Source: Escherichia coli (GTDB taxonomy: Bacteria > Pseudomonadota > Gammaproteobacteria > Enterobacterales > Enterobacteriaceae). From it: a stretch of 64,000 nt of DNA. A model generated the notes under the pieces. It was not told the origin of the DNA and made no database searches. It saw only the letters and a list, made by a program, of their open reading frames with translations. Positions 1 to 64,000 of the stretch are shown piece after piece. Position numbers and translations under genes: made by a program. Where the stretch lies: NCBI RefSeq assembly GCF_050320075.1, contig NZ_CP190018.1; one strand, 5' to 3'. The first letter of the stretch is position 1. Each line of letters starts with the position of its first letter.

Positions 1-922
1 CCTGAATGAAACAGAGCAGCAACGTTCCCCATAAGGCCATCGTCAGGTAGGGGCTTATACCGAGAATATTGAAGCCGCTTTCAATAATTTGCAGAAGAAA
101 CAGCGCCAGCACCATACCAATTATCCGCCCGCTGCCGCCGTCCGGATTAACCCCGCCGAGTACTGCCGCGAGGATTGACACCAGCAAGTACGATTCGCCA
201 TAAGAGGCCTTAGCCGAGTTGAGTTTCGACATCATCAAAAATGCCGCTACCGCACAAAGCAAGGCGGAAATGACATAAACCCAAATCAGCACCCGACGAG
301 TGTTAATGCCGGAGTAAAGTGTTGCTCGTTCGTTAGAACCAATCAGATAAATGGATTTACCGAGCGGCGTTTTCTCCAGCAATATCCACAGCCCCAGCGC
401 CACTGCGGCAAACAACCACATCGGTAGCGGAATACCGAACCACTGTGCATGATTCAACCACAGCACCCATGAGGGATAATTGGCAATGGCGCTACCGCCT
501 GTCACCAGAATATTTACCCCTTTGAGCAACGTCATCATCCCGAGTGTTGCAAGAATTGGCGACACTCGAATACCAGCAATCAATACGCCGTTACATAAAC
601 CGATTATCACCGCCGCGCCAGCGCCCGCCAGCAGCGTAGCGACAACCGTAGCAATACCCGGTGGATACTGAGTCGCCACCCACGCCATCACCAGTGAACA
701 GGCGTTAGCAGTGGCTATAATTGACAAGTTAATGCCACCGCAAAGCATGGTCACCGCCATAGCCAACGCCAGAATGCCCAGCACGGGCATTTGCGAAGCG
801 ACGGACTGGAAATTACTTATCGACCAGAAAATCTCCGGCATAGTAATGCTGAACGCGGCAACAGTTAGCACCAGCAGGCCGATCAAGTAAAACTCAACGT
901 TATTACGCCACGATTTTTTCAT
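1..922 (-). CDS. Sugar ABC transporter permease (second permease, 3' part runs off the window start)
   Basis: Hand translation of the minus strand from ATG at 920-922 gives MKKSWRNNVEFYLIGLLVLTVAAF... with multiple hydrophobic helices, open to position 1. Its start overlaps the stop of the upstream permease (ATGA). Confidence 0.6.
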   Translation of the reverse strand, partial: MKKSWRNNVEFYLIGLLVLTVAAFSITMPEIFWSISNFQSVASQMPVLGILALAMAVTMLCGGINLSIIATANACSLVMAWVATQYPPGIATVVATLLAGAGAAVIIGLCNGVLIAGIRVSPILATLGMMTLLKGVNILVTGGSAIANYPSWVLWLNHAQWFGIPLPMWLFAAVALGLWILLEKTPLGKSIYLIGSNERATLYSGINTRRVLIWVYVISALLCAVAAFLMMSKLNSAKASYGESYLLVSILAAVLGGVNPDGGSGRIIGMVLALFLLQIIESGFNILGISPYLTMALWGTLLLCFIQ

Positions 923-1890
923 AGCAGACTCCGGTTCTGATGCTGACTCCACGCCGTGGCGCTAATGCTGGCAACGATGATGATGCCGGTGATCAATGTT
1001 TGCCAGTAAGACGAGACTCCCAATAAATTTAGCCCGTTTTGCATCACTGCCAACAACACCACGCCGAGCAAAGTACCGGTTAACGTGCCGCGCCCGCCGA
1101 GCAAACTAGTGCCGCCAAGCACCACCGCAGCCAGTACTGTCAGCTCATAACCCAGAAGAGAATCGGGGGCGACAGTCATCACCGTCCACGACTGCACTAC
1201 ACCCGCAGCGCCAGACATCAATCCCATATAGCCGTAGACGAAAAGTTGCAGTTTCAGCACGCTAAAGCCGATGCGACTGGCGGATTCACGGTTCCCGCCA
1301 AGGGCATAAATTTTGCGCCCTACACTGGTGAAATTCATGATAAACGCTGTCAGCAGCACCACCGTAATCATGGCGATCAGCGGCAGACCAAGGCCATAGT
1401 CATAGCCGTCAGCATCGGTGTACTTGAACAACATTCCCCCCTGCTCAAACCACGGCGGAAAGTCGTACAGCCACACACCTTTACTCAACCATAACAGCAG
1501 GCCATAGAAAATATTCAGCGTCGAAATGGTGATGATGATAGACGGCACCCGTAGGCGATTAACCAGTAAGGCGTTAATTAAGCCAAGTAAAATGCCGATG
1601 CCGCCCGCCAGTGCAAACGCAACAGCAAAGTTGCCACCAATTTTTTGCAGCAGCAGCACCATGCCGTATTGCGCAATGATGGTCATTGCCGGAAACGAAA
1701 TATCAATCCCACCGGAAATTAACACCACAAACAAACCACAGGCGAGAATAGTCAACATGGCATAGTTATTGGCGAGATCGTACAAATTACCGAATGTCAG
1801 AAACTCGTCGCTGCGCCAGGCAAGGCCAACAAACAGCACCACAATCAGTAATGCCAGCCAGAATTCATGGCGTTTTTTCAGTTCAGCCAT
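919..1890 (-). CDS. Sugar ABC transporter permease (RbsC/LsrC-like), 323 aa
   Basis: ORF-track protein is strongly hydrophobic and multi-helical with the typical permease core. It overlaps the ATPase stop by 8 nt, consistent with an operon. Confidence 0.75.
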   Translation of the reverse strand: MAELKKRHEFWLALLIVVLFVGLAWRSDEFLTFGNLYDLANNYAMLTILACGLFVVLISGGIDISFPAMTIIAQYGMVLLLQKIGGNFAVAFALAGGIGILLGLINALLVNRLRVPSIIITISTLNIFYGLLLWLSKGVWLYDFPPWFEQGGMLFKYTDADGYDYGLGLPLIAMITVVLLTAFIMNFTSVGRKIYALGGNRESASRIGFSVLKLQLFVYGYMGLMSGAAGVVQSWTVMTVAPDSLLGYELTVLAAVVLGGTSLLGGRGTLTGTLLGVVLLAVMQNGLNLLGVSSYWQTLITGIIIVASISATAWSQHQNRSLL

Positions 1891-3382
1891 TTACCACCTC
1901 CGCAATCCTGGCCTGAGAACTGCTGTCAGGCAGGAAGCTATGGGTGATCTGACCTTTTTGCATTACCAAAATCCGGTGGCTTTGATACCACGCTTCTTCA
2001 ATTTCATCGCAGATCATCAATACCGCAATGCCATGAGCCGCCAGATCGCTGATAATGCCGTATATTCCTGCTTTGTTGGCGATATCAACACCGATAGTCG
2101 GGCTATCGAGAATCAACAGTCGTGGCCCAATCGCCAGCCATTTGGCGATCGATACTCGCTGCGCGTTACCCCCAGAAAGCGTATTCACCGGGAGATGTGG
2201 GTCAGAGACTTTGATGGTCAATGCCTTGATTAGCCTGTCCACCAGGTCACGCACTTTAGCTTCACTCAGAAAGCCGAAGCGATCTTTTACCTTGTGAAAA
2301 ACAGTGCTAATGATGTTGTCTTCAATAGATTGCGCCATCACCAAACCGCGCGACATGCGATCTTCCGAAACATAACCAATACCGTGGCGGATGGCGTCCT
2401 GGTTACTATGCAGTGTAACCAGCTGGCCGTTGATGAGGATCTCGCCAGCATCCGGTCGGGTCATACCAAACAGACTCAGACATAATTCCGTGCGCCCCGC
2501 ACCAAGCAGGCCAACAATCGACACCACTTCGCCCGCTTCCACCCGCAAGTTAATATTTTGATATTCCCCATGACGACTTAAATTACGCACCTCCAGCACT
2601 GGGATGCTGGATTTTCCCTGCCACAACTCTCGCACCTGATATTCAAACTCCTGGCCGGTCATCAGGAAACCGAGTTGTTTTGTGGTCATCTCTGCAGCCG
2701 GAAAGGTCCCGACCAGCTCACCATCTTTCAGCACTGAAATACGGTCGGAAACTTCCATCACTTCTTCCAGACGATGACTGACGAAGACCACGCAGATCCC
2801 GCGTTCCCGCAATTGATGCACCACCTGTAATAACCCTTGCACTTCCTGATGGGTCAGCGAAGCGGTTGGTTCATCCATCACGATCAACCGTGCGTCCTGC
2901 GCCAGTGCACGGCAAATTGCCACCAGCTGACAGCGGGCAATTGAAAGCTCAGAAACGAGCGTATCCAGTGGCAATGTGACGTTAATACTGGTCATTGCCG
3001 CCTGCGCCACCTCACGCAGACGACGGCGGTTAACAAACAGACCGTGGTGATAGTGATTCACGGCGATATTCTCCCAGACACTCAGGTTAGGAAATAAAGA
3101 GAGGTCCTGATAAATCACCTGAATCCCCTGCGCCACCGAAGCGGCGGGTGTCAGCTTTGACCAGTTTTTCCCACCAAGCGTAATTTCCGCTCCCTCATCC
3201 GGGCGATAAACACCGGACATAATTTTAATCAACGTCGATTTACCACAGCCGTTTTGCCCGGCAAGGCAGTGCACCTCACCCGACATAAAGTCGAGAGAAA
3301 CATCGCGCAGCGCTCGCGTGGCATGAAACGTTTTGTTGATATGACGAAGGGAAAGGAAGGTTTCCATAGCATCCCCTGGCAA
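1883..3382 (-). CDS. Sugar ABC transporter ATP-binding protein with duplicated ABC domains, about 494-499 aa
   Basis: Two nucleotide-binding domains are visible: Walker A GQNGCGKST in the N-terminal half, a second P-loop GLLGAGRTE, and signature-like LSGGNAQ. The start may be the internal METFLSL (3367). Confidence 0.8.
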   Translation of the reverse strand: MPGDAMETFLSLRHINKTFHATRALRDVSLDFMSGEVHCLAGQNGCGKSTLIKIMSGVYRPDEGAEITLGGKNWSKLTPAASVAQGIQVIYQDLSLFPNLSVWENIAVNHYHHGLFVNRRRLREVAQAAMTSINVTLPLDTLVSELSIARCQLVAICRALAQDARLIVMDEPTASLTHQEVQGLLQVVHQLRERGICVVFVSHRLEEVMEVSDRISVLKDGELVGTFPAAEMTTKQLGFLMTGQEFEYQVRELWQGKSSIPVLEVRNLSRHGEYQNINLRVEAGEVVSIVGLLGAGRTELCLSLFGMTRPDAGEILINGQLVTLHSNQDAIRHGIGYVSEDRMSRGLVMAQSIEDNIISTVFHKVKDRFGFLSEAKVRDLVDRLIKALTIKVSDPHLPVNTLSGGNAQRVSIAKWLAIGPRLLILDSPTIGVDIANKAGIYGIISDLAAHGIAVLMICDEIEEAWYQSHRILVMQKGQITHSFLPDSSSQARIAEVVNG

Positions 3383-3415
3383 TAAGAATCGGGGCTTTCG
3401 CCCCGAAGAAATGGA

Positions 3416-4213
3416 TTAATAAAGTGAGTCGATATTGTCTTTGTTGACCAGTAATACCTTATGGAAACGGATAATTCGCTTATCCATATCTACGTCGGCC
3501 TTACCGAGATTCTCCATTTCTAATCCAGGTTTGATCTCTTCACCCTTCAGCAACGTGCTGGCGACGGCCGCGAGTGCGTAACCTGCAGAGGCCGGATCGT
3601 AAGTAATCCCTTCGGTGATATCACCACTTTTAATCAGTGATGCCGCCTGTGAAGGGATCATCATGCCATAGACTGCGACTTTATTTTTCGCCCGTTTCTC
3701 TTTCACTGCACGTCCCGCGCCAATCGGACCGTTTGAACCAAAGGAGACAACCGCTTTCAAGTCAGGATAGGTTTTCATCAGGTCCAGTGTGGTACGACGT
3801 GAGTCATCCACACTCTCGGCAACCGGCATGCGGCGGGTAACTTCATGCATATCCGGGTAATGCTCTTTCTGGTATTTCACCAGCAAGTCAGCCCATAAGT
3901 TATGCTGCGGCACGGTCAAACTACCCACGTAAATCACATAGCCGCCCTTGCCACCCATGCGTTTCGCCATATGCTCAACATATTCAGCGGCAAATTTTTC
4001 GTTATCAATGATTTCGATATCCCAGTTAGCACTTGGCTGACCGGGGGATTCGTTGGTCAGAACCACAATTCCGGCATCTCGCGCTTTTTTGAATACCGGT
4101 TCCAGCACGTTGGCATCGTTTGGCACAATTGTAATTGCATTAACCTTACGGGCGATTAAATCCTCAATGATTTTAACCTGTTGCGGAGCATCAGTACTTG
4201 AAGGCCCCACCTG
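3416..4213 (-). pseudogene. Periplasmic sugar-binding protein (LsrB/RbsB family), C-terminal fragment cut off by IS150
   Basis: The ORF runs right up to the IS150 left end. The translation continues the N-terminal fragment at 5657..5849 once IS150 and one copy of the CCTG duplication are removed (987 nt, 328 aa). The track start is a GTG created at the junction. Confidence 0.8.
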
Positions 4214-4260
4214 TGTACTGCACCCATTTTGTTGGACGATGAAATGGAATAGCCCCTAAT

Positions 4261-4782
4261 ATGTCAAAGCCAAAATACCCTTTTGAAAAGCGCCTTGAAG
4301 TCGTGAATCACTACTTCACAACTGATGATGGTTACAGGATCATCTCGGCACGTTTTGGTGTCCCCCGAACCCAGGTCAGGACATGGGTTGCCCTCTATGA
4401 AAAACATGGAGAAAAAGGTTTAATTCCCAAACCTAAAGGCGTTAGTGCTGATCCAGAGTTGCGTATTAAGGTCGTGAAAGCTGTGATCGAGCAGCACATG
4501 TCCCTTAATCAGGCTGCTGCTCACTTTATGCTTGCTGGTAGTGGTTCTGTAGCCAGGTGGCTGAAGGTCTATGAAGAGCGCGGAGAAGCTGGTTTACGCG
4601 CGCTCAAGATTGGCACCAAAAGAAACATTGCAATATCAGTTGATCCAGAAAAAGCGGCATCAGCATTGGAGCTGTCAAAAGACCGACGCATTGAGGATCT
4701 TGAAAGGCAAGTTCGATTTCTTGAAACGCGGCTTATGTATCTAAAAAAGCTGAAAGCCTTAGCTCATCCCACGAAAAAGTAA
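4261..4782 (+). CDS. insJ: IS150 OrfA (InsJ), HTH DNA-binding transposase subunit, 173 aa
   Basis: Protein MSKPKYPFEKRLEVVNHYFTTDDGYRIISARFGVPRTQVRTWV... is recognised as IS150 InsJ. The A AAA AAG frameshift heptamer lies at 4743-4749 near its 3' end. Confidence 0.9.
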   Translation: MSKPKYPFEKRLEVVNHYFTTDDGYRIISARFGVPRTQVRTWVALYEKHGEKGLIPKPKGVSADPELRIKVVKAVIEQHMSLNQAAAHFMLAGSGSVARWLKVYEERGEAGLRALKIGTKRNIAISVDPEKAASALELSKDRRIEDLERQVRFLETRLMYLKKLKALAHPTKK

Positions 4783-5630
4783 AAGTACTCAACGAGCTAA
4801 GGCAGTTTTATCCTCTTGATGAGCTTCTCAGGGCTGCGGAGATACCGCGCAGTACGTTTTATTACCATCTAAAGGCTCTCAGCAAGCCTGACAAGTATGC
4901 GGACGTTAAAAAGCGTATTGGTGAGATTTATCACGAGAATAGAGGCCGATACGGATACCGTAGGGTAACGCTGTCTCTTCATCGAGAAGGGAAACAGATT
5001 AACCATAAAGCTGTTCAGCGCCTGATGGGAACCCTCTCACTTAAAGCAGCGATTAAGGTCAAGCGATACCGCTCTTACAGAGGAGAGGTAGGGCAAACCG
5101 CCCCTAATGTTCTCCAAAGAGATTTCAAGGCTACGCGGCCAAACGAGAAGTGGGTTACCGATGTTACTGAATTTGTAGTCAATGGGCGCAAGCTGTATTT
5201 GTCTCCAGTAATAGATCTCTTCAACAACGAAGTTATTTCTTACAGCCTTTCGGAAAGACCAGTGATGAACATGGTTGAGAATATGCTCGATCAGGCATTC
5301 AAAAAGCTTAATCCTCACGAGCATCCTGTTCTGCACTCTGACCAGGGATGGCAGTATCGTATGAGAAGATATCAAAATATCCTTAAAGAACATGGTATTA
5401 AACAAAGCATGTCCAGAAAAGGCAATTGTCTGGATAATGCTGTGGTGGAGTGTTTCTTTGGAACCTTAAAGTCGGAGTGTTTTTATCTTGATGAGTTCAG
5501 TAATATAAGCGAACTGAAGGATGCTGTTACGGAATATATTGAATACTACAACAGCAGAAGAATTAGCCTGAAATTAAAAGGTCTGACTCCAATTGAATAT
5601 CGGAATCAGACCTATATGCCTCGTGTTTAA
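4743..5630 (+). CDS. insK: IS150 OrfB (InsK) integrase-core reading frame, made as an OrfAB fusion by -1 frameshift
   Basis: The -1 frame is open from the slippery site to 5630 and reads ...[32 protein letters not shown]...DVTEF...HSDQGWQY...LKSE (DDE motif). The track lists only the ATG-initiated part, 5025..5630. Confidence 0.85.
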
Positions 5631-5656
5631 CTGTCCAACTTTTTGGGGTCAGTACA

Positions 5657-5849
5657 CCTGTGAGGCATTAACACCAAAGGCTTTACCCGCCTCGACCACA
5701 CCTTCGCCCATGCGATTAAACCACGGCATACCATCGACTTTAGAGATATTCACCACGACTTTTTCCGCTGCCTGGAGCGGCGCAGAAATTAGCGCAGCGC
5801 CTAATAACAGCGAAGACACCATATTGATAACAAAACGTTTATTCATCAT
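5657..5849 (-). pseudogene. Periplasmic sugar-binding protein (LsrB/RbsB family), N-terminal fragment with signal peptide
   Basis: MMNKRFVINMVSSLLLGAALISAPLQAAEKVVVNISKVDGMPWFNRMGEGVVEAGKAFGVNASQVY: signal peptide followed by an LsrB-like N-terminal motif. It ends at the IS150 right end. Confidence 0.8.
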
Positions 5850-6099
5850 TTCAGCCTCATTGCAGGGTAGTCAGGAAGTGTTCGCCCAAATTAGCGCGCT
5901 GGAGAGAATAAGAATTTTCGAATATTTTTATGCAGAATAAACAGCCCTATTTCAGGCAGCTATTAAAAATTTGGTTATAAATATGGACAAAACGGGCAGT
6001 AACAATAAGTGTGACAATCATCACGTAAAAAACAGCAAAATAAACAAAATTAGCGATACTTTATGTTTGTGAGCTTATTTCGCGTAGAAAAATAGTTAT

Positions 6100-6510
6100 C
6101 TACACAACGTCAATAAGGGCATATTCTTCAAAGATAACGTCCATTTCTGGTGAATAGCATCCTTCTGTCTGGAAAAAACGACGGTGTTCATTACGCCAAT
6201 ATTCAAGACTGAGGTCACCTTCACCTTCCTTACGGGCAAGCTCTGCGGTGACATCAGAAAAGCGCAGTAAATGCAGGCCAATCACTCTGATAACACAGAC
6301 AGGCTCACCACGGCTATTTCCTACTATCTTATACTCACCAATCATCGGAAATGCGTTGTCTTCAATACATCCCGCCAGCGAACCACAGGAAGCTGTTTTA
6401 ACACCTGTCGCAATCAACGTTGCGAGGTGATCGGCCAACGCTGCTGAATCGCCAAAAGTACAAAAGGAAGCATGGGGATATTTTTGTGAGATTTTTTCTT
6501 TTATGGTCAT
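6100..6510 (-). CDS. ASCH-domain (PUA-like) protein, about 136 aa
   Basis: The ORF resembles small ASCH proteins such as YqfB (LIATGVKTASCGS ... GEPVCVIRVIG ... TAELARKEG). Start assumed at internal MTIKEKIS; the track start is 6543. Confidence 0.45.
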   Translation of the reverse strand: MTIKEKISQKYPHASFCTFGDSAALADHLATLIATGVKTASCGSLAGCIEDNAFPMIGEYKIVGNSRGEPVCVIRVIGLHLLRFSDVTAELARKEGEGDLSLEYWRNEHRRFFQTEGCYSPEMDVIFEEYALIDVV

Positions 6511-6807
6511 GAGAATATTTTCGCGATTACGGAAAAAAATCACATCTTAATTACTGTTGATAACCATCAGCAAGAGGATCATTGGTTTTTCTATGTTTAA
6601 TCTTTTTTATCCGAAGCCGGTCACATTTATGGCTTGATAAATACCTTTGTTAAAACTCACTTTTGTGTATTTCTCTCAAATAATCCCCTGGAAATTATGC
6701 CGGGAGATTATAAAGTTCAGGATCATTCATTAGCAAACCATTGCTGCCCCACTCCCTGGGGCTTTAAATCTCTTACGATTCACCATTGCAGGCGTTTCAA
6801 ATGCGTA

Positions 6808-8190
6808 TCAACCTGCCACACTCCCCCACACCAGTTGCCCTTTATGGAACGTCGCCGTTCTCGGCGAGATACGCGCCACCGCCTCGGCGGAACAGGAGGC
6901 GTCCACCAGCACAAAGCTGGCATCATCCTGCGCTTTGGGCCACACGCGCTCGCCTTTTTCGTTGAGCGGCAATACATCGCCAGTGGCTAAAAACAGCGAG
7001 CGGGAGAGGTTCTGTTCGTTAGGACGAATATAGAGCTGCGCGTACAGATTGGCTTTTTCCAGCATGTCGCCCAGGCCGTAAGGCGACCAGTGGTCGATAA
7101 CGCTGTCGGTGCCGGTCATCACTTTTACGCCTTTGTCGTGCAACTGTTTGAGCGGCATATGCAGCGTGCCAATCGGCACCGTCGAGGCGATAGAAATTTG
7201 CTGCGCCGCCATCCGGTGCGCCAGTTCATCTACCTGTTGCTCATTGAGCGTTGCCAGCGCAAAGGCGTGGCTGATGGTCAGCTTGCCCTTCAGTTGCGGC
7301 GTTTTCTCCACCGTTTCAACCATATAATTGATGGCTGCCACGCCTGCCGGAGTGGTTTCGTGCAGGTGAATATCAACGCCTTTGTCGTAGTCCAGCGCAA
7401 TCTGGAACATGGTGTCGAGGGATTTTTCCATCGCGCCATCAACACTGGTCGGGTCCAGCCCGCCGACGTAATGCGCCCCCGCCTGCATCGCTTCGCGCAT
7501 TAAGGGTTCTGATTTCGACAGCAGCAAACCGTGCTGCGGGAAGGCGACAATTTCACACTCGAAGCCCGCCTGACGTCGCGCCAGAACCGCCTGCAAATTT
7601 TGCAGATTTTTCAGGCCGGAAACCGGTTCGATATTGCAGTGGCTGCGGGAAATGGTAGTGCCTTTCGACTGCAATAAATCAATCAGTTTTTCCGCCCTTT
7701 CCTGAGTGTACGGTTGCAACTCCGGCAGCATTTTCTGCTCGAGTTTGATCATGTCCTGGATGGTGGTGCATGCCGGACGATTGAGCGAGCGCCACGGCCC
7801 GCCGTAGAAGGTTTTGTCGAGATGAATATGCATGTCGCGGGTGGTGGGCAGCATCAGCTTACCGCCAGCGTCATAGTGCGGCAGCGTGGCGTCCGGATGC
7901 TGATTGTTCTCGCGCAGTGCAACAATTTTGCCGTTCTGAATTTCCACAGTCTGGCGCGCCGTGCGGGTCTGCACCGCCACGCCATTTTCGTAGTCAAAAC
8001 CGGTTTCCAGCAACACGTTGTCGAGATAGTAGTGCGGGTCAGTGATTTTCATGGTGTTATTCGCGTCGCAGTGGGTTGTGCCAGAGACTGCCGCATGGGC
8101 GAGCGGCACAGAGGTACCAAACAGCGCGGCGGCGGTGACCATCTTACCGCTCTGGCTCAGAAACTCACGGCGGCTATTGCTTTCTTTCAT
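6808..8190 (-). CDS. yahJ: Metal-dependent amidohydrolase/deaminase with a twin-arginine signal peptide, 460 aa
   Basis: N-terminus MKESNSRREFLSQSGKMVTAAALFGTSVPLAHA has an SRRxFL Tat motif and an AxA cleavage site. The body carries amidohydrolase-like HxH and metal-ligand motifs. Length and context match YahJ. Confidence 0.75.
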   Translation of the reverse strand: MKESNSRREFLSQSGKMVTAAALFGTSVPLAHAAVSGTTHCDANNTMKITDPHYYLDNVLLETGFDYENGVAVQTRTARQTVEIQNGKIVALRENNQHPDATLPHYDAGGKLMLPTTRDMHIHLDKTFYGGPWRSLNRPACTTIQDMIKLEQKMLPELQPYTQERAEKLIDLLQSKGTTISRSHCNIEPVSGLKNLQNLQAVLARRQAGFECEIVAFPQHGLLLSKSEPLMREAMQAGAHYVGGLDPTSVDGAMEKSLDTMFQIALDYDKGVDIHLHETTPAGVAAINYMVETVEKTPQLKGKLTISHAFALATLNEQQVDELAHRMAAQQISIASTVPIGTLHMPLKQLHDKGVKVMTGTDSVIDHWSPYGLGDMLEKANLYAQLYIRPNEQNLSRSLFLATGDVLPLNEKGERVWPKAQDDASFVLVDASCSAEAVARISPRTATFHKGQLVWGSVAG

Positions 8191-8199
8191 CTTACGTCC

Positions 8200-9150
8200 T
8201 TACGTTTTAATAATATGGGTGCCCGTTTCACCGCGCAGCGCCGCAAGCAGGCATTCCGGCGTGGTGATAATCACTTCTTTGCCGCCCTGTTCCAGGAACG
8301 TCAGGCTGGCGATGATTTTTGGCAACATGCTGCCAGGCGGAAAATGCCCTTCCTGCATATAGCGGGTCATGGTGGCAATATCCACCCGATCGAGCGCCTG
8401 CTGCTGCGGTTTGCCAAAGTGAATACACACTTTTTCGACGCCAGTGGTGATCACCAGAATGTCGGCGTGAATTTCACGGGCCAATAGCGCGGTAGAGAGA
8501 TCTTTGTCGATAACCGCGTCCACGCTTTGGTAATCCCCCGCTTCACTGCACACCACCGGAATTCCGCCACCGCCCGCGCCAATCACCACAAAGCCTTGTT
8601 GGATCAGCGCCTTAATGGCAGGTGCTTCTACAATACGTTGCGGTTCCGGCGAGGCGACCACGCGGCGATAGCCCCGTCCGGCATCTTCAACAAAACGCCA
8701 GTCAGGGTTTGCCTTTTGTAATTCGTCACGCTGGCTGTCACTAAAGAATGCGCCGATGGGCTTGGTGGGATGAGCAAAACCCGGATCGTTTTTATCCACT
8801 TCCACCTGAGTCACCACGGTGACGGCTTTTTTCTCGCCATGACGCGCCAGTCGGTTGTTCAGCGCCTGTTGGATCAAGTAGCCAATGCCGCCTTGCGTAT
8901 CCGCCACACAGTTCGCCAGCGGCGTTAAGGGCAGCCCTTCGCGCTCGTGGGCAATCTCCGCGCGGCGTAAATCCAAACCGACCTGCGGTCCGTTGCCGTG
9001 GGTCAGCACAATGTCGTAATCGGAAGCCAGCATTTCCAGCACCGTATCGGCGACGGCTTTCACCGCCTCCGCCTGATGCTCAATCGACTGGCTGGCGTTA
9101 TCTTTGATAATGCTGTTGCCACCAATGGCAACGACCACAAGTTCTTTCAT
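8200..9150 (-). CDS. yahI: Carbamate kinase, 316 aa
   Basis: MKELVVVAIGGNSII... and the amino-acid-kinase fold are typical of carbamate kinase. Start taken at the internal ATG, giving 316 aa; the track ORF extends to 9267. Confidence 0.8.
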   Translation of the reverse strand: MKELVVVAIGGNSIIKDNASQSIEHQAEAVKAVADTVLEMLASDYDIVLTHGNGPQVGLDLRRAEIAHEREGLPLTPLANCVADTQGGIGYLIQQALNNRLARHGEKKAVTVVTQVEVDKNDPGFAHPTKPIGAFFSDSQRDELQKANPDWRFVEDAGRGYRRVVASPEPQRIVEAPAIKALIQQGFVVIGAGGGGIPVVCSEAGDYQSVDAVIDKDLSTALLAREIHADILVITTGVEKVCIHFGKPQQQALDRVDIATMTRYMQEGHFPPGSMLPKIIASLTFLEQGGKEVIITTPECLLAALRGETGTHIIKT

Positions 9151-9245
9151 ATTGTTATGTCCGCTACAGAGGGTGATGGGGTTATGAGAGTGAGGTTGCC
9201 CCTCTCCCCAGAAGGAAGAAGGGATCGTAAGGTGCAGTTGGAGGG

Positions 9246-10664
9246 TCAGACGCCGTAACGTTCGCACCAGCCAAGAATGGCTTTCTCGAAGCAGGCGAAT
9301 GGTGGATGCACAATGCCCGCGCCAATCATGCCAACGCCCGCATCTTTATGGGCAATGGCGGTGTTGATCACCGGCAGAATGCCGCTACTGCCCACGCGGG
9401 TGATGTCGATTGCCGACGGCACGCCCATAAAACCGAGCAGCGGAATGGTGACGTTGGGGTTTTCACCGAGAGTGATTTCGCGCATCTGACGGGAGAAATC
9501 GATAGCCTCTTCCACCGTGCCGCCCACCAGCGCGACGATCGCGGGCGCGGTAGCCATAGCAAATCCACCAATGCCGTAGGTTTCGGTGATGGCGCTGTCG
9601 CCAATATCCAGCCCCGAATCTTCCGGCTTATAACCGGCAAACATCGGGCCGATCACCTGCTGCGCCGGACCGGTAAACCATTGCCCCGGTAATCCGCTGA
9701 CCCGCAGGCCGAACTCGACGCCGTTACGCGCCATCGTGGTGACCACGGTGCTGTATTCGATGCCGTGCGCCGCATCCATCGCCGCTTTACACATCGCCAT
9801 CCACGTCGGGCCGGAGAAGTAGTCGCTGCTGGCGACAAACTCAAACACTTCGCGCTGTTGCTCGACGGAATAACCTGCCTGAATAATCCCCGGCGTCAGC
9901 GCCTGAATCAGCAGCGTCGTCCCGGCGTTATTACGGTTATGGCATTCATCGCCCATATGCAGCGCCTGCGCCAGCATTAAGCGCAGATCGATTTCGCCGA
10001 TAATTTTCATCGCGTCGCGCAGCATTGGCCCCTGCACATCGCGCATCCAGTTGAGGCGGTCAATCACGCTCTGGTCGTTAGCGCCCATACGCAAAATCTT
10101 CGCCATCTGCTCGCTCATATTGGTGTAAGCGATGTTGCCGTAGGTTTTGTTTTTTACGATGTGCATAAACATCGAGGCCGAGGTAACACCTGCCATCGAT
10201 CCCACACAGTCGTGTTCATGGCACGGCGAGAAGGTGATCTCCCCGGAGGCCGCCAAGTCAGCCGCCTCGTCGAGATCTTTCGCCAGCCCTTCGAACACCA
10301 GCGCCCCGGTGACCGCGCCTTTCATTGCGCCGCACATTTTTTCCCAGGTCACTGGCGGCCCGGCGTGAAGAATGGTTTTCGGCGTCATTCCCGGCACCAC
10401 GTTAATCGCCTGATCAAAACCAATCAGCACCGGATGCGACTGGATAATGCGCTCCAGCGCCTGCTGGTTAGCGGCGGCGATTTTGTCTGCCAGCGGCGAA
10501 TCGGCAATGTTATCCAGCGCCTGCACCACCTGCATATTGCCCTGCCCCGGCGGCGTCCAGTCGAGTTGGGTCACTTCTACATGCTGCTTTTTCAAATCAT
10601 CGCTAAACATGGCGATGCCGACGTTAATAACGTTCAACGGTTGGCTAAACAGTGACTGGCTCAT
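9246..10664 (-). CDS. yahG: DUF1116-family protein (YlbE-like), 472 aa
   Basis: Length and position match yahG. The stop overlaps the yahF start by 1 nt, suggesting translational coupling. Confidence 0.7.
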   Translation of the reverse strand: MSQSLFSQPLNVINVGIAMFSDDLKKQHVEVTQLDWTPPGQGNMQVVQALDNIADSPLADKIAAANQQALERIIQSHPVLIGFDQAINVVPGMTPKTILHAGPPVTWEKMCGAMKGAVTGALVFEGLAKDLDEAADLAASGEITFSPCHEHDCVGSMAGVTSASMFMHIVKNKTYGNIAYTNMSEQMAKILRMGANDQSVIDRLNWMRDVQGPMLRDAMKIIGEIDLRLMLAQALHMGDECHNRNNAGTTLLIQALTPGIIQAGYSVEQQREVFEFVASSDYFSGPTWMAMCKAAMDAAHGIEYSTVVTTMARNGVEFGLRVSGLPGQWFTGPAQQVIGPMFAGYKPEDSGLDIGDSAITETYGIGGFAMATAPAIVALVGGTVEEAIDFSRQMREITLGENPNVTIPLLGFMGVPSAIDITRVGSSGILPVINTAIAHKDAGVGMIGAGIVHPPFACFEKAILGWCERYGV

Positions 10665-12211
10665 CAGGCTTCCTCCCCTTTGCAGATAAATTCACGCGCC
10701 AGCAATCCGGTATTGGTGCTGCTGCTTGCCAGAATTACCCCAGCATCAAGCAGCATCTGGCTTTGTTGTTCTAACGATGGCGTATCGAGATCGGTACCCA
10801 GCACATAGGCGAGAATGATCAACTCGCGCCCTTCGGCAGCGGCGATCGCTTTCGCCTCTTTGATCGCCTCGATGGTGGAACCGACCGGATCTTCATGCGA
10901 TCCAAACCCGAGCACAAAATCCATCACGATCACCGCCACTTCTGGATCGTGCGCCTCTTCGATCAAGCGGCTGATACGGTTGGTGGGGTCAATCATTGGA
11001 TGCGGCTTGCCGTTGGTGAAGTCGTCATCGCCAAAGTCGAGGAAGGTGTGTTTGATGCTGCGGTTGATATCTTGCAGGCGGAATTCAGGATCGGGCTGAA
11101 TGTTGCTGTAGACATCGCCATGTTTTTCCATCACCGCGAACATGGTTTCGTCACACAGCGTACCGCCGCAGAACAGGCCACGAATGTATTTCTGTTGCGG
11201 CTTCAGGCGAGCGCGCACGTCAGCAATCAATGGCTGGTTCAGGGTATGCAGATCGAGATGTTCCTGTTTCACGCCGGAGAGCATCACCGCTTTCAGCGCC
11301 GCTTCTTTGCTGCCGCGGGCAAACTTTAGCCCCTGCTCATCCACTGGCGTTTCGCCACGACCGAGGAAGCAGACCACCACCGGCTTGCGGCAGGCGCGTG
11401 CGCGTTCCAGCACTTTGCGGGCCACCGCAGGCGCAGGCGGTTTGGAGATAAGCACAATAATTTCAGTTTGCGGATCGTTTTCCAGCATCCCGATGGCGTC
11501 GAGCATCATCAGGCCGCCGATTTTCTCGCTCAGGTCGCGCCCGCCGGTGCCGATCAGTTGCGAAACGCCGCCGCCAAATTCATGGATACGGACGCTCAGC
11601 TCCTGGCTACCGGTGCCGGATGCGCCAACAATGCCGATGTTGCCGCGACGCACGGCGTTACCAAAGCAGAGCGCCGCGCCGTTGATAATCGCCGTACCGC
11701 AGTCTGGCCCCATCATCAGCAGCCCTTTTTCGTGGGCCAACTGTTTGAGCGCCAGTTCATCTTCAACTGAGACGTTATCGGAAAACAGCATCACGTTAAG
11801 ATCGTTTTGCAGCGCCTGACGCGCTTCGCGAGCGGCAAACAGACCGTTGACCGAAATCACCGCCAGGTTACTTTCCGGGATATGCTTTTTGGCGCTGGCA
11901 ATAGTGGCGTAACGCGCCTCGTGCGGGCCGCTTTGCGCTTTGCTGTTGAACAGTTCTTCAATCTCCACCAGCAACTGCTCGTTGTCTGCGCCCGATTTAC
12001 CATTGATGACAATCATCAGGTCACCGTTTTTCGCCTGCTCCAGCTCCGGCGTCAGCAGCCCTAAATTCTTCAGCACGCCTTTGTTCATTTCGGTCGCCAT
12101 CGCCACAAATGCCTGCTCGACGCCGTCAAGTTTATTTGCACGCGTGGAGATAGACATCAGCGAGACAGAATCAAAATAGGTATTCGGTTTAATGACTATT
12201 TTAACTGACAT
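10664..12211 (-). CDS. yahF: FdrA-like protein with a CoA-ligase/succinyl-CoA-synthetase-alpha-like fold, 515 aa
   Basis: Rossmann/CoA-binding style motifs (GIVGASGTGSQ, GxGG). Length and context match YahF, the FdrA paralogue. Confidence 0.7.
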   Translation of the reverse strand: MSVKIVIKPNTYFDSVSLMSISTRANKLDGVEQAFVAMATEMNKGVLKNLGLLTPELEQAKNGDLMIVINGKSGADNEQLLVEIEELFNSKAQSGPHEARYATIASAKKHIPESNLAVISVNGLFAAREARQALQNDLNVMLFSDNVSVEDELALKQLAHEKGLLMMGPDCGTAIINGAALCFGNAVRRGNIGIVGASGTGSQELSVRIHEFGGGVSQLIGTGGRDLSEKIGGLMMLDAIGMLENDPQTEIIVLISKPPAPAVARKVLERARACRKPVVVCFLGRGETPVDEQGLKFARGSKEAALKAVMLSGVKQEHLDLHTLNQPLIADVRARLKPQQKYIRGLFCGGTLCDETMFAVMEKHGDVYSNIQPDPEFRLQDINRSIKHTFLDFGDDDFTNGKPHPMIDPTNRISRLIEEAHDPEVAVIVMDFVLGFGSHEDPVGSTIEAIKEAKAIAAAEGRELIILAYVLGTDLDTPSLEQQSQMLLDAGVILASSSTNTGLLAREFICKGEEA

Positions 12212-13064
12212 AATTCCCTCCGTAGGTTTGGCTCAGCGCACAACCATCGGCCATGCCATACAGCATGTCGCAGCCGGAACTGGAGCCAATATGTTTAATT
12301 TTTTCTATTGCCTGAGTTGCGTTCCCAGGGATGTCATAAATAATGTTATGAATAAAACGATGAATATCTTCCCGGCAGCGTTGTTGTAATGCGGCTTCCA
12401 GCGTTATGGCACTTAATAACGTGGTATTATTTCTGCCGCGTTGCAGACCGAGATAAAATTCCTCTTTGTATTTTTCCGCCGGATGCCCAGGAATAAATAA
12501 AATAAGCGCCAGACCTGTTAAATAATCGTCGGCTGATGGCGTAAGGCCAATCCCTAAGCCCATCATACTGGCGACCGCTGAGGCGATATTTTGTTTATCG
12601 TTTACGGCCTGAATAACTGCCCGTCGTTTAATATGTAATTCTTTATTTAACGCCTGATAAAACGGATTATCGCCGCAATAATTAAACAGGGTTTCATTTT
12701 CCCCCAGGTGCTGATGAATAATGTCATGCCACTGTTGCCAGGCGATAAGGTGAAAATTCACAGCGGTCATTTGCAAGGTTGGGGACAGCCAACGCCGACA
12801 ACGACTCATCTCTATATGAAGATGTTGACCAACCGTAATGCCTTGATCGTCAAACTGAACCTTATCACCATGCCGGAACAGACCATCAAAGTGAGTGAGT
12901 GCCAACCGACAACTGTTTGGCGCATTGTCGTACTCTTCACAAAGCAGCGTCAGCAACTGCTGGCGGGCCGGAAGTGCGATATTTACCGCTCTGGCAAAGA
13001 CCTGTTCAACCTGTCCTTGCCCCCGCTGCGCCAGAAAATCAGCATCCGCAGTTAGCGCCCACAC
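12201..13064 (-). CDS. yahE: DUF2877-family protein (YlbF-like), 287 aa
   Basis: ORF overlaps the yahF start by 11 nt. Length and context match yahE. Confidence 0.65.
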   Translation of the reverse strand: MWALTADADFLAQRGQGQVEQVFARAVNIALPARQQLLTLLCEEYDNAPNSCRLALTHFDGLFRHGDKVQFDDQGITVGQHLHIEMSRCRRWLSPTLQMTAVNFHLIAWQQWHDIIHQHLGENETLFNYCGDNPFYQALNKELHIKRRAVIQAVNDKQNIASAVASMMGLGIGLTPSADDYLTGLALILFIPGHPAEKYKEEFYLGLQRGRNNTTLLSAITLEAALQQRCREDIHRFIHNIIYDIPGNATQAIEKIKHIGSSSGCDMLYGMADGCALSQTYGGNYVS

Positions 13065-13103
13065 ACACCGTCTTTCTGGTGTGTTGATAGCAAGCCTCCC
13101 GGT

Positions 13104-13709
13104 TTATGCACCTGCGGCCATCAGTAACTGCGCAATCTCTTCAAAGCCTCGTTCCCGCGCCAGTTCCAGCGGCGTTTTGCCATATTTATCCGTCATGTGC
13201 GGGCTGGCACCGTGTTCCAGCAATAACTGGACAATCGCCTGCTGTTTAATCCCGCCATCATTAAGCACAATTGCTTCCAGTAGCGGCGTCCAGCCAACAT
13301 GGTTGGTCTGGTTAACGTTAATCTCCGTATGCGCCAAAAGCTCTTTTACAATACTTAAATGGCCTTTTTCACAGGCAGGCGTCAGGCCGACACCGCCAAA
13401 ACGGGTGACGCAATTAAGATCGGGTTTAGCCGGTAAAATAATCCGTAACAGGGTTAAATCGCCGGTCAGGCAGCTAATTAAAAAAGGATTTGAACATATT
13501 TGATCTTGCTTATTAATATCTGCTCCGGCATCAATTAATGCCTGAACGCAAGCATATTGCTGATATAAACTTGCCAGCGTAATTGCCGTTTTCCCCTGAC
13601 GATCGCAGGTATTAATATCGACACCCAGCGCAAGGCAGGTTTTTACTTTATCGATATCACCCTGTTGCGCAGCCAATAAATAGTCGGCAGGTAGATTTTT
13701 TATAGTCAT
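13104..13709 (-). CDS. yahD: Ankyrin-repeat protein, 201 aa
   Basis: Repeated ankyrin-like units (G.TALH/LA...G....V..LL..GAD.N) are visible in the translation. Length matches YahD. Confidence 0.75.
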   Translation of the reverse strand: MTIKNLPADYLLAAQQGDIDKVKTCLALGVDINTCDRQGKTAITLASLYQQYACVQALIDAGADINKQDQICSNPFLISCLTGDLTLLRIILPAKPDLNCVTRFGGVGLTPACEKGHLSIVKELLAHTEINVNQTNHVGWTPLLEAIVLNDGGIKQQAIVQLLLEHGASPHMTDKYGKTPLELARERGFEEIAQLLMAAGA

Positions 13710-13966
13710 TCACATTCCCCTGGTTTTTGTGGCTGTTTTCGATGAATTGAGAATAGCAACGATAATCTGATAAAAGAACCCGCTTAAATTTAATTCGCCG
13801 TATTTCGCCTTTTTGTTGAATGATGTTCAACAATCTTTTCGCAGTGTGCGGTAGTGCAATATTTGTTTCTTTGACCCGATACCCTTTCACTCAATCAGGT
13901 TTTATTTCTCTATAGTCTGCACATGTAAGAGTAGCTTTCGTCCATGTCTAACCAGAGGGGAACAAG

Positions 13967-14464
13967 ATGAACGGACTCACGGCAACGGGTGTCACCGTCG
14001 GTATTTGTGCAGGGCTTTGGCAGTTAGTGTCTTCACATGTTGGGCTCTCTCAGGGATGGGAATTATTAGGAACCATTGGCTTCGTCGCCTTTTGCAGTTT
14101 TTATGCCGCAGGCGGCGGTAAAACGGGGTTTATCAGAAGCCTGGCGGTTAATTATTCCGGGATGGTGTGGGCGTTTTTCGCCGCGCTGGCTGCCGGTTGG
14201 CTGGCCTCGGTGAGTGGATTGTCCACGTTCTGGGCGAGCGTGATTATGACTGTACCCTTCTCGGCGGTAGTGGTCTGGCAAGGACGTTTCGGTTTATTGT
14301 CTTTTATTCCCGGAGGCTTTCTCGGCATGACGCTATTTTTTGCCAGCGGGATGAACTGGACGGTGACATTACTGGGTTTTCTGGCGGGTAACTGCGTGGG
14401 GATAATTTCAGAATATGGCGGACAAAAATTAAGCGAAGCGACGACTAAACGCGACGGGTATTAA
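13967..14464 (+). CDS. yahC: Inner-membrane protein, 165 aa
   Basis: Highly hydrophobic ORF with several predicted helices, transcribed divergently from yahD. Length matches YahC. Confidence 0.65.
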   Translation: MNGLTATGVTVGICAGLWQLVSSHVGLSQGWELLGTIGFVAFCSFYAAGGGKTGFIRSLAVNYSGMVWAFFAALAAGWLASVSGLSTFWASVIMTVPFSAVVVWQGRFGLLSFIPGGFLGMTLFFASGMNWTVTLLGFLAGNCVGIISEYGGQKLSEATTKRDGY

Positions 14465-14555
14465 AAGTTATTCAAAAATGATTATCTATCTTTAACCGAT
14501 ACCTCTACAGTCATGGCTGGAGAAATTCATAGTAGATAATGGCGGGAATGGTTTA

Positions 14556-15488
14556 ATGAACTCAATTTTTACCGAAGAGAATCTGTTGGCATTTACTACC
14601 GCTGCGCGTTTTGGCAGCTTCAGTAAAGCCGCAGAAGAGTTGGGTTTAACCACTTCCGCCATTAGCTACACCATCAAGCGAATGGAAACAGGGCTGGATG
14701 TGGTGCTGTTCACTCGCAGTACCCGAAGCATTGAGTTAACGGAGTCCGGGCGTTATTTTTTCCGCAAAGCTACCGACCTGCTGAATGATTTTCACGCCAT
14801 CAAACGCAGCATCGATACTATTTCGCAGGGTATAGAAGCACGGGTGCGCATTTGTATTAACCAACTGCTTTATACGCCCAAACACACCGCACGCTTATTA
14901 CAGGTACTGAAAAAGCAGTTTCCTACCTGCCAGATTACCGTCACCACCGAAGTGTATAACGGCGTCTGGGATGCGATTATTAATAATCAGGCGAATATCG
15001 CTATCGGCGCACCCGACACGCTGCTGGACGGTGGCGGCATTGATTACACGGAGATTGGCGCGATTCGCTGGGCTTTTGCCATCGCCCCGGATCACCCGTT
15101 AGCCTTTGTGCCGGAGCCGATCGCCGAAAGCCAACTGCGTCTCTACCCTAATATCATGGTGGAGGACACCGCACATACGATTAATAAAAAAGTGGGCTGG
15201 TTGCTGCATGGGCAGGAGTCAATTCTGGTGCCAGATTTCAACACCAAATGTCAGTGCCAGATTTTAGGTGAAGGAATTGGTTTTTTGCCGGATTACATGG
15301 TCCGTGAGGCGATGGCGCAATCCCTGCTGGTTACCCGACAAATCCATAATCCGCGCCAGGATTCGCGCATGTTACTGGCGACCCAGCACTCTGCCACCGG
15401 TCAGGTGACGCAGTGGATTAAAAAACAATTTTCGCCAAATGGCATATTAACGGGGATCTATCAGGATTTACTGCATCGGGAGAATTAA
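14556..15488 (+). CDS. yahB: LysR-family transcriptional regulator, 310 aa
   Basis: N-terminal LysR HTH (FTTAARFGSFSKAAEELGLTTSAISYTIKRME) plus a substrate-binding domain. Confidence 0.8.
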   Translation: MNSIFTEENLLAFTTAARFGSFSKAAEELGLTTSAISYTIKRMETGLDVVLFTRSTRSIELTESGRYFFRKATDLLNDFHAIKRSIDTISQGIEARVRICINQLLYTPKHTARLLQVLKKQFPTCQITVTTEVYNGVWDAIINNQANIAIGAPDTLLDGGGIDYTEIGAIRWAFAIAPDHPLAFVPEPIAESQLRLYPNIMVEDTAHTINKKVGWLLHGQESILVPDFNTKCQCQILGEGIGFLPDYMVREAMAQSLLVTRQIHNPRQDSRMLLATQHSATGQVTQWIKKQFSPNGILTGIYQDLLHREN

Positions 15489-15529
15489 TCGCTGCCAACT
15501 TCCCGATGCGCTGTGAATAGCGGTTTACA

Positions 15530-16618
15530 TCAACCACCTGCTTTCATTACCCATTCAGAGATAAATTTATTACCCGGTACTGGCGGAGAGTACAAATAGC
15601 CCTGCAAAAAGTGAACGCCTTTGCCGATCATTAAATCCGCCTGCTCCTGGGTTTCTACCCCTTCCGCCACGATACTCAGACCAGGCTTACGCGCCAGTTC
15701 GACAATATTGTCCACAATATGACCGGATATTTCGTCCACGCTCGCCATTTGCACAAATGACTTATCGATCTTAATAAAATCGACCGGGAACGCCTGCAAG
15801 TAACGATAGGTCGCATAACCCGTACCAAAGTCATCCAGCGCAAAGGTAATGTTGTGCTGATGAAGGCTGTCAAATATCGCTCTGGCTTCTGGCGTTACCG
15901 GAATAGGGTTACGTTCCGTTAGCTCGAGAACCAGTTTGATTTTATCGTTACCTAATTTCTTAACCAGGTTCAGGCATTCTTTTTCAAATCCCGCAGCCAA
16001 AAAACAACCCGCCGAGACGTTGATGCCAATATGGAAATTGTCCGGCAGCAAATGTTTTACCGGCATCAGAATATCCGCAGTCTGTTTCATCAACTGGCGA
16101 GTCATTATGACGATAAGACCAGATGACTCCGCCAGAGGAATAAACTGATCCGGTGGGATAATTCCCGTTTGTGGATGTTCCCAGCGGACAAGCACCTCAC
16201 AGCCCGTCAGTACCCCAGTCTGCGCGCAGAAAACCGGTTGGATCCACGGTTTAAATTCATGGTTTTCCAACGCCAGACTGATGGCTTCAGGCGTGACGAT
16301 ATGGTGATAGTGATTATCATTAATATATTTGTGACTATTATTACCCGTGGCGGATATGATCTCCGGATTGTACTGAAAGAAAATATCCCGCCAGAAAGTA
16401 ATATCGCTCTGAATCCCCAGTTTCTCAAAGAGCTGTTTCTTTTGATGTGAAATGGTCTTTGCACTGCGATTTCTGTACTGTGATATTTCTGTTACAGACA
16501 TTCCCTGCATCAGCAGCTTGAGTAGCAGTCGTTCTTTCTCGGATACGCTACCAGGCAATGACAAATGAACCGTTGTACCGAACTCTTGCAGAAAAACACG
16601 AAAATCACATGAATTCAT
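15530..16618 (-). CDS. pdeL: c-di-GMP phosphodiesterase with N-terminal LuxR-type HTH and C-terminal EAL domain, 362 aa
   Basis: LuxR-type HTH (LLKLLMQGMSVTEISQYRNRSAKTISHQKKQLFEKLG) followed by EAL-domain motifs (ELTER, DDFGTGY). Length matches YahA/PdeL. Confidence 0.85.
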   Translation of the reverse strand: MNSCDFRVFLQEFGTTVHLSLPGSVSEKERLLLKLLMQGMSVTEISQYRNRSAKTISHQKKQLFEKLGIQSDITFWRDIFFQYNPEIISATGNNSHKYINDNHYHHIVTPEAISLALENHEFKPWIQPVFCAQTGVLTGCEVLVRWEHPQTGIIPPDQFIPLAESSGLIVIMTRQLMKQTADILMPVKHLLPDNFHIGINVSAGCFLAAGFEKECLNLVKKLGNDKIKLVLELTERNPIPVTPEARAIFDSLHQHNITFALDDFGTGYATYRYLQAFPVDFIKIDKSFVQMASVDEISGHIVDNIVELARKPGLSIVAEGVETQEQADLMIGKGVHFLQGYLYSPPVPGNKFISEWVMKAGG

Positions 16619-17495
16619 GAACACACCTTTTATCTTTTATCGCTGTTCAGTATGAGTGATTACCTGTGGATTCCTGAGCACACATAAGGGGTAACCATAA
16701 ACATCAGCGATGCCATACGCATAACATCCCACATCACTATCAAAAAGATTATCTTTACCTCTGATGCTCGCTCAAAAACAGTTACGCTAAATACCTTAAA
16801 AAGGTAATCACAAGTCAAACTCAGGAGATAATCACGCAAGAATGCAATATTAAAATTCAGATACTCATTTTTGGTAATAAAGAAGTAGTTGGACTATTTC
16901 AATATTTATAATTTCCCACTACGTATTGACGCCCATTCATGAGTAAAGGCGCATTATATGAATTTAACAATCCAGATCAACTGAAAATACCTCAACCTCA
17001 TAAACACATAGCGTCAACATTCAATGACATAATGAGTAAAGATGTTGGTTATGCATACACGTCATTACTCTATGCCTATCCCTTAACAACCTGCTTTTTA
17101 AGGCTGAATCCATTCAGCAATAGATAGCCAACATTATAACAATGACAATAAAAACAATATTTAAAACAATCAATAAAATATCAGACACAGACAATTAAAC
17201 CTTAAACAACAAACAGTTACATTGATTTTAGTTGATTTGCGCTACGCGTTTCCCATGAATAAAGCGTCATTTCAAATTAGCACCAATATTTACATTAAAT
17301 AAGACTAAGCTTATTGAACATTCACAACAGTCCAAGCGTAGGTTTTGGGCTTCAATAGTTCTTTTCTTTTTTATTATCTGTTGCCTGGCAATCATCAATC
17401 GATACTAAGGGCTTAACTGTACACAGATATAACGTATCAAGAGGTAAGAGAAACCGCGCCATATGCAGACATGGCGCGGTTTTATGCAATAACAA

Positions 17496-19529
17496 TCACG
17501 CGTCCGGGAACATCACGCTATGGCCCGGCGCTTCACGATGGAGATGGATAAAGTTAAGGTGCCGCTCGTACTGATCGAGAATATCGGTGATCACCTGCTC
17601 TTTGCTGTAGTCCATCAGGTCGTTGCCCTGGCTGCCTTCTAACAGGAAAGTTTCCAGCCGGTAGTAGGTCGATTTACCGCTACGTGCGCGGTAGGTAAAG
17701 CCCGGCACCGAATATTGCTGCGGCCAAATCTGATAGACAAAGTTTTGCTCTTCGCCCATATGCACCAACAAATCCAGATGCCCCAACTGTTGTCCCTCTT
17801 CCGGCGGCAGGCTTTTTAGCTCCACGTACGCGCCGCGCAACCGCAGCTCCTGCGCCACTTCTTCCATTGCCGGGTAACAGACCGTCTCCATCATCTGTTT
17901 AGTGTAACGCGTGCCCGGATAATTCATCAGGCGCGAGAGACGTTTTTTCCAGCTCAGGCGATCCTGAAGCCCCAGCGGTCGCGGCGCGGTATCACGGTTG
18001 GCACTTTCACGGCGGTAATCTTCTACCTTCAGAGATTTATACAACCCCGCCATCACGAAGAAAATCACAAAGCTGAACGGCAGCCCCATGATTACCGTGG
18101 TGTTTTGCAGCGCGGATATCCCGTTGGTCATCAGCATGCCGAGCGTCAGCAGGCCAATCGCCACCGACCAGAAGACGCGCAGCCAGCCGGGGGCGTCGCT
18201 GTTGATATCTTTAAGCTGCGAGGTGAAATTCCCCAGCACCAGCGCCCCGGAGTCCGCCGAGGTCACATAAAACAGCAGGCCAGTAATGGTGGCGACGGAG
18301 GCGCTAAAGGTAAACGCCGGATACTGCGCCAGCAGGCTGTAGAAGCCGCGCTCCGGATGGACCATCGCTTCCTCGGCAAATGCCGCGCCGCCGTGGATGA
18401 TTTCATACAGCGCGCTATTGCCGAACACCGAGAGCCATAACAGCGTGAAGGTAAACGGAATAATCAACGTGCCCAGCACGAACTGGCGAATGGTACGCCC
18501 ACGCGAGATACGCGCCAGGAACAGGCCGACAAACGGCGACCATGCCACCCACCATGCCCAGAAGAAGAGCGTCCAGTTATTCATCCACTCAACCGGACGG
18601 TCGAAGGCAAAACTGTTGAGCGTCATGCCCATAAAGCGATTCACATAGTCGCCAACGTTCAGCACCAGCGCATTAAGCAGGAACGAGGTGTCGCCCATAA
18701 ACAGCACGAACAGGATCAACCCCAGCGCCAGCGCAACGTTGAGTTCCGATAACACGCGAATGCCCTTATCGACACCGGAGGTGACAGAGATCGTGGCGAT
18801 GATCACCGACAAGGCGATCAGTGCCGCTTTCGCCGCCATTGAATCGGGAATATCAAACAGTACGCTCAAGCCATAGTTAAGCTGTACCACACCGATACCG
18901 AGCGTAGTGGCAATACCGAAGATGGTGCCGATTACCGCTGCAATATCCACTGAATGACCAATCGGCCCGTTAATCCGTTTACCGAAGATCGGGTACAGCG
19001 CCGAGCGGATGGTGAGCGGCAAATTATAACGATAGCTAAAGTATCCGAGCGCCATGCCCATCAGCGCATACATCGACCAGCCGGTTAAGCCGTAGTGAAA
19101 CAGCGTCCAGACCATCGCCTGACGCGCAGCCTCAATCGTCTGACCCGCGCCTTCCGGCGGCTGCATATACTGCGTTACCGGTTCGGCTACGGAGAAGAAC
19201 ATCAGGTCGATACCGATCCCGGCAGCAAACAGCATCGCCGCCCAACTCAGCAGACTGAATTCCGGTTTGGATTGTTCTGGCCCGAGCTTCACCGAACCAA
19301 AACGCGAACAAGCGATACAGACCACAAAGACAATATAGAGCGTTGCCGCCAGCAGATAGTACCAACCGAAGGTTTTAGAGACCCAGTCCAGCGTGCGTCC
19401 AATCCACAGGGCCGAGAAGTCGCGAAACAGGATCGTTGTCAGGGAAAACAACAAAATCAGTCCGGCGGAAGTGTAAAACACCACCGGATTGATTTTGTCC
19501 TTTTCCCTGCTGTGTGAAAGGTCTGTCAT
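17496..19529 (-). CDS. betT: BCCT-family choline transporter, 677 aa
   Basis: Long polytopic membrane protein with the BCCT tryptophan-rich segment (WTLFFWAWWVAWSPFVG). Divergent from betI. Confidence 0.9.
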   Translation of the reverse strand: MTDLSHSREKDKINPVVFYTSAGLILLFSLTTILFRDFSALWIGRTLDWVSKTFGWYYLLAATLYIVFVVCIACSRFGSVKLGPEQSKPEFSLLSWAAMLFAAGIGIDLMFFSVAEPVTQYMQPPEGAGQTIEAARQAMVWTLFHYGLTGWSMYALMGMALGYFSYRYNLPLTIRSALYPIFGKRINGPIGHSVDIAAVIGTIFGIATTLGIGVVQLNYGLSVLFDIPDSMAAKAALIALSVIIATISVTSGVDKGIRVLSELNVALALGLILFVLFMGDTSFLLNALVLNVGDYVNRFMGMTLNSFAFDRPVEWMNNWTLFFWAWWVAWSPFVGLFLARISRGRTIRQFVLGTLIIPFTFTLLWLSVFGNSALYEIIHGGAAFAEEAMVHPERGFYSLLAQYPAFTFSASVATITGLLFYVTSADSGALVLGNFTSQLKDINSDAPGWLRVFWSVAIGLLTLGMLMTNGISALQNTTVIMGLPFSFVIFFVMAGLYKSLKVEDYRRESANRDTAPRPLGLQDRLSWKKRLSRLMNYPGTRYTKQMMETVCYPAMEEVAQELRLRGAYVELKSLPPEEGQQLGHLDLLVHMGEEQNFVYQIWPQQYSVPGFTYRARSGKSTYYRLETFLLEGSQGNDLMDYSKEQVITDILDQYERHLNFIHLHREAPGHSVMFPDA

Positions 19530-19593
19530 CCAGTATCCCCACTGTTATTGTTACCATTTAAAATCAAATTCGTAACAATTAAGACACATTTTA

Positions 19594-19613
19594 TATTGAA
19601 CGTCCAATCAATA
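19594..19613. promoter_or_regulatory. Candidate BetI operator in the betT / betI divergent promoter region
   Basis: Inverted repeat TATTGA-ACGTCCAA-TCAATA lies in the 128-bp region between the divergent betT and betI starts. Confidence 0.45.
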
Positions 19614-19657
19614 ACCGCTTTAATAGATAAACAACGCTGATGAATGGAGTGGCGAAA

Positions 19658-20245
19658 ATGCCCAAATTGGGGATGCAGTCGATCCGGCGCAGACAACTGA
19701 TCGACGCCACGCTGGAAGCAATAAATGAAGTGGGCATGCACGATGCAACGATCGCGCAGATCGCCCGCCGTGCAGGCGTTTCTACGGGGATCATCAGCCA
19801 CTATTTCAGGGACAAAAATGGTCTGCTGGAAGCAACCATGCGCGATATCACCAGTCAGCTGCGTGACGCGGTTTTGAATCGATTACATGCACTTCCGCAG
19901 GGCAGTGCAGAGCAGCGATTATAGGCGATTGTTGACGGGAATTTCGATGAAACGCAGGTCAGTAATGCTGCGATGAAAGCCTGGTTGGCGTTTTGGGCCA
20001 GCAGTATGCATCAGCCAATGCTTTACCGTTTGCAGCAGGTGAGCAGCCGCCGCTTGTTGTCGAATCTGGTGAGCGAATTTCACCGCGAGTTACCGCGCCA
20101 ACAGGCACAGGAAGCGGGCTACGGCCTTGCCGCGCTGATTGACGGATTATGGCTGCGCGCGGCACTGAGCGGCAAACCGCTGGATAAACCTCTCGCACAC
20201 TCGCTGACCCGTCACTTTATTACTCAGCATTTACCCACCGATTAA
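19658..20245 (+). pseudogene. betI: betI (TetR-family choline-responsive repressor) interrupted by an in-frame TAG at 19922-19924
   Basis: Translation [50 protein letters not shown]...GSAEQRL stops at TAG, then continues in the same frame ([12 protein letters not shown]...[10 protein letters not shown]) to the expected end. The track splits it into 19640..19924 and 19973..20245. Confidence 0.8.
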
Positions 20246-20258
20246 CCGAGGAGACGTG

Positions 20259-21731
20259 ATGTCCCGAATGGCAGAACAGCAGCTTTATATACATGGTGGT
20301 TATACCTCCGCCACCAGCGGTCGCACCTTCGAGACCATTAACCCGGCCAACGGTAACGTGCTGGCGACCGTGCAGGCCGCCGGGCGTGAGGATGTCGATC
20401 GCGCCGTGAAGAGTGCCCAACAGGGGCAAAAAATCTGGGCGGCGATGACCGCTATGGAACGCTCGCGTATTCTGCGTCGGGCCGTTGATATTCTGCGTGA
20501 ACGCAATAACGAACTCGCAAAACTGGAAACCCTCGACACCGGAAAAGCGTATTCGGAAACCTCAACCGTCGATATCGTTACCGGCGCGGACGTGCTCGAG
20601 TACTACGCCGGGCTGATCCCGTCGCTGGAAGGCAGCCAGATCCCATTGCGTGAGACGTCATTTGTCTATACCCGCCGCGAACCGCTGGGCGTAGTGGCAG
20701 GGATTGGCGCATGGAACTACCCGATCCAGATTGCCCTGTGGAAATCCGCCCCGGCGCTGGCGGCAGGCAATGCAATGATCTTCAAACCGAGCGAAGTCAC
20801 CCCGCTTACCGCGTTAAAGCTGGCTGAAATTTACAGCGAAGCGGGCCTGCCGGACGGTGTATTTAACGTGTTGCCGGGCGTGGGCGCGGAGACCGGGCAA
20901 TATCTGACCGATCATCCGGGCATTGCCAAAGTGTCATTTACCGGCGGTGTCGCCAGCGGCAAAAAAGTGATGGCTAACTCGGCAGCTTCCTCCCTGAAAG
21001 AAGTGACCATGGAACTGGGCGGTAAATCGCCGCTGATCGTTTTCGACGATGCAGATCTCGATCTCGCCGCTGATATCGCCATGATGGCGAACTTCTTCAG
21101 CTCCGGTCAGGTGTGTACCAACGGCACCCGCGTCTTCGTTCCGGCGAAATGCAAAGCCGCATTTGAACAAAAGATTCTGGCGCGCGTTGAGCGCATTCGC
21201 GCGGGCGACGTTTTCGATCCGCAAACTAACTTTGGCCCGCTGGTCAGCTTCCCGCATCGCGATAACGTGCTGCGTTACATCGCCAAAGGCAAAGAGGAAG
21301 GCGCGCGCGTACTGTGCGGCGGCGATGTACTGAAAGGCGATGGCTTCGATAACGGCGCATGGGTTGCACCGACCGTGTTCACCGATTGCCGCGACGAAAT
21401 GACCATCGTGCGCGAAGAGATCTTCGGTCCGGTGATGTCGCTTCTCACTTATGAATCTGAGGACGAAGTGATTCGCCGCGCCAATGATACCGACTACGGC
21501 CTGGCGGCGGGCATCGTGACGGCGGACCTGAACCGCGCGCATCGCGTCATTCATCAGCTGGAAGCGGGTATTTGCTGGATCAACACCTGGGGCGAATCCC
21601 CTGCTGAGATGCCCGTTGGCGGCTACAAACACTCCGGCATTGGTCGCGAGAACGGCGTGATGACGCTCCAGAGTTACACCCAGGTGAAGTCCATCCAGGT
21701 TGAGATGGCTAAATTCCAGTCCATATTCTAA
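20259..21731 (+). CDS. betB: Betaine-aldehyde dehydrogenase, 490 aa
   Basis: [32 protein letters not shown]... with aldehyde dehydrogenase motifs (ELGGKSP, catalytic Cys region [13 protein letters not shown]). Confidence 0.9.
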
Positions 21732-21744
21732 CCAGGAGGTTTAT

Positions 21745-23415
21745 TTGCAATTTGACTACATCATTATTGGTGCCGGCTCAGCCGGCAACGTTCTCGCTAC
21801 CCGTCTGACTGAAGATCCGAACACAACCGTGCTGCTGCTTGAAGCAGGCGGCCCGGACTATCGCTTTGACTTCCGCACCCAGATGCCCGCCGCGCTGGCA
21901 TTCCCGCTACAGGGTAAACGCTATAACTGGGCCTATGAGACGGAACCGGAACCGTTTATGAACAACCGTCGCATGGAGTGCGGACGCGGTAAGGGGCTTG
22001 GCGGGTCATCACTGATCAACGGCATGTGTTACATCCGTGGTAACGCGCTGGATCTCGATAACTGGGCGCAAGAACCCGGTCTGGAGAACTGGAGTTATCT
22101 CGACTGCCTGCCCTACTACCGCAAGGCCGAGACTCGCGATGTAGGCGAGAACGACTACCACGGTGGCGATGGCCCGGTGAGCGTCACTACCTCCAAACCC
22201 GGCGTCAATCCGCTGTTTGAAGCGATGATTGAAGCGGGCGTGCAGGCAGGCTACCCGCGCACGGACGATCTCAACGGCTATCAGCAGGAAGGTTTTGGCC
22301 CGATGGATCGCACCGTCACGCCGCATGGCCGTCGCGCCAGCACCGCGCGTGGCTATCTCGATCAGGCCAAATCGCGCCCTAACCTGACCATTCGTACTCA
22401 CGCCATGACCGATCACATCATTTTTGACGGCAAACGCGCGGTGGGCGTCGAGTGGCTGGAAGGCGACAGCACCATTCCAACCCGCGCGACAGCGAATAAA
22501 GAGGTGCTGTTATGTGCAGGTGCGATCGCCTCTCCGCAGATCCTGCAACGTTCCGGCGTGGGTAGCGCTGAACTGCTGGCGGAGTTTGATATTCCGCTGG
22601 TGCATGATTTACCCGGCGTCGGCGAAAATCTTCAGGATCACCTGGAGATGTACCTGCAATATGAGTGCAAAGAACCGGTTTCCCTCTACCCTGCCCTGCA
22701 GTGGTGGAATCAGCCGAAAATCGGTGCGGAGTGGCTGTTTGGCGGCACCGGCGTTGGTGCCAGCAACCACTTTGAAGCAGGCGGATTTATTCGCAGCCGT
22801 GAGGAATTTGCGTGGCCGAATATTCAGTACCATTTCCTGCCAGTGGCGATTAACTATAACGGCTCGAACGCAGTGAAAGAGCACGGCTTCCAGTGCCACG
22901 TCGGATCGATGCGCTCGCCAAGCCGTGGGCATGTGCGGATTAAATCCCGCGACCCGCACCAGCATCCAGCGATTCTGTTTAACTACATGTCGCACGAGCA
23001 GGACTGGCAGGAGTTCCGCGACGCAATTCGCATCACCCGCGAGATCATGCATCAACCGGCGCTGGATCAGTATCGTGGCCGCGAAATCAGCCCCGGTGTC
23101 GAATGCCAGACGGATGAGCAGCTCGATGAGTTCGTGCGTAACCACGCCGAAACCGCCTTCCACCCGTGCGGTACCTGCAAAATGGGTTATGACGAGATGG
23201 CAGTGGTTGACGGCGAAGGCCGCGTACACGGGCTGGAAGGCCTGCGCGTGGTGGATGCGTCAATTATGCCGCAGATTATCACCGGCAATTTGAACGCCAC
23301 GACTATTATGATTGGCGAGAAAATGGCGGATATGATTCGCGGGAAGGATGCGTTGCCGAGGAGCACGGCGGGATATTATGTGGCAAATGGGAGGCCGGTG
23401 AGAGCGAAAAAATGA
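21745..23415 (+). CDS. betA: Choline dehydrogenase (GMC oxidoreductase), 556 aa, TTG start
   Basis: FAD fingerprint [20 protein letters not shown]. An AGGAGG ribosome-binding site sits 7 nt upstream of TTG at 21745. The track's upstream start (21700) lies inside betB. Confidence 0.85.
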
Positions 23416-23625
23416 GTCGTGATGTGAACTGACTCAGGAACCTATCAGATTGAGAGTTACCGTTCTACTATGAGGACCGAATCCTTATATAAAACACTGA
23501 GGTAACTCTCATGCTTCATATCCAGTATTCATGATGCTGGTTTTTTGCTGATATTTAACCCGAACACTCCTGATACAGCCTATTAATTCATTTATCTGCG
23601 GCAGATTTTATTTTCTGGATATATT

Positions 23626-24294
23626 ATGAGTGAACAAATCAAACAGGATATCGATCTGATTGAGATTTTATTTTATCTGAAGAAAAAGATTCGTATTATC
23701 CTTTTTATTATAACTATCTGTATGGCAATGGTGCTGTTGTTTCTGTATATCAATAAAGATAATATAAAAGTGAGTTACAGCCTAAAAATAAACCAGACAA
23801 CACCAGGCATACTTGTTAGCTGTGATAGCAATAATAACTTTGCCTGTCAGACCACAATGACTGAAGATGTTATTCAGCGAATTACTACATTTTTTCAGAC
23901 CAGCCCAGATGTCAAGAACAGAGAAATAAAGCTGGAATGGTCAGGAGATAAGAGAGATTTACCAACTGCTGAAGCGGAAATATCTCGCGTGCAGGCGTCT
24001 ATTATCAAATGGTATGCGTCAGAATATCATAATGGCAGGCAAGTTCTCGATGAGATACAAACACCTTCAGCAATTAACAGTGAGCTTTATACAAAAATGA
24101 TATACCTGACCAGGAACTGGTCATTGTATCCGAACGGTGATGGCTGTGTAACTATAAGCTCACCAGAAATAAAAAATAAATACCCTGCTGCCATTTGCCT
24201 GGCTCTGGGATTTTTTATAAGCATTGTAATTTCTGTAATGTTTTGCCTTGTCAAAAAAATGGTAGATGAATACCAACAAAACTCTGGGCAGTAA
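23626..24294 (+). CDS. ykgH: Membrane protein, 222 aa
   Basis: N-terminal and C-terminal hydrophobic helices. Position between betA and ykgG matches ykgH. Confidence 0.6.
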   Translation: MSEQIKQDIDLIEILFYLKKKIRIILFIITICMAMVLLFLYINKDNIKVSYSLKINQTTPGILVSCDSNNNFACQTTMTEDVIQRITTFFQTSPDVKNREIKLEWSGDKRDLPTAEAEISRVQASIIKWYASEYHNGRQVLDEIQTPSAINSELYTKMIYLTRNWSLYPNGDGCVTISSPEIKNKYPAAICLALGFFISIVISVMFCLVKKMVDEYQQNSGQ

Positions 24295-24536
24295 TAAACA
24301 GCATTCTGACAGAGAGTGCCTGTATAAAACTATAGTGACAATGACCGGGAAGGGAGCCCGTCTTCAGGAATGGATTCCTGTCTTTTTCACTGTAAATATC
24401 CTGGCATTACTAATGCCAGGATATTTACAGAAGAGCAGCATAACCATGACGGAACGGGGTTAAGTCAGGTTGTCCTTAACGCTATTCACAACCTCGTATG
24501 CCGCCTTCAGGTTTATGTCCAGACTTCATATCTCTC

Positions 24537-25232
24537 TCAGCAATCCTCAATAATCAGATACACCGCTTTCACCGGGCCATGAACCCCGACGACTTTGATA
24601 AGCTCAATATCCGCCGTTGAACTAGGGCCGCTAATGATGTTAATGCAGGACGGCATTCGTTCACCGGCCTGCGCTTTCTGATGCAATTTTTCTGCGAGTT
24701 GCGCTACACGCGGCAGGATTGTGCTTTTACGCAGGATAAAAAGAGAAGATTCCGGGAGCAGGCTCAATGAACGCCCGCGCTCGGCGGCGGAAAAAAGAAC
24801 CACGCCTCCCGATTCGGTTAAACCATATTCAGCATACACGACACCCACTTTAGCCTGCTCTGCCTGCGAGATATTCTCGGCACCTTTCGCCGGATCCCAA
24901 ACAACGGCATTGCATTCCTGCTGCAAACGTTCGCTAATCCCTAATTCCTCCAGCCTCGTGTCATCGCTAATCACGACCGACTGATCTCCCAGCTCTTTAC
25001 ACAGTCGTATTGCAGCTTCTGCCGCCTGCGCCTCGCTGGTCAGTTCGCAGCGCGTCAACATAACATCGCTGGCAAACTGGATAAACGCGTCACAGCGCTG
25101 CTGTTGGTTAAGTTCGGTAAGCCGCTCGTTAGCATAGTTGTTAAGCGGCGCATCTTCTGCTTGCGGTTCAAGTCGCAGCGGGCGACCCAGTGCCTGAGCA
25201 ACGTTATTCAAAAATTCGCTCCGATTATCCAT
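24537..25232 (-). CDS. ykgG: LutC-like lactate-utilisation protein, 231 aa
   Basis: Third gene of the ykgEFG operon. Start taken at the internal MDNRSEFL, which gives the expected length and an 8-nt overlap with ykgF. Confidence 0.7.
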   Translation of the reverse strand: MDNRSEFLNNVAQALGRPLRLEPQAEDAPLNNYANERLTELNQQQRCDAFIQFASDVMLTRCELTSEAQAAEAAIRLCKELGDQSVVISDDTRLEELGISERLQQECNAVVWDPAKGAENISQAEQAKVGVVYAEYGLTESGGVVLFSAAERGRSLSLLPESSLFILRKSTILPRVAQLAEKLHQKAQAGERMPSCINIISGPSSTADIELIKVVGVHGPVKAVYLIIEDC

Positions 25233-26652
25233 TCTTTTTCTCCTGCGCCTGATGTTTCTTAAACCAACTACGGAAACTCTCTCCGTCAGCTTCAGGAAGA
25301 TCGCGTGCTTCCATCCAGTCGCTAATCGCGCCAAATTTGAGTGGTGTTTTGCCGCCATTGATAAACCAGCTTGCCGCATGAGCGCCGGCCATCATCCCGA
25401 CTTTCCACAATCCTGGATGACTATTGGCATAAGCGAACATTTTTATCGCCCGTTGCTCTGCTTTTGCGGTGATCCCTTTTTCAGCCATCACCCGACGATG
25501 ACGCAAAATCAGTTTTGACAGCGGAATACGCACCGGACACACGCTGTCACAAGCGGTGCATAAAGAGCAGGCGTAGGGTAAATCTTTAAAATCTTTATAG
25601 CCGCCAAGTAGCGGAGAAATCACCGCACCAATTGGCCCTGGATAAATAGAGCCATATCCATGACCGCCAATATGGCGATATGCCGGACAAGTATTCATAC
25701 AAGCCCCGCAGCGAATACAGCGCAGCACATCCCGAAATTCAGAGGCCAGCACCTCAGAACGCCCGTTATCGACAATAACCAGATGAAACTCTTCAGGACC
25801 ATCAACGTGCCCCGCTTCGCGCGGTCCTGTCAGCCAGGTGTTGTATCCCGTCAAACGTGCACCAACGGCACTGCGCGCCAGCATGGTGATCAATACATCT
25901 ACCTCGGCAAACGTGGGGGCAATACGCTCCATTCCCATCACTGCAATATGCGTTTTAGGCAGCGTGGTACACATTCGCGCATTACCTTCATTGGTCACCA
26001 GGCATACCGAACCTGTCTCTGCCACCGCGAAATTACAGCCGGTAATACCTATTTCAGCACTGAGGAAATCTTCGCGGATTTTTTGCCGGATGAATAAGGT
26101 CATTGCTTCAGGCGTTTCCGACCCCTCATAGCCCAGACGTTCGTGTAGCACCCGACGGATCTGATGGCGATCTTTATGAATTGCCGGGACCACAACATGA
26201 GAGGGCGGATCTTGATCCAGCTGGAGAATGTATTCACCCAGATCGGTTTCAATCACCTGAATGCCAGCATCCTGCAACACATGATTGACACCAATCTCTT
26301 CGGTCACCATCGATTTAGATTTCACCACCTTCCGGGCATTTTTGCGTTGGGCAACCTGTAAAATGTAGCGGGTAGCGTCTTCTTTGGTTTTTGCAAAATA
26401 GACGTGACCGCCGTTTTGCGTCACTTTTTCTGAGAGCTGGTACAGATAAGCGTCGAGATTACTCAGAACATGATCACGTATCTGGGCGGCCCGATCGCGC
26501 CACTCCTCCCAGTGCCCCAATTCATCGACCATTTTTTGCCGATTTGCCCCGATACGCTGCTGCGCGTTTGCCACCGCTTTGCGCATGATCGGATCTTCAA
26601 TTTGCTGACGGATGCGTGTCTTAAAATCTGTATTACTGGTTTTGATCGACAT
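25225..26652 (-). CDS. ykgF: LutB-like iron-sulfur oxidoreductase, 475 aa
   Basis: Two 4Fe-4S ferredoxin-type Cys clusters (CIRCGACMNTCPAY, CSLCTACDSVCP). Confidence 0.8.
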   Translation of the reverse strand: MSIKTSNTDFKTRIRQQIEDPIMRKAVANAQQRIGANRQKMVDELGHWEEWRDRAAQIRDHVLSNLDAYLYQLSEKVTQNGGHVYFAKTKEDATRYILQVAQRKNARKVVKSKSMVTEEIGVNHVLQDAGIQVIETDLGEYILQLDQDPPSHVVVPAIHKDRHQIRRVLHERLGYEGSETPEAMTLFIRQKIREDFLSAEIGITGCNFAVAETGSVCLVTNEGNARMCTTLPKTHIAVMGMERIAPTFAEVDVLITMLARSAVGARLTGYNTWLTGPREAGHVDGPEEFHLVIVDNGRSEVLASEFRDVLRCIRCGACMNTCPAYRHIGGHGYGSIYPGPIGAVISPLLGGYKDFKDLPYACSLCTACDSVCPVRIPLSKLILRHRRVMAEKGITAKAEQRAIKMFAYANSHPGLWKVGMMAGAHAASWFINGGKTPLKFGAISDWMEARDLPEADGESFRSWFKKHQAQEKKNG

Positions 26653-26662
26653 CTTTATATCC

Positions 26663-27382
26663 TCAGCAGCTCATCAACACTTCAGCAATATGCATCACTT
26701 TGACTTTCTGCCCTTCCCGTTGTAATCGCCCACTGATGTTCAGCAGGCAACTCACGTCAGCACCTATTAAATACTCAGGGCGGACTTCCATCAGGTGCGC
26801 AACCTTTTCTTTCACCATCTCGCCGGATATTTCGGCCATTTTGACCGAGAACGTGCCGCCAAATCCGCAGCAGGTATCCTGTTCAGCAAAGGTCAACAGC
26901 TCCAGTCCACGCACATTTTTCAGCAGCGTAAGTGGCTCGTCCTTCACCCCCAGCTTACGGGCCAGGCTACAAGATGGGTGATACACCGCTCTCCCTTGCA
27001 AACTGGCACCTACATCGACTACCCCTAATGTATTAACAATAAAAGAGGTGAGATCCTGCATACGCGCGGCAACCTTTTCGGCACGTGATGCCCATTCAGG
27101 CTCATCCGCCAGATACGTTGGGTAACTTTTTACGGCATAGGTACAGGAGCCAGCCGGTGAAATAATGGGATCGTCGTTATCCTCCAGTGCGGCGATCAGA
27201 TTTTTCATCCCTGGAATCGCTTCTTTGATATAACCACTATTGATCGCAGGCTGACCGCAGCATCCTTGTTTCTCCGGGAAATTTACGCGACAGCCGAGTT
27301 TTTCCAGTAGCAGCACGGAGTCTCGTGCCATTCTTGATTTCAGGGCGTCACCAATACAGGTGACAAAGAAATTGACATTCAC
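26663..27382 (-). CDS. ykgE: LutA-like cysteine-rich (CCG-domain) Fe-S oxidoreductase, 239 aa
   Basis: Cysteine-rich CCG-type motifs (CCGQP, CCGFGG). First gene of the ykgEFG operon. Confidence 0.8.
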   Translation of the reverse strand: MNVNFFVTCIGDALKSRMARDSVLLLEKLGCRVNFPEKQGCCGQPAINSGYIKEAIPGMKNLIAALEDNDDPIISPAGSCTYAVKSYPTYLADEPEWASRAEKVAARMQDLTSFIVNTLGVVDVGASLQGRAVYHPSCSLARKLGVKDEPLTLLKNVRGLELLTFAEQDTCCGFGGTFSVKMAEISGEMVKEKVAHLMEVRPEYLIGADVSCLLNISGRLQREGQKVKVMHIAEVLMSC

Positions 27383-27908
27383 AACTAATACTCCATTACT
27401 TCATGCCCATTTATGCCCGATGGTTCCCCCCACCGGGGGATCAATCATCAATAAATATGGCGTTCTTTTTTAATTGGCTAGCAACATACCACCCCTCATT
27501 TGTATGACAAATGATAATCTTTCATCCAAACTTCAAATGCAATAACTAATTTTATTTCTTTCGGCATCGCTCACATTTTATAGGGAAATCGACGATCATT
27601 TTTGGCATAAGAAATCCATTTAAAAAGGCTACATCCCTTATACCTATTCAGTGCTACTTATTCAGGGGTTATTGAGATATACACTGATGGTGTACAAACA
27701 AAATCACCAACAATAATTACGTATCAAGTAATAATCGGCATTTTATTTAATTGAAGCAATTTAGTTTGCATTTTTATTTAAAAACTGAGCTAGAGTCCAT
27801 CAGAAAAAAATATATAAAGCCCAAACCACCGTTGGAAATAGAAATAGTTGAAAGGCTCACAACTCCCGGAATGCGGATTATCTTTGCCCTGATTTCTGGC
27901 GGTTTTAT

Positions 27909-28763
27909 TCAGGGTGCAAGCTGTCTGACCCTTTCCCGATATTCTCCCGGAGTACAACCAAACTCGCGGACAAACGCCTTGTGAAAAGATGATTCACTGG
28001 CATAGCCTACTGACTCAGCGATCACCACAACAGGGAGCATTTCCCGGGAAAACATCTGGGCCGCTATTTGTAGACGCAACTTTGTTAATACAGCTAGCGG
28101 CGTGGTTCCGGAAACATCACGGAAAAGCTGGGCAAAACTTGCCCGGGACATGTGGGCGATGCTGGCCAGCGATTCGACGGTCCAGGCGTGTCCTGGCATT
28201 TCCAGCATTTGCTGTATTACCGCACCAAGACGTGGATGCAGAAGCAAACTGAGAATGTTTTTCTCTGTATTAACCTGTGCAATCCACTCACGCACCGCGA
28301 GGGTAAAGAATGTAGCGCAGATCTGGCTACACAGAGCATCCACTCCCGGCATTGCCGATCTGGATTCCTGTTGTAAAAACGGGATCGCCTCCCTCAGCCA
28401 GTTATATTCCACGCTATGGTTCACTGGTGCTACAAACAGCGTTTCCGGCAAAGACGTTAAAAAATAACGCGCCGAATGTTGCAGCCGAAGAGTGCCACAG
28501 ACAATACAGGTCGATTCATTTTCGACATGACTCAGGCGATGAGCTGAATTTTGTGGTAGCAGGACCACATTTCCCGGGCGTAATGTAAAAATCTCTCCCG
28601 TCGGCATTTCCAGCTTCGCCGCTCCTTGCGTTAACGCATGCCAACGAATAACCGACAATTCCCCGGCACCATGTGGAAGTTGCCAGTCACTTCCTAACAC
28701 GCAATTCTTATCGATCGTTCCTTGTGGAGCGTTAAGCATCAACAAACGGCTAAGAGCATCCAT
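27909..28763 (-). CDS. rclR: AraC-family activator of reactive-chlorine resistance, 284 aa
   Basis: C-terminal AraC HTH. Divergent from rclA. Start at the internal MDALSRLL gives 284 aa. Confidence 0.8.
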   Translation of the reverse strand: MDALSRLLMLNAPQGTIDKNCVLGSDWQLPHGAGELSVIRWHALTQGAAKLEMPTGEIFTLRPGNVVLLPQNSAHRLSHVENESTCIVCGTLRLQHSARYFLTSLPETLFVAPVNHSVEYNWLREAIPFLQQESRSAMPGVDALCSQICATFFTLAVREWIAQVNTEKNILSLLLHPRLGAVIQQMLEMPGHAWTVESLASIAHMSRASFAQLFRDVSGTTPLAVLTKLRLQIAAQMFSREMLPVVVIAESVGYASESSFHKAFVREFGCTPGEYRERVRQLAP

Positions 28764-28989
28764 ATCAGACTCCTGAGTAGTTTTTTGATTACAAACACCA
28801 ACAATCTTAGTCAATAATTAATCTAATACCATCAAATAGTTAATCATGATTTTTGTTTTGTGATTCTGATTAAGAAAAAGAAAATACCAGACGATAAGAC
28901 AAAACATCAAGCGTTGTGAAGAAATGTTATTTGCTCTTTTGCGTCTATAGTCATGATGTCAAATGAACGCGTTTCGACAGGAAATCATC

Positions 28990-30315
28990 ATGAATAAATA
29001 TCAGGCAGTTATTATTGGTTTTGGCAAGGCTGGAAAAACATTAGCCGTCACGCTGGCAAAAGCAGGTTGGCGTGTGGCTCTCATCGAACAATCAAATGCA
29101 ATGTATGGCGGGACCTGTATTAATATCGGCTGTATCCCAACCAAAACATTGGTTCATGACGCACAGCAGCACACAGATTTTGTCCGTGCCATACAGCGTA
29201 AAAATGAAGTGGTTAATTTTTTACGTAATAAGAATTTTCATAATCTTGCGGATATGCCCAATATCGACGTGATCGACGGCCAGGCGGAGTTTATCAATAA
29301 TCATAGCCTGCGTGTTCATCGGCCTGAGGGAAATCTGGAAATTCATGGCGAGAAAATTTTTATTAATACCGGTGCACAAACCGTGGTTCCGCCAATTCCT
29401 GGAATTACCACCACGCCAGGAGTATATGACAGCATCGGATTACTTAATCTAAAAGAATTGCCTGGGCATTTAGGTATTTTGGGCGGCGGATATATTGGCG
29501 TTGAGTTCGCCTCTATGTTCGCTAATTTTGGCAGCAAGGTAACCATTTTAGAAGCAGCTTCGCTGTTTTTGCCTCGGGAAGATCGGGATATTGCTGATAA
29601 TATCGCGACGATTTTACGCGATCAGGGCGTCGATATTATCCTCAATGCCCATGTGGAGCGAATCAGTCACCATGAAAATCAAGTGCAAGTGCATAGCGAG
29701 CACGCCCAACTGGCGGTGGATGCACTGTTAATAGCTTCCGGTCGTCAACCGGCTACCGCTTCGTTACATCCAGAAAATGCCGGTATCGCAGTAAACGAGC
29801 GCGGGGCAATTGTCGTTGACAAGCGATTACATACCACCGCAGACAATATTTGGGCGATGGGAGATGTTACCGGCGGGCTGCAATTTACTTATATTTCACT
29901 GGATGATTACCGCATTGTACGTGATGAGTTACTGGGTGAAGGCAAACGTAGTACTGATGATCGGAAAAATGTGCCTTATTCCGTATTTATGACACCGCCC
30001 CTGTCCAGGGTTGGTATGACAGAAGAACAAGCCAGAGAGAGTGGTGCTGATATTCAGGTGGTGACATTGCCTGTAGCTGCAATTCCGCGCGCCAGAGTGA
30101 TGAACGATACCCGTGGGGTATTAAAAGCGATTGTTGATAATAAAACCCAACGTATATTAGGGGCATCACTGCTGTGTGTTGACTCCCACGAGATGATTAA
30201 TATAGTGAAAATGGTGATGGATGCCGGGCTGCCTTATAGCATATTACGCGATCAGATATTTACTCATCCGTCGATGAGCGAATCACTCAATGATCTATTT
30301 TCATTAGTCAAATAA
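28990..30315 (+). CDS. rclA: Pyridine-nucleotide-disulfide oxidoreductase, 441 aa
   Basis: MNKYQAVIIGFGKAGKTLA FAD fingerprint, redox-active GGTCINIGCIPTK, second NAD(P) fingerprint GILGGGYIGVE. Confidence 0.85.
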   Translation: MNKYQAVIIGFGKAGKTLAVTLAKAGWRVALIEQSNAMYGGTCINIGCIPTKTLVHDAQQHTDFVRAIQRKNEVVNFLRNKNFHNLADMPNIDVIDGQAEFINNHSLRVHRPEGNLEIHGEKIFINTGAQTVVPPIPGITTTPGVYDSIGLLNLKELPGHLGILGGGYIGVEFASMFANFGSKVTILEAASLFLPREDRDIADNIATILRDQGVDIILNAHVERISHHENQVQVHSEHAQLAVDALLIASGRQPATASLHPENAGIAVNERGAIVVDKRLHTTADNIWAMGDVTGGLQFTYISLDDYRIVRDELLGEGKRSTDDRKNVPYSVFMTPPLSRVGMTEEQARESGADIQVVTLPVAAIPRARVMNDTRGVLKAIVDNKTQRILGASLLCVDSHEMINIVKMVMDAGLPYSILRDQIFTHPSMSESLNDLFSLVK

Positions 30316-30423
30316 ACTCAAAATCAGACGCCAGAACAAATATTCTGGCGTCTCAGAGAAAAGAATCTTATTAATTCTCTGTTACTCTATAACTTCTTAA
30401 TCACTTCATTGATGGTATTTTAT

Positions 30424-30660
30424 ATGTTTAAAAAATCTGTTTTATTTGCAACACTATTATCTGGCGTTATGGCATTTTCCACCAATGCAGATGATAAAAT
30501 AATTCTGAAACATATCAGCGTCTCGTCAGTATCAGCATCACCGACAGTTCTGGAGGATGCCATTGCTGATATAGCCAGAAAATATAATGCTTCATCCTGG
30601 AAAGTCACATCGATGCGAATTGATAATAATTCAACCGCAACAGCAGTATTGTATAAATAA
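30424..30660 (+). CDS. rclB: Small secreted protein, 78 aa
   Basis: Signal peptide MFKKSVLFATLLSGVMAFSTNA. Position between rclA and rclC. Confidence 0.7.
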   Translation: MFKKSVLFATLLSGVMAFSTNADDKIILKHISVSSVSASPTVLEDAIADIARKYNASSWKVTSMRIDNNSTATAVLYK

Positions 30661-30671
30661 GGATGTTCACA

Positions 30672-31265
30672 ATGGAAAAATACCTTCACCTGTTAAGTCG
30701 GGGAGATAAAATTGGCCTGACATTGATTCGTCTGAGTATTGCGATTGTTTTTATGTGGATTGGGTTATTAAAGTTTGTCCCTTACGAGGCAGACAGCATT
30801 ACACCATTCGTCGCAAACAGTCCACTAATGTCGTTCTTTTATGAACACCCGGAAGACTATAAACAGTATCTGACTCACGAAGGCGAATACAAACCAGAAG
30901 CAAGGGCATGGCAATCGGCCAATAATACCTATGGTTTTTCCAACGGTCTTGGCGTCGTGGAGGTGATTATTGCTCTGCTGGTTTTGGCTAATCCTGTCAA
31001 TCGCTGGTTAGGTTTATTGGGAGGGCTGATGGCATTTACCACACCGTTGGTAACACTCTCATTTTTAATCACCACCCCGGAGGCATGGGTACCCGCATTG
31101 GGTGACGCTCATCATGGTTTCCCTTATTTATCTGGTGCTGGTCGCCTGGTATTGAAAGATACTCTGATGCTGGCAGGTGCTGTCATGATAATGGCAGATT
31201 CGGCGCGGGAAATTCTTAAACAACGCAGTAATGAATCCAGTTCAACGTTAAAAACTGAATATTGA
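30672..31265 (+). CDS. rclC: Inner-membrane protein, 197 aa
   Basis: MEKYLHLLSRGDKIGLTLIRLSIAIVFMWIGLLKF..., polytopic. Last gene of rclABC. Confidence 0.75.
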   Translation: MEKYLHLLSRGDKIGLTLIRLSIAIVFMWIGLLKFVPYEADSITPFVANSPLMSFFYEHPEDYKQYLTHEGEYKPEARAWQSANNTYGFSNGLGVVEVIIALLVLANPVNRWLGLLGGLMAFTTPLVTLSFLITTPEAWVPALGDAHHGFPYLSGAGRLVLKDTLMLAGAVMIMADSAREILKQRSNESSSTLKTEY

Positions 31266-31424
31266 TAATCCGAACACTGTCTGTTGTTCACTTTTTCAGG
31301 CGTCAGGCCCCCTTTCTGATGATGAAGCCTGACGCCATATTACCGGAGATATGACAGAGTGAAGATCAATATCACTCCCCTGTTAAAAGATTCTTGTCGT
31401 CTCAGGTAAAATACATGATTAATA

Positions 31425-32294
31425 TCAATCATGTATTTTTACAGCAAGACAACCACGAACAAATTCAGGATTAAAATGTTTTACCGACTCCCCAACATAA
31501 CCCAAATCAAGCGAACTAATTTGTGCCATTTCTTTCTCTGTCAGTGAGAAATCCCAGATAGCAAAATTTTCTTCGATACGCTGTTGATGTGTCGATTTCG
31601 GAATAACGACCACTCCCCGTTGAATATTCCAACGCAGAATGACTTGAGAAATCGATTTTTGATGGGCATCTGCAATACTCTGAAGCAGATTATTTTCAAA
31701 GGGTTTATGTCGTCCACCACCTAACGGAGCCCATGCTTCAGGCTGCACGTTATAATACTTCATGGTTGCCAGCGCCTCTGGTTGGGCAAAATAGGGATGC
31801 AACTCGACCTGGTTGACCATCGGTTTAACTCTTACCGTTTCACAAAAGTTCGCCAGAACATGAGGATAGAAATTGGAAACCCCAATTGCTTTTAATTTGC
31901 CCTCTTCATAGGCATCTTCGAGTGCACGCCACGCACTGAAATAATCGCGCATAGCCTGGTGCAATAAATAGAGGTCGAAGTATTCTAGTCCCGATTTTTT
32001 TAATGATGCTTCAATACCTGCTTTTGCCGTATCCTGATTCAACATATCCTGCACCCACAATTTAGACGTTATAAATAACTCATCTCGGGTACATAAACCT
32101 TCAGATATAGCTTCACGAACGGCTTCACCGACGGCATCTTCATTACCGTATACCGCTGCAGTGTCGATGAGTCGATAACCCGTGCGGATAGCATTCAACA
32201 CTGACTGTTTGCACACGTCTTTATCGGTAACCTGAAAAACACCAAATCCCATCATCGGCATTTTCAGATTGTTACTTAATACGGAAAATTCCAC
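31425..32294 (-). CDS. Aldo-keto reductase (NADPH-dependent), about 289 aa
   Basis: AKR motifs (GFGVFQ, IDTAAVYGNE, LYLLHQ, GVSNF). Paralogue of the ORF at 38340..39191. Probable GTG start 7 nt after a GGAGGG ribosome-binding site; the track start is 32309. Confidence 0.75.
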   Translation of the reverse strand: MEFSVLSNNLKMPMMGFGVFQVTDKDVCKQSVLNAIRTGYRLIDTAAVYGNEDAVGEAVREAISEGLCTRDELFITSKLWVQDMLNQDTAKAGIEASLKKSGLEYFDLYLLHQAMRDYFSAWRALEDAYEEGKLKAIGVSNFYPHVLANFCETVRVKPMVNQVELHPYFAQPEALATMKYYNVQPEAWAPLGGGRHKPFENNLLQSIADAHQKSISQVILRWNIQRGVVVIPKSTHQQRIEENFAIWDFSLTEKEMAQISSLDLGYVGESVKHFNPEFVRGCLAVKIHD

Positions 32295-32508
32295 TGTCAG
32301 TCCCTCCATTAGGTATGAACAATGAGTCTACGTTAAAACGTAACCTCAAATTAGTATGTGGATTTTGATATCACTTATGCAAAAAATTCATTAATAATGT
32401 AGGACTGAAACCTCTCTATTTTTGGGGCAATGAAGCAGACGCTATCAGTGCTTTTGCCTTGGGACTTGCTGTTTTTGATACACTTAAGGCCCAGGACATA
32501 ACGAAAAT

Positions 32509-33399
32509 GTGCGATATGACAAAGAATTAACGGAGAATGTGATGATCAGGCAGAAGATTCTACAGCAGCTCCTGGAGTGGATTGAGTGCAATCTTGAGCA
32601 CCCTATTTCAATCGAAGATATCGCACAGAAATCTGGCTACAGCAGACGCAACATCCAGCTTCTGTTCCGAAATTTCATGCATGTGCCTTTGGGAGAATAC
32701 ATTCGCAAACGAAGGCTTTGTCGTGCCGCCATTCTTGTCCGACTCACCGCGAAATCTATGCTTGATATTGCACTCTCTTTACATTTTGACTCACAGCAGT
32801 CATTCAGCCGCGAATTTAAAAAGTTATTCGGCTGCTCTCCCCGTGAATACCGCCACCGTGATTATTGGGATCTCGCAAATATCTTCCCTTCTTTTTTAAT
32901 ACGTCAACAGCAAAAGACGGAGTGTAGATTAGTCAACTTTCCTGAGACACCTATTTTTGGCAATTCATTTAAATATGATATTGAAGTATCGAATAAATCA
33001 CCGGATGAAGAAGTCAAACTGCGACGTCATCATTTAGCCAGATGTATGAAGAATTTTAAGACGGATATCTATTTCGTCTCCACATTCGAACCGTCAACAA
33101 AATCGGTCGATTTGCTCACAGTTGAAACTTTTGCCGGTACGGTATGCAAACAAACCGATTCAGAGATGTCGAAAGAGTGGACAATTAACCGAGGACTGTA
33201 TGCCTCTTTCCGCTATGAAGGTGAGTGGGAGCACTACCCTGAATGGGCGCGAAACCTCTATCTGATGGAATTACCTGCCAGGGGGTTAGCCAGAGTGAAC
33301 GGCAGTGATATTGAGCGATTTTATTACAATGAAAACTTCGTCGAAATTGATAGCAATAACATTGTTTGCGAAATTTTTATCCCCGTTCGCCCGGTTTAG
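32509..33399 (+). CDS. ykgA: AraC-family regulator with a C-terminal GyrI-like effector-binding domain
   Basis: N-terminal AraC HTH (ISIEDIAQKSGYSRRNIQLLFRNFMHVPLGEYIRKRRL) plus a C-terminal domain of about 150 aa. The symbol is assigned by position only. Confidence 0.55.
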   Translation: MRYDKELTENVMIRQKILQQLLEWIECNLEHPISIEDIAQKSGYSRRNIQLLFRNFMHVPLGEYIRKRRLCRAAILVRLTAKSMLDIALSLHFDSQQSFSREFKKLFGCSPREYRHRDYWDLANIFPSFLIRQQQKTECRLVNFPETPIFGNSFKYDIEVSNKSPDEEVKLRRHHLARCMKNFKTDIYFVSTFEPSTKSVDLLTVETFAGTVCKQTDSEMSKEWTINRGLYASFRYEGEWEHYPEWARNLYLMELPARGLARVNGSDIERFYYNENFVEIDSNNIVCEIFIPVRPV

Positions 33400-33471
33400 C
33401 CTGTAAATCCATCACATAAGATTTACCCTACCCTGCCACCGTCTAATCGGTACCAGGGTAGGTATTCAGTA

Positions 33472-33511
33472 AATAATGGCGCTGCGCATGTCAACGCCAT
33501 TATTATTTATT
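33472..33511. terminator. Stem-loop with T-rich tail between the convergent ykgA-like gene and eaeH
   Basis: Perfect 10-bp inverted repeat AATAATGGCG...CGCCATTATT followed by ATTTATT. Confidence 0.45.
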
Positions 33512-33523
33512 ACATCGTCGTTT

Positions 33524-36500
33524 TTATTTCTCCTCAGCACCTTCAGTATCTGCAGGAACGGCGTTAATTGTCACAGTCACTGGTTTCATTTCATACCCTC
33601 CATATGTCAAAGAGTTGAATGTGAATGTGTATGTACCTGGCTTGTTGGTACTAAATGTACGCGTGATTTTCCCGCTCGCGAAATGGTCATTTTTCGACGG
33701 CAGGAACTGATAATCCGCCTCTGTCACCCCTTCCGGAGCCTCAATGTCGACCCACATGGTTCCTCCTACGGGGTTGACACCCGACATCAGAGTAACCGTC
33801 AGTGTTGCAGTAGTCTTCCCGTCCGCCACCAGAGAATCTACACGCTCTGGAGATGCAGCGAGCTCCGCGTTTTTATCATCCGCGACGAATTTAGATTCGG
33901 CAGTTTTCGTCGATTCCTGACCGTCGGCCTGTTCCACTTTCGCCGTGAGTGTATATGTCGCTGCGACAGTGGTCGTGGCGGTGAAAATAGCCTGTCCTTG
34001 CTCATTCGTTGTCGCCGTCCCATCGGGATCCAGAGCTAAATTTGCCGGGCTAGCAGTCAGCGTCACCTCGCTATCTTTCAACAGGTTGTTATTGGCATCA
34101 GTCACCGTAACTTTATACGTCTGTTTGGCTTTGCCATCCGCCAGTGCATAGTTGCCAATCACCTCAATACCGGAGACGGTTGCGGTCGCCTTATCGGCCA
34201 CAAACGTTATAGTCTGCGCATCCGAAGGCTGGTCATTTCCTGCCGATGCCGTGATCTCATAGGTTCCGGCAGTCACGGAAACCACCTGCAACTCTGCTTT
34301 CCCCTCATCGTTGGCTTTCACCCAGACATTATCGCCAGTAAGCGGCTTGACACCCCGGGGCAGATTAAAGGTCACCAGAGTGCCTGGAACAGGGTTACCG
34401 TTTTTATCCTCAACGGTCGCCGTCAGCGTAAAGGCATCTTTGCCGTTTGCCACTTTTTGAACGGCGGTGTCAACCTGCAGGTTTGCCTGACCGGTGCTGG
34501 CATCCGCGTTGAATTTCACCGTGACCGTCTTCTGAGAGTTTTTCACCGCGGCCGCGATTTCAAGTTCCCCTGCAACGGTTGATATCAACTCAATATCCGC
34601 TTTACCTGCCGCATTGGTTGTTACTGTATTCCCCGTCTTGCTAGTCACACCCTGCGGTAAAGTCAGCGTAACTTCTTGCCCCTGCAACGGGTTACCATAG
34701 CTGTCCACGACGGTCAGGGTTATCTGGTTAGCAGACTGTCCATTAGCCAGTTGGTTATTAACCTTCACTGTCATATCACGAATCTCAGCCTGAGAAGCGT
34801 CCCCTGCAACGTTCAGCACCAGTGGCTGAGCAACAGCATTTTGGCCGTTCACTCGCGGCATCACAGACAACTGACCCGCGGCAGATCCCAGCGTTAAGGT
34901 CGACACGTAGACCCCATTACCTTTCTCTGTCCAGTTTCCTGCTGAAGGACGCTCACTCCCCGTGCTGGCGGCACCGCTAAACACTGGTGCATCTGGCTTC
35001 AGCCCGGTGACCGGATTCCCGTACGCATCCTTCACGGTGAAGGTGAGTTCCGTCGTCGTTTTAACCGTTGGAGTTTTATTGTCCGCAACAAGCGTAGAAT
35101 TCGCTGATGACATCTCTCCGGCAATAACAGTCAGCTGCGCGGCTTCGGTGGCTGCTGGCTGGCCGTTGAAGAGCGGCATGACACGAAGCTCGCCCGTCTT
35201 TCCGCCTGTAGTTAACGTAGCAACATAGGAACCGTCACCTTTTTCGGTCCAACTGGAAACGGTCGCCCCTTCAGAGGCGGTCCCCGTCAAACTTGCCGAC
35301 AACGAAAGACCACTGATAGCGTTGCCATGTGCATCTTTCGCCACCAACGTCACGGTTGTGCTTTCGCCGGCTTTTACGTGATCTTCCGCGACAGAGACTT
35401 TCGACTGGTTTGAAGATAACGCATCAGCCACCACGGTTACTTTTGCCGCATTTGCTGCCGCATCCTGTCCATTTAGCTTCGGCATAACTTCTAATTCACC
35501 CGCCGTAGAGCCGAGAGTAATCTGCGCAGTCCACGTCCCATCACCATTATTTGTCCAGCCAGATGCCGTAGAACCAACAGCAGCGGCACCCGCTAATGAC
35601 GGCGCTTCCGGCGTGAGGCTGGTCACAGGGTTGTCATTGGCATCTTTTGTCGACCAGATTGCCGTAAGCGTACCGCCGACCACCGGTTTATCAGGATTCA
35701 GGGTGATGGACGAATGTGCTGCATCAAGCGGCCCGGCAACAAACTTCAGCGTTTGTTGTAATGTGCCCAGCTGATACTGCTCGCTGAAGGCGCGCACAAC
35801 AACGTTTCCGGCACGGGTCGAAGAAACCGTGGCGCTGTAAACCCCTGGTTTTATTTCCGAAATGGCACCAACGGTAACACCATTAGTGTCTTGCGGAACA
35901 AGTCGCAGGCGGCTGGCTTCTCCCGTCACCGGATTACCCTCGGAGTCCACCGCAGTCAGCGTCAGCGTGTAGGCTTGCTGACCATCAGCAACCACGTCAC
36001 CTGACGGCTCGTTAGCGCTCAGGGTGGAGTTTGCCACATCCATCATCGTGGCCCGCAGTTCTGCAGTGACGGTTTTGCTCATGCCATCAACGCTAACAGT
36101 AATCGTTGCCTCACCTGACTGCGTTCCGGTCGTAAAGACAGACTGGTACACCCCTGCTTCAGTTTCGGTGAACTCACCCAGTGTGGGCTGTGCCTGTGAT
36201 TTAGTGGCCTTCAGGGTACGAGTCACAATATTTCCAGCCGGTTTGAAGGTTAGTTCAGTCTTGATCTGCTCCTTCATGCCCGTGACTGGCTGACCCTCGG
36301 CGTCGCGCATAGACAGCACCAGCGGCTTTTGCTCATTACCGTTAGCAAGCATTTGAATACGGCTCTGACCGTCAAGCGTTAACGCCGTGCGATCGGCGCT
36401 CATACCAGCTCCGGTAATAACCACTTCTGTCTGCACACGTTTCGAGGCATTGCCTTTGTTATCGTAGGCAACTGCTGAAATCGCATAATAATTGTCTTTG

Positions 36501-37774
36501 CCTGGACGATAAGCCGGGAGCGTTACTTGCCACTGACTACCCTGACCGGTAATTTTGCCACCTTCAGCCAGTAATGACGGCGCTTCCCACTGCACATTTT
36601 TCAGTCCGTGTGTTGCTTTGCTGACCACAAGCCCCAGGGAAACCGTCTGACCGCCCTTACCTTCAATACGCTCAGGCAGAGCAATACGGATCACTTCAGA
36701 TTTGCGGTACTCAAGAACGATGTTGTTATTACGCTCAACCAGGTCATAGCGGCTGCCTGCCAGCATTCGACGCTCGCGAATGCTGTCTGTATCGAGTTGT
36801 TTTTGCAGAGGTTCGCCAATCCGATAATTAACTTCCAAGCCAAAGCGAGTGTCATTCTCACCACTCTTGCCCTGCTTATGCCCGGCACTCAGGGTCAGAA
36901 GAGGCACTGGCGTGTAATTCACTTCAGCGGTAATCGCATGTGGATCTTTCTGGCGTTTATCTTTGCCAAACAGCCCGACTTCATCGCCATAATACTGCTC
37001 ATACATCAGGCTTGCGCCAAGCTGCGGCCAGGCGGGTAAATAGCCCTCAGCACGAATATCCCAGCCATTCGCCGGGCGTTCCTGATAATCCTCAACATCC
37101 GGCGATTTTTTCCAGCCAGAAGCCCGGATATAACCATTGGCGCTCAATTTCAAATAATCACGCCAGTATTCCGCACCAACACCAATGCGGGTATGACTAC
37201 GGGATAAATCATGGTCGATAAAGGTGTTCACCCCCGCCATCCAGTCATTTCCTGAAAAATGACGCCAGCCAAAACCAATATTTGACTGAGTACGATCGTC
37301 GGTACGATGTATTGCCCCCTGAGTGAACAACATATTTGTCGGTGTATCATAAATCGGATAAAGCATTTCCAGCGAAGAATCCTTCAGCGAGAAATCTTTA
37401 TCGACATTCAGTTTGACGCGCGCAGTACCGTATTTCCCGAGCCACTCCTGAATTTCCTGGTTAGCTTTAGCGGTGGCCATTCCGGTAATAAAGTTACGTG
37501 TCGCATCGCTATCTGGCTGACTGCTTAAAAATGTCCCGGCATTTGCGGCAAACGACGCGACATTTTTCTCCACATTATTATCAGCAGCTACTGTGGTATT
37601 TTCCATGCTCAAACGTGGCTGAACCGCATGCTGCGCACGTGCTGCCATTACTGGCGTAAAGGTGACAGCGAGTGGAAAAAGAACCTGAACAGAGATATTT
37701 GCCCACGCCACGCAGCGGGCCAGAACTGAATAACGAAATCGTGGTTGTTTATGACCTGTTTTATAACGTGACAT
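33524..37774 (-). CDS. eaeH: Intimin/invasin-family inverse-autotransporter adhesin with tandem bacterial Ig-like domains, 1416 aa, apparently full length
   Basis: N-terminal signal and beta-barrel region, then many repeated Ig-like modules (for example GWTNNGDGTWTAQITLGSTAGELEVMPKLNGQ / SWTEKGDGSYVATLTTGGKTGELRVMPLFNGQ / NWTEKGNGVYVSTLTLGSAAGQLSVMPRVNGQ). Single uninterrupted ORF. Confidence 0.85.
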   Translation of the reverse strand: MSRYKTGHKQPRFRYSVLARCVAWANISVQVLFPLAVTFTPVMAARAQHAVQPRLSMENTTVAADNNVEKNVASFAANAGTFLSSQPDSDATRNFITGMATAKANQEIQEWLGKYGTARVKLNVDKDFSLKDSSLEMLYPIYDTPTNMLFTQGAIHRTDDRTQSNIGFGWRHFSGNDWMAGVNTFIDHDLSRSHTRIGVGAEYWRDYLKLSANGYIRASGWKKSPDVEDYQERPANGWDIRAEGYLPAWPQLGASLMYEQYYGDEVGLFGKDKRQKDPHAITAEVNYTPVPLLTLSAGHKQGKSGENDTRFGLEVNYRIGEPLQKQLDTDSIRERRMLAGSRYDLVERNNNIVLEYRKSEVIRIALPERIEGKGGQTVSLGLVVSKATHGLKNVQWEAPSLLAEGGKITGQGSQWQVTLPAYRPGKDNYYAISAVAYDNKGNASKRVQTEVVITGAGMSADRTALTLDGQSRIQMLANGNEQKPLVLSMRDAEGQPVTGMKEQIKTELTFKPAGNIVTRTLKATKSQAQPTLGEFTETEAGVYQSVFTTGTQSGEATITVSVDGMSKTVTAELRATMMDVANSTLSANEPSGDVVADGQQAYTLTLTAVDSEGNPVTGEASRLRLVPQDTNGVTVGAISEIKPGVYSATVSSTRAGNVVVRAFSEQYQLGTLQQTLKFVAGPLDAAHSSITLNPDKPVVGGTLTAIWSTKDANDNPVTSLTPEAPSLAGAAAVGSTASGWTNNGDGTWTAQITLGSTAGELEVMPKLNGQDAAANAAKVTVVADALSSNQSKVSVAEDHVKAGESTTVTLVAKDAHGNAISGLSLSASLTGTASEGATVSSWTEKGDGSYVATLTTGGKTGELRVMPLFNGQPAATEAAQLTVIAGEMSSANSTLVADNKTPTVKTTTELTFTVKDAYGNPVTGLKPDAPVFSGAASTGSERPSAGNWTEKGNGVYVSTLTLGSAAGQLSVMPRVNGQNAVAQPLVLNVAGDASQAEIRDMTVKVNNQLANGQSANQITLTVVDSYGNPLQGQEVTLTLPQGVTSKTGNTVTTNAAGKADIELISTVAGELEIAAAVKNSQKTVTVKFNADASTGQANLQVDTAVQKVANGKDAFTLTATVEDKNGNPVPGTLVTFNLPRGVKPLTGDNVWVKANDEGKAELQVVSVTAGTYEITASAGNDQPSDAQTITFVADKATATVSGIEVIGNYALADGKAKQTYKVTVTDANNNLLKDSEVTLTASPANLALDPDGTATTNEQGQAIFTATTTVAATYTLTAKVEQADGQESTKTAESKFVADDKNAELAASPERVDSLVADGKTTATLTVTLMSGVNPVGGTMWVDIEAPEGVTEADYQFLPSKNDHFASGKITRTFSTNKPGTYTFTFNSLTYGGYEMKPVTVTINAVPADTEGAEEK

Positions 37775-38324
37775 TGAGATAATTTCCTGATGAACGAATT
37801 AACGAACATAGGCAGACACAAATAATGGCGTCTGCTTGTCAGAAAAACCGGGGATTTCCCGGTTTCCTTTTCCGCAGAAAAGGAAATACCTTTATGTAAG
37901 AAAGTACACCGCCACCTAATATATCCAGTGTCTGTAGCCACTCATCAGGTGGTTGGGCGCGGGATTATATTTTTATTTATGGGTAAAAATTTAGCTTTTT
38001 GTGCAAGTTATTAAATAGATACTTAAGTTATATTTCTTACTCTGCGGGCAGTGAATAATTCATTATTAAGAGTGAATAATAATGACCCGTCTTTAATTAA
38101 CTGCTATTGGGAGTACGTCGAAGTGAGTATATACGCCAGGATAAACCAATATATTTTTTATGGACATTCATTTATATTCATCGGACTGTAAATTCCGGGG
38201 ATATCGAACTTGCACGACTAATCTCAACCCTCAAACAGATTTATGAATTTTGTTCATAACCCCTGACAAATCCTGCCGTCTAATCGAGCTTTTCCCTTTA
38301 CGTTATGCTTCTCATGAACGATAA

Positions 38325-41248
<2,924 letters not shown>

Positions 41249-41330
41249 CTAAACTTTCAGGAGATTTATTATGAATAAACGTATCCTCACGATTGCGCCA
41301 TTCTTCTTACCGATATTCTGACACACATCA

Positions 41331-42257
41331 TTAACTTTCTATTTTTACTCTTTTCTCCACCATAAAATCAATAAAAGCACGAACTTTAGAGGGCATTCTC
41401 ACCCGTGATGAAACATATATATAAAATCCAGGAAATGAAACGGCCCAATCCTCAAGAATCGGCTGTAACTTGCCCGCATTGATATGTTCAGCGATTGCAA
41501 AATCCAGATGTTGAATGATACCCGTTCCATTCAGCGCCATTCGTATCATGCTTTCGTCATCATTAGAAATATACTTACCTGAAACCTCTATTTCGAACTC
41601 TTCATTACCCCCCACAACATTAGAAAACTCCCATGCAGAGAGTGCACCGCTACTTTTATGCCGCAACCGAAGGCAATTATGGTTACTCAGTTCCTGAGGC
41701 GTTTCAGGAATACCGTGTTCTTTTAAATAATCTGGCGATGCCACAGTAACCAGTTTAATAAGCGGAGAAACAGGAACGGCAGTCATATGCTCATCCAGTC
41801 CTTGCTCAAGACGTATGCCCACATCACAGCCGTCCGCAATAATGTTAGATAAACCGTCATCCATAATGAGTTCTATCTTTGTTTTGGGGTAACGAGTAAG
41901 AAACTCGCCAATATGAGGCTCAACAAGCATCCGTGCTGCAACACGGGAGGAATTTATTCTCAACAGGCCTGTAGGTTCAAGTTGGGTATCACCAACATCT
42001 TTCAAAGCATCATCAATTTGCCCCAAAGCCGACACCAGCACTTCATACAGACGCTGTCCTTCCTCAGTAAGCGACATATTGCGGGTCGTACGGTATATCA
42101 GCTTGGTGTTAAGACGTTCCTCAAGAGATTTTAAATTCTGGGACAATGCGGCCCGCGTAATACCCATTTCAGAAGCGGCTCTGGAAAAACTGCCGGCACG
42201 AACAATAAGCGCAAACCAGGCAAGAGAAGGCAAAATTGAAGGCTCTATTTTCATCAT
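41331..42257 (-). CDS. LysR-family transcriptional regulator, about 308 aa
   Basis: HTH LAWFALIVRAGSFSRAASEMGITRAALSQNLKSLEERL. Divergent from the hydrolase/OYE genes. Start uncertain (internal MMKIEPS). Confidence 0.75.
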   Translation of the reverse strand: MMKIEPSILPSLAWFALIVRAGSFSRAASEMGITRAALSQNLKSLEERLNTKLIYRTTRNMSLTEEGQRLYEVLVSALGQIDDALKDVGDTQLEPTGLLRINSSRVAARMLVEPHIGEFLTRYPKTKIELIMDDGLSNIIADGCDVGIRLEQGLDEHMTAVPVSPLIKLVTVASPDYLKEHGIPETPQELSNHNCLRLRHKSSGALSAWEFSNVVGGNEEFEIEVSGKYISNDDESMIRMALNGTGIIQHLDFAIAEHINAGKLQPILEDWAVSFPGFYIYVSSRVRMPSKVRAFIDFMVEKRVKIES

Positions 42258-42413
42258 TGTAAACCTTAACTTAACACTGTGATAGATATTAGACCATTGA
42301 TGATAACCAATACAAGTCATACTATTACGCCGTTCTCGATATGAACACGAATGCCAGTTGCGGATAATAGAAATGATATTTAAATCTGTTTAGGCAAATC
42401 CCCGGAGCTTGAA

Positions 42414-43334
42414 ATGAAAACTGTTTCGATAAAACATACTTACTGGGATATAGCTGCTGATATCTATTTCCCTGACGATTTTAATAGTGAAAAAAAGTAT
42501 CCTGCCATTATCAGCGCCCATCCAATTGGAAGCTGCAAAGAACAGACATCGGGTAGTGTGTATGGTGCCGCCCTGGCAAAAGCTGGTTTTATCGTCATTG
42601 CTTTTGATGCCAGTTTTCAGGGAAGCAGCGGTGGAGAACCGCGTTATCTGGAAGATCCAACAATGCGAGTAAAAGACTTCAGCATTGTCGTTGATTACCT
42701 TACCACCTTACCTTACGTTGATGCCGGGCGTATTGGTGTACTGGGTATTTGTGGTGGAGGTGGATATGCCATTAATGCCGCAATGACAGAACGTCGAATT
42801 AAAGCTATTGGTACTGTCACGGGTGCAAACTACGGGCGTCTTATGCGTGAGGGATTTACAGCGTTTAATCCTATCGGAGCACTCGAAGCGATGGCGCAAC
42901 AAAGAACAGACGAAGCTAACGGCGCAAAACTTCGCGTAGATGATTTACTCCCCTCTTCTCCGGATGCAGCTCTTGAAGCGGGATTAACAGAAATAGACCT
43001 TTTTGAAGCCACAGAATATTATCGTTCGCCACGAGGCTGTGCACCTAATGGGGTAAATCGTTCGCTATTCTCACATCAGACTGTTGCCGTGGGTTGGGAT
43101 GCATTTCATCTTGCAGAAGTCCTGTTAACTCAACCAATAATGGTTGTGGTGGGCGATAGAGTGGGCGCATTTGGTGCCTACCGTGACGGCTGCGAAATTA
43201 TTGGCCGCGCTGCCTCAAAACATAAAGAGCTGGTCGTGGTTGAAGGTTATTCACATTACGACCTGTATGATAAGCCAGAACCTGTGAAACAGGCACTCGA
43301 AAAATTAATTCCTTTTTATAAAACACATTTGTAA
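42414..43334 (+). CDS. Alpha/beta-fold hydrolase (dienelactone-hydrolase-like), cytoplasmic, 306 aa
   Basis: Nucleophile-elbow-like LGICGGGGYA and a C-terminal HxD region (GYSHYDLYD). No signal peptide. Paralogue of 61616..62752. Confidence 0.65.
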   Translation: MKTVSIKHTYWDIAADIYFPDDFNSEKKYPAIISAHPIGSCKEQTSGSVYGAALAKAGFIVIAFDASFQGSSGGEPRYLEDPTMRVKDFSIVVDYLTTLPYVDAGRIGVLGICGGGGYAINAAMTERRIKAIGTVTGANYGRLMREGFTAFNPIGALEAMAQQRTDEANGAKLRVDDLLPSSPDAALEAGLTEIDLFEATEYYRSPRGCAPNGVNRSLFSHQTVAVGWDAFHLAEVLLTQPIMVVVGDRVGAFGAYRDGCEIIGRAASKHKELVVVEGYSHYDLYDKPEPVKQALEKLIPFYKTHL

Positions 43335-43507
43335 TAATCTTACAGGGAGATTCCTTATCTCCCTGACATTTATCCTTTATTGACTACACAACAATAATAA
43401 AATTACTCAAAAAGAATTCTATTAAAGGAAAAAAAGCATCAAAAAGTAGCAACTCAACTTATTAAGATTATACGCATTAAAATCAGATAAACATTTGAGG
43501 TATTGTT

Positions 43508-44650
43508 ATGACAAATAAACACCCATCATTGTTTTCTCCTTTTATGCTGACAGAAAAAATAAAGCTACGTAATCGTATCGTTATGGCTCCTATGACAACC
43601 TGGTCAGCTAATCCTGATGGAACCATCTCTGAGCAAGAACTCGAATTTTATAAACGTCGCTCACAAAATGTTGGTTTAGTAATAACAGGATGCACCTATG
43701 TCACGCCAAGCGGCATTGGGTTTACTCATGAATTTGCCGCGTATGACGACCGTTTCATTAACAGCCTTGAAAAGTTAGCAGCTGCAGCCAAAAGTGGCGG
43801 TGCTCCGGCTATTTTGCAGATTTTCCACGCTGGTAATAAAGCCATCCCGGAGCTTGTGCCAAATAACGATGTTATTAGTGCCAGCGCATCAAGCGTAAAA
43901 TCTGGTGACTTTATGAAGAGAGTGGTACAAAGCAGGGAAATGACTGAAAACGAAATTCAGGAAACCATTAGAGCATTCGGAGATGTCACAAAAAGGGCGA
44001 TTAAAGCAGGTTTTGATGGCGTTGAACTTCATGGTGCGCACGGATTCCTTCTACAGAATTTCTTCTCCCCTCTATTTAACCAGCGTAATGACCGATGGGG
44101 AGGAGATCTCGAAAGACGTATGCGATTCCCGCTGGCCGTATTACAGGAAGTAAAAAATGTAGTCTATGAATATGCGACAAAGCCCTTTGCCATCGGTTAC
44201 AGAATATCTCCTGAAGAATCTGCAACAGGGGGGCTGCGGATAGAGGATACTTATAAACTCCTTGATCGGCTCATTGCATCCGGTATTTCGTATATACATA
44301 CCTCGCTGGTCAGTATTAACGATAGCTACCCTGTTGAGTCGCCAAATGGCCCCCGAACTATTGAATTGATTTTAAATCATATTGCAGGCAGAGTGCCGGT
44401 AATCGCTGCAGGTAAAATACGCACACCGTCTCAGGCTCAAGAAGCAATTTCCACTGGCCTGCCACTTGTTGCGATCGGTAAAGGGCTGGTGATAAATCCA
44501 GAATGGGTGACTTTAGCTGAATCAGGTAGAAGCCATGAAATTCAAACAACCCTTAATCCACAACTTGTTCCTGAATTAACCATTCCGGATAAACTATGGG
44601 ATCAAATTCAGGCATCGAAAGGAACTGGCTGGTTTCCGTTAATGGATTAA
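43508..44650 (+). CDS. Old-Yellow-Enzyme family NADH:flavin oxidoreductase, 380 aa
   Basis: OYE motifs: RIVMAPMTT, GFDGVELHGAHGFLLQNFFSP, and a C-terminal TIM-barrel GKG segment. Confidence 0.8.
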   Translation: MTNKHPSLFSPFMLTEKIKLRNRIVMAPMTTWSANPDGTISEQELEFYKRRSQNVGLVITGCTYVTPSGIGFTHEFAAYDDRFINSLEKLAAAAKSGGAPAILQIFHAGNKAIPELVPNNDVISASASSVKSGDFMKRVVQSREMTENEIQETIRAFGDVTKRAIKAGFDGVELHGAHGFLLQNFFSPLFNQRNDRWGGDLERRMRFPLAVLQEVKNVVYEYATKPFAIGYRISPEESATGGLRIEDTYKLLDRLIASGISYIHTSLVSINDSYPVESPNGPRTIELILNHIAGRVPVIAAGKIRTPSQAQEAISTGLPLVAIGKGLVINPEWVTLAESGRSHEIQTTLNPQLVPELTIPDKLWDQIQASKGTGWFPLMD

Positions 44651-45121
44651 ATATCTATTACTCTCCCGAGTGTAAAACTATCAAACCAATGAGTAACCGA
44701 TACAGCCTCGCAAATTCTTTCAGATAATTAACCCGTCACTGCGGCACGTTCTCTCATAAGGCGTGCCTGCTGTGTAATCCAGTATGGATCCAGCATAGTT
44801 GACGGCTTAATAGACTCAATTCCTTTCCCAGGTTACCAACAACGATATCTTGTATAACACCCCAGAAGATACGACATTATGATGAGATGAGGTATGCTCC
44901 TCAGCGCCAATCAACGCCAGGGCTGGGCCAGTTTTGAGATCAGACTCATTCCCGGACTGACTTCAGGCGACATATATCAATGACGTTGGGGCAATAAAAG
45001 ATAGCCGATGTAATACATCTATTCAAATTTGTGATACATGTCAAAAAATTGGTTGACCAAACTCGTTATTTATATAAGGGCACTTACGAAGTGCACTCTT
45101 TTTTAAAGCGAGGAAGTACCA

Positions 45122-45223
45122 ATGAAAGAGAATAAAGTACAACAAATCAGTCATAAACTGATTAATATCGTTGTTTTTGTCGCAATTGTAGAATACGCCT
45201 ATTTATTTCTCCATTTCTATTAA
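45122..45223 (+). CDS. ykgR: Small membrane protein, 33 aa
   Basis: ATG preceded by a GAGGAAG ribosome-binding site. Translation MKENKVQQISHKLINIVVFVAIVEYAYLFLHFY has a single helix. Found by hand; too short for the ORF track. Confidence 0.55.
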   Translation: MKENKVQQISHKLINIVVFVAIVEYAYLFLHFY

Positions 45224-45552
45224 TAACGGCAATAAACTGTTCACTTCAGTGATATTAAAAAATATGCATCCTCTCCCTTTTTTGTAAGTAATTATTATAT
45301 CCGTGGGAGAGGAATACACGCTGTCCGGCAATCAATCAAACTGCGATAAATCATCGGCCAGTAAAATGGAGATAGCCTCCATTCTCGAAAAATTCATACT
45401 CTCAGCGAAACCATCACTCATCAAGGCGTTTATGGGAGCGTCGCCAATGGCTGCTAACAATGCCAGACTTCCCCGTTGCCGAAATTCCACATACCACAAA
45501 TGGTCACAGGGATTGGGTGTTGAAATGATCCGGATGAGCATGTATCTTTATG

Positions 45553-45570
45553 GTTATGTTATAACATAAC
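45553..45570. promoter_or_regulatory. Zur box (zinc-uptake-regulator operator) upstream of ykgM
   Basis: Perfect 18-bp palindrome GTTATGTTATAACATAAC ending 12 nt before the ykgM start codon. Confidence 0.7.
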
Positions 45571-45581
45571 AGGTAAAAATG

Positions 45582-45845
45582 ATGAAGCCCAATATCCATC
45601 CTGAGTATCGTACTGTGGTGTTCCACGACACCAGTGTTGATGAGTACTTTAAAATCGGCTCGACTATCAAAACAGACCGTGAGATTGAGCTGGATGGAGT
45701 AACGTATCCGTACGTGACAATTGATGTCTCTTCTAAATCGCACCCGTTCTATACAGGGAAGCTGAGAACAGTGGCATCAGAAGGAAATGTTGCACGATTC
45801 ACCCAACGTTTTGGTCGTTTTGTTAGCACGAAAAAGGGGGCATGA
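45582..45845 (+). CDS. ykgM: Ribosomal protein L31 paralogue (type B, lacks the zinc ribbon), 87 aa
   Basis: [32 protein letters not shown]... is an L31-type sequence without the CxxC pairs. Zur box immediately upstream. Confidence 0.9.
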
Positions 45846-45985
45846 TGAAAGTCCTTAACTCTCTGCGTACCGCAAAAGAACGCCATCCAGACTGTCAGAT
45901 TGTGAAGCGAAAAGGACGGCTATATGTGATTTGTAAATCTAATCCACGTTTTAAGGCCGTTCAGGGTCGTAAGAAAAAACGTTGA
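45845..45985 (+). CDS. ykgO: Ribosomal protein L36 paralogue, 46 aa
   Basis: Hand translation [46 protein letters not shown]. The start overlaps the ykgM stop. Too short for the ORF track. Confidence 0.85.
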
Positions 45986-46036
45986 TTCAAAATTCGACGA
46001 ATTAACGATATTTGTCTGATTAATAATCAGACCGGA

Positions 46037-46075
46037 TTAATGTTGGTGTATTTATTACACCAGCATTAATTTTCC
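46037..46075 (+). terminator. Probable rho-independent terminator of ykgM-ykgO
   Basis: 14-bp stem TTAATGTTGGTGTA / TACACCAGCATTAA with one mismatch, loop TTTAT, then TTTTCC. Confidence 0.55.
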
Positions 46076-46391
46076 TGGGGATGTATCTTCCTGTTCATTT
46101 AAAGTCAACTGCCTGACGTTTCTCTCCGAATATTCCATTATATTAATGTTGACTTGTTGACCAGGTGCGCCCTGTATGCTGGCATCAACTCTCTTTTAGA
46201 CTGAACACGCCACTCAGTTTCCTCCCTTTGCGACGCAGCCTGCATTTACACTCAAACGGTTAAGATGATAAATGTGGTAAATCTGTTGGTACTGACATAA
46301 AAACGTTTACGCCACAGGAACGGCCTGATCCACCGGTAACCCCATCGCCGACGTTCGAGTGCCAGTTAGAGTAACGCGCACAGATGACTGA

Positions 46392-46616
46392 ATGCAGTGC
46401 CCTGGCAAAGAGGCCATCGTTCCTGTGACAACTGGCAGTCTTCGTTTAACTTCACTTAATTTGGCTCTTAGGGGGCTTACCGGACAGATGACGTACTTAC
46501 ACCTGTTTAATTTTTCATCACTTATTGGGATGAACCCCCATAACCATTTTGTGCGGCATGTTAATCCATTAAAACACCTTACTGATTGGCAAATCATCTT
46601 TAATTATGACTCATGA
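46392..46616 (+). CDS. Hypothetical small protein, 74 aa; possibly ykgL by position
   Basis: ORF-track entry in the AT-rich region upstream of ecpR. No recognisable motif, so coding status is uncertain. Confidence 0.25.
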   Translation: MQCPGKEAIVPVTTGSLRLTSLNLALRGLTGQMTYLHLFNFSSLIGMNPHNHFVRHVNPLKHLTDWQIIFNYDS

Positions 46617-46999
46617 TAGTTTTATATTCTATTTCTTATCATTTAAACTTGTTTTTTTACTAGTCCATTACACAACACATTAAGACTATTCCTAACACCT
46701 CAGGGCAAAGTTCCTGGCTAATATAAAATGCAAGTAAGAATTGAACGTTATATTGCCAATAACCTTATGAAACTGAATGTCTTTTTCTTCTTATCAAAAA
46801 AGCAATATTTTCATTTTTTGTAAATATTGACTTAACCATGGAATTCCTTTTCTGTTCACATATTGACACTCATCAGGAAAAAAACATAAATTTAAACCTA
46901 ATCGAAATAATTAAAACTTAATCTCGTTTAACCTATATTGATATGTGCTACGTATCTTATTTACTTCCGATTTACTAAAGAAACTGAATGTACCTGTAA

Positions 47000-47611
<612 letters not shown>

Positions 47612-47685
47612 ACTCCAGGCAAGTTAGTTTTAAAAAATGACTCACAGGGACATCACGTCCTCAATTCAACTCGGGAAGAAAAGCA

Positions 47686-48273
47686 ATGAAAAAAAAGGTT
47701 CTGGCAATAGCTCTGGTAACGGTGTTTACCGGCATGGGTGTGGCGCAGGCTGCTGACGTAACAGCTCAGGCTGTAGCGACCTGGTCAGCAACAGCCAAAA
47801 AAGACACCACCAGTAAGCTGGTTGTGACGCCACTCGGTAGCCTGGCGTTCCAGTATGCCGAAGGCATTAAAGGTTTTAACTCACAGAAAGGTCTATTTGA
47901 CGTAGCTATCGAGGGTGACTCAACGGCTACCGCCTTTAAACTGACCTCACGTCTTATCACCAACACCTTAACCCAGTTGGATACCTCAGGTTCCACACTG
48001 AATGTGGGCGTTGATTATAACGGCGCGGCAGTCGAAAAAACTGGCGATACCGTGATGATCGATACCGCCAACGGCGTACTGGGCGGCAACCTTAGCCCAC
48101 TGGCTAACGGTTACAATGCCAGCAATCGTACCACCGCACAGGATGGTTTCACTTTCTCCATCATCAGCGGCACCACCAATGGTACCACCGCAGTAACCGA
48201 TTACAGCACTCTACCGGAAGGCATCTGGAGCGGCGACGTTAGCGTACAGTTCGACGCTACCTGGACCAGTTAA
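47686..48273 (+). CDS. ecpA: E. coli common pilus major subunit, 195 aa
   Basis: Signal peptide [22 protein letters not shown] followed by a Thr/Gly-rich pilin domain. Confidence 0.9.
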
Positions 48274-48329
48274 TCTCTCTGATGTACCAGCAGGGGTACC
48301 CCCCTGCTTTATTCCTGGACGGAATTGTT

Positions 48330-48998
48330 ATGAAAAAGCACCTTCTGCCTCTCGCTCTGCTGTTTTCCGGAATATCTCCGGCCCAGGCGCTGGATGTCGG
48401 CGATATATCATCGTTTATGAACAGTGACAGCAGCACGCTGAGCAAAACGATCCAAAACAGTACCGACAGTGGCCGCCTCATCAATATCCGTCTCGAACGG
48501 CTCTCTTCACCGCTTGACGACGGGCAGGTTATCGCAATGGACAAGCCGGATGAGTTGCTACTCACTCCCGCTAGCTTGCTGCTACCCGCCCAAGCCAGCG
48601 AAGTGATCCGCTTCTTCTATAAGGGACCAGCAGATGAAAAAGAGCGCTACTACCGCATTGTCTGGTTCGATCAGGCCCTCAGTGATGCGCAGCGCGATAA
48701 TGCCAACCGCAGCGCTGTAGCCACTGCTTCCGCCCGCATCGGCACCATTCTGGTCGTCGCCCCCCGCCAGGCGAACTACCGCTTTCAGTACGCCAACGGC
48801 TCCCTGACGAATACAGGAAATGCGACGCTGCGGATCCTCGCCTACGGCCCCTGCCTGAAAGCCGCCAATGGTAAGGAGTGTAAAGAGAATTACTACCTGA
48901 TGCCGGGTAAGTCGCGTCGTTTTACCCGCGTGGATACGGCGGATAACAAAGGACGGGTTGCACTTTGGCAGGGTGATAAGTTCATTCCCGTGAAATAG
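48330..48998 (+). CDS. ecpB: Ecp periplasmic chaperone, 222 aa
   Basis: Signal peptide [20 protein letters not shown]. Start taken at the internal ATG; the track start is 48282. Confidence 0.85.
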
Positions 48999-49023
48999 AT
49001 AGCTGTGCAGATGGATAACGACA

Positions 49024-51549
49024 ATGCCTTTACGACGGTTCTCCCCAGGACTGAAAGCCCAGTTTGCCTTCGGCATGGTCTTTTTGTTCGTTCAGCCCGA
49101 TGCCAGCGCTGCTGACATAAGTGCGCAGCAAATCGGTGGGGTGATTATTCCGCAGGCCTTCAGTCAGGCGCTTCAGGACGGCATGAGCGTCCCGCTCTAT
49201 ATTCATCTTGCCGGTAGCCAGGGTCGCCAGGACGATCAGCGAATCGGCAGCGCTTTTATCTGGTTGGATGATGGACAGCTACGCATCCGGAAAATACAGC
49301 TGGAAGAGAGTGAAGATAACGCCAGTGTCAGCGAACAAACTCGACAGCAGCTGATGGCTCTGGCCAACGCCCCGTTCAATGAGGCCCTTACCATCCCCCT
49401 GACTGACAACGCGCAGCTGGATCTCAGCTTGCGCCAACTGCTGCTGCAGCTGGTGGTCAAGCGCGAAGCGCTGGGCACCGTACTACGCTCACGTAGCGAA
49501 GACATCGGGCAGTCCAGTGTTAACACCCTCAGCAGTAATCTGAGCTATAACTTCGGCGTCTATAACAACCAGTTGCGTAACGGCGGGAGCAACACATCCA
49601 GCTATCTGTCGCTGAATAACGTTACTGCGCTGCGCGAACATCACGTGGTGCTCGACGGCTCACTGTACGGGATTGGTAGCGGTCAACAGGACAGTGAATT
49701 ATATAAAGCGATGTATGAACGCGATTTTGCTGGTCACCGATTTGCCGGTGGAATGCTCGACACCTGGAACTTGCAGTCCTTAGGGCCGATGACCGCCATT
49801 TCAGCAGGGAAGATTTACGGCCTTTCCTGGGGAAACCAGGCCAGCTCCACCATCTTCGACAGCAGCCAGTCAGCCACGCCAGTGATCGCCTTTTTACCGG
49901 CGGCGGGCGAAGTACATCTCACCCGTGATGGGCGACTACTAAGCGTTCAGAACTTCACCATGGGCAATCATGAAGTGGATACCCGGGGTCTACCGTACGG
50001 TATTTACGATGTGGAAGTTGAGGTGATCGTTAACGGTCGCGTGATCAGCAAACGCACCCAGCGGGTCAATAAGCTGTTTAGCCGGGGGCGCGGCGTCGGT
50101 GCACCACTGGCGTGGCAGATATGGGGCGGTAGCTTTCATATGGATCGCTGGTCGGAAAACGGGAAAAAGACGCGACCAGCTAAAGAGAGTTGGCTGGCAG
50201 GTGCCTCAACCTCCGGCTCACTGAGTACGCTTAGCTGGGCGGCAACGGGATATGGATACGATAATCAGGCGGTGGGTGAAACCCGTCTGACGCTGCCGCT
50301 TGGGGGGGCGATCAACGTTAACCTGCAAAACATGCTGGCCAGTGACAGCTCATGGAGCAACATCGCCAGCATCAGCGCCACTCTACCTGGAGGCTTCAGT
50401 TCTCTGTGGGTTAACCAGGAAAAAACCCGCATTGGCAATCAATTGCGACGTAGCGATGCCGACAACCGTGCAATCGGCGGCACACTCAACCTGAACTCAC
50501 TGTGGTCGAAGCTGGGTACGTTCAGCATCAGCTACAATGATGACCGCCGCTACAACAGCCATTATTACACGGCAGATTACTATCAAAATGTCTACAGCGG
50601 TCCCTTTGGTTCGCTTGGCCTGCGGGCCGGTATTCAGCGCTATAACAACGGCGACAGCAGCGCCAATACAGGGAAATATATCGCTCTCGATCTCTCGCTA
50701 CCACTGGGCAACTGGTTTAGCGCAGGGATGACCCATCAAAACGGCTACACCATGGCAAACCTGTCAGCACGCAAACAGTTTGATGAAGGAACCATTCGCA
50801 CTGTTGGTGCCAATCTGTCACGAGCCATCTCCGGCGATACCGGTGATGACAAAACCCTCAGCGGTGGGGCGTATGCACAGTTCGACGCTCGTTACGCCAG
50901 CGGAACGCTGAACGTCAATAGCGCGGCGGACGGCTACATCAATACCAATTTGACCGCCAACGGCAGCGTCGGCTGGCAAGGTAAAAACATCGCTGCCAGC
51001 GGGCGGACCGATGGCAATGCTGGGGTGATATTCGACACTGGCCTGGAGAACGATGGTCAGATCAGCGCCAAAATCAACGGGCGGATTTTCCCGCTTAACG
51101 GCAAGCGTAACTATCTCCCGCTCTCTCCCTATGGAAGATATGAGGTGGAGTTACAGAACAGCAAAAACTCACTCGACAGTTACGATATCGTCAGCGGTCG
51201 CAAAAGCCATCTGACTCTCTATCCAGGCAATGTCGCTGTCATTGAGCCAGAAGTGAAGCAGATGGTTACCGTCTCCGGTCGTATCCGTGCGGAAGACGGC
51301 ACACTGCTGGCTAACGCACGGATTAACAACCATATCGGCCGAACCCGAACCGATGAAAACGGCGAGTTTGTCATGGACGTGGATAAGAAATACCCCACTA
51401 TCGATTTTCGCTACAGTGGCAATAAAACCTGCGAAGTGGCACTGGAACTCAACCAGGCGCGCGGTGCCGTCTGGGTCGGTGATGTGGTCTGCAGCGGCCT
51501 CTCATCGTGGGCGGCGGTGACGCAGACAGGAGAAGAGAATGAGAGTTAA
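49024..51549 (+). CDS. ecpC: Ecp outer-membrane usher, 841 aa
   Basis: Large beta-rich protein with a signal peptide, in the usher position. Confidence 0.85.
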
Positions 51550-53182
51550 CCTACTGATAGCGATGATAATCGTTGCGCTAATCTGGCCTGCAACCGCGCT
51601 CAGAGCGGCAGTGAGCAAAACCACCTGGGCGGATGCTCCGGCACGCGAGTTTGTGTTTGTCGAAAACAACTCAGACGACAACTTTTTCGTCACTCCTGGC
51701 GGGGCGCTGGATCCGCGCCTGACCGGTGCCAACCGCTGGACCGGTTTAAAATACAATGGTTCAGGAACCATCTATCAGCAAAGCCTCGGCTACATTGATA
51801 ACGGTTACAACACCGGCCTTTATACCAACTGGAAGTTTGATATGTGGCTGGAAAATTCACCAGTTTCATCTCCTTTAACTGGCTTGCGCTGCATCAACTG
51901 GTACGCTGGGTGTAATATGACCACCAGTCTTATCCTGCCGCAAACCACCGACGCCAGTGGATTTTATGGCGCGACGGTGACCAGCGGCGGCGCGAAGTGG
52001 ATGCACGGCATGTTGTCAGACGCGTTTTACCAGTATCTGCAACAAATGCCCGTCGGCAGCAGCTTTACAATGACCATCAATGCCTGCCAGACCTCTGTGA
52101 ACTATGACGCCAGCAGCGGCGCACGCTGTAAGGATCAGGCCTCCGGCAACTGGTATGTTCGCAACGTCACCCATACGAAAGCAGCAAATCTACGGTTGAT
52201 AAATACCCACTCGCTGGCGGAGGTGTTTATCAACAGCGACGGAGTACCGACTCTGGGCGAAGGGAACGCCGACTGCCGGACGCAAACCATCGGCAGCCGT
52301 TCAGGATTAAGTTGTAAGATGGTTAACTATACCCTGCAAACAAACGGACTCAGCAACACCTCAATCCATATATTCCCGGCGATCGCCAACTCGTCGTTAG
52401 CCTCGGCCGTCGGGGCGTACGATATGCAGTTCAGTCTGAATGGCAGTTCATGGAAACCGGTGAGCAATACTGCCTATTACTACACCTTCAACGAGATGAA
52501 GAGCGCAGACTCGATCTATGTTTTCTTCTCGAGCAACTTCTTTAAGCAGATGGTGAACCTCGGGATCAGCGATATCAACACCAAAGATCTATTCAACTTT
52601 CGCTTTCAGAACACCACATCACCGGAGTCTGGCTGGTATGAATTTTCTACCTCCAACACGCTGATTATCAAACCCCGTGATTTCAGCATCAGTATTATCT
52701 CCGATGAATATACTCAGACACCGTCGCGGGAGGGATATGTTGGCAGCGGCGAGTCGGCACTCGATTTCGGCTATATCGTAACCACCAGCGGTAAAACAGC
52801 TGCCGACGAAGTGCTGATCAAGGTGACCGGACCCGCGCAGGTGATTGGCGGGCGCTCCTATTGTGTCTTCAGCTCCGATGATGGTAAGGCGAAAGTACCG
52901 TTCCCGGCGACGCTTTCCTTTATTACCCGCAGCGGAGCTACAAAAACCTACGATGCCGGGTGCGATGATAGCTGGCGGGATATGACCGATGCGCTGTGGC
53001 TGACCACACCGTGGACTGATATCTCTGGCGAAGTGGGGCAGATGGATAAGACCACAGTCAAATTTTCGATTCCAATGGATAACGCCATTTCGCTGCGTAC
53101 GGTAGATGATAACGGCTGGTTTGGCGAAGTCAGCGCTTCAGGAGAGATTCATGTTCAGGCGACGTGGCGTAACATTAACTAA
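51539..53182 (+). CDS. ecpD: Ecp tip adhesin / polymerised minor subunit, 547 aa
   Basis: Signal peptide [23 protein letters not shown]. Overlaps ecpC by 11 nt. Confidence 0.85.
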
Positions 53183-53861
53183 GGCCCTGCTGACAGTGGT
53201 CTGTATGCTGGCGGCACCTTTGACACAGGCGATTTCGGTCGGCAATCTGACTTTTTCACTGCCGTCCGAGACTGACTTTGTCAGCAAACGTGTAGTGAAT
53301 AACAACAAAAGCGCACGGATATACCGTATTGCCATCAGTGCTATTGATAGCCCGGGCAGCAGTGAATTGCGCACCCGACCGGTGGATGGTGAACTGCTTT
53401 TCGCCCCCCGCCAGCTGGCGTTGCAGGCTGGTGAGAGCGAGTATTTTAAATTTTACTATCATGGTCCACGGGATAACCGCGAGCGCTACTACCGGGTCTC
53501 ATTTCGCGAGGTCCCCACTCGTAACCTGACAAAACGCAGCCCTACCGGCGGTGAGGTCAGCACGGAGCCGGTGGTGGTGATGGATACCATTCTGGTAGTA
53601 CGACCACGTCAGGTTCAGTTTAAATGGTCCTTCGACCAGGTGACAGGAACGGTAAGTAACACTGGCAACACATGGTTTAAGCTACTGATTAAGCCAGGAT
53701 GTGATTCGACCGAAGAGGAAGGCGATGCCTGGTATCTACGTCCGGGAGAGGTGGTTCATCAGCCTGAGTTACGTCAGCCGGGGAATCATTATCTGGTCTA
53801 TAACGACAAATTCATTAAGATTAGCGATTCCTGTCCGGCTAAGCCCCCTTCGGCGGACTAA
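53151..53861 (+). CDS. ecpE: Ecp second periplasmic chaperone, 236 aa
   Basis: Signal peptide [27 protein letters not shown]. Paralogous to EcpB (shared [15 protein letters not shown] / [15 protein letters not shown] motif). Confidence 0.85.
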
Positions 53862-54173
53862 GACTTATCCATCGGTCAAGGGAAGAACTCCACCTCAGAG
53901 ACTCAAAAATCGTTTAAATAATGTGGAAGCGATCGTCAATGTCACCTGTAACGATGGGCTTTCTCATATGTACACCATAGTGTTCAGGAGACGCGGAAAG
54001 GTACCAGGCAGCCTGCTAACGAGTGGTTTATTCACGAATTAGTACGTAAAATCGGTAACGGCTGGAAATCATTCAATACTCACACTATCGAAAGTTCCCC
54101 AGCCAACCGCGGTACGTTCTTACATACGATGTACCGCTGTTCTCTTTACGATTTATAGCTGTACTGGTGAATT

Positions 54174-54503
54174 ATGAGCAATCTGAATCCATGCATGACG
54201 TGTGGTGCCTGTTGTGCATTTTTCCGCGTCTCTTTTTACTGGGCCGAAGCCGACGATGCTGGCGGTACCATTCCCGCCAGGCTCACTGAACAAATATCCC
54301 CTTTTCACCGATGCATGAGCGGTACCAATCAGAAAAACCCCCGATGTATTGCCCTTGCAGGAACACCGGGCAAAAATGCCTGCTGCACGATATATAAAAA
54401 TCGATCGTCCACGTGCAGAGAATTCGCCATGTCTGGTGAGAACGGAGTCGTCAATGAGGCTTGCAATCGTGCAAGAGCTAAATACGGGCTGACACCGTTA
54501 TAA
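54174..54503 (+). CDS. ykgJ: YkgJ-family cysteine-cluster protein (putative Zn/Fe-binding), 109 aa
   Basis: CMTCGACC and further Cys motifs (CxxxxC, ACCTIY, CREF). Confidence 0.75.
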
Positions 54504-54525
54504 ATATGCAATAATTAATTGCACT

Positions 54526-54558
54526 GCCCCGCCAGCTATAATCGCGGGGCTTCGTTTT
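54526..54558 (+). terminator. Probable rho-independent terminator after ykgJ
   Basis: GCCCCGC-(11 nt loop)-GCGGGGC followed by TTCGTTTTT. Confidence 0.6.
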
Positions 54559-54709
54559 TCAGGGATAACAAAACCCGAAACTTCTTCCATCTGCCAGCAA
54601 CAATGCCTCTTCCTCTATAGTGTTCTCCGGATCTACAGCATCCTGAAGTAGCGCGATGTACTCACGGGCTATCTGCTTCAGAAAGTAAAAAGCAATGTTT
54701 TTAACCTAT

Positions 54710-54738
54710 AAAAATGGCGCTGCATTTGCGCCATTTTT
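54710..54738. terminator. Probable terminator hairpin downstream of yagU (possibly bidirectional)
   Basis: AAAAATGGCGC-TGCATTT-GCGCCATTTTT: an 11-bp perfect stem flanked by A- and T-runs. Confidence 0.6.
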
Positions 54739-54751
54739 ATTATTCAATGCA

Positions 54752-55366
54752 TTATCTGTTTGAGCCTAAAGGGATCTCAGGGTCTGGCTCATGAGTAATT
54801 CTGTTTCGTAAATCTCTGCGAATAATTTCAATGGACCAGAACCAGACTAAATGTCCAAAAATTTCAGAAACATTCTCATACCACGGGAGATCAAACAGAG
54901 GTGGCGTCAGTCCCATGAGAGGGAATGAAATCATATGAACAAAAAGTTGGGCTAAAGCACCTGCCAGTAAGCCCTGCCAGAGTTTAATTTTTGGAAATAC
55001 TTCAGCGACCACACAATAACCGACAGCAAACACTATCGAAAAGATAATGTGCGTAACACCAACCCAGTTAAAGACATGCCCGGCAAAGGTATAAACAGCC
55101 GCATTGGGATCTGTCAGCCCCAACCAGTCTCGAAGAAAAATATACGGAGGATTGAGAAAATTACGGGAGCAATCAATTTGCCCAGCAGCCCTGATTAATG
55201 ATTCCGGGCCACACGCTGCATTAAACATATCCACCGGGCTACGTGGCGGCAATGGAACTTCAGCCCCCCACTTCACAAATGCGGAAACAACGCCAGCAAT
55301 CAGCCCAATGAATGCAGCAAGACCATAACGTCTGCGGTTCGGTGGAGTTTGTTCAAATATATTCAT
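54752..55366 (-). CDS. yagU: DUF1440-family inner-membrane protein, 204 aa
   Basis: Polytopic membrane protein. Length and position (between ykgJ and paoA) match yagU. Confidence 0.75.
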
Positions 55367-55771
55367 ATCTACCCTGCTTGTACCATTATGTTATACACCT
55401 CTTCAGGAGTATTCATAAAATAAGACAAATGTAAAGAACTGTATTGTTTTGTATAATGCAATGGTGACTAATCGCCAATGAATATAAGCACCATCATTTC
55501 TCCCTATTTTTATATTAAAAGTGACAACGATTTACAGGGTGATGCTGAGCTGACAATCACAGGTTTCCTTATCGGTTTTTGCATCGCACAACTAAAGCAA
55601 TAAACTAGCTCCCGTCATCGGCGAATATGAATTAATTAGCCGGGCTCATAGCTGCATTCGCGTTTTAAGAATAATCCTCCTGCTCTCACCGACTATGCTT
55701 AACGTTTAAAAAAGCATCAGCACTCTCGCAACGCACTCTTATTTTCCCCTTTAGAATACCGGAGGCCTGGT

Positions 55772-56461
55772 ATGAGCAACCAAGGCGAATACCCCGAAGA
55801 TAATCGGGTTGGGAAGCACGAGCCGCACGATTTTAGTTTGACCCGTCGCGATCTGATTAAAGTCAGCGCCGCAACGGCGGCGACCGCCGTGGTTTATCCT
55901 CATTCTACGCTTGCGGCAAGCGTTCCGGCAGCTACACCCGCGCCAGAGATAATGCCCCTGACACTTAAGGTGAACGGCAAAACCGAGCAGTTGGACGTTG
56001 ATACCCGAACCACGCTACTGGACGCTTTGCGTGAAAATCTGCATCTGATCGGTACCAAGAAAGGTTGCGATCACGGACAGTGCGGAGCCTGTACCGTGCT
56101 GGTCAATGGTCGAAGGCTTAATGCCTGCCTGACGCTTGCAGTCATGCATCAGGGGGCCGAGATCACCACCATTGAAGGCCTGGGTTCACCAGAGAATCTT
56201 CACCCCATGCAGGCGGCCTTTATCAAGCATGATGGCTTCCAGTGCGGCTACTGCACCTCCGGGCAAATTTGCTCATCAGTAGCGGTGCTAAAAGAGATTC
56301 AGGACGGCATTCCCAGTCACGTCACGGTCGATTTGGTTTCCCCTCCAGAAAGAACGGCCGATGAGATCCGTGAACGTATGAGCGGCAACATCTGTCGCTG
56401 TGGTGCATACGCTAACATCCTTGCCGCCATTGAAGACGCTGCGGGGGAGATAAAATCATGA
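55772..56461 (+). CDS. paoA: Periplasmic aldehyde oxidoreductase 2Fe-2S subunit with Tat signal peptide, 229 aa
   Basis: Twin-arginine motif [19 protein letters not shown]. Two [2Fe-2S] clusters ([11 protein letters not shown]..., [17 protein letters not shown]). Confidence 0.9.
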
Positions 56462-59205
56462 AGGCGTTTACCTATGAACGTGTGAACACCCCGGCCGAGG
56501 CGGCACTTAGCGCTCAGCGCGTACCTGGCGCAAAATTTATCGCTGGCGGGACCAATCTGCTGGACCTGATGAAGCTGGAAATTGAAACGCCAACCCACCT
56601 TATCGATGTGAACGGGCTCGGGCTCGATAAGATTGAAGTGACCGACGCGGGTGGGCTGCGCATCGGCGCACTGGTACGGAACACCGACCTGGCGGCTCAC
56701 GAGCGCGTGCGTCGTGATTACGCGGTACTCTCCCGCGCCCTGCTCGCTGGCGCGTCTGGTCAGTTACGCAATCAGGCAACCACCGCAGGTAATCTGCTCC
56801 AGCGCACGCGCTGCCCCTATTTTTACGACACCAATCAGCCCTGCAATAAGCGCCTGCCCGGGAGCGGCTGCGCGGCACTTGAAGGCTTTAGCCGTCAGCA
56901 CGCGGTGGTAGGCGTAAGCGAAGCCTGCATTGCCACCCATCCGAGCGATATGGCGGTCGCAATGCGGTTGCTGGATGCGGTGGTGGAAACCATCACGCCG
57001 GAGGGAAAGACTCGCAGTATCACACTGGCTGATTTTTATCACCCTCCGGGAAAAACGCCGCACATTGAAACCGCCCTGCTTCCCGGTGAGCTTATCGTTG
57101 CGGTGACGTTACCTCCGCCGCTCGGCGGAAAACATATCTACCGCAAGGTGCGCGATCGCGCCTCCTACGCCTTTGCCCTGGTATCGGTCGCGGCGATTAT
57201 TCAGCCTGACGGCAGCGGGCGCGTCGCGCTGGGCGTACTGGCTGTCATTACCGCCAGTAACGCCGGGGCACTCGGCAAAGGCGACAAAAACACCGCCAGG
57301 CTGTTAGGCGGCCCCACTATTGAACACTATCATCAGGCCATTGCGCTGGTAGTGGCCGAGACCTTCGAACAGGCGCGAGCGGCGGCCTCGCTGGTGCAGG
57401 CGCACTATCGCCGTAATAAAGGAGCTTACTCCCTGGCGGACGAGAAACAGGCCGTCAGTCAGCCGCCGGAAGACACGCCCGATAAAAATGTTGGTGACTT
57501 TGACGGGGCTTTCACCTCCGCTGCGGTGAAGATTGATGCTACCTACACGACCCCGGACCAGAGCCATATGGCGATGGAGCCGCATGCCTCGATGGCCGTC
57601 TGGGATGGAAATAAGCTTACCCTCTGGACCTCAAATCAGATGATTGACTGGTGCCGCACCGATCTGGCAAAAACGCTGAAAGTGCCCGTGGAGAATGTGC
57701 GTATTATCTCCCCGTATATCGGCGGAGGGTTTGGCGGCAAGCTGTTCCTGAGAAGCGATGCGCTGCTGGCGGCCCTCGCCGCCCGTGCGGTGAAACGTCC
57801 GGTTAAAGTGATGCTCCCCCGCCCCACTATTCCCAATAACACCACGCACCGCCCCGCCACCCTTCAGCACTTGCGTATCGGTACTGACCAGAGCGGGAAA
57901 ATCACCGCTATCTCACATGAAAGCTGGTCCGGAAACCTGCCCGGCGGCACGCCGGAAACGGCGGTACAGCAAAGCGAATTTCTTTACGCAGGGGCGAATC
58001 GTCATACCGGCCTGCGGCTCGCCATGCTTGATTTGCCGGAAGGGAACGCCATGCGTGCGCCCGGCGAAGCCCCCGGTCTGATGGCGCTCGAAATCGCGAT
58101 CGATGAACTGGCGGAAAAAGCGGGCATCGATCCCGTCGAGTTTCGCATCCTGAATGACACTCAGGTTGACCCCGCCGATCCGACGCGCCGCTTCTCTCGC
58201 CGTCAGCTTATCGAGTGCTTGCGCACCGGAGCGGATAAATTTGGCTGGAAGCAGCGCAACGCCACACCCGGACAGGTACGCGACGGGGAGTGGCTAGTCG
58301 GCCACGGTGTTGCGGCGGGCTTTCGCAATAATCTGCTGGAAAAATCGGGTGCGTGGGTTCACCTGGAGCAAAACGGCACCGTTACCGTGGAAACGGACAT
58401 GACCGATATTGGCACTGGCAGCTACACCATTCTGGCCCAGACGGCAGCGGAAATGCTTGGCGTACCGCTGGAGCAGGTTGCGGTTCACCTCGGCGATTCC
58501 AGTTTCCCGGTTTCTGCGGGGTCTGGTGGACAATGGGGCGCGAATACCTCCACCTCCGGCGTTTACGCCGCCTGTGTGAAGCTTCGCGAAATGATTGCCT
58601 CGGCAGTCGGGTTTGATCCTGAGCAGTCGCAGTTTGCCGACGGCAAGATTACCAACGGTACCCGAAGCGCCACGCTACATGAGGCCACCGCAGGCGGCAG
58701 ACTGACAGCGGAAGAGAGCATTGAATTCGGAATACTGAGCAAGGAGTACCAGCAATCGACCTTTGCCGGGCATTTTGTGGAGGTCGGCGTGCATAGCGCG
58801 ACGGGAGAAGTTCGGGTCCGGCGTATGCTCGCCGTGTGCGCAGCGGGGCGCATTCTGAATCCGAAAACTGCACGCAGCCAGGTCATTGGCGCGATGACTA
58901 TGGGCATGGGCGCGGCACTGATGGAGGAGCTGGCGGTAGATGACCGTTTGGGCTACTTCGTTAATCACGATATGGCGGGGTATGAAGTGCCGGTTCATGC
59001 GGATATCCCAAAACAGGAGGTGATTTTCCTGGATGATACCGACCCCATCTCCTCCCCGATGAAGGCCAAAGGTGTCGGTGAGCTGGGCCTGTGCGGCGTG
59101 AGCGCGGCTATCGCCAACGCGGTGTATAACGCCACCGGTATTCGGGTACGGGATTATCCCATCACTCTGGATAAGCTGCTCGATAAGCTGCCGGATGTGG
59201 TTTAA
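56458..59205 (+). CDS. paoC: Apparent in-frame fusion of paoB (FAD subunit, truncated C-terminus) to paoC (molybdopterin subunit, truncated N-terminus), 915 aa
   Basis: The ORF starts with a CO-dehydrogenase-type FAD-binding domain ([13 protein letters not shown]...), overlapping the paoA stop. Around residue 250 (...[26 protein letters not shown]...) it passes directly into a molybdopterin-subunit sequence that runs to the end (...[14 protein letters not shown]). Junction is near 57228-57235. Confidence 0.7.
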
Positions 59206-59214
59206 GGAGGAACA

Positions 59215-60168
59215 ATGTCATACTCGCTTTTTGACAAAGACGAGCACTGGCATAAGCCAGAGCAGGCGTTTCTCACCGATGACCACCGGGCCATTCTGCG
59301 CTTCGCCGTAGAGGCGCTAATGTCCAGTAAAGGAGCGGTGCTGGTGACGCTGGTGGAAATACGCGGCGGCGCGGCGCGCCCGCTCGGGGCGCAGATGGTG
59401 GTGCGCGAAGATGGTCATTACTGCGGTTTTGTCTCTGGCGGCTGCGTGGAGGCCGCTGCCGCTTTTGAAGCGCTGGAGATGATGGGCTCAGGCCGCGATC
59501 GCGAAATTCGCTATGGTGAAGGTTCGCCGTGGTTTGACATCGTTCTGCCCTGCGGCGGTGGGATCACGCTGACGCTCCATAAACTACGCTCGGCACAACC
59601 TCTGCTCGCCGTGCTGAACCGCCTGGAACAGAGAAAACCGGCGGGTCTGCGCTACGATCCGCAAGCACAATCGTTGGTGTGCCTGCCCACGCAAACCCGG
59701 ACGGGCTGGAATCTCAATGGCTTTGAGGTGGGGTTCAGACCATGCGTCAGGCTGATGATTTACGGACGTTCTCTTGAGGCGCAGGCAACCGCGAGTCTTG
59801 CAGCAGCCACAGGCTATGACAGCCATATCTTCGATCTTTTTCCGGCCTCAGCCAGCGCTCAGATCGATACCGATACGGCGGTCATTTTGCTGTGCCATGA
59901 TCTCAACCGGGAACTGCCAGTGTTGCAGGCCGCGCGAGAAGCAAAACCCTTTTATCTCGGCGCATTGGGCAGCTATCGAACCCACACTTTACGTCTGCAA
60001 AAGCTCCACGAGCTGGGATGGTCCAGGGAGGAGACAGAGCAAATCCGGGCACCTGTCGGGATATTCCCCAAAGCCCGGGATGCGCATACTCTGGCCCTTT
60101 CCGTACTGGCAGAAGTCGCCGCTGTACGTCTCCGTCAGGAGGATTCATGCCTGCCCCCATCGTCCTGA
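59215..60168 (+). CDS. paoD: XdhC-like molybdenum-cofactor insertion chaperone, 317 aa
   Basis: XdhC/CoxI-family architecture. Follows paoC after 9 nt with a GGAGG ribosome-binding site. Confidence 0.8.
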   Translation: MSYSLFDKDEHWHKPEQAFLTDDHRAILRFAVEALMSSKGAVLVTLVEIRGGAARPLGAQMVVREDGHYCGFVSGGCVEAAAAFEALEMMGSGRDREIRYGEGSPWFDIVLPCGGGITLTLHKLRSAQPLLAVLNRLEQRKPAGLRYDPQAQSLVCLPTQTRTGWNLNGFEVGFRPCVRLMIYGRSLEAQATASLAAATGYDSHIFDLFPASASAQIDTDTAVILLCHDLNRELPVLQAAREAKPFYLGALGSYRTHTLRLQKLHELGWSREETEQIRAPVGIFPKARDAHTLALSVLAEVAAVRLRQEDSCLPPSS

Positions 60169-60254
60169 TCCTCGCGGCGGGGCGTGGGGAGCGCTTCCTC
60201 ACCTCCGGGGGAAATACCCATAAATTAAGAGAAAAATCTGCAGTAGCCGTTTAA
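60150..60254 (+). pseudogene. 35-codon remnant resembling the N-terminus of a MobA/MocA-type molybdenum-cofactor nucleotidyltransferase
   Basis: MPAPIVLILAAGRGERFLTSGGNTHKL carries the LAAGxGxRF nucleotide-binding motif of that family, then stops after 35 codons. Overlaps the paoD 3' end. Confidence 0.4.
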
Positions 60255-60346
60255 GAAAATCACCTAAATCGTTTAAAAGAGCGCCCAACCCATAGTGGGC
60301 GCTTATCGCCTTGTGAAACTTATTCAGCAACGCGCGCCTCGCCGGA

Positions 60347-61540
60347 CTAAAGCGCACCGGCCTTCTGGCGTGCGGTAACAAAGGTCAGTACGCCAGCGCA
60401 AAGGAGCAGCACGCTACTCATAGCAAACGTGCTCTGCCAGCCAAGGCGGTCAAACACAATGCCTCCTGCCGTTGATCCAAGGGCGATGGCGAGCTGAATC
60501 ACCGCGACCATGAGCCCGCCTCCAGCTTCGGCGTTGTCAGGCAACGTACGCGCAATCCATGTCCACCATCCGGTTGGCGCGGCGGTGGCCAGCATGCCCC
60601 AGAGTCCTAACAGCAGCGAGACCGTCCAGACGTGATGCCCGGTAAGCATCAGACCGATGGCAATGACGGCCATCAGTCCGGGTATGGCCATCAGCGTGGG
60701 GTAGAATTTTCTGTTGAGAAATGCCGAAACAACCAGCGTGCCAATAAAACCGGCCACGCCGATAATCAGCAAAATCGACGACAAGCCTAAGGAATTAACC
60801 CGTGTCACCGACTCCAGAAACGGGCGCACATAGGTGAATAGCGCAAACTGCCCCATGAAAAACAGGCCACAAGCTATCATGCCGACCACAACCATGCGGC
60901 GGCTAAATAAGCGGAATACCGCGCCACATGAAGTGTGGCTTTTATTCGCATCCATGCTTGGCAGGCTGATGCACTGCCAGATAAAGGCGACAACCGCGAT
61001 GGGCACCAGGCACAAGAAAGCGCCTCGCCATCCGACCGTAGCCCCCAGATAGCTTCCCAGCGGTGCGGCCACGACCGTCGCCAGCGCATTACCGGCGTTG
61101 AAAATTGCCAGCGCACGCGTGACCTGATGCTGCGGCACCAGACGAATCGCCGTTGCCGCTGACATCGACCAGAATCCGCCAATAGCCACACCAATCATCG
61201 CACGACCGACCATATACATCAGATAACTGGAAGCCAGCGCAATAATAAGCCCCGATACGGCCATCAGAACCGTCATCCCCAGCTGCAGGAACTTACGATT
61301 CATCTTTCCAGCTAGCGTTGAAAGCGTCAGGCTGGTCAGAACCGCCAGCGCGCCGGAGATAGCAATCCCCTGCCCTGCCAGCCCCTCCGTCACGCCTAAA
61401 TCGCGGGTAATCGGCGTGAGCAGGCTGACGGGCATAAATTCAGAAGCAATCAGCACAAACACGCACAGGGTCATGGCAAAAATACCGCCCCAGTATGCGC
61501 GCTGATGATGAGGTGATAGTGTTTGGCTTAGTGTCGACAT
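60347..61540 (-). CDS. MFS-family transporter (12 predicted helices), 397 aa
   Basis: Hydrophobic throughout, with MFS-like repeats. The stem-loop AGCGCCCA...TGGGCGCT at 60281-60304 just beyond the stop may terminate it. Confidence 0.75.
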   Translation of the reverse strand: MSTLSQTLSPHHQRAYWGGIFAMTLCVFVLIASEFMPVSLLTPITRDLGVTEGLAGQGIAISGALAVLTSLTLSTLAGKMNRKFLQLGMTVLMAVSGLIIALASSYLMYMVGRAMIGVAIGGFWSMSAATAIRLVPQHQVTRALAIFNAGNALATVVAAPLGSYLGATVGWRGAFLCLVPIAVVAFIWQCISLPSMDANKSHTSCGAVFRLFSRRMVVVGMIACGLFFMGQFALFTYVRPFLESVTRVNSLGLSSILLIIGVAGFIGTLVVSAFLNRKFYPTLMAIPGLMAVIAIGLMLTGHHVWTVSLLLGLWGMLATAAPTGWWTWIARTLPDNAEAGGGLMVAVIQLAIALGSTAGGIVFDRLGWQSTFAMSSVLLLCAGVLTFVTARQKAGAL

Positions 61541-61615
61541 AGTGAAATTTCACAAAGATCAGGATAAAAGCCACCAGCCTATGGCCGGTGGCTTTGCATC
61601 AATTCAGGAGAGGTT

Positions 61616-62752
61616 TTATTTCAGTTTGGTCTGGAAAAATTGTTCGAACTTCGCGAAAGGTATTTTTCCGGCCACGTTATCGTACAGGTCCACGTGATTT
61701 GCCCCTGGTACCACCACCAACTCTTTGTCTTTACTGCCAACCGCCTTGTAAGCATCTTCAGCAAAATAGCGTGAATGTGCTTTCTCACCGGTCACAATCA
61801 GCGTCGGAATGGTGATTTCACTGGCGTAGCTCAACAGCGGCATATTCATAAATGACAGCGGCATCGTTGCCGTCCACGCCCCGGTAGAGTTAACGGAACG
61901 TTCGTGGAAGCCGCGCGGCATGCGATAGTAGTCAAAGAACTCTTTCAGTACCGGATGAGGATTTGCCGGCAGCGTTTCTGGCAGAATGCGCTCGCCCGCA
62001 CTGACCTTGCCGTTGCTGTCGACATTAATATCATGACCACCGTGAGCGAACGTTCCGCTCTGCGCATCCTTCCAGCGCTGTTCATTCAGATATTGCAGAA
62101 CAGCACGACGGTCGGCGGTAGAATAACGGTCTTTGCCATCCCCCACACCATGGCCCATCGCCCGGCTCATGTCATACATCACGCTGGTAGCTACCGCTTT
62201 AACGCGGGTATCCATCGCCGCGTCGTTCAGCGCCATGCCGCCCCAGCCACAAATACCGAGCAGCCCGATACGGTTGCGATCTACCTCTTTTTGCAGCCCT
62301 AAGAAATCCACTGCCGCGCTGAAATCTTCAGTGTTGATATCCGGTGAGGCGACGTTTCGCGGATAGCCGCCGCTTTCCCCGGTGTAAGAAGGATCGAACG
62401 CCAGGGTAACAAACCCTCGTTCCGCCAGCGTCTGCGCATACAGGCCGCTGGATTGCTCTTTCACCGCGCCAAATGGCCCACTGACCGCAATCGCCGCCAG
62501 CTTGCGATCGCCACGGTCTTTAGGCAGGTAAAGATCGCCCACTAAGGTGATGCCATATCGGTTCGGGAACGAGACTTTACGGTGATCGACTTTCTGGCTC
62601 TCGGCGAACGTTTTATCCCATTTATCTGTCATGGACACAGGGGCATTAGGATTGGTTGAATCAGCATAACTCATTGTCGTGACTCCACTTAATGATGCGA
62701 AAAGCAGCATGGTCGGCATCGCGGTTTTTAGCGTGCGGGTGAAGGCTTTCAT
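61616..62752 (-). CDS. Secreted alpha/beta-fold hydrolase (dienelactone-hydrolase-like), about 378 aa
   Basis: Signal peptide MKAFTRTLKTAMPTMLLFASLSGVTTMSYA. Shares motifs with the cytoplasmic paralogue at 42414..43334 (LGICGWGG, YYRMPRG, VVVPGANHVDLYD). Confidence 0.65.
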   Translation of the reverse strand: MKAFTRTLKTAMPTMLLFASLSGVTTMSYADSTNPNAPVSMTDKWDKTFAESQKVDHRKVSFPNRYGITLVGDLYLPKDRGDRKLAAIAVSGPFGAVKEQSSGLYAQTLAERGFVTLAFDPSYTGESGGYPRNVASPDINTEDFSAAVDFLGLQKEVDRNRIGLLGICGWGGMALNDAAMDTRVKAVATSVMYDMSRAMGHGVGDGKDRYSTADRRAVLQYLNEQRWKDAQSGTFAHGGHDINVDSNGKVSAGERILPETLPANPHPVLKEFFDYYRMPRGFHERSVNSTGAWTATMPLSFMNMPLLSYASEITIPTLIVTGEKAHSRYFAEDAYKAVGSKDKELVVVPGANHVDLYDNVAGKIPFAKFEQFFQTKLK

Positions 62753-62938
62753 AAAAATCCCCATAAAAAACAACAGAGAGATACAGGTTTCCGACGGACA
62801 ACGCTGCGGTGCTTTACTTTGATGGGGTCATTATAGTGAGCAGAATTAGTGCTGATTAGGGGGCGATTAATGCTAAGATTAATACCATATTGTTATAAAT
62901 TAATGTGGAGATTGCCGGCATGAAGGGGGGATGTTTCA

Positions 62939-63823
62939 ATGGCGAAAAGGGAGAACTACAACGAGCTGTACCTGTTTATGCAGGTGGTGCGGGAAGGCAG
63001 CTTTACCGCAGCGGCTCAGCGGCTGGGTCTTGCTCAGTCAGGAGTCAGCCGTTCTGTTCGCGAGCTTGAAGAAAGGCTGGGTGTCCAGCTGCTAGTGCGC
63101 ACCACGCGTAAACTGTCGCTGACACAAGCAGGCGAGCAGCTCTACCAGAAGACGGCATCTGGATTTGAAATGTTAGATCTTGGGCTTGCCACGCTGGCGC
63201 ATTATCGAGAGACGCCCTCCGGCACGGTGCGTATCAATGCCAGCCAGCACGCGATTGATAAATGCCTGCTGCCAAAGCTGGCGGTATTTAAACAGAGATA
63301 TCCTGATATCCGGCTTGAACTGATAAATGAGAGCCGGTTCGTCGATATCATCGAGGAAAGATTCGATGCAGGTGTCCGCCTGGGGCCTGAAGTCGGCCAG
63401 GGTATGGTCGCGGTACGCATCACGCCCGATATGGAGATGGCAATTGTGGGGACTCCGGAACATTTTCGTCGCTATGGTTTTCCGCAAACCCCGGCGGATT
63501 TAAAGGCGCATCCCTGTATCGCCTATCAGTTTGCCGACGGCAGCGTATACCAGTGGGAACTCAATCAGGATGATAAAAAAATCACTCATCGCCCTGAAGG
63601 GCAATGGGCCCTATCCGACAGCTATATGGAAGCAGAAGCCGCCCGGCTGGGCCTCGGATTGGCCTATGTTCCTGTTGAACTGGTCGCGGATGATTTAGAA
63701 CACGGTAAGCTTATCAGGGTGTTGCAGCGTTACAGCCTGCGAATGGAGGGATTGTTTCTCTATTACCCTCATCGCAACGTCTCCCCCGCCCTGCGGATGG
63801 TCATTGATACATTGAAAATCTGA
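62939..63823 (+). CDS. LysR-family transcriptional regulator, 294 aa
   Basis: HTH LYLFMQVVREGSFTAAAQRLGLAQSGVSRSVRELEERLG. Divergent from the hydrolase/MFS genes. Confidence 0.8.
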   Translation: MAKRENYNELYLFMQVVREGSFTAAAQRLGLAQSGVSRSVRELEERLGVQLLVRTTRKLSLTQAGEQLYQKTASGFEMLDLGLATLAHYRETPSGTVRINASQHAIDKCLLPKLAVFKQRYPDIRLELINESRFVDIIEERFDAGVRLGPEVGQGMVAVRITPDMEMAIVGTPEHFRRYGFPQTPADLKAHPCIAYQFADGSVYQWELNQDDKKITHRPEGQWALSDSYMEAEAARLGLGLAYVPVELVADDLEHGKLIRVLQRYSLRMEGLFLYYPHRNVSPALRMVIDTLKI

Positions 63824-64000
63824 ACGTTAACAACGACCGACTCTTCACTGTGCAAAATTGTGTCAGGTAGTCCCTCTGCGTTCAATTCCAGGGTCTGCTT
63901 TGAGCGAGAAAGAGGGGACTATCCAGCAATGGAGATCACCCAAAAGAAAAAACCACCTGGCTCCCTCGACAACCTTCATCCGGGCATTTAGCCTCAATCA

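Follow-up and report, generated by a model that had tools for sequence, protein, structure and literature searches.

In the 64,000-nt stretch of Escherichia coli DNA analyzed here (the window), a single long reading frame stands where the paoABCD locus normally carries two genes, paoB and paoC. This raises the question of whether the frame encodes a periplasmic aldehyde oxidoreductase with its FAD and molybdopterin (Moco) subunits covalently linked, or is the remnant of two broken genes. Comparison with intact loci, domain analysis, and a survey of public genomes indicate that it is very probably a lineage-specific loss-of-function allele of paoABCD, produced by one microhomology-mediated deletion, inherited clonally, and decaying further. 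What it represents is most likely a common kind of gene breakage confined to one lineage, not a new enzyme design.

Locus structure and the deletion junction

Gene order in the window (ykgJ-yagU / paoA-paoB-paoC-paoD) is that of E. coli PaoABC (K-12 b0286-b0284; PDB 5G5G). A preliminary description of this DNA had proposed one 915-aa ORF consisting of an FAD part followed by a molybdopterin part, which the ORF list and alignment verify (Table 1). Residues 1–262 of the fusion align to chain B of 5G5G and residues 251–915 to residues 69–732 of chain C, both with few substitutions. In contrast to K-12 PaoABC, the fusion lacks PaoB 259–318 and PaoC 1–75 and places two genes in one ORF. Its start codon overlaps the paoA stop codon as ATGA. 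The flanking genes paoA and paoD were correctly described as intact (229 and 317 aa). The paoA product is the iron-sulfur subunit, the small subunit with a twin-arginine (Tat) signal and two [2Fe-2S] clusters; its RRDLIK motif was identified in the translation of the 229-aa ORF, and the sequence is that of WP_000070677.1. Downstream, the chaperone gene that belongs to a functional PaoABC heterotrimer is present, and its product is the same protein as in strain 266917_2, whose locus is intact (WP_001550665.1).

Table 1. Coordinates of pao features in the window
Feature	Position	Strand	Extent or product	Basis
paoA	55772..56461	+	intact, 229 aa	ORF list; identical sequence in RefSeq, PaoA WP_000070677.1
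Chimeric paoB'-'paoC ORF	56458..59205	+	915 aa; PaoB 1–258 + PaoC 76–732	
paoB-derived part	56458..57230	+	codons 1–257 and two bases of codon 258	alignment to intact loci
Deletion junction	57226..57235	+	GGGCG at 57231–57235 is the single kept copy of a 5-bp direct repeat	
paoC-derived part	57236..59205	+	PaoC 77–732; Gly76 codon supplied by the shared repeat	
paoD	59215..60168	+	intact, 317 aa, Moco insertion chaperone	ORF list; RefSeq WP_001550665.1

A 404-bp gap was the sole indel in the alignment of the window with the intact locus of SC418 (paoB, 957 bp; paoC, 2,199 bp). The same gap was found against K-12, 266917_2, N3, and GF43. The preliminary description had estimated a loss of ~400–420 bp and had given subunit sizes of 229, 318, and 732 aa, and both were accurate; an alignment with no missing segment, which it had named as a possible refutation, was not obtained with K-12 or the other intact loci. 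The sequence removed comprises the C-terminal 60 residues of PaoB (259–318), the ATGA overlap of paoB and paoC, and PaoC residues 1–75. Loss of the PaoB C terminus and of the intergenic segment had thus been anticipated, while the loss from PaoC had been set too low, at the first ~60 residues.

The junction had been placed near 57228–57235 with a GGGCG microhomology, and both position and repeat are correct. In intact alleles, the left breakpoint reads GTCGCGCT/GGGCGGAGTAG and the right breakpoint AAGCGCC/GGGCGTACTGG (the slash marks the break), and the window reads GTCGCGCTGGGCGTACTGG across the junction. GGGCG therefore occurs at both ends of the deleted segment, and one copy was kept. Including the flank, GCGCTGGGCG at the junction and GCGCCGGGCG at the distal site of intact alleles match at nine of 10 positions, giving an extended direct repeat of GCGCYGGGCG with an exact 5-bp core. 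Because only 0.6% of random deletions simulated in the same sequence (100–1,000 bp) reach a junction microhomology of at least 5 bp, the repeat exceeds what is expected by chance. A single RecA-independent, microhomology-mediated deletion between GGGCG repeats 404 bp apart, by replication slippage or illegitimate recombination, would account for this structure.

The reading frame of paoC is +2 relative to that of paoB, so the loss of 404 bp (404 mod 3 = 2) restored the frame. Removal of the PaoB C terminus, the gene overlap, and the start of PaoC in this way left the 915-aa chimera. Such an in-frame outcome is a 1-in-3 event by chance and nothing special.

Distribution and origin of the junction

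A survey of other genomes, suggested in the preliminary description, identified the same junction in 25 of 5,426 complete E. coli genomes (identity of at least 99.9%). The fusion protein was also found on more than 1,100 contig records drawn from NCBI, ENA, and Logan, as the exact sequence (n = 685), a C216Y variant (n = 244), or a 913-aa variant (n = 194). Approximately 3,580 complete genomes, K-12 among them, keep paoB and paoC separate, and the fusion, present in only 25 of ~3,600 pao-bearing complete genomes, is therefore the derived state. About one third of complete E. coli genomes have no pao locus, which is thus dispensable.

The preliminary description had also named a collapsed assembly as a possible refutation. 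In principle, an assembler could create an apparent deletion between short repeats, but the probability of an artefact of assembly or sequencing is negligible here. The junction occurs in 25 independently sequenced complete genomes as well as in the contig records, sub-lineage variants are nested inside the carriers, and 5 bp of repeat is far too little for reads to collapse. Many different laboratories, hosts, and countries are represented among the carrier genomes.

Over 5 kb, all carriers show an identity of at least 99.9%. Two substitutions in the paoC-derived part, T340M and R450W, were seen in none of the five intact alleles compared, and the 461-bp paoC segment containing both has an exact match only in the 26 junction-carrying records. 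The high identity of the carriers and the exclusivity of this segment indicate a single origin of the allele. N3 and GF43 are the closest intact alleles in the 461-bp segment; the view that they differ from it just by three nonsynonymous changes was partly wrong, since L325F is common to both and only T340M and R450W are private to the deletion allele.

Microhomology-mediated deletions can recur, and upstream of ~42 kb in the window, the carriers split into two haplotype groups, a pattern that several independent deletions at the same GGGCG repeats could produce. A recurrent hotspot is nevertheless extremely unlikely given the near-identity of carriers, their exclusive 461-bp segment, and the clonality, in a comparison of seven carriers, of the 22 kb surrounding the locus. 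A recombination breakpoint near 42 kb accounts for the differences upstream. After a single origin, the allele has descended clonally within a lineage of global distribution, to which ST963 (CC38, phylogroup D) belongs; this sequence type is taken from the literature for the carrier CE2050 alone. The 404-bp junction could be used as a clonal marker for this phylogroup D lineage.

Domain losses and predicted activity

Pfam matches on the fusion include FAD_binding_5 (residues 3–220), a truncated Ald_Xan_dh_C (257–320, model positions 41–109 of 110), and both MoCoBD_1 (343–566) and MoCoBD_2 (592–851). CO_deh_flav_C, located at residues 228–301 of intact K-12 PaoB, has no Pfam match in the 915-aa fusion. 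FAD_binding_5 is retained in the paoB-derived part, but of the 74 residues of intact PaoB that match CO_deh_flav_C, just 31 remain. The a/b-hammerhead domain of PaoC is missing its first 42 of 104 residues and model positions 1–40, whereas intact K-12 PaoC matches model positions 1–109. The locus thus encodes neither a separate full-length PaoB (318 aa with FAD_binding_5 and CO_deh_flav_C), of which only residues 1–258 are present, nor a full-length PaoC (732 aa with a complete a/b-hammerhead, MoCoBD_1, and MoCoBD_2). Nor are complete FAD and Moco domains joined via a linker: 60 and 75 residues are cut from two Pfam domains, and there is no linker.

The roles of the deleted segments were judged from Pfam domain limits and general knowledge of the family. 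On this basis, a chimera without more than half of CO_deh_flav_C and without the first 40% of the hammerhead domain is unlikely to fold or to assemble with PaoA, because both domains are cut into. Tat export of PaoA fails when either PaoB or PaoC is lacking (PMC4273604), and since export needs both subunits, periplasmic aldehyde oxidoreductase activity would be expected to be lost in carriers. The intact state of paoA and paoD counts against this loss-of-function reading.

The preliminary description allowed for an inactive product as well as for an unusual linked FAD-Moco subunit. In the second case, the chimera would join PaoA in a complex whose aldehyde oxidoreductase activity is kept or altered, on the model of eukaryotic xanthine oxidoreductases, in which a single chain holds the FAD and Moco domains. 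The FAD-then-Moco order is that of natural single-chain family members (PMC3958847), and the FAD module also precedes the Moco module in Rhodobacter capsulatus XdhAB and the eukaryotic XDH/AOX enzymes (for example, PDB 1FO4 and 4UHW), chains to which the Moco portion of the fusion can be aligned. The frame is open, the start overlap with paoA is kept, FAD_binding_5 and both MoCoBD domains are retained, paoA and paoD are intact, and the lineage in which the allele persists is successful and worldwide. However, natural single-chain XDH/AOX enzymes have complete FAD and Moco domains, a dedicated linker, and Fe-S domains in the same chain (PMC3958847), whereas the join here is a deletion scar inside two folded domains from which 135 residues are gone, with no linker and with the Fe-S clusters on a separate PaoA. 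The in-frame state is expected by chance in one case out of three, descendants carry nonsense changes (Q102* in TUM1886 and Q625* in Br_112) and protein-altering changes only, and both halves are pseudogenes according to PGAP. We therefore consider a working linked subunit very unlikely. The two cut domains, the RefSeq pseudogene calls, and the nonsense changes and indels in the absence of synonymous changes all favor an inactive product.

It is equally improbable that the chimera is made, folds around the missing segments, and forms a two-chain enzyme with PaoA, with tethered FAD and Moco domains. In a related reading, it would be a dominant-negative product with a cost, and selection would favor its silencing. 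A two-chain enzyme, if real, would be a natural experiment in which a heterotrimeric enzyme from the xanthine oxidase family shifts towards the single-chain eukaryotic layout. Molybdoenzyme biochemists would find an active fusion interesting, but the evidence speaks against one.

Sequence change within the clade and annotation

Further changes were identified in the fused ORF among the 25 complete genomes. Missense changes are F239L, C216Y, and V698M. Inactivating lesions have followed the deletion in descendants: Q102* in TUM1886, and Q625* with a 3-bp deletion in Br_112, although the Br_112 assembly looks error-prone and its changes may be sequencing errors. Two indels occur within the clade, both in-frame: this 3-bp deletion and a 6-bp repeat slip present in five genomes. 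No synonymous change was found in the fused ORF in the 25 genomes. The ORF is open in 23 of them and in most of the contig records, as expected at such low divergence even for neutral sequence.

With five protein-altering point changes, two indels, and no synonymous change, the fused ORF gives no sign of purifying selection, at limited power. The ratio of nonsynonymous to synonymous changes (N:S) of 5:0 differs from the 14:80 that intact alleles show (Fisher P = 1.6e-4; 8.5e-4 without Br_112), a comparison weakened by the fact that young within-clone variation is generally rich in nonsynonymous changes, and it is compatible with neutrality (P = 0.17). The clonal 42–64 kb segment of the window was used as a same-genome control. 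Protein-altering point changes are more frequent in the fused ORF (four in 2.7 kb) than in the intact flanking genes (three in 14.9 kb; P = 0.014), and the corresponding N:S values of 4:0 and 3:4 are not significantly different on their own (P = 0.11). The whole 50-kb flank was rejected as a control because a single imported haplotype (236 sites) dominates its 14–42 kb part. Comparison with five intact alleles left only three synonymous and two nonsynonymous changes on the deletion allele's own branch, a count that favors neither reading, and the locus is a recombination mosaic. The changes within the clade are consistent with an allele that is now decaying further in a clonal lineage.

A variant of the loss-of-function reading holds that the chimera is costly and that the secondary nonsense mutations were positively selected to silence it. 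A misfolded 98-kDa protein might take up FAD and Fe-S clusters or strand PaoA in the cytoplasm, in keeping with the block of PaoA export without a partner subunit (PMC4273604). Two of the five point changes are nonsense, against a neutral expectation of ~2% per change. The numbers are tiny, however, the comparison was made post hoc, the doubtful Br_112 assembly supplies one of the two stops, and the ORF is open in most carriers. Selected silencing is therefore unlikely.

The state of the locus is already on record, as RefSeq (PGAP) annotates both halves as partial pseudogenes. A literature search found no earlier description of the allele that mentions paoB or paoC. GenBank and UniRef list the same protein as PaoC, PaoB, or "molybdopterin-dependent oxidoreductase," and this disagreement between two partial pseudogenes and a single named protein is a minor trap for users of the annotation. 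Because the frame was restored across overlapping genes, a full-length "PaoC" or "molybdopterin-dependent oxidoreductase" appears in the output of gene callers outside RefSeq.

Like other bacterial pseudogenes formed by deletion between short direct repeats (microhomology, RecA-independent), this allele is derived, repeat-bounded, and clonal, carries further lesions, and is called a pseudogene by PGAP. There is no essential difference from such cases, and it is unusual only in that the frame was restored across two overlapping genes. Its overall significance is small, but it provides a clean example of a microhomology deletion across two overlapping genes that leaves a long open frame. From the sequence, carriers are predicted to be without periplasmic aldehyde detoxification by PaoABC. 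This predicted loss fits the absence of pao from other E. coli genomes, about one third of the total.

The deletion junction and its product

In a single lineage, paoB and paoC have very probably been pseudogenised by one microhomology-mediated deletion of 404 bp that is in frame by chance and was inherited clonally. The window is identical over its full length (100%) to positions 3895582-3959581 of E. coli YZLc1-3 (NZ_CP123240.1; chicken, China). Alignment of the fused ORF to the intact SC418 locus (paoB, 957 bp; paoC, 2199 bp; ATGA overlap) revealed one gap only, confirming the in-frame internal deletion proposed in the preliminary description, with a length inside the 400–420 bp predicted there. 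paoA and paoD are intact, as had been stated. Intact alleles have GTCGCGCT before and GGGCGGAGTAG after the left breakpoint, and AAGCGCC before and GGGCGTACTGG after the right breakpoint. The window junction is GTCGCGCTGGGCGTACTGG and retains one copy of GGGCG, the microhomology already recognized; with flanking bases, the repeat extends to GCGC[T/C]GGGCG (9/10 match). Junction microhomology of ≥5 bp occurred in 0.6% of random deletions simulated in this sequence, which supports an origin by slippage or illegitimate recombination.

The fused product joins PaoB 1-258 to PaoC 76-732 and is missing PaoB 259-318 and PaoC 1-75; the N-terminal segment of PaoC is gone as described, but its extent is 75 residues rather than ~60, the one point of that description that needed correction. 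The paoC frame is +2 relative to paoB and 404 mod 3 is 2, so the reading frame is restored, a one-in-three outcome for which a special explanation is unnecessary.

Positions of features in the window and of Pfam domains in the intact K-12 proteins
Feature	Position	Strand	Remarks
paoA	55772-56461	+	229 aa, ORF list
Fused paoB-paoC ORF	56458-59205	+	915 aa, single frame, ORF list
paoD	59215-60168	+	317 aa, ORF list
Remaining GGGCG copy	57231-57235		
CGGGCT x2 in paoB	56607-56618		codons 52-55
IS150 copy	4261-5630		
Pseudogene fragments around IS150	3416-4219; 5655-5849		whole stretch 3416-5849
betI	19658-20245		Q89* (CAG>TAG), stop at 19922
ykgL	46020-46245		annotated frameshifted
FAD_binding_5	PaoB 3-220		Pfam
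CO_deh_flav_C	PaoB 228-301		Pfam
Ald_Xan_dh_C	PaoC 34-137		Pfam
MoCoBD_1	PaoC 160-383		Pfam
MoCoBD_2	PaoC 409-668		Pfam

FAD_binding_5, MoCoBD_1, and MoCoBD_2 are kept in the chimera (Pfam), no Pfam match to CO_deh_flav_C is left in it, and its hammerhead (Ald_Xan_dh_C) match begins only at position 41 of the 110-position model. The scar is thus internal to two folded domains, in contrast to the linker-type join of natural single-chain family members. Residue-level roles of the deleted segments were assigned from Pfam boundaries and family knowledge. It is very improbable that the chimera is a working, covalently linked FAD-Moco subunit. PaoB and PaoC enter the periplasm only as passengers of PaoA, which bears the Tat signal, and PaoA itself fails to be exported without PaoB or PaoC (PMC4273604). 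If the chimera cannot fold and assemble, we infer, the cell would be left without periplasmic PaoABC.

Occurrence and origin of the deleted allele

A 5-kb region and a 700-bp segment centred on the junction were queried against 5,426 complete E. coli genomes. The colinear deleted form was found in 26 records from 25 genomes, each ≥99.9% identical. In ~3,580 others the match was split in two pieces with a span 404 bp longer, and the locus was absent from roughly one third; across the species, the pao operon is accessory. In this collection, 12–15 pao-region matches occur on records labelled plasmid. The carriers were isolated on several continents, with chickens, humans, a swan, a cow, a dog, and a gull as sources. 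Contig records number 685 for the exact 915-aa protein, 244 for its C216Y variant, and 194 for a 913-aa variant, under names including PaoC, PaoB, and "molybdopterin-dependent oxidoreductase". A collapsed assembly is excluded by the presence of the same junction in 25 complete genomes and many contigs. RefSeq (PGAP) already flags both parts as partial pseudogenes (paoB "missing C-terminus", paoC "missing N-terminus"); no account of the allele was found in a search of the literature.

T340M and R450W, both nonsynonymous and both in the PaoC part, are absent from all five intact alleles compared (K-12, SC418, 266917_2, N3, and GF43). Exact matches to a 461-bp segment carrying both occur only in the 26 junction-carrying records, a sequence pattern that argues for a single origin and makes repeated, independent deletion unlikely. 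Among the carriers, CE2050 serves as the reference genome for ST963 (CC38, phylogroup D; PMC9429958). We suspect that ST38-type strains are the source of the nearest intact alleles; in 266917_2, which has one of these alleles, the PaoD and MFS proteins match those of carriers exactly. PaoD is 317 aa in the window, SC418, and 266917_2 and 318 aa in K-12, N3, and GF43, owing to a 3-bp indel near the C-terminus (60140-60168) unrelated to the deletion.

Variation and constraint in the fused frame

All differences across the 5-kb region were placed for the 25 complete genomes. Six are identical to the window, eight have C216Y (PaoC numbering; two sequence-verified, six inferred from their one mismatch, which falls in the same 346-bp segment), two have V698M, and one each has F239L (PaoB), Q102* in the PaoB part (TUM1886), and, outside the fused ORF, paoD L157V. 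A 6-bp slip in the CGGGCT tandem repeat left one copy in five genomes (746, SCU-109, CE2050, ECamp083, and MS14384), removing Gly-Leu; the resulting 913-aa variant is a handy marker for a sub-lineage that includes the ST963 reference. Br_112 combines Q625* with a 3-bp deletion and, upstream of paoA, an insertion whose ends resemble IS10; its assembly looks error-prone. This ~1.2-kb insertion (CTGAGAGATCCCCTCATAATTTCCCC...) lies between yagU and paoA (Br_112_kylling NZ_CP182371.1, 1706-2913 of the extracted locus) and looks full of homopolymer errors. The same strain has a second copy of the junction region at the end of the plasmid-labelled, 58.7-kb record NZ_CP182373.1, probably a piece of the chromosome that was misassembled.

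The fused ORF thus has three missense and two nonsense changes, two in-frame indels, and no synonymous changes. Stops make up two of the five point changes, each of them CAG>TAG, a possible sign that silencing of a costly product is being selected; the counts, however, are too low, and one of the stops is in doubt. Intact alleles have an N:S of 14:80 over the same retained codons (contrast with the fused ORF, Fisher p = 1.6e-4; 8.5e-4 without Br_112), and the spectrum of changes in the fused ORF is compatible with neutrality (P = 0.17). Because nonsynonymous changes are generally abundant in young clonal variation, we added a same-genome control using seven carriers and the clonal part of the window (42–64 kb). 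Flanking intact genes (14.9 kb) had three nonsynonymous changes, four synonymous changes, and one frameshift, compared with four protein-altering point changes, no synonymous changes, and one indel in the fused ORF (2.7 kb). The per-base excess of protein-altering point changes is significant (p = 0.014; 0.007 including indels), and the N:S contrast alone in these carriers is not (p = 0.11). These sequence comparisons provide moderate evidence for relaxed constraint, and the frame is already broken in at least one solid case, TUM1886.

Other features of the window and carriers

Among the seven carriers, the 28 kb upstream (14000-42000) forms two haplotype groups, with 236 sites splitting CFSAN061763, MLI106K3, and PRO_A-1407 from the rest, whereas the 22 kb around pao (42000-64000) is clonal with 20 variable columns, implying that recombination within the lineage had a breakpoint near 42 kb. 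The nonsense change in betI, whose product represses the bet operon (choline to betaine), is marked "internal stop" in RefSeq and is private to the window strain among these seven; betI is intact in the other six. IS150 interrupts the substrate-binding gene of an autoinducer-2-type sugar ABC transporter. The ykgL frameshift is annotated in the window strain and in 6/6 other carriers examined. In Ch1 only, a 1-bp deletion (equivalent to window position 62288) frameshifts an alpha/beta-hydrolase gene downstream of the MFS transporter.

What the first reader, a model, noticed from the sequence alone, without database searches (positions are those of the whole stretch)
60150..60254. Remnant of a MobA/MocA-like molybdenum-cofactor nucleotidyltransferase gene after paoD
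A 35-codon ORF overlapping the paoD stop begins with the nucleotide-binding motif of MobA/MocA enzymes (PIVLILAAGRGERF) and then terminates. PaoC uses a cytidine-dinucleotide form of the molybdenum cofactor, so an adjacent cofactor-modifying gene would make sense. The truncation suggests a deletion that also removed whatever originally lay between paoD and the MFS gene.
Basis: partly seen in the sequence, partly recalled or inferred. Interest (0 to 1): 0.3.

Follow-up and report, generated by a model that had tools for sequence, protein, structure and literature searches.

The report
Dead stump of a MocA-like gene
The short reading frame after paoD is the first 27 codons of a molybdenum-cofactor nucleotidyltransferase gene that related bacteria still carry intact, cut off in E. 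coli by a roughly 7-kb deletion; it is an ordinary gene remnant.

Summary

- **The ORF.** An ATG at 60147, preceded by AGGAGG and overlapping the paoD stop by 22 nt, opens a 35-codon ORF.
- **Homology.** Codons 1-27 (60147-60227) match the N-terminus of a 183-221 aa PF12804 (MobA-like NTP transferase) gene. That gene sits in the same overlapping position after paoD in 24 of 25 related pao loci and is intact in 23. The closest intact protein matches 26 of 27 residues.
- **Family.** The best NCBIfam match of the intact proteins is MocA/YgfJ, below the equivalog cutoff.
- **Left breakpoint.** DNA identity to the nearest intact locus is 70/81 inside the remnant and 21/81 in the next 81 nt.
- **Right side.** From 60227/60228 the sequence is the last 20 nt and the downstream hairpin of an alpha/beta-hydrolase gene.
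- **What was lost.** A contig that keeps both ends shows about 7.1 kb deleted: the rest of the gene plus seven other genes.
- **Distribution.** None of 5,426 complete E. coli genomes holds the 3' part.
- **Decay.** The stump carries frameshifts, changes at motif residues and roughly four times the divergence of paoD.
- **K-12.** A second deletion fused codons 1-26 in frame to half a LysR gene, producing the annotated yagP.

Low interest. This is an unannotated remnant of a known family.

The parts
59215..60168 (+). paoD (XdhC-family molybdenum cofactor insertion chaperone), intact
   Evidence: PF02625 and PF13478; annotated as paoD in the identical strain CFSAN061763.
60137..60142 (+). AGGAGG ribosome-binding site of the lost downstream gene, 4 nt before its ATG and inside paoD
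   Evidence: Read directly from the sequence. The same 22-nt paoD/gene overlap occurs in the intact loci L032, L034 and L045.
60147..60227 (+). Codons 1-27 of a paoD-coupled MobA/MocA-family (PF12804) nucleotidyltransferase gene, covering the first strand and the LAAGRGERF glycine-rich loop. This is the true remnant.
   Evidence: tblastn E from 6e-12 to 1e-4 against 20 loci, ending at residue 27 in 18 of them. 26/27 identity to P0001 and P0002. 70/81 nt identity to L003. 94% DNA identity to L034 across 59372-60227.
60227..60228 (.). Deletion junction; one A at 60227 is shared by both sides
   Evidence: Homology to L003, L032 and L034 ends at 60224-60227. Homology to the hydrolase 3' end begins at 60227.
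60228..60246 (+). Last codons and TAG stop (…EKNLQ*) of an alpha/beta-hydrolase gene, read here in a different frame by the chimeric ORF
   Evidence: 96% identity to E. coli FDAARGOS_1373 L036 from 14977, which is the end of an annotated alpha/beta hydrolase. 84% identity to L037.
60147..60254 (+).
   Evidence: ORF length varies among E. coli (26, 35 and 49 aa).
60279..60304 (.). 9-bp GC-rich hairpin inherited with the hydrolase 3' flank. It is the probable terminator between the pao operon and the convergent MFS gene (inferred).
   Evidence: Present in the RNA fold. Conserved downstream of the hydrolase stop in L036 and L037. The simple terminator scan did not call it.
60347..61540 (-). MFS transporter gene, first gene beyond the deletion
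   Evidence: PF07690. Annotated as MFS transporter. 84.7% DNA identity to L034 12881-16148 together with the hydrolase and LysR genes that follow it.

Best explanation
The ORF is a non-functional 5' stump of a fifth pao-cluster gene. In relatives of E. coli, paoD is followed by a roughly 184-codon MobA-like NTP-transferase gene whose ATG overlaps the paoD stop by 22 nt, so the two are translationally coupled. It is most likely a cytidylyltransferase that makes the cytosine-dinucleotide cofactor used by PaoC. In the E. coli lineage one deletion of about 7.1 kb joined codon 27 of this gene to the last 20 nt of an alpha/beta-hydrolase gene lying just upstream of the convergent MFS gene. The deletion removed the other roughly 157 codons and, judging from the one contig that keeps both ends, seven further genes: a DLH-type hydrolase, a response regulator, a sensor kinase, a cupin, a CMD-family protein, a flavodoxin and the alpha/beta hydrolase. 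The stump kept its ribosome-binding site and ATG, so a short, variable peptide may still be made, but 27 residues of a roughly 160-residue domain cannot form the enzyme. E. coli tolerates the loss because the unlinked MocA (YgfJ) supplies the cofactor to PaoD. Shown here: the homology, both breakpoints, the absence of the 3' part from E. coli, and the decay. Inferred: cytidylyl specificity of the ancestral gene, the exact deleted content, a single-step deletion, and compensation by MocA.
For: Homology and synteny:
- The gene is present right after paoD in 24 of 25 loci and intact in 23; a further intact case is L045.
- Remnant residues 1-27 align with E down to 6e-12 and 26/27 identity to P0001 and P0002.
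- The alignment shows A11, G12 and K26 invariant.

Family: PF12804 with E about 1e-25. MocA_YgfJ is the best NCBIfam hit at 81-85 bits, against 19-21 bits for MobA.

Breakpoints:
- Left: 70/81 versus 21/81 nt identity and the alignment.
- Right: 96% identity to the 3' end of an annotated alpha/beta hydrolase plus its flank.

Deleted content: in L034, window 59372-60227 matches 4819-5674 (94%) and window 60359-63639 matches 12881-16148 (84.7%). The two blocks are 7,101 bp apart and gene-filled.

No 3' part exists in any of 5,426 E. coli genomes.

Decay:
- A 1-nt deletion in O157:H7 and O145:H28 and a 1-nt insertion in AF46.
- Replacements E15K, R16C, S20C and G21E.
- 8/78 differences in the stump against 26/935 in paoD between the window and K-12, Fisher p = 0.003.

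Compensation: PaoC contains the cytosine-dinucleotide cofactor (PMC2997495), and PaoD receives it from MocA (PMC3909100). MocA-type and paoD-linked paralogues coexist in Leclercia adecarboxylata, Yokenella regensburgei and Atlantibacter hermannii.
Against: - The only sequence that joins both ends (L034/L035) is a single isolate. There the segment sits beside TraI, UvrD, UmuD and integrase genes with a 5'-truncated paoD, and its MFS block is only 85% identical to the window. The deleted content in the real E. coli ancestor may therefore have differed, or been lost in more than one step.
- The intact homologue is only 22% identical to E. coli MocA and scores below the MocA equivalog cutoff, so cytidylyl rather than guanylyl specificity is not established.
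- Pfam does not recognise the 35-aa peptide on its own.
- The ribosome-binding site and ATG are retained. In K-12-type genomes the chimeric 136-aa ORF was intact in 4 of 4 sampled, so expression of some product is not excluded.
Confidence: 0.92

Rival explanations
1. Chance resemblance: a spurious short ORF in the paoD-MFS spacer that happens to contain a glycine-rich LAAGxGxRF-like motif.
For: Pfam gives no NTP_transf_3 hit for the peptide alone. The motif is short and common among nucleotidyltransferases.
Against: 26/27 identity to intact proteins found at the same position. 86% DNA identity to L003 that drops to 26% exactly at codon 27. The 22-nt overlap geometry with paoD is the same as in the intact loci.
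Confidence: 0.01
2. Insertion rather than deletion: the MFS-hydrolase-LysR block was inserted into an intact gene, so the 3' part should survive beyond the insert.
For: The region between paoD and the tRNA-Thr gene is an island-rich, variable part of E. coli genomes.
Against: No E. coli complete genome holds the 3' part of the gene. The right side of the junction is itself the truncated end of a hydrolase gene. L034 shows the MFS block already downstream of the intact gene.
Confidence: 0.03
3. The stump is kept because it is functional. It would act either as a translated small peptide, or as a coupling or termination element for paoD, or in K-12-type strains as the start of an expressed chimeric YagP (an effector-binding-domain-only LysR protein made from the pao transcript).
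For: AGGAGG and ATG are retained in all nine E. coli sequences examined. The 136-aa yagP ORF is intact in 4 of 4 K-12-type genomes. yagP is annotated as a CDS in NC_000913.3.
Against: ORF length and tail differ among window-type strains (26, 35 and 49 aa) because of indels. Conserved motif residues are replaced. Divergence is about 4 times that of paoD. The ribosome-binding site and first 22 nt lie inside paoD, so they are conserved regardless. PGAP treats the LysR part as a pseudogene.
Confidence: 0.05

Closest known systems
E. coli MocA (YgfJ), CTP:molybdopterin cytidylyltransferase
   Same: Same Pfam family (PF12804). The intact homologues of the remnant score best against NCBIfam MocA_YgfJ. 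The N-terminal AAG glycine-rich loop is shared. The functional context is the same: the cytosine-dinucleotide cofactor for PaoC, handed to PaoD (PMC3909100, PMC2997495).
   Different: Only 22% identity over 120 aa. The score is below the equivalog cutoff (81-85 against 186 bits). It is a separate paralogue that coexists with true MocA in several genera. It is encoded overlapping paoD rather than in the ygf/xdh region. In the window only 27 of about 184 codons remain.
xdhC-mocA gene pairs in other xanthine-oxidase-family clusters (B. subtilis pucA-pucB; Arthrobacter nicotinovorans pAO1 xdhC-mocA)
   Same: An XdhC-family chaperone gene is directly followed by, and co-transcribed with, a MocA-family gene (PMC2997495). 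The intact pao loci of Leclercia, Enterobacter, Cedecea, Kosakonia, Asaia and others have this layout.
   Different: In E. coli the second gene of the pair has been deleted down to a stump. The published E. coli operon is described as paoABCD with paoD as the last gene (PMC3909100).
E. coli K-12 yagP (b0282)
   Same: It uses the same ATG and ribosome-binding site, and codons 1-26 are the same remnant.
   Different: In K-12 a second deletion of about 6.1 kb, with a 4-5 nt microhomology (ATAA(G)), fused the stump in frame to the C-terminal half of a LysR gene. That gene is full length in O157:H7. The window keeps the older junction with the hydrolase 3' end.

Membership tests
MobA-like NTP transferase domain (Pfam PF12804), MocA/MobA enzymes | A complete domain of about 160 residues that scores above the Pfam gathering threshold | tested here: not met
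   The 35-aa peptide gives no PF12804 hit even at E up to 10. Only 27 of about 184 codons are present. Intact homologues score 82-92 bits against a cutoff of 27.
MobA-like NTP transferase domain (Pfam PF12804), MocA/MobA enzymes | N-terminal strand plus glycine-rich loop (hhhLAAGxGxRF/M … K) | tested here: met
   IVLILAAGRGERF…HK aligns with all intact homologues and with E. coli MocA. A11, G12 and K26 are invariant; L9, A10 and R16 are at least 90% conserved.
MobA-like NTP transferase domain (Pfam PF12804), MocA/MobA enzymes | Descent from a family member, shown by orthologous position and sequence | tested here: met
   Same overlap with paoD. 26/27 aa and 86-94% DNA identity to intact genes up to codon 27.
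MocA (cytidylyltransferase) as opposed to MobA (guanylyltransferase) | Equivalog-level match to MocA_YgfJ (TIGR03310), or demonstrated CTP specificity | tested here: inconclusive
   For intact homologues MocA_YgfJ is the best hit (81-85 bits), well above MobA (19-21 bits), but below the 186-bit cutoff. Identity to E. coli MocA is 22%. Enzyme specificity cannot be tested with these tools.
Gene remnant (pseudogene fragment left by a deletion) | Truncated relative to intact orthologues, with a sharp loss of homology at a definable junction | tested here: met
   Identity is 70/81 up to 60227 and 21/81 in the next 81 nt. The right side is the truncated end of another gene.
Gene remnant (pseudogene fragment left by a deletion) | Missing part absent from the genome or species | tested here: met
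   A distant-mode blastn of the 3' 474 nt of the L003 gene finds no match in 5,426 complete E. coli genomes.
Gene remnant (pseudogene fragment left by a deletion) | Relaxed constraint | tested here: met
   Indels change the ORF to 26 or 49 aa in O157, O145 and AF46, and conserved residues are replaced. Divergence is 10.3% against 2.8% in paoD, p = 0.003. The sample is small (nine sequences).

The most novel reading that the evidence does not exclude
The retained ribosome-binding site and ATG of the dead gene are still used. In window-type strains they would drive a short peptide coupled to the end of paoD translation. In K-12-type strains they would drive expression, from the pao transcript, of YagP, a chimeric LysR effector-binding-domain protein with a MocA-derived N-terminus that has acquired a role. 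Separately, the intact paoD-coupled paralogue in other Enterobacteriaceae would be a dedicated 'PaoE' cytidylyltransferase. That would make E. coli's reliance on YgfJ-type MocA for PaoABC a derived state.
Probability: 0.06. Interest if true: 0.45.

Novelty: new member of a known kind. Interest (0 to 1): 0.2.

Why it matters
The main gain is correct annotation and evolutionary bookkeeping in a model organism.

- **The operon.** The E. coli aldehyde oxidoreductase operon is described as paoABCD with paoD last. The comparison shows the ancestral cluster had a fifth gene, a MocA-family paralogue translationally coupled to paoD, which E. coli lost.
- **MocA dependence.** This explains why PaoABC maturation in E. 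coli depends on the unlinked MocA. It also flags the intact paralogue in Leclercia, Enterobacter, Cedecea, Kosakonia and others as a candidate dedicated cofactor-modifying enzyme.
- **yagP.** The first 26 codons, the start codon and the ribosome-binding site of the K-12 gene yagP turn out to be borrowed from this dead gene.

None of this changes the understanding of the pathway.

Tried and rejected
- **Pfam on the 35-aa peptide alone:** no NTP_transf_3 hit, only a meaningless LonC_helical hit at E = 0.25.
- **Rfam on 60000-60500:** only sub-threshold hits, Esr41 at 19.6 bits and skipping-rope at 19 bits. No RNA family explains the region.
- **Promoter and terminator scan of 59900-60600:** nothing called. 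The hairpin at 60279-60304 was seen only by folding, and the 126-nt fold as a whole is not unusual (z = -1.1).
- **Aligning the 3' flank of the MFS gene with L034 to pin the right breakpoint:** failed because the flank is too diverged. It was solved instead by a blastn of 60228-60320 against E. coli genomes, which found the hydrolase gene end.
- **'GGNTH' / 'KGNTH' similarity:** I considered whether this resemblance between the remnant and the hydrolase C-terminal region had mediated the deletion. Rejected, because the real junction lies about 55 nt further downstream, at the last 20 nt of the hydrolase.
- **Whether the K-12 arrangement is ancestral:** rejected. The window keeps four more bases of the gene (TTA of codon 27), and O157:H7 shows the full LysR gene downstream of the MFS block.
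- **Dating the deletion within the genus:** failed, because the only E. marmotae PaoD contig is 1.1 kb.
- **Primary MocA papers (Neumann 2009 and 2011):** not held. Their content is cited only through PMC3909100 and PMC2997495.
- **Literature searches for yagP, paoE and paoABCD:** found no description of the remnant.

Full report
**What is in the sequence.** The window is E. coli. Positions 59700-60700 are 100% identical to strain CFSAN061763. paoD runs 59215-60168. Inside its last codons lies AGGAGG (60137-60142), followed four bases later by an ATG (60147). This ATG opens a 35-codon ORF, MPAPIVLILAAGRGERFLTSGGNTHKLREKSAVAV, that ends at TAA 60252-60254 and overlaps the paoD stop by 22 nt. 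NCBI's annotation of the identical strain lists nothing between paoD and the convergent MFS transporter gene.

**Is it more than chance?** The peptide alone is too short for a profile search, and Pfam returns no NTP_transf_3 hit. I therefore fetched pao loci from other genomes using PaoD as the query (loci L003-L028).

- In 24 of the 25 usable loci, a gene of 183-221 codons starts at or overlapping the end of paoD. These loci cover Leclercia, Enterobacter, Silvania, Siccibacter, Pseudenterobacter, Dryocola, Cedecea, Kosakonia, Citrobacter sedlakii, Pseudocitrobacter, Pseudescherichia, a Pluralibacter MAG and four Asaia.
- The gene is intact in 23 loci, frameshifted in Asaia platycodi and absent from Erwinia sp. 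198.
- tblastn of the 35-aa peptide hits that gene in 20 loci. The alignment ends at residue 27 in 18 of them; the two weakest run on to residues 30 and 32. E ranges from 6e-12 to 1e-4.
- Intact proteins recovered from the large protein collection begin MPAPIVLILAAGRGERFLTSGGSTHKL, which is 26 of 27 identical to the window.
- At the DNA level the window matches the Pluralibacter locus at 70 of 81 positions across codons 1-27 and at 21 of 81 positions in the next 81 nt (alignment).

**What family.** The intact homologues are PF12804, the MobA-like NTP transferase domain, with E about 1e-25. In NCBIfam their best match is MocA_YgfJ at 81-85 bits, followed by a DVU_1551-type NTP transferase and PucB. 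MobA models score only 19-21 bits. All are below the equivalog cutoffs.

Direct comparison with E. coli MocA, taken from the K-12 record, gives only 22% identity over 120 residues. Genuine MocA orthologues at 55-62% identity exist in species that also carry the paoD-linked gene: Leclercia adecarboxylata, Yokenella regensburgei and Atlantibacter hermannii. The lost gene is therefore a separate, pao-linked paralogue of MocA, not its orthologue.

That it made the cytosine-dinucleotide form of the cofactor is an inference. It rests on three points:
- the family ranking above;
- the statement that PaoC carries that cofactor (PMC2997495);
- the known pairing of xdhC-like and mocA-like genes in other clusters, such as pucA-pucB and Arthrobacter pAO1 (same paper).

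In the protein alignment the remnant covers the first strand and the glycine-rich loop. A11, G12 and K26 are invariant and R16 is nearly so.

**The right side of the junction.** A blastn of 60228-60320 against the E. coli collection found the same spacer in 977 genomes. In a few genomes it also found an 84% match lying over the end of an annotated alpha/beta-hydrolase gene.

Fetching those regions showed that window 60227-60326 corresponds to the last 20 nt of that hydrolase gene (…K E K N L Q stop) plus its downstream spacer, which contains a 9-bp GC hairpin (60279-60304). Identity to E. coli FDAARGOS_1373 is 96%.

Codons 28-35 of the ORF are thus hydrolase-derived sequence read in another frame. 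The hydrolase's own TAG sits at 60244-60246. Both flanks of the junction are truncated genes, which is the signature of a deletion.

**What was deleted.** One contig, held in two assemblies of the same 'Salmonella enterica' isolate (L034/L035), keeps both ends.

- Window 59372-60227 matches L034 4819-5674 at 94%.
- Window 60359-63639 (MFS, alpha/beta hydrolase, LysR) matches L034 12881-16148 at 84.7%.
- Between them lie 7,101 bp (L034 5675-12775). This interval carries the remaining roughly 157 codons of the gene, a DLH-type hydrolase, a response regulator, a sensor kinase, a cupin, a CMD-family protein, a flavodoxin, and the alpha/beta hydrolase whose last 20 nt survive in the window.

CMD and flavodoxin genes also follow the intact gene in Enterobacter oligotrophicus. 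The block from cupin to MFS-hydrolase-LysR exists in E. coli FDAARGOS_1373, with an extra MFS/Lrp pair inserted.

There is a caveat. In L034 the segment sits beside TraI, UvrD, UmuD and integrase genes with a 5'-truncated paoD. It is therefore a single, possibly mobilised witness, and the deleted content in the actual ancestor is inferred rather than shown.

**Distribution and decay in E. coli.** A sensitive blastn of the 3' 474 nt of the nearest intact gene finds nothing in 5,426 complete E. coli genomes. About 3,600 genomes carry the paoD end with the stump.

Among nine sequences examined:
- the ORF is 35 aa in two window-type strains;
- it is 49 aa in AF46, from one extra A;
- it is 26 aa in O157:H7 and O145:H28, from a one-base deletion;
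- replacements fall on conserved motif residues (E15K, R16C, S20C, G21E).

Between the window and K-12 the stump differs at 8 of 78 positions, against 26 of 935 in paoD (Fisher p = 0.003). This is the behaviour of unconstrained sequence. The ribosome-binding site and the first 22 nt are conserved simply because they lie inside paoD.

**K-12 and yagP.** In K-12-type genomes the homology to the window stops at 60223. There codons 1-26 are joined in frame to the C-terminal half of a LysR gene. The MG1655 record annotates this 136-aa chimera as yagP (b0282), beginning at the remnant's ATG.

O157:H7 has the window-type junction and, about 6 kb further on, the full-length LysR gene. The K-12 layout is thus a second deletion of about 6.1 kb between short ATAA(G) repeats. 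Its left end lies only 4 bp from the older junction. I regard this as coincidence helped by microhomology.

**How it works.** The best-supported account is a dead remnant.
- The ancestral cluster was paoABCD plus a coupled MocA-family gene.
- A deletion removed that gene beyond codon 27 together with neighbouring genes.
- The pao transcript now runs into the terminator-like hairpin inherited from the hydrolase flank (inferred).
- A short, strain-variable peptide may be translated from the retained start, with no role.
- The cofactor for PaoC is made by the unlinked MocA and passed to PaoD, as stated in PMC3909100.

Rivals are dealt with in the structured fields: a chance motif, an insertion rather than a deletion, and a functional small ORF or functional YagP. 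The first two are refuted by the data. The third is unlikely but not excluded.

**Comparison with what is known, and novelty.** The family, the xdhC-mocA gene pairing and the role of MocA in PaoABC maturation are all known. The papers I could search describe paoD as the last gene of the operon and do not mention the stump or the origin of the yagP N-terminus. The primary MocA papers were not available.

The stump fails the test for being a member of the enzyme family as a working protein, because the domain is incomplete. It passes the tests for being derived from a family member. I file it as a new, previously unannotated remnant of a known kind, of low interest. The value lies in a clean reconstruction and a small correction to how the pao cluster and yagP are described.

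Noticed in passing
window 56458-59205 (junction about 57231-57235): paoB and paoC are fused into a single 915-aa ORF by a deletion of about 400 bp between short GGGCG repeats. NCBI marks both genes as pseudogenes in the identical strain, so the aldehyde oxidoreductase is probably inactive in this strain regardless of the stump.
   Followed up: partly
L001 3451-3861; NC_000913.3 297381-297791 (K-12 yagP): The K-12 gene yagP is a chimera. Codons 1-26 are the MocA-like stump and the rest is the C-terminal half of a LysR gene that is full length in O157:H7 (L031 8435-9334). It was created by a second deletion of about 6.1 kb. The 136-aa ORF was intact in 4 of 4 K-12-type genomes sampled.
   Followed up: yes
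proteins P0241-P0246 (E. coli, 448 aa): Some E. coli encode a 448-aa triple fusion, PaoD - stump - LysR half (…EEDSCLPPVVLILAAGRGERFLASGGNTHKCIGW…). It is presumably caused by a frameshift in the 22-nt paoD/stump overlap.
   Followed up: partly
L034 / L035 (contig of GCA_011508625.1, labelled Salmonella enterica): A 5'-truncated paoD, the intact MocA-like gene, seven further genes and the MFS-hydrolase-LysR block lie next to TraI, UvrD-like helicase, UmuD and integrase genes. This suggests the chromosomal segment was captured by, or abuts, a mobile element.
   Followed up: no
L036 15070-16827 (E. coli FDAARGOS_1373): This strain has a second MFS gene and an Lrp/AsnC regulator inserted between the alpha/beta hydrolase and the MFS gene. 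Upstream it carries the two-component, cupin, CMD and flavodoxin block without a pao operon in the 27-kb stretch examined.
   Followed up: partly
window 60279-60304: A 9-bp GC-rich hairpin (GAGCGCCCA…TGGGCGCTT) lies between the convergent pao and MFS genes. It is conserved after the hydrolase stop in other E. coli and is probably a terminator, although the simple terminator scan did not call it.
   Followed up: partly
beyond the window end; L030 4762-11454 (CFSAN061763): Between the LysR gene and the tRNA-Thr gene this strain carries a ykgR fragment, an AbiEi/AbiEii toxin-antitoxin pair, a 1,069-aa RNA-directed DNA polymerase and an integrase fragment. K-12 has the CP4-6 prophage there and O157:H7 a P4-like element.
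   Followed up: no
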